Below, one piece after another: positions 1 through 13,344 of a stretch of 13,344 nucleotides of DNA; within the stretch, counting starts at the first letter, position 1, and each line of letters opens with the position of its first letter. Made by a program: the position numbers and the translations under genes. This DNA is from Candidatus Hodarchaeota archaeon (GTDB lineage: Archaea > Asgardarchaeota > Heimdallarchaeia > Hodarchaeales > Hodarchaeaceae). The notes beneath the pieces are model-generated. The model made no database searches. It had not been told where the DNA came from and worked only from the letters and a program-made list of their open reading frames with translations. Where the stretch lies: contig JAHQWW010000106.1 of NCBI GenBank assembly GCA_029856365.1, positions 1 through 13,344 on the forward strand, in the 5' to 3' direction.

Positions 1-582
1 GGCTTCATTGCCAACAGATATTGCTTTTCCAAGTCTCAATCCTCTTCTCTCTATCCATATAAGGATTTGGGAAATCCACGACCCTGATTGACTGATCAAA
101 GAAATATTTCCTTCTTGATTTGAGGGTAATTCGAAAGGAAACCATGTACAATTAAAAATACCTTGTTTACAATGAAGATTTATTATACCAATGCAGTTTG
201 GACCAATGAAGCGCATTCTATAACGTTGAGCTATTTTGTTTAATTCTACTTGATTTTCAGTCTCACCCACCTCACTGAAACCTGCAGAAACGATAATTAC
301 ATAAGGAATACCTAGTTTTCCTGCTTTTTCTAGGTAATTAATAACCAATCGAGTTGGAAGGACAATTACAAGAAGATCAGGAATTTCTGGTAGATCTTCC
401 AAATCTCGATATGCCGGGAATCCTAAAATTGATTCTTCCGTAGGGTGAATTGGATAGATGTTTCCCTGGAACCGAGATCGCAAAACATATAGTTGTCCAG
501 TACCCATCGTTATAAAATTGTTACTTGCACCTAGAAAAGCAATAGATTTTGGATTCATTATTTTCTCTAAAAAATGTGTCAT
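1..582 (-). CDS. NDP-forming acyl-CoA synthetase (acetate-CoA ligase alpha-subunit family), N-terminal CoA-binding part; runs off the left edge
   Basis: Not in the ORF track. Manual translation from ATG at 582 gives MTHFLEKIMNPKSIAFLGAS...IYPIHP...PDLLVIVLP...VIIVSAGFSEVG...RFIGPNCIG...ISLISQSGS...KAISVGNEA, open to base 1. PKSIAxxGAS, SAGFSE, GPNCxG, SQSG and SVGN are hallmark AcdA-family motifs. Confidence 0.93.
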   Translation of the reverse strand, partial: MTHFLEKIMNPKSIAFLGASNNFITMGTGQLYVLRSRFQGNIYPIHPTEESILGFPAYRDLEDLPEIPDLLVIVLPTRLVINYLEKAGKLGIPYVIIVSAGFSEVGETENQVELNKIAQRYRMRFIGPNCIGIINLHCKQGIFNCTWFPFELPSNQEGNISLISQSGSWISQILIWIERRGLRLGKAISVGNEA

Positions 583-694
583 GATTTCGTCTTATTCGAT
601 ATCTATCGCTTTTCTTAAATATTTTCGGTAATACGTGAATATTTGACTACAATAAGGCTCTAATGCAGTTAATATTAGTTAGTCATTTATAATA

Positions 695-3445
695 TTATGA
701 AATCAATTTTCTTTGACAAAGTGGACAAGTATTCTCTTTTTCAACTTGATTAGGATGAATAAAATCAATCTGACATTTGGTACATTCCTTAGGGTATTTT
801 ATTAAGGATCCAGCACAATAAGGACAATTTTCTTTCAACACAAAACATGATAAACAAACTGGGCGATAACACTTATTGCAATAATATATTTCTGTTGAGT
901 TCTTAAATACATTCTGACAGACCTGACAAGTAATTCCTAATGTTTGTGTTCTGAAATGTTTTTTGTCGATTTGTGTTAAGAAAACCTTCTTCAGATGAAG
1001 TCTTTGTCGCAGTGTTTCACGTACAGCTTTAAAGGATAAGTCACTTTCAAATGGAATAACTTGCCCATTAAGTAACATCTTTTCTATTTGGTTTAATCGA
1101 CGTAAGGATGCATATTCTTGAATAGAATAGTCTGAAAGTTTATTAGTAGTTTGACAAGTTATTTCACACGACGGACATAATAGATTCTCTCCTAATTCTT
1201 CAACTGAAACAATTGTTATGAGACATTGAGGACAGGTTAATGGCAATTCCTGTAAATCTTTATTACCACATGAGGGACATGTTAACATTCTCGTTAACTC
1301 TAAACTTTTATGACAACTTTGACAGAGATACTTTAAACATCGTTTACACTGATAAAATGTTGAATTAGAAGTAATTTCTTCATTTCTTAATTGACAATTT
1401 GCTTGAAATCTCTCCGCAAGATAGAATCTGCCTTTCATTTGTGTTAAAATAAGTCCAGCATCAAGAGCAAAGTGTCTAGCGAATCTTATTCCATCAAAAA
1501 TGTTACCTAAAGATCTTTCTAAACGTTTAAATGGAATTGCATTCCCCCTTTTGATATCACGAGCAAGATCCCCAAGTTCTTGGTCAAATTTAAGAAAACC
1601 GTCCGTTATGAATAAGTCAGAGTCTTTAATGAATGTTCCTTTTTGGGGTGCTTTCACTAATTCTTTTTTCAGTATTTCAGGATTCGTATGGAGAATATCT
1701 GCTAAATCAGAAATTCGGATCACAGGACCTAGTTTTCTATCAATTATGCATGGATTGTTCACATTACTGGAGCTCAACAGGGTTATACTGTTCTTAATGA
1801 TTTCTGCATCTTTTTTAATAAATTCTCTTAACCACTTTATTTTCACGTCTAATTTTTCAGCAAGATTTGATAATTTGATTGTTTTTTCCTTTCTTATATT
1901 TCGTAATAGATTTTTTTCAAAAGAACTTAACCAATCTGGGGTTATAAGAAAACTAGTTCCTTTAAATGTTTGAATAACGAAAATTCCTTCGATTTCATCT
2001 GAGTTTTGATCTAAATAATCTCTTAACCACCTCAGATTGACATCTAATTCCTCAGCAAGATTATTCAAAGTGATTCTGCGTTTATCTTGAACTGTTTCCA
2101 AGAGTAAATCATTAAAGGAGTTTAACCACTCAGTAGTGGCAAAAGTAGGATACTTATGATAATCAAGTACTTTCTGGATATCAGGGGCAACTCTTCGGAT
2201 CATTCTTTTAAGGTTAACATTATCAAGAGACCCCAATTCGTTTTGTAACTCACTTATTCTAAACCGACTTTTTACCTGAAGTATTCTAGAAATCTCTTCC
2301 TGAAGACGTTTTGTTTCAATATCTGGTTCCCTAATCTCATATGTCCGTAAAATTGCACCAATTATTAGTAGGGAAAAGGTGGAAATCAATAGAACTGCAA
2401 TCACCACCATATCCAAAGGAATCACCATCAGACTCACACAAACACCCAGGAAGATTGTTAGATAACGCTTATGAGCCCAGCTGATCCATGTGACTACTAA
2501 AACTAGACAAAAAATAATCCAATTCTGATGGAAAGCTGTAAGGATAGGAGTTAACGGATCAATAAAGTCTGTTGAGTACACTTCGATGAATAATGTTGAA
2601 GAAACAATTAGTCCTAGAATACCAGCTTTTAAACTTCCAAATTGTTCAGCAGTATAGCCTCTTTCTATTGTCATTGAGATCTGATAAAGCTGGTCTGGGA
2701 CACTTCTATTACTAAAATAGAATCTCAATATAGCGAATAATCCAATAGAAAAGAATACAAAGAATATGTGTACTTGGATAATGACCAATAATAATACTAC
2801 AAAGAAAAAGAAAAAAGGAATTTCACGGTCATTTTCAAAATCCTCATGAAGAAAACCGATTAACTTACGACGATAGTTACTCAACACACGATTGACTGTT
2901 AATGTCCATCTCGCAGTTGGACTCCCGTATTTCTTGTAAGAAACATCAGAATCGAAAAAAATATCAAGGGAGAGAAAAATGATAAGTAGAAAAAATAAAG
3001 CAAAGGGAGAAGCAAAACCAATATTAATAGATTCTATATTCATTAAAACATAAAGAATTCCAAGCAAAATTATTGAGATCAATAAACAAATGTCAAGGAA
3101 TTTAGGAAACCTTTCATTATAAGAAAAAGGGATTATGAACAAGGAAGAGCTTTGAGGGGGCAAAAATTTTTCAATTAACGACCACAAACCCCTTATTGTT
3201 AGATAAAAAGAATAACAGAAACAAAAAATAACTATAGGGATAAAATTGGGGTTTTTAATAATATTCCAGATAAAGATAATGATATCAGAGGGTACTAAAT
3301 TAGGGACTTCAATACCGATAATTTCTAAGCTAAGATTCCCCATAAGAAAGGCTAAGAGTAGTCCAAAAACGAGTGTAACACCTAGTTTCAAGACTTCAGC
3401 GCTTTTTTTTGTTCCATTATTTTTCTGTGGAGGATCTAATGACAT
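695..3445 (-). CDS. 916-aa polytopic membrane protein with central winged-helix (PCI-like) repeats and two C-terminal Cys-rich RING/FYVE-like + zinc-ribbon modules
   Basis: Long ORF. Residues ~18-368 are mostly hydrophobic segments. Residues ~375-625 carry repeated I(T/K/R/S)xxxLAxxL helix-turn-helix-like units. The C-terminal ~240 aa hold 11 intact CxxC pairs plus one degenerate pair in two homologous blocks. The ORF is secure, the function is inferred. Confidence 0.85.
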   Translation of the reverse strand: MSLDPPQKNNGTKKSAEVLKLGVTLVFGLLLAFLMGNLSLEIIGIEVPNLVPSDIIIFIWNIIKNPNFIPIVIFCFCYSFYLTIRGLWSLIEKFLPPQSSSLFIIPFSYNERFPKFLDICLLISIILLGILYVLMNIESINIGFASPFALFFLLIIFLSLDIFFDSDVSYKKYGSPTARWTLTVNRVLSNYRRKLIGFLHEDFENDREIPFFFFFVVLLLVIIQVHIFFVFFSIGLFAILRFYFSNRSVPDQLYQISMTIERGYTAEQFGSLKAGILGLIVSSTLFIEVYSTDFIDPLTPILTAFHQNWIIFCLVLVVTWISWAHKRYLTIFLGVCVSLMVIPLDMVVIAVLLISTFSLLIIGAILRTYEIREPDIETKRLQEEISRILQVKSRFRISELQNELGSLDNVNLKRMIRRVAPDIQKVLDYHKYPTFATTEWLNSFNDLLLETVQDKRRITLNNLAEELDVNLRWLRDYLDQNSDEIEGIFVIQTFKGTSFLITPDWLSSFEKNLLRNIRKEKTIKLSNLAEKLDVKIKWLREFIKKDAEIIKNSITLLSSSNVNNPCIIDRKLGPVIRISDLADILHTNPEILKKELVKAPQKGTFIKDSDLFITDGFLKFDQELGDLARDIKRGNAIPFKRLERSLGNIFDGIRFARHFALDAGLILTQMKGRFYLAERFQANCQLRNEEITSNSTFYQCKRCLKYLCQSCHKSLELTRMLTCPSCGNKDLQELPLTCPQCLITIVSVEELGENLLCPSCEITCQTTNKLSDYSIQEYASLRRLNQIEKMLLNGQVIPFESDLSFKAVRETLRQRLHLKKVFLTQIDKKHFRTQTLGITCQVCQNVFKNSTEIYYCNKCYRPVCLSCFVLKENCPYCAGSLIKYPKECTKCQIDFIHPNQVEKENTCPLCQRKLIS

Positions 3446-3590
3446 TTGAAGTCGTTTTGGTTAAATAGTTTTTAAGATTATTTTTCTCGGAAACTGAGAA
3501 ACCGACACTTTGCAGAATATAAAGAAGAAATTTCTTTTTTTCTTAAAATACTTCAATAAATGAGTAATACTCCAACCTCATTCATAAGCT

Positions 3591-3645
3591 ATTTAAATTT
3601 CACAAATAACTCTTAGATAGAGAAAATTTCACAATTAATTGGTGA
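3591..3645 (+). promoter_or_regulatory. Putative archaeal TATA box (ATTTAAAT, 3591-3598) and Shine-Dalgarno GGTGA (3641-3645) for the 3652 gene
   Basis: GGTGA lies 6 nt before ATG 3652 and a TTTAAA element lies ~55 nt upstream. The AT-rich background weakens the TATA call. Confidence 0.5.
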
Positions 3646-3651
3646 ATTATT

Positions 3652-4158
3652 ATGAGTTTAAATGAATGTCCAAATTGTGGCGAATTAGCAAAACCAAATG
3701 AATTCTTCTGTCAATCCTGCGGGACAGCATTGACCAGTCCGCAAAGACCTCGTACTAAAGAAATTAGAGGTTATGTCCAAATCATTGGTACAGTTGAGAT
3801 CGTTTTGGGAATTATGGGCATAATAGCATCTATTTTATTCGCCTTTTTTGCAGTATTTATCCCTACTTTAATATCTGAGGGTGTAATTGAGTCAGCAGAA
3901 GAAAGTAGCGTATTAGCATCAGGAACAATAGTTACTTTTCTTGCTGTATTTATTGGTTTGATCGCAGTTTTATTTGTTATTTTTTCACTCACAGCTATTT
4001 TTAGTGGAATTAAACTAATGCAGTACAAGAATTCTGGTCGAATTGGTACAATGATAATCGGGGCTTTTTCCTTATTCCTCATCCCAGTGGGGACAATCTT
4101 TGGTGTTGCTGCGCTTTATATTTTAACAAAACCAGAAGTTGAACCTCTATTTATGTGA
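3652..4158 (+). CDS. Zinc-ribbon domain membrane protein
   Basis: N-terminal CPNCG-x9-CQSCG zinc ribbon followed by 3-4 hydrophobic helices. It has a good SD and a T-rich tract after the stop. Confidence 0.88.
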   Translation: MSLNECPNCGELAKPNEFFCQSCGTALTSPQRPRTKEIRGYVQIIGTVEIVLGIMGIIASILFAFFAVFIPTLISEGVIESAEESSVLASGTIVTFLAVFIGLIAVLFVIFSLTAIFSGIKLMQYKNSGRIGTMIIGAFSLFLIPVGTIFGVAALYILTKPEVEPLFM

Positions 4159-4167
4159 GACCATCAA

Positions 4168-4180
4168 CTTCTTCTTTTTT
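4168..4180 (+). terminator. Putative archaeal oligo-T/pyrimidine terminator
   Basis: CTTCTTCTTTTTT tract ~10 nt after the TGA stop at 4158. Confidence 0.4.
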
Positions 4181-4462
4181 CCCAAAAATTCCGTTTTCAT
4201 TGTTTAGTAAATGATTGAAATCTACCATTACCTGCATCGAAACCTATATATGTAAATATATTTTAATTTTGATCAAATTAAAATTGATGATTTGACGAAA
4301 ATTGGCCCATTAATTTTTAAAATTCCAAGTTAAAAATCCTCCAGCTTGCCACGAAAAAAATACTTTTATAGAAAAGAGTTCATTCTTCCATTTGTCTTCT
4401 ACTAAAAGAGAGGTTTTCTACGTCCAGACGATTAATTTCTTCTATTAGCTTGAGGAAAAAGC

Positions 4463-4657
4463 TTGGTTGAGGATAAGGATTTACGTCAGAAGTTTGACAA
4501 GGCCCTTGAGTTATTTATGAACAGGATTGAAGCCGATAATAGTATTCTCGCTGTTTTTGTGCTTGGTAGTTATACAAATGGTATTGTGTGGGAAAAATCG
4601 GATATCGACATGGTTATTGTAACCAAAGAGGAACAAGCATTGTTATTGGTATATTGA
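4463..4657 (+). pseudogene. Truncated Pol-beta-superfamily nucleotidyltransferase (N-terminal fragment)
   Basis: VFVLGSYTNGIVWEKSDIDMVIV matches the hGS-x(9-10)-DhD signature. The frame stops ~13 codons after the DID motif, before the strand that carries the third catalytic acid. Confidence 0.72.
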
Positions 4658-4714
4658 TGACCATCCTGATCTATTTGGTTTACGGAAAAAAGGAAAGAAA
4701 AATAAGAGTTGTCC

Positions 4715-5228
4715 ATGCGAGAGTCTCAAGAGAATGTATGATGGAAAATTTGGTCCTTTTTTATGATTGTACAGATTATTACAAGTTTTTTATTCTATAA
4801 TCTGAATGGATTTCTAGCAGTTTCATTACTTGGGTAGAATCTTGATAACAGGAGGAATTTTGGGAGGTGTTGATGTTTCTAATCTTCAAAAAATGGGTAA
4901 TATAGAAGCACAAGCAGGGCATCGAAAAAGGTTTGGGGTAGGCACTACAATCTTAGTTGATAGGGGACTTTACTCTGTATGTAGACACCCTCAATATTTT
5001 AGCTGGATGATATTCAATGTTACTTTAACCTTAATTGCTCAAAGTTGCATTGTTGCAATTTTGGGTGTTGGATCCATGATTTCAATCTATATACAGGCAC
5101 GTCAAGACGGCCACTCACTTATTCAAAAGTTCGGGGACAACTATAAACGATATATGGAATCTGTCCCACGAATGAACCTTTTCTTAGGAATTTTTCGACA
5201 AATTTGTCATAATATCTATAAAAATTGA
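4715..5228 (+). pseudogene. Disrupted isoprenylcysteine carboxyl methyltransferase / PEMT-family membrane methyltransferase
   Basis: The 3' frame (4830-5228) has LVDRGLYSVCRHPQY and FGDNYKRYMESVPR. The missing N-terminal TM part is in another frame: ATG 4715 MRESQENV*(TGA 4739)WKIWSFFMIVQIITSFLFYNLNGFLAVSLLG*(TAG 4835), joining ILITGGILG through a +1 shift near 4830-4838. Confidence 0.75.
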
Positions 5229-5287
5229 AAAAACTACAATCGAGGTTTGATCTATATGAAAATTATTGGTAGACAATTTATTGTTGA

Positions 5288-6310
5288 TTATTTTCGAACA
5301 TATTCTTTCATAATCTCATTTGGTATCTCTATAGCAAATTTACAAACCATATCGCCCCACAAAGCAGTCTGCAGCGGCTCTACGTTTATAAGCTGATCAA
5401 ACATCTCATCCCAATATAATTTGAAATATCCTCCACTACAATAACAGAAGTTCGGAGAGATCTCTCTTTCTGTTCCATCCTTTATTGCTCCCCTCACCCA
5501 AGGACAATAACACCAATAATATCGTTTCATGTGATTTGGACCTGCTTTTAAAAATTTTTTAATTTGATAAGGAACTTTTGTAACAATAATCTTATTATCG
5601 TCCCGTACTCCAGCACCCATTGTAGGGATGGTTTTTACATAATCAAGGACTTCATCATCTACTAATTGGGCAAACATTGCTGTTCCATCGCTTCTATGTC
5701 GCTCAACTTCATTCACGAATTCTTGATTCTTTATCTTGAGAAATTTATCTAAATCCTTTAATTCATTTAATTTCTCTTTATCCTTTCCAACTGGTGGTCC
5801 ACCATGTAAACAGGGCCGCAGCAGCTCTTTTGTCTTTTCTTTTCCTAATCTTTCTTCTAATCTTTTCATTACTAATTTTGTCACTTCAGGTTTCTTCTCA
5901 GGATGAGCTCCGAGCGGAGGAATTTCGATATCCTTGAAAATTTCATCTCGTACTGTCTCTCCATGCCATTCAGCTATTCGGTCATAGAGAGTATTCATTG
6001 CAGGAGCTGATTCTGCTATATCAAGAAGTTCCTCAATACGGTTGTGCATTCCGATAAAAGGGAAATATCTCCAAAGACCAAGAATAAGATGTCTTGCCGC
6101 TACTCTATCCTTTGAGGCTAACTGGTCTGAATATTCGATCAATTTTCCGTAAGAAAAGGAATTAATTGTTTCATTTTTTTCTTCAAGAAACCGAATAAAT
6201 CCGTTTACAGCTTCAAGGAAGCCAAGTATCGCATTTTCTGGTACATTGCTTTCTAAAAGAAAGGATTTGAACTGATCAAACTTATAACCGTTTTCCTCCA
6301 TATTACTCAC
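5288..6310 (-). CDS. Cys-rich DUF6144-like (V4R-fold-like) protein with helical N-terminal domain
   Basis: 340-aa ORF starting at GTG 6310 or the ATG three codons downstream. Cys motifs RPCLHG, YWCYCPW, FCYCSGGYF and VEPLQTALWGDMVCKFAI resemble the DUF6144/V4R-type C-terminus. Confidence 0.75.
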   Translation of the reverse strand: MSNMEENGYKFDQFKSFLLESNVPENAILGFLEAVNGFIRFLEEKNETINSFSYGKLIEYSDQLASKDRVAARHLILGLWRYFPFIGMHNRIEELLDIAESAPAMNTLYDRIAEWHGETVRDEIFKDIEIPPLGAHPEKKPEVTKLVMKRLEERLGKEKTKELLRPCLHGGPPVGKDKEKLNELKDLDKFLKIKNQEFVNEVERHRSDGTAMFAQLVDDEVLDYVKTIPTMGAGVRDDNKIIVTKVPYQIKKFLKAGPNHMKRYYWCYCPWVRGAIKDGTEREISPNFCYCSGGYFKLYWDEMFDQLINVEPLQTALWGDMVCKFAIEIPNEIMKEYVRK

Positions 6311-6485
6311 TTATCCAGTAAGAATATTAAGAACATATGATGATGAAAAATTTTCCTATCTAGGCAAATAAGTATAAGCAGTATACCCGAAATCTGAATT
6401 AATACTTCTATTTCAAGCAATTTTTGGACACCAGTTTTTGGGCTTAAATAAGCTTTACTCCCTCTTGAATCAAAAATAGTTTAAG

Positions 6486-6857
6486 CTAGAGATCTTTTTT
6501 CTGAATGCGTCCAATATCTGTCCGTTCCCGTGTGTATAATGACTTTAAATAATCGGTGATGCTTTGGAGTCGTTGCTCAAAAGGAATTGATTCATCTATA
6601 AATTGAGTTCGCATTAGTGCTTGATACTTCCCTTCTACCTTTTCTATTAATGTATTATGCCCAGTCTGCACTAATCGAATTTTGGGCTGATTTTGTATGA
6701 ATTCTATTAATTTCAACCAATTTTCAGCCGAGTGAGGGTTCATTCCTATTTCTTTCAGTCGACTTTTTGGAAATACGTCGTTCTGTGAATCTATGAATCG
6801 GAAGATTTCTTCAACTCGAGTTTGGTTTGTACGACGTTTTGGAGATTGTTGTACCAT
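6486..6857 (-). CDS. Small putative winged-helix DNA-binding protein
   Basis: 123-aa ORF with the pattern helix (TRVEEIFRFI), helix (KSRLKEIG), turn, helix (NPHSAENWLKLIEFI), beta-hairpin (IRLVQTGHNTLIEKV) and a helical C-terminus. It is divergent from the EutA-like gene. Confidence 0.7.
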   Translation of the reverse strand: MVQQSPKRRTNQTRVEEIFRFIDSQNDVFPKSRLKEIGMNPHSAENWLKLIEFIQNQPKIRLVQTGHNTLIEKVEGKYQALMRTQFIDESIPFEQRLQSITDYLKSLYTRERTDIGRIQKKDL

Positions 6858-6996
6858 TACTTAATAGATTTTGGGATCTGATAATTAAACTTTTTGATAT
6901 AATATTGTATCTTATCATATATAAAAATATCTTTAAATAATAAAAATGATAGCGGATTGATGACGAAACTCGGTCTCTGATAAGGAGTTAGATGAA
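6858..6996. promoter_or_regulatory. Divergent promoter region with TATA-like boxes, TGATA repeats and SD
   Basis: TATATAAA at 6918-6925, TTTAAATA at 6932-6939, inverted repeat TGATA(6895-6899)-N13-TATCA(6913-6917), and AGGAG at 6983-6987 before ATG 6997. Confidence 0.5.
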
Positions 6997-9057
6997 ATGA
7001 CCAGTTATGCAGAAGTTCAGCTTGATATTGAAAGCGTAAAGTCTGGAATCAGTGGGATAGTCTCCAAATTCTTTGAAAAGAGTATTAACAAAGATACCGC
7101 ACAGCTAAAAGACTCATTTATCAGTAAATATAATTCTATTCTGGAAAAATATAAAGAAGAAGATACTAATGATTATTTAAAGCTCCGACGATTGATCACT
7201 GAATTTAAACCTGCTTTATCATCTGTGTTACAACTTGGAGAAGAATTTGATGGCCTTTGCGAGTCGGTAATCCCTTTTTTCAATGTGATGCTGGATAGTG
7301 CCAAACAACAAATCATGGGAGAGTCTTCCCGATCCAAAACAAAGGGACCTGTGATGCCAGGGAGTGATCAATCAACCGATATTCGATATTATTGTACAGT
7401 ATGTAAGCAAAAATTTGATATTCCCCAAAAAATGAAAACTCAACTGCTAAACTCGGTTGAAAATGTGGTGATCCCCGAGCATCACGGAAAGGAAATGAAG
7501 ATCATGATAGTTCGGCTCAACCATACAGCCACTCCTCAGGAGGACAATAATGTAGTTGAGAGTAAGCTGGATGAATCCGAGTTTTCTGCTGCAATTCTAA
7601 TGGGTCATTTTAACTCCCTCGAATATAATGTTGAGTATCTGAAAGTATTGAGCGTCGGGATCGATGTAGGGTCTTCCACTTCTCATCTCGTCTTTTCTAG
7701 GATTACTTTAAAGCGGGAACAGAGTTTTTTTAACCCCTCAAATCGGTTCCTTCCAATTAATCGTGAATTAATTTACGAAGGGCGGATTATTTTTACTCCT
7801 CTCTCTAATTCCAACACTATAGATATTGAATCGGTTGTAAACTTCATTCAAGAGGAATATAAGAAAGCTAATATTGCAACCAATATGGTAGATACTGGTG
7901 CAGTGATTGTTACTGGAGAAGCAGCTAGAAAACAGAATGCAGCTGAGATCGTAAATCGAATATCTTCTGAAACAGGAAAATTCGTAAGTGCGACTGCAGG
8001 ACCTAATTTTGAAGCTCTTCTTGGAGCTATGGGAAGTGGTGTAGTTAAACAATCTCAAACAACTCAACGGACGATAATGAATGTAGATGTCGGGGGAGGT
8101 TCTTGTAAACTCTCTATTATATCAAAAGGTTATATTCACAGTACAGCAGCCATAAGAGTAGGCGGTCGATTGTTAGGAATAGATAAAAAATTCAAGATCT
8201 GGAGGATAGATGAACCCAGTCATTTTCTGATGCAGGAGCTGAACTTGAATTACAAACTGGGGGATATCATTTCAGAAAAAGATGTGAGAATTTTCGCTAA
8301 AAAATATGCAGAAATATTACTTGAAGTAATGAGAGGGCCAGCGAAAAGTAACATCGCAAAGAAATTGATATTAACCGATAATCTTGATTTTACCGTACCT
8401 ATAGACGAATACTCATTTTCAGGTGGAGTTGCAGAGATGATTTATGGTAGTACGAAGGAATATGATGACATTGGAAAATATCTTGCTCAAGAAATAAGGA
8501 ATCTCATGAATAATCTGAACTTACCTATAGTTGAGCCTGATAATAAAATTAGAGCTACTGTTATTGGCGCTGGAGCATTTTCTCTGTCGATATCAGGTTC
8601 TACTTGTTTTGTGGATGAAAATATTAAACTTCCAGTGTTTAATGTGCCAGTTATCCCTGTTAATGTGACATATGAGAATTTTAGTGCAAAAAAAGTTGAG
8701 GAAGAAGTAAATCGTGCTTTCAAGAATTTCGATTTTGAGGAAGGTAAGGATTTAGTTGCCTTGTATTTTACACGACCTATCTTATCCTCAAGTGAAAGGT
8801 TGTTAATTTTTGCCAAAGCTCTTGAAACTGCACTTTCCAACTCCGCTGTAAATAAAAAGATGATTATCTTACTTTTCGGAATGGACATTGCCAAAATTCT
8901 CGCAACAACCATCCGTCGCGAAACTTCGATCAAGAATAACCTAATTTGTCTTGATGAGTTAATCCTGAAGGCAGGTGACTGGATAGATATTGGGGAGCCT
9001 CTCCGTGATGGCGAAGTGTATCCTGTCACTGTCAAGAGTTTGATTTTTAAGGAATGA
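6997..9057 (+). CDS. eutA: EutA-family (ethanolamine ammonia-lyase reactivating factor-like, ASKHA ATPase) protein with ~210-aa N-terminal extension
   Basis: From residue ~215: SVGIDVGSSTSHLVFSR, DTGAVIVTGEAARKQNA, FVSATAGPNFEA, NVDVGGG, VGGRL, FSGGVAE, IRATVIGAG and GDWIDIGEPL...PVTVKSLIF, all characteristic of EutA. Confidence 0.9.
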   Translation: MTSYAEVQLDIESVKSGISGIVSKFFEKSINKDTAQLKDSFISKYNSILEKYKEEDTNDYLKLRRLITEFKPALSSVLQLGEEFDGLCESVIPFFNVMLDSAKQQIMGESSRSKTKGPVMPGSDQSTDIRYYCTVCKQKFDIPQKMKTQLLNSVENVVIPEHHGKEMKIMIVRLNHTATPQEDNNVVESKLDESEFSAAILMGHFNSLEYNVEYLKVLSVGIDVGSSTSHLVFSRITLKREQSFFNPSNRFLPINRELIYEGRIIFTPLSNSNTIDIESVVNFIQEEYKKANIATNMVDTGAVIVTGEAARKQNAAEIVNRISSETGKFVSATAGPNFEALLGAMGSGVVKQSQTTQRTIMNVDVGGGSCKLSIISKGYIHSTAAIRVGGRLLGIDKKFKIWRIDEPSHFLMQELNLNYKLGDIISEKDVRIFAKKYAEILLEVMRGPAKSNIAKKLILTDNLDFTVPIDEYSFSGGVAEMIYGSTKEYDDIGKYLAQEIRNLMNNLNLPIVEPDNKIRATVIGAGAFSLSISGSTCFVDENIKLPVFNVPVIPVNVTYENFSAKKVEEEVNRAFKNFDFEEGKDLVALYFTRPILSSSERLLIFAKALETALSNSAVNKKMIILLFGMDIAKILATTIRRETSIKNNLICLDELILKAGDWIDIGEPLRDGEVYPVTVKSLIFKE

Positions 9058-9159
9058 GATGCGTTTGAACGCGGTTTAGAGACATTTGAATCAATTGTAC
9101 ATCCTAAGAATTGCAAAAATTAGAATTACAGAACAAAAAAAACTGCTCCATTTCTGTGA

Positions 9160-9528
9160 GGTTATTGCCTCTCAGCAGATTTTACTAAACCAGAAATCAA
9201 TTCCCCTCCAGATAAAAGGTGTTATCTTGGGACAGAAGAAAAAATCGAATGGAAAGTAGGAGATAAGAATCCTGGAAGATTTGAAATACTAAAGGATAAT
9301 GATACAGTAAAGACCGAAGAATGGGAAAATGGGACAATCTCTTTTAATGTTAATAACTTACCTATGGGTGTTCATAAGTATACATTAGTTGTTCATGATA
9401 TAGGAAGAAACGAGAAAAGAGATAGTTTAAATGTAGAAATTCTAGAATTCACAACGACTACAAACAGTACCTTCATTTTTGCCTTGATATTTATGATTAT
9501 ACTAATAAAGAAGAGAAGGCTAGATTAA
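9160..9528 (+). pseudogene. 5'-truncated surface-protein remnant: one Ig-like domain, Thr-rich linker, hydrophobic anchor and KKRR tail
   Basis: Not in the ORF track. A stop-to-stop frame of 122 codons follows TGA 9157: ...DFTKPEINSPPD...IEWKVGDKNPGRFEILKDND...EWENGTISFNVNNLPMGVHKYTLVVHDIGRNEKRDSLNVEILEFTTTTNSTFIFALIFMIILIKKRRLD*. No start codon or signal peptide precedes the domain. Confidence 0.75.
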
Positions 9529-9707
9529 AAACCATCTTGCGTAACTTGCGTAATTACTGTTTTAAAATTTTAGTGCCAACTAGGAAAGGATTTTGAATAC
9601 AGCTAGCTAATTTTCTATGTGTAAAATTTCAAGTGAAACCCCTAATAAATATGGACTACTAAGACTTTTAGCACTTTCAATCGGTAATACAGGATGAACT
9701 GCTAAAA

Positions 9708-10538
9708 ATGCCAAATGAAATCCTCTATACATCGGTTAATGCCCAAACAAAGTTATTGTGTTTGTTAGGGAATCCTATTTCACATTCTTTTTCCCCCCCA
9801 GTCATGAACGCTTTAATCTCGATTTATAATCTTAATTTCTGTTATCTTGCCTTTGCTCCTAATGATCTTAAGAAAGCTATTGAGGGTCTCAAGGAGATAA
9901 ATTTTTTGGGAGCTAATATTACGATTCCTTTTAAAGAGAAAATTCTTCCACTATGTGACTCCATAAATCAATTCGTAGAGGAAATAAAAGCAATTAACAC
10001 GATTTGGTTTGATGGAGAGAAACTTCGAGGTTATAATACAGATATTGATGGAATTAGAAGTGCATTGACCGATTACATAGACCAAATTGGTAGCTATGCT
10101 GTTTTTGGAGCTGGTGGCGCCGCGCGAGCGTTATGTGTTGCTTTAAAAAACAAAAATGGTATATTAGTTAACCGTACTGAAGCTAAGGGGAAAAAGTTAG
10201 CTGAGGAATTCGGATTAGAATATATTTCTCTCACGGATTCCCCGAAAATTGTGCCAGATATTGATTTGATTGTTAATGCAACTCCAGTAGGAATGGCTGG
10301 CCAAACTGTTTCAACTATTGTTCCAACAAGCTGGATAAAAAAGTGTACCTTCGTATTCGATATGGTTTATAATCCATCGGTAACAAAGCTTGTCGAGCAA
10401 GCTATTGAATATCACAAAAACGTCATCAGTGGTGTAAAAATGTTCTTAAGCCAAGCAGCAAAAGCTTTTTCAACATGGACCAGTTTAGAACCCGATTTAG
10501 AAATTATGAGGTCAATTTGGAGGGAAATCACTAATTAA
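9708..10538 (+). CDS. aroE: Shikimate dehydrogenase
   Basis: Motifs GNPISHSFSP, GANITIPFKE, AINT, GYNTDIDG, GAGGAARA, VNRT, VNATPVGM and DMVYNP. Confidence 0.96.
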   Translation: MPNEILYTSVNAQTKLLCLLGNPISHSFSPPVMNALISIYNLNFCYLAFAPNDLKKAIEGLKEINFLGANITIPFKEKILPLCDSINQFVEEIKAINTIWFDGEKLRGYNTDIDGIRSALTDYIDQIGSYAVFGAGGAARALCVALKNKNGILVNRTEAKGKKLAEEFGLEYISLTDSPKIVPDIDLIVNATPVGMAGQTVSTIVPTSWIKKCTFVFDMVYNPSVTKLVEQAIEYHKNVISGVKMFLSQAAKAFSTWTSLEPDLEIMRSIWREITN

Positions 10539-11388
10539 GATTTTTAAAGGTCACGGGCACGCCTTTGGTGCTATCAGTGTTATTAACGCATTAGCCACGG
10601 GAACAGGAGCAGCTATAGGCTTAAAAGACCTCTTTACCGATGTTATTATTCATCTAAAAGAGAATAAGCCGCTACTGGCGCCTTCACACGCAGTTCAAAT
10701 TGCCATAAAAAATACTTTAACCTACATTGGAGAACAAAAGCCGTTAGGGGGAGTGGTTGTAGTTGGTTCAAATATTCCCATCGCTTTTGGTTTAAAAAGT
10801 TCTAGTGCTGTTATCAATGCTGCCGTGTTAGCGACCGTTAATGCTGCTAATGTGCAACTTTCTGTAAAACAGATTTTAGACATTAGTACAAGTGCTGCAA
10901 TACAAGCAAAGATTTCAGTGACGGGTGCTCTAGATGATGCAACTGCTTCTTTGTTAGGGGGTTTCTGCATCACTAATAACACTCAGAATATGCTATTGTG
11001 GCATGTACCAGTTCCACTTGAAATTATTGTTTTAATTTTCATTCCTGGTAAATTCAAGGCACGAAAAACAGTTAATTTTTTTGAGGAAATAACTAATTTT
11101 CGACAAAACGCCCTAGAAATGCGAGAAATCATTAAAAAAGCCAAAACAGATTTCTTAAAGACTATGACACGAAATGGATTTCTTGTTGCACGATCATTTA
11201 GATACGACACCACTCCAATGGATGTCGCTTTAAAAAATAAAGCACTAGCAGTCTCAATCTCGGGTACTGGACCTGCGATTGCTGCTTTATGTCACAAAAA
11301 GGATGAACCAAACATCATTAAAGCATGGGACGAACTAGATCCTTCACTAATCCTAAGATCCCGCGTGAGCTGCCTTCGTCTCATCTAA
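10534..11388 (+). CDS. aroK: Archaeal (GHMP-type) shikimate kinase; true start lies upstream of the track ORF and is probably a non-canonical ATT at 10534 or 10540
   Basis: The frame of track ORF 10753..11388 is open back to 10510 and encodes the conserved N-terminus GHGHAFGAISVINALATGTGAAIG. Downstream motifs are IPIAFGLKSSSA, SVTGALDDATASLLGG and SISGTGPA. The product is secure, the start coordinate is uncertain. Confidence 0.92.
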   Translation: MKIFKGHGHAFGAISVINALATGTGAAIGLKDLFTDVIIHLKENKPLLAPSHAVQIAIKNTLTYIGEQKPLGGVVVVGSNIPIAFGLKSSSAVINAAVLATVNAANVQLSVKQILDISTSAAIQAKISVTGALDDATASLLGGFCITNNTQNMLLWHVPVPLEIIVLIFIPGKFKARKTVNFFEEITNFRQNALEMREIIKKAKTDFLKTMTRNGFLVARSFRYDTTPMDVALKNKALAVSISGTGPAIAALCHKKDEPNIIKAWDELDPSLILRSRVSCLRLI

Positions 11389-11391
11389 AAA

Positions 11392-12507
11392 TCAAGGCTT
11401 TTTAGGCTTGCTAACTTCAGCTAACAAGATCAAATCTGCAAACACTAGAGTAGTTAGTTGTTCCACTATTATCACTGCTCTGGGTACAATACACGGATCA
11501 AACCGTCCGCCTGTTTTCATCACTATATTTTCCTTTGTTTTTAGATTAACTGTATGTTGGGGTATGTGAATCGACGGTGTTGGTTTAAATGCTAAACGGA
11601 AGGTAATAGGAGAGATACCAGTTGATATTCCACCTAATATTCCTCCACTATGATTCGTTTTAGTCTTGAAACGACCTTTCTGAGAGTTGTAATATAATTG
11701 GTCATTGGCTTCAGATCCTTTCATCTGAGCTAATCGAAATCCTGTTCCGAAATCAATGGCACATGCCCCTGGGATACTAAACATACCTGAAGCTAGGTAA
11801 CTCTCAATATTATTGAAAAGTGGTTCCCCAATACCTGTTGGAATGCCATTAATAATGCAAGAAATTATCCCGCCAATACTATCTCCTTCATTTTTTACCT
11901 TAACAATTTCCTCTACCATTAAACGGTCAATCTCAGGATCGGGGCACCTAGACAGATAATTATAGGGATCTCTTTCAAAAATTCCTTCATCAAATTCATT
12001 CATTTGAAATGAAATACCGCCAATTTGTGAAGTGTATGTAAAGATACGGACATTTGCGTAATTCAAAAGCAATTTCTTGGCAATACAACCTGCTGCTGTT
12101 ATCGCAACCATCACTCTACCAGAAAAACGACCGCCTCCTCGGTAATCATTGAAGCCACCGTATTTTAATCTCGTTGTAAAGTCTGAATGACCAGGGCGTG
12201 GAGTATGCTTCCGTTTTTCATACTCTGGACTATCTCTTAGATCTTCATTGGTTATCTCCAAGGTAATAGGAGCACCAGTGCTAAATCCATTGAAAACACC
12301 TGATTTGATTTTGAACTCATTAGATTCTTTCCGCTCACTAGTAATCCCTGGCAAGTATCTTGCTTCACCCTTCTTAAGAGTCTCTTCGATTTCTTGGGGA
12401 TCAATCAATATACCAGGTGGACATCCATCAATAACGACTCCTATTGACTCTCCATAACTCTCACCAAAGATGGTGATTCGAAATATTTGACCAAAAGAAT
12501 TTGACAT
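11392..12507 (-). CDS. aroC: Chorismate synthase (with atypical signature residues)
   Basis: Motifs NSFGQIFRITIFGESYG, GVVIDGCPPG, SGVFNGFSTGAPI, PRPGHSD, DYRGGGRFSGR, GDSIGG, TNHSGGILGGISTG, FKPTPSI and GRFDPCIVPRA. Confidence 0.95.
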   Translation of the reverse strand: MSNSFGQIFRITIFGESYGESIGVVIDGCPPGILIDPQEIEETLKKGEARYLPGITSERKESNEFKIKSGVFNGFSTGAPITLEITNEDLRDSPEYEKRKHTPRPGHSDFTTRLKYGGFNDYRGGGRFSGRVMVAITAAGCIAKKLLLNYANVRIFTYTSQIGGISFQMNEFDEGIFERDPYNYLSRCPDPEIDRLMVEEIVKVKNEGDSIGGIISCIINGIPTGIGEPLFNNIESYLASGMFSIPGACAIDFGTGFRLAQMKGSEANDQLYYNSQKGRFKTKTNHSGGILGGISTGISPITFRLAFKPTPSIHIPQHTVNLKTKENIVMKTGGRFDPCIVPRAVIIVEQLTTLVFADLILLAEVSKPKKP

Positions 12508-12571
12508 TATTCTATCCTACCACTAATAGCTATTTTTGGTATTTTGATAAAGAATTTTAGAAAGCTTAAGA

Positions 12572-13344
12572 TTATGCACCTTCCAATATAGGAACTGATT
12601 CAGTCTTTCTATGATCAACTATCCTTGAGATAGGCTTACCAGGACGGATCTCTGTATAATCATATAATGTTCCAACAGGAACACATTCTACTTGAACCTT
12701 TTGATCAAAGATTCCTGTGAAATTATCTGCAATTTCGTTTTCTAGTTTTTTCCATTCCTTTTTCACCCGATGTTCAACAGTTATAGCTACTGTATCCTCA
12801 TCTATCTCGATTTGGTACCAAACACCATCAATAGCGGCTCTGAACAAAATATCTTCTATTTCGATAGGCATCAAGATACCGTTATTTCTCGTACGTATCT
12901 CGGTTCCTTCTCTTCCTAATATGTGATATAAAGGTAGTTGGAGTCCACAGGGACAGTTTTTTCCTTCTTCCATTATGACGATGTCATTTGTCCAATAACG
13001 GAGCACTGGCATAGCTTTTTTAAACAAAGGAGTGATCACTGGAATTGCTCGATGACCAAAACCAACCCTGTGTTTTCCATCCATCGACCACAATTCAACA
13101 AACATAGCGATCGATGGAAAATGCATGTTTCCCTTGATACACGGAATCCCTGGTAATCCTACTTCGTTTTGACCTACAAAATTAAAAATCATCTCTGCTC
13201 CATAGATTTCTTGTAGCCTCTTCATCCGATTTTTTGAACACGGTTCTGCACCTATAACTAGTTTTTGAACACCTATACTCTCGGGATTTATACCCCAATC
13301 CTTGAATATTTGAGCAAGAGCAAGAGCATCAGTAGCAACCACCC
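12572..13344 (-). CDS. Phenylacetate-CoA ligase (PaaK)/F390-synthetase-like adenylate-forming enzyme, 3' part; start lies beyond the right edge
   Basis: GAEPCS, VITPLFKKAMPVLRYWTNDI, CPCG, ILGR, PIEIEDIL, YQIEI and the C-terminal GKPISRIVDHR match the PaaK-family C-terminal half. The frame is open to the window end. Confidence 0.88.
   Translation of the reverse strand, partial: VVATDALALAQIFKDWGINPESIGVQKLVIGAEPCSKNRMKRLQEIYGAEMIFNFVGQNEVGLPGIPCIKGNMHFPSIAMFVELWSMDGKHRVGFGHRAIPVITPLFKKAMPVLRYWTNDIVIMEEGKNCPCGLQLPLYHILGREGTEIRTRNNGILMPIEIEDILFRAAIDGVWYQIEIDEDTVAITVEHRVKKEWKKLENEIADNFTGIFDQKVQVECVPVGTLYDYTEIRPGKPISRIVDHRKTESVPILEGA

Follow-up and report, generated by a model that had tools for sequence, protein, structure and literature searches.

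A predicted polytopic membrane protein of an Asgard archaeon joins UFL1-like winged helices to RING-like zinc modules

Results

The window analysed here, 13,344 nucleotides of contig JAHQWW010000106.1 from a Candidatus Hodarchaeota archaeon, contains on its minus strand a single intact open reading frame, uninterrupted by stops (695..3445, stop codon included), that encodes a 916-residue protein, P0001. Its orthologs are 63–79% identical, and dN/dS values of ∼0.2–0.3 were obtained alike for the transmembrane (TM), winged-helix (WH) and zinc parts; we therefore consider P0001 a real gene under purifying selection. The first-pass annotation had proposed a three-part layout, and the analysis agreed with it: nucleotides 3394-2342 correspond to hydrophobic residues 18-368, 2320-1570 to the repeats (residues 376-626) and 1550-695 to a Cys-rich region (residues 632-916). 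Its proposed architecture of a polytopic TM domain, winged-helix repeats and two cross-brace zinc modules was likewise borne out, with the modules as modelled. No Pfam or NCBIfam family scored above cut-off against full-length P0001, and tRNA and Rfam scans across the window found nothing. The gene occurs in only a few genomes of a single genus, and the TM domain was found in 4 of 22 genomes of that genus. The neighbourhoods of P0001 and its orthologs that we inspected held no adjoining ubiquitin-system or ESCRT genes. A divergently transcribed gene (3652..4158, plus strand) encodes a 168-residue membrane protein with an N-terminal zinc ribbon and a DUF4064 domain; this neighbour keeps the same position beside the P0001 orthologs, and any functional link is putative.

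Hydropathy and charge bias predict a polytopic membrane domain of ∼10 TM helices at residues 19-366 (2348..3391, minus strand), with both termini inside. Across five orthologs, Lys plus Arg counts were 22–29 on the inside and 1–3 on the outside, a positive-inside bias that puts the WH/zinc arm in the cytoplasm, where it had been expected. The TM domain had no relatives outside its own orthologs among 1.84e9 representatives and no match to any family in Pfam, NCBIfam, HMM or Atlas searches, and the Atlas's own model of it is poor (pLDDT 0.56). By these sequence comparisons the domain is lineage-specific. Many of its polar and charged residues are invariant, among them D118, D161, N185, R186, D202, R207, E208, N308 and D345.

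The presence of winged-helix repeats was upheld by an AF2 model (pLDDT 81.7), and their identity could be sharpened. The model shows five H-b-H-H-b-b units at residues 372-680 (1406..2332, minus strand), the fifth of which precedes zinc module 1. When this array was compared with the PDB using Foldseek, ranks 1–5 were all human UFL1 or a UFL1-DDRGK1 chimera (E 3.9e-8 to 8.9e-7), with UFL1 alignments spanning 274–333 columns; the next match was SelB WH1-4 (E 2e-4). A profile of the array searched against PDB sequences also found UFL1 best (E 6e-4 and 0.02). The UFL1 family PF09743 scored 16.4 bits on P0001 (E 0.007), under its gathering cut-off of 23.2; precomputed PF09743 matches in the orthologs P0002 and P0004 are faint, and a PF09743 search of the host genome returned P0001 as its sole match, again under cut-off. 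As modelled, the repeats are specifically UFL1-like and have UFL1 geometry. A sixth winged helix, of the PCI/DDRGK1 type, lies ahead of zinc module 2 at residues 770-835 (941..1138, minus strand), bringing the predicted number in P0001 to six. Its helix 3 and wing are visible in an AF2 model of residues 795-916, and Pfam PCI matched this region in 13 of 46 family members (best E 7.5e-11).

The remainder of the protein contains 23 Cys between residues 684 and 910, all of which are invariant in the five orthologs. This Cys-rich region consists of one unit that has been duplicated internally, each copy comprising a winged helix, a C4C4 RING-like cross-brace domain and one separate zinc ribbon; an HMM of copy 2 finds copy 1 with an i-E of 2.6e-10. 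RING-like module 2 (residues 840-877; 815..928, minus strand) has a complete set of eight Cys ligands around a bba core, and the ligand string quoted in the first-pass annotation proved exact (C840-x2-C843-x12-C856-x2-C859-x4-C864-x2-C867-x6-C874-x2-C877), as did the pairs that follow it (C888-x2-C891-x15-C907-x2-C910). The claim of twin zinc modules stands as far as homology is concerned, although copy 1 is without ligand 2: RING-like module 1 (residues 684-726; 1268..1396, minus strand) has C684, R687 in place of that ligand (R/K at this position), C700/C703, C708/C711 and C723/C726. In each copy the final two Cys pairs make up a ribbon of their own next to the cross-brace, ribbon 1 at residues 735-760 (LP-x2-C738-x2-C741-x15-C757-x2-C760; 1166..1243, minus strand) and ribbon 2 at residues 885-910 (C888/C891 and C907/C910; 716..793, minus strand). 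Tested against the RING ligand pattern C-x2-C-x(9-39)-C-x(1-3)-[CH]-x(2-4)-C-x2-C-x(4-48)-C-x2-C, module 2 has eight of eight ligands (C840...C877) and module 1 seven of eight.

One question raised by the first-pass annotation was whether the Cys pairs fold as a cross-brace finger or as independent ribbons, and the module was modelled as the former. The AF2 model of module 2 (pLDDT 89.8) shows a b-b-a core in which the helix starts at ligands 5 and 6; its fold matches, which lie over model residues 41-91, are to aS34, ZZ domains, the p44 RING and RING E3s. A Foldseek search with the zinc-unit model, which is a small domain, returned nothing at E <= 0.001, and the fold call was based on which domains made up the list of matches and on VIA Z-scores. 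The top structural neighbours were all binuclear cross-brace domains, many RING E3s among them, with Z-scores for the module 2 unit of 6.7 for aS34, 5.0–5.7 for the ZZ domains of Nbr1, BIG, KCMF1, p62 and HERC2, and 4.5 for the p44 RING (30% identity). In profile searches the unit matched the p44 RING (E 2.8e-6), CesA (7e-6), aS34 (3e-5) and RING1B (1.5e-4), so that the suggested resemblance to the C4C4 RING of p44 was found by both routes. The modules are thus modelled as binuclear cross-braces, with the pairing of ligands into zinc sites deduced from the fold matches; a p44-like site formed by C874/C877/C888/C891 would be an alternative pairing. In a family of 57 instances, ligands 2 and 6 show exchanges among C, H and D, almost never both at once, which fits both ligands lying in one cross-brace site.

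No Pfam RING family exceeded its cut-off, with zf-RING_2, C3HC4_3 and Prok-RING_2/4 among the sub-threshold matches, and when a profile of the orthologs only was searched against PDB sequences, matches to RING, B-box, FYVE and Rpo12 were insignificant (E > 0.1). The Pfam ZZ signature is absent, ZZ_ADA2 is matched weakly in 4 of the 57 instances, and the last ligand pair is Cys/Cys rather than His/His. A FYVE finger, which had been offered as one reading of the modules, was rejected: the PI3P motifs WxxD, R(R/K)HHCR and RVC are missing from both modules, as the first-pass annotation had already remarked for R(R/K)HHCR, and FYVE matches were weak (E 4 in the PDB; for Pfam FYVE, matches to 6 of the 57 instances with a best E of 0.0028).

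RING domains contact the E2 through positions L1+2, L6+4 in the helix and L7+1. Of the 57 family instances, 53 have I/V/L/M at L1+2, 51 have Pro at L7+1 and 30 have L/I at L6+4. The corresponding residues are L, L and P in module 1 and V, K and P in module 2, where the helix position is not hydrophobic (K871); the linchpin Arg/Lys after ligand 8 is also absent from module 2.

The host is an Asgard archaeon whose genome carries genes for E1, E2 and ubiquitin, in line with the first-pass annotation's remark on Asgard archaea. At least two E2 enzymes were found, the genome encoding two catalytic-looking E2s (a canonical E2 on contig C32 and a cluster E2 on C91) and one UEV; E1, Ubl and two E2s, the candidate partners of the soluble arm (residues 372-916), are all encoded in the same genome as P0001. 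Searches of this genome (83.6% complete) for UFM1 (PF03671), UFC1 (PF08694) and DDRGK1 (PF09756) yielded no match over cut-off.

A paralog, P0006, is collinear with P0001 residues 680-881 (E 1e-9). It is soluble and occupies the slot after the Ubl-E1 gene pair in a cluster of the form JAB-E2 / Ubl-E1 / ... / SPFH-EAP30 (ESCRT-II), a slot that is conserved in three genomes at 37–46% identity. The P0006 family profile matched UFL1/DDRGK1 first (1.6e-6), followed by the RING E3s UHRF1 and BRE1, and the winged helix before the P0006 RING-like domain matches the DDRGK1 winged helix. Direct comparison of the P0001 WH array with the P0006 family using hhalign gave 57% probability (E 1e-4); homology of the two arrays is argued mainly from the match of both to UFL1. 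A further protein, P0032, scores above the PF09743 cut-off (E 4.6e-20) and has the WH/RING-like/ribbon unit, and a search from it for a UFL1-like Asgard alignment recovered only P0032. This unit is present in 4–15 copies per genome in the genus, many of them behind ectodomains, and some relatives join WD40, PKD or CARDB ectodomains to a TM helix and the same zinc unit.

Discussion

We propose that P0001 may act in the Asgard ubiquitin system as a membrane-anchored ligase of the RING type or as an adaptor for such a ligase, a reading based on sequence and models to which we assign a probability of about one half. According to this proposal, the WH array would serve, as in UFL1, as a scaffold at the membrane on which a large partner or substrate docks, and the RING-like domains would recruit a ubiquitin-charged E2, for which the C32 canonical E2 and the C91 cluster E2 are candidates. 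Ubiquitin would then be passed on to membrane-proximal targets, possibly feeding the ESCRT or proteasome pathways of the host. Soluble P0006, encoded in the Ub-E1-E2-JAB cluster, might be the general ligase and P0001 a membrane-dedicated offshoot. The RING-like spacing and fold, the E2-contact residues, the UFL1-like array, the genomic context of P0006, the E2s of the host and the predicted cytoplasmic arm all favour a ligase, as do two published results on Asgard archaea, the E3 marker of their Ub-ESCRT clusters and the reconstituted E1-E2-RING cascade, both cited below. Against it stand the Pfam RING cut-offs that were not reached, the lost ligand in module 1, K871 and the absent linchpin, the lack of adjoining ubiquitin genes, the deduction of zinc-site pairing from fold matches, the occurrence in only a few genomes of a single genus, and the fact that the closest solved relatives include non-ligases (the CesA finger, aS34, ZZ domains and, in part, p44).

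What is known of the p44 and CesA fingers concerns chiefly assembly or oligomerisation. It is possible, though rather unlikely, that P0001 is a non-catalytic membrane scaffold or receptor whose WH array docks the ribosome, ESCRT-II or another WH protein, with no ubiquitin transfer, and whose zinc modules act in oligomerisation (as in CesA), structurally (as in p44 or aS34) or in binding of peptide ends (as in ZZ domains). Such a role would suit the best fold scores, which are to a ribosomal protein and ZZ domains and not to ligase RINGs, the lead of p44 and CesA in the profile search and the degenerate ligand in module 1. UFL1, which has no RING, is also a scaffold and binds the 60S subunit at the membrane (8ohd, 8qfc), and a UFM1-independent role has been proposed for Asgard UFL1 (Picchianti 2023). 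However, the family has kept the RING E2-contact residues, the paralog P0006 sits inside an E1/E2/Ubl cluster, and the only ZZ signature in Pfam is the weak ZZ_ADA2 match. The invariant polar and charged residues of the TM domain and its dN/dS, as low as elsewhere in P0001, raise the separate, improbable option that the membrane domain does the principal work of the protein, be it transport, catalysis or sensing, with the WH/zinc arm as a regulatory or signalling tail. The receptor-like relatives that couple WD40, PKD or CARDB ectodomains to the same unit through a TM helix are in keeping with this option, but we found no similarity to transporter or enzyme families, and such a function is compatible with, not exclusive of, a ligase. 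Finally, WH domains and ribbons could bind DNA or RNA, as in SelB WH1-4 or TFIIE/TFIIH-type proteins, making P0001 a membrane-tethered nucleic-acid-binding regulator. SelB is the first fold match after UFL1, and AsnC-type regulators, Rpo12 and other polymerase ribbons appear as weak matches. Nevertheless, SelB trails UFL1 by over three orders of magnitude, the AsnC matches have E > 0.06, and the context of P0006 is ubiquitin/ESCRT rather than transcription, so that we consider this role highly improbable.

Comparison with known systems helps to define what is distinctive about P0001. Eukaryotic UFL1 (E3 UFM1-protein ligase 1; PF09743/IPR018611) shares with it a tandem WH array and retention at a membrane. 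In contrast, UFL1 lacks a RING and has UFM1 and UFC1 as its partners, whereas P0001 has two RING-like modules, and UFL1 is tethered non-covalently by the single-pass DDRGK1, whereas the anchor of P0001 is fused and has ∼10 predicted TM helices. The first-pass annotation suggested that the protein could be undescribed, but its layout is not wholly so: IPR018611 has been counted as an E3 marker of Asgard Ub-ESCRT clusters (Hatano 2022, PMC9192718; see also the Liu 2020 preprint), and P0001 is a membrane-fused paralog of these UFL1-type 'E3' proteins, represented here by the P0006 family and P0032. The P0006 family and P0001 have in common a C-terminal RING-like, ribbon, WH, RING-like order and a UFL1-like WH array. 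The cluster 'E3' is soluble, ∼585–605 residues long and cluster-encoded, whereas P0001 has a TM domain and is encoded at a distance from ubiquitin genes; in the part that they share, identity is ∼24%.

Other likenesses are confined to parts of the protein. The p44/Ssl1 C4C4 RING and the CesA zf-UDP finger have eight all-Cys ligands with x4 between pairs 2 and 3, as does P0001, which also matches the p44 zinc-ribbon motif CPxC...LPxxCxxC; however, the ribbon of p44 is ahead of its RING, unlike in P0001, and the protein contexts (a vWA domain in p44, a glycosyltransferase in CesA) are unrelated. Archaeal aS34 (PDB 9fhl; PMC11698992), a RING-like two-zinc protein and the top structural neighbour by Foldseek, VIA and probably Atlas, is a free-standing 72-residue ribosomal protein of Thermoprotei without WH, ribbon or membrane part. 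The parallel drawn by the first-pass annotation with Hrd1 and Doa10/MARCH6 survives as a design principle, a multi-span domain with a cytoplasmic RING-like domain, but does not extend to the TM domains, which have no homology detectable by Pfam, NCBIfam, HMM or Atlas searches; moreover, these ligases have RING-H2 or RING-CH fingers rather than C4C4, and the synoviolin RING matched only at E 1.7. Nse1 of the SMC5/6 complex, with tandem WH domains and a variant RING, also places a WH directly before a RING-like domain (VIA Z 4.0, 29% identity; 92 columns by Foldseek), but this match is weak; Nse1 is soluble, belongs to chromatin and has a finger of the C4HC3 type.

A cascade of Asgard E1, E2 and RING proteins has already been rebuilt in vitro (bioRxiv 2023.07.25.550441). 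Of the UFMylation components, UFL1 and DDRGK1 are the two whose origin has been placed in Asgard archaea, before UFM1 (PMC10183829). A broader and rather doubtful proposal is that Asgard UFL1 homologues were originally ubiquitin-using RING ligases and that membrane tethering of the UFL1 scaffold is old and recurrent. If this were true, tethering would have been achieved by polytopic fusion in the P0001 lineage and via DDRGK1 in eukaryotes, and eukaryotic UFL1 would be a derivative that lost its RING on re-wiring to UFM1/UFC1. P0001 would then act on membrane-bound ribosomes or membrane cargo, as a counterpart of UFL1-DDRGK1 quality control that is pre-eukaryotic and has no ER. As modelled, P0001 and its paralogs present an Asgard UFL1-type WH scaffold that is accompanied by RING-like fingers and, in one lineage, fused to a membrane domain. 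They add to the evidence for an expanded, largely membrane-associated RING-like repertoire in this group of archaea and offer a testable picture of ancestral UFL1 function, in which it may have been a ubiquitin-using RING ligase able to act at the membrane.

Architecture, conservation and neighbourhood of the membrane protein

The gene at 695–3445 (minus strand) consists of one open reading frame of 916 codons. Its translation bears out the three-part layout proposed in the first-pass annotation, with a hydrophobic part (residues 18–368), repeats (residues 376–626) and a Cys-rich part (residues 632–916), and matches exactly the cysteine pattern quoted there. Four orthologs, from sources labeled Promethearchaeota or Hodarchaeota, are collinear with it from end to end at 63–79% identity and retain 23 of 23 cysteines within residues 684–910, and dN/dS is ∼0.2–0.3 in each of the three parts. 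Judged from these sequence comparisons, the gene is real and constrained.

Hydropathy indicated ∼ten TM helices in the membrane domain. When a 10-TM model with both termini inside was applied, Lys plus Arg numbered 22–29 in the inside loops versus 1–3 outside in each of five orthologs, a lopsided distribution which, by the positive-inside rule, suggests that the soluble arm is cytoplasmic. The membrane domain matched no family in Pfam or NCBIfam, an HMM search through all 1.84 billion representatives covered it solely with the protein's own family, and an Atlas search returned nothing usable. A protein query detected the domain in 4 of 22 genomes belonging to the host genus, always inside a 914–921-aa frame, and in 0 of 39 searched genomes of the class's other genera.

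No ubiquitin genes adjoin the gene; its conserved neighbors are a divergent gene for a 168-aa zinc-ribbon/DUF4064 membrane protein and an ADP-forming acyl-CoA synthetase-like gene. The 168-aa protein (3652–4158, plus strand) joins an N-terminal zinc ribbon to a DUF4064-like four-helix membrane part; its gene keeps its divergent position beside the orthologs and is present in two copies at one orthologous locus. At 4463–4800 (plus strand) lies a piece of a Pol-beta-type nucleotidyltransferase gene in which a 64-aa N-terminal piece alone is open; the orthologous loci carry this gene intact at 311 aa, followed by a 953-aa UvrA-like gene, which suggests that in the host genome the gene has decayed or been rearranged locally. 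The remainder includes a 686-aa protein (6997–9057, plus strand) in which an N-terminal extension of ∼215 aa precedes a full EutA (ethanolamine ammonia-lyase reactivase-like) domain (E 1e-129), and ordinary shikimate-pathway genes (9708–12507) for shikimate dehydrogenase, an archaeal GHMP-type shikimate kinase and chorismate synthase.

The winged-helix array resembles UFL1 in predicted fold

In an AF2 model (pLDDT 81.7), residues 372–690 form five winged helices in succession. The best Foldseek matches to this array in the PDB were human UFL1 (8ohd_A, 8qfc_B and 9gy4_E) and then the UFL1-DDRGK1 chimera 8b9x, with E-values of 3.9e-8 to 8.9e-7 over 274–333 columns, followed by SelB WH1-4 (E 2e-4) and ESCRT-II (E 4e-3). 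A sequence profile of the array, built without any PF09743-positive protein, also gave UFL1 as its two best PDB matches (E 6e-4 and 0.02), and PF09743 itself matched the protein at E 0.007, under the Pfam cut-off. Together, these matches point to a UFL1-like fold for the array, for which the sequence evidence is marginal; Pfam's own threshold leaves it outside the UFL1 family.

A duplicated unit with RING-like and ribbon zinc modules

The C-terminal 280 residues contain an internal duplication (i-E 2.6e-10) of a unit comprising a PCI/DDRGK1-type winged helix, four Cys pairs, an 'LP' motif and two more Cys pairs. No Pfam family captures the unit, which gave only sub-threshold matches in which binuclear fingers were mixed with double zinc ribbons. 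In an alignment of 57 instances, ligands 1, 3, 4, 5 and 7 of the RING-like domain are near-invariant Cys, ligand 2 is C/D/H (R/K in copy 1 of the membrane protein) and ligand 6 is C/H/D. Ligands 2 and 6 are jointly non-Cys in just one instance. Of the two instances without ligand 1 or ligand 5, P0038 also has a non-Cys residue at ligand 6 and P0043 at ligands 2 and 6. This co-variation fits a placement of ligands 1, 2, 5 and 6 in one cross-brace zinc site, support that is only modest because the sequences are related.

A model of residues 795–916 (AF2, pLDDT 89.8) shows the b-b-a core of a RING, in which the helix begins at ligands 5 and 6. Residues 41–91 of this model superposed best on aS34 (Z 6.7), then on ZZ domains (Z 5.0–5.7), the p44 RING (Z 4.5, 30% identity) and many RING E3s (Z 3.6–4.3), and Foldseek and Atlas gave the same type of neighbor list. 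From the model we infer cross-brace zinc pairing; a possible alternative is a p44-like zinc site formed by C874/C877/C888/C891. The family profile matched TFIIH p44 (E 2.8e-6) across its ribbon and its C4C4 RING, as well as the CesA zinc finger (7e-6), aS34 (3e-5) and RING1B (1.5e-4).

RING ligases contact E2 through positions that correspond to L1+2, L6+4 and L7+1, counted from ligands 1, 6 and 7. These positions are conserved across the aligned family, with a hydrophobic residue at L1+2 in 53 of 57 instances, Pro at L7+1 in 51 of 57 and L/I at L6+4 in 30 of 57.

Library-wide, 47 representative proteins contain the unit (HMM search, 1.84 billion representatives), and the host genome (4.24 Mb searched, 83.6% complete) gives nine matches at E≤1e-3. 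Strong full-length matches are essentially limited to the host genus (10 of 10 sampled genomes, 4–15 each, with one outlier elsewhere), and weaker matches to the RING core turn up in 92 of 200 genomes of the phylum. Among the relatives are many membrane proteins, for example with a WD40 or PKD/CARDB ectodomain ahead of a TM helix and the unit, or with multi-span N-termini and up to three units. P0019, P0011, P0020, P0022 and P0010 are receptor-like, with WD40 or PKD/CARDB/DUF11 ectodomains or multi-span N-termini before the TM helix, winged helix, RING-like domain and ribbon, which suggests that Heimdall-group Asgard archaea have a family of transmembrane proteins for signaling or ligation. 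A 552-aa host paralog (115–1773, plus strand, of a locus on contig C34) has a low-complexity, Gly/Arg- and Trp-rich N-terminus, two TM helices flanking a beta-rich loop, a pair of double zinc ribbons and, at the end, one copy of the RING-like finger.

A soluble paralog lies in the host ubiquitin cluster

P0006, a soluble host protein of 583 aa, aligns collinearly with residues 680–881 of the membrane protein (E 1e-9). It is encoded in a cluster ordered JAB - E2 / 264-aa protein - Ubl - E1 - small zinc protein - P0006 / SPFH - EAP30, and the same layout surrounds its relatives (37–46% identity) on two other contigs. The host locus (contig C91, locus 34000–52000, positions 5147–14097 within it) encodes a possibly CCDC47-like 269-aa protein, JAB, E2, the 264-aa zinc protein, Ubl, E1, a small zinc ribbon, the UFL1-like RING protein P0006, SPFH and an EAP30/Vps22-36-like protein; its order is kept at both other loci, which have Arf-like GTPases on their flanks. 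The P0006-family profile matched UFL1/DDRGK1 first (1.6e-6 to 1.8e-4) and next the RING E3s UHRF1 and BRE1. P0032, from another Asgard group, passed PF09743 (4.6e-20) and ends in the unit at its C-terminus. The family shows that this predicted RING-plus-ribbon unit is carried by bona fide Asgard UFL1 homologues.

The host also encodes a canonical E2 (P0058) with F62/SPA-type RING-binding motifs, the cluster E2 P0057, a UEV protein and a small zf-RING_2 protein. A second ubiquitin-related neighborhood (contig C32, 4000–22000) contains the canonical E2 P0058 (151 aa), a zf-RING_2 protein of 111 aa, Arf-/Rab-like GTPases and a UEV-like protein of 258 aa. UFM1, UFC1 and DDRGK gave no match over cut-off in the host genome, which is 83.6% complete. 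In Asgard Ub-ESCRT clusters, IPR018611 proteins have been taken as the E3 (Hatano et al. 2022, PMC9192718); the origin of UFL1 and DDRGK1 has been placed in Asgard archaea, with a UFM1-independent role suggested (Picchianti et al. 2023, PMC10183829), and a Helarchaeial E1-E2-RING cascade is functional in vitro (bioRxiv 2023.07.25.550441).

Possible function

The analysis shows the protein's architecture and fold class, its paralogy with P0006 and the genomic link of that paralog. In the most likely reading, at a probability of roughly one half, the protein is anchored in the membrane and serves the ubiquitin system as a RING-type ligase or as a ligase adaptor. A partner or substrate would then bind to the UFL1-like array, and E2∼Ub would be recruited by the RING-like modules; the E2 binding, the catalysis, the substrates and the topology are all putative here. 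The main rival, a non-catalytic scaffold, is the less probable of the two; it is suggested by UFL1 itself, a scaffold without a RING, and by the nearest solved relatives (aS34, ZZ domains, and the CesA and p44 fingers), most of which serve in binding or assembly. The components and the cluster-encoded paralog P0006 are of already known kinds; the novelty lies in the fusion of an arm that is UFL1-like and carries twin RING-like modules to a private polytopic membrane domain.
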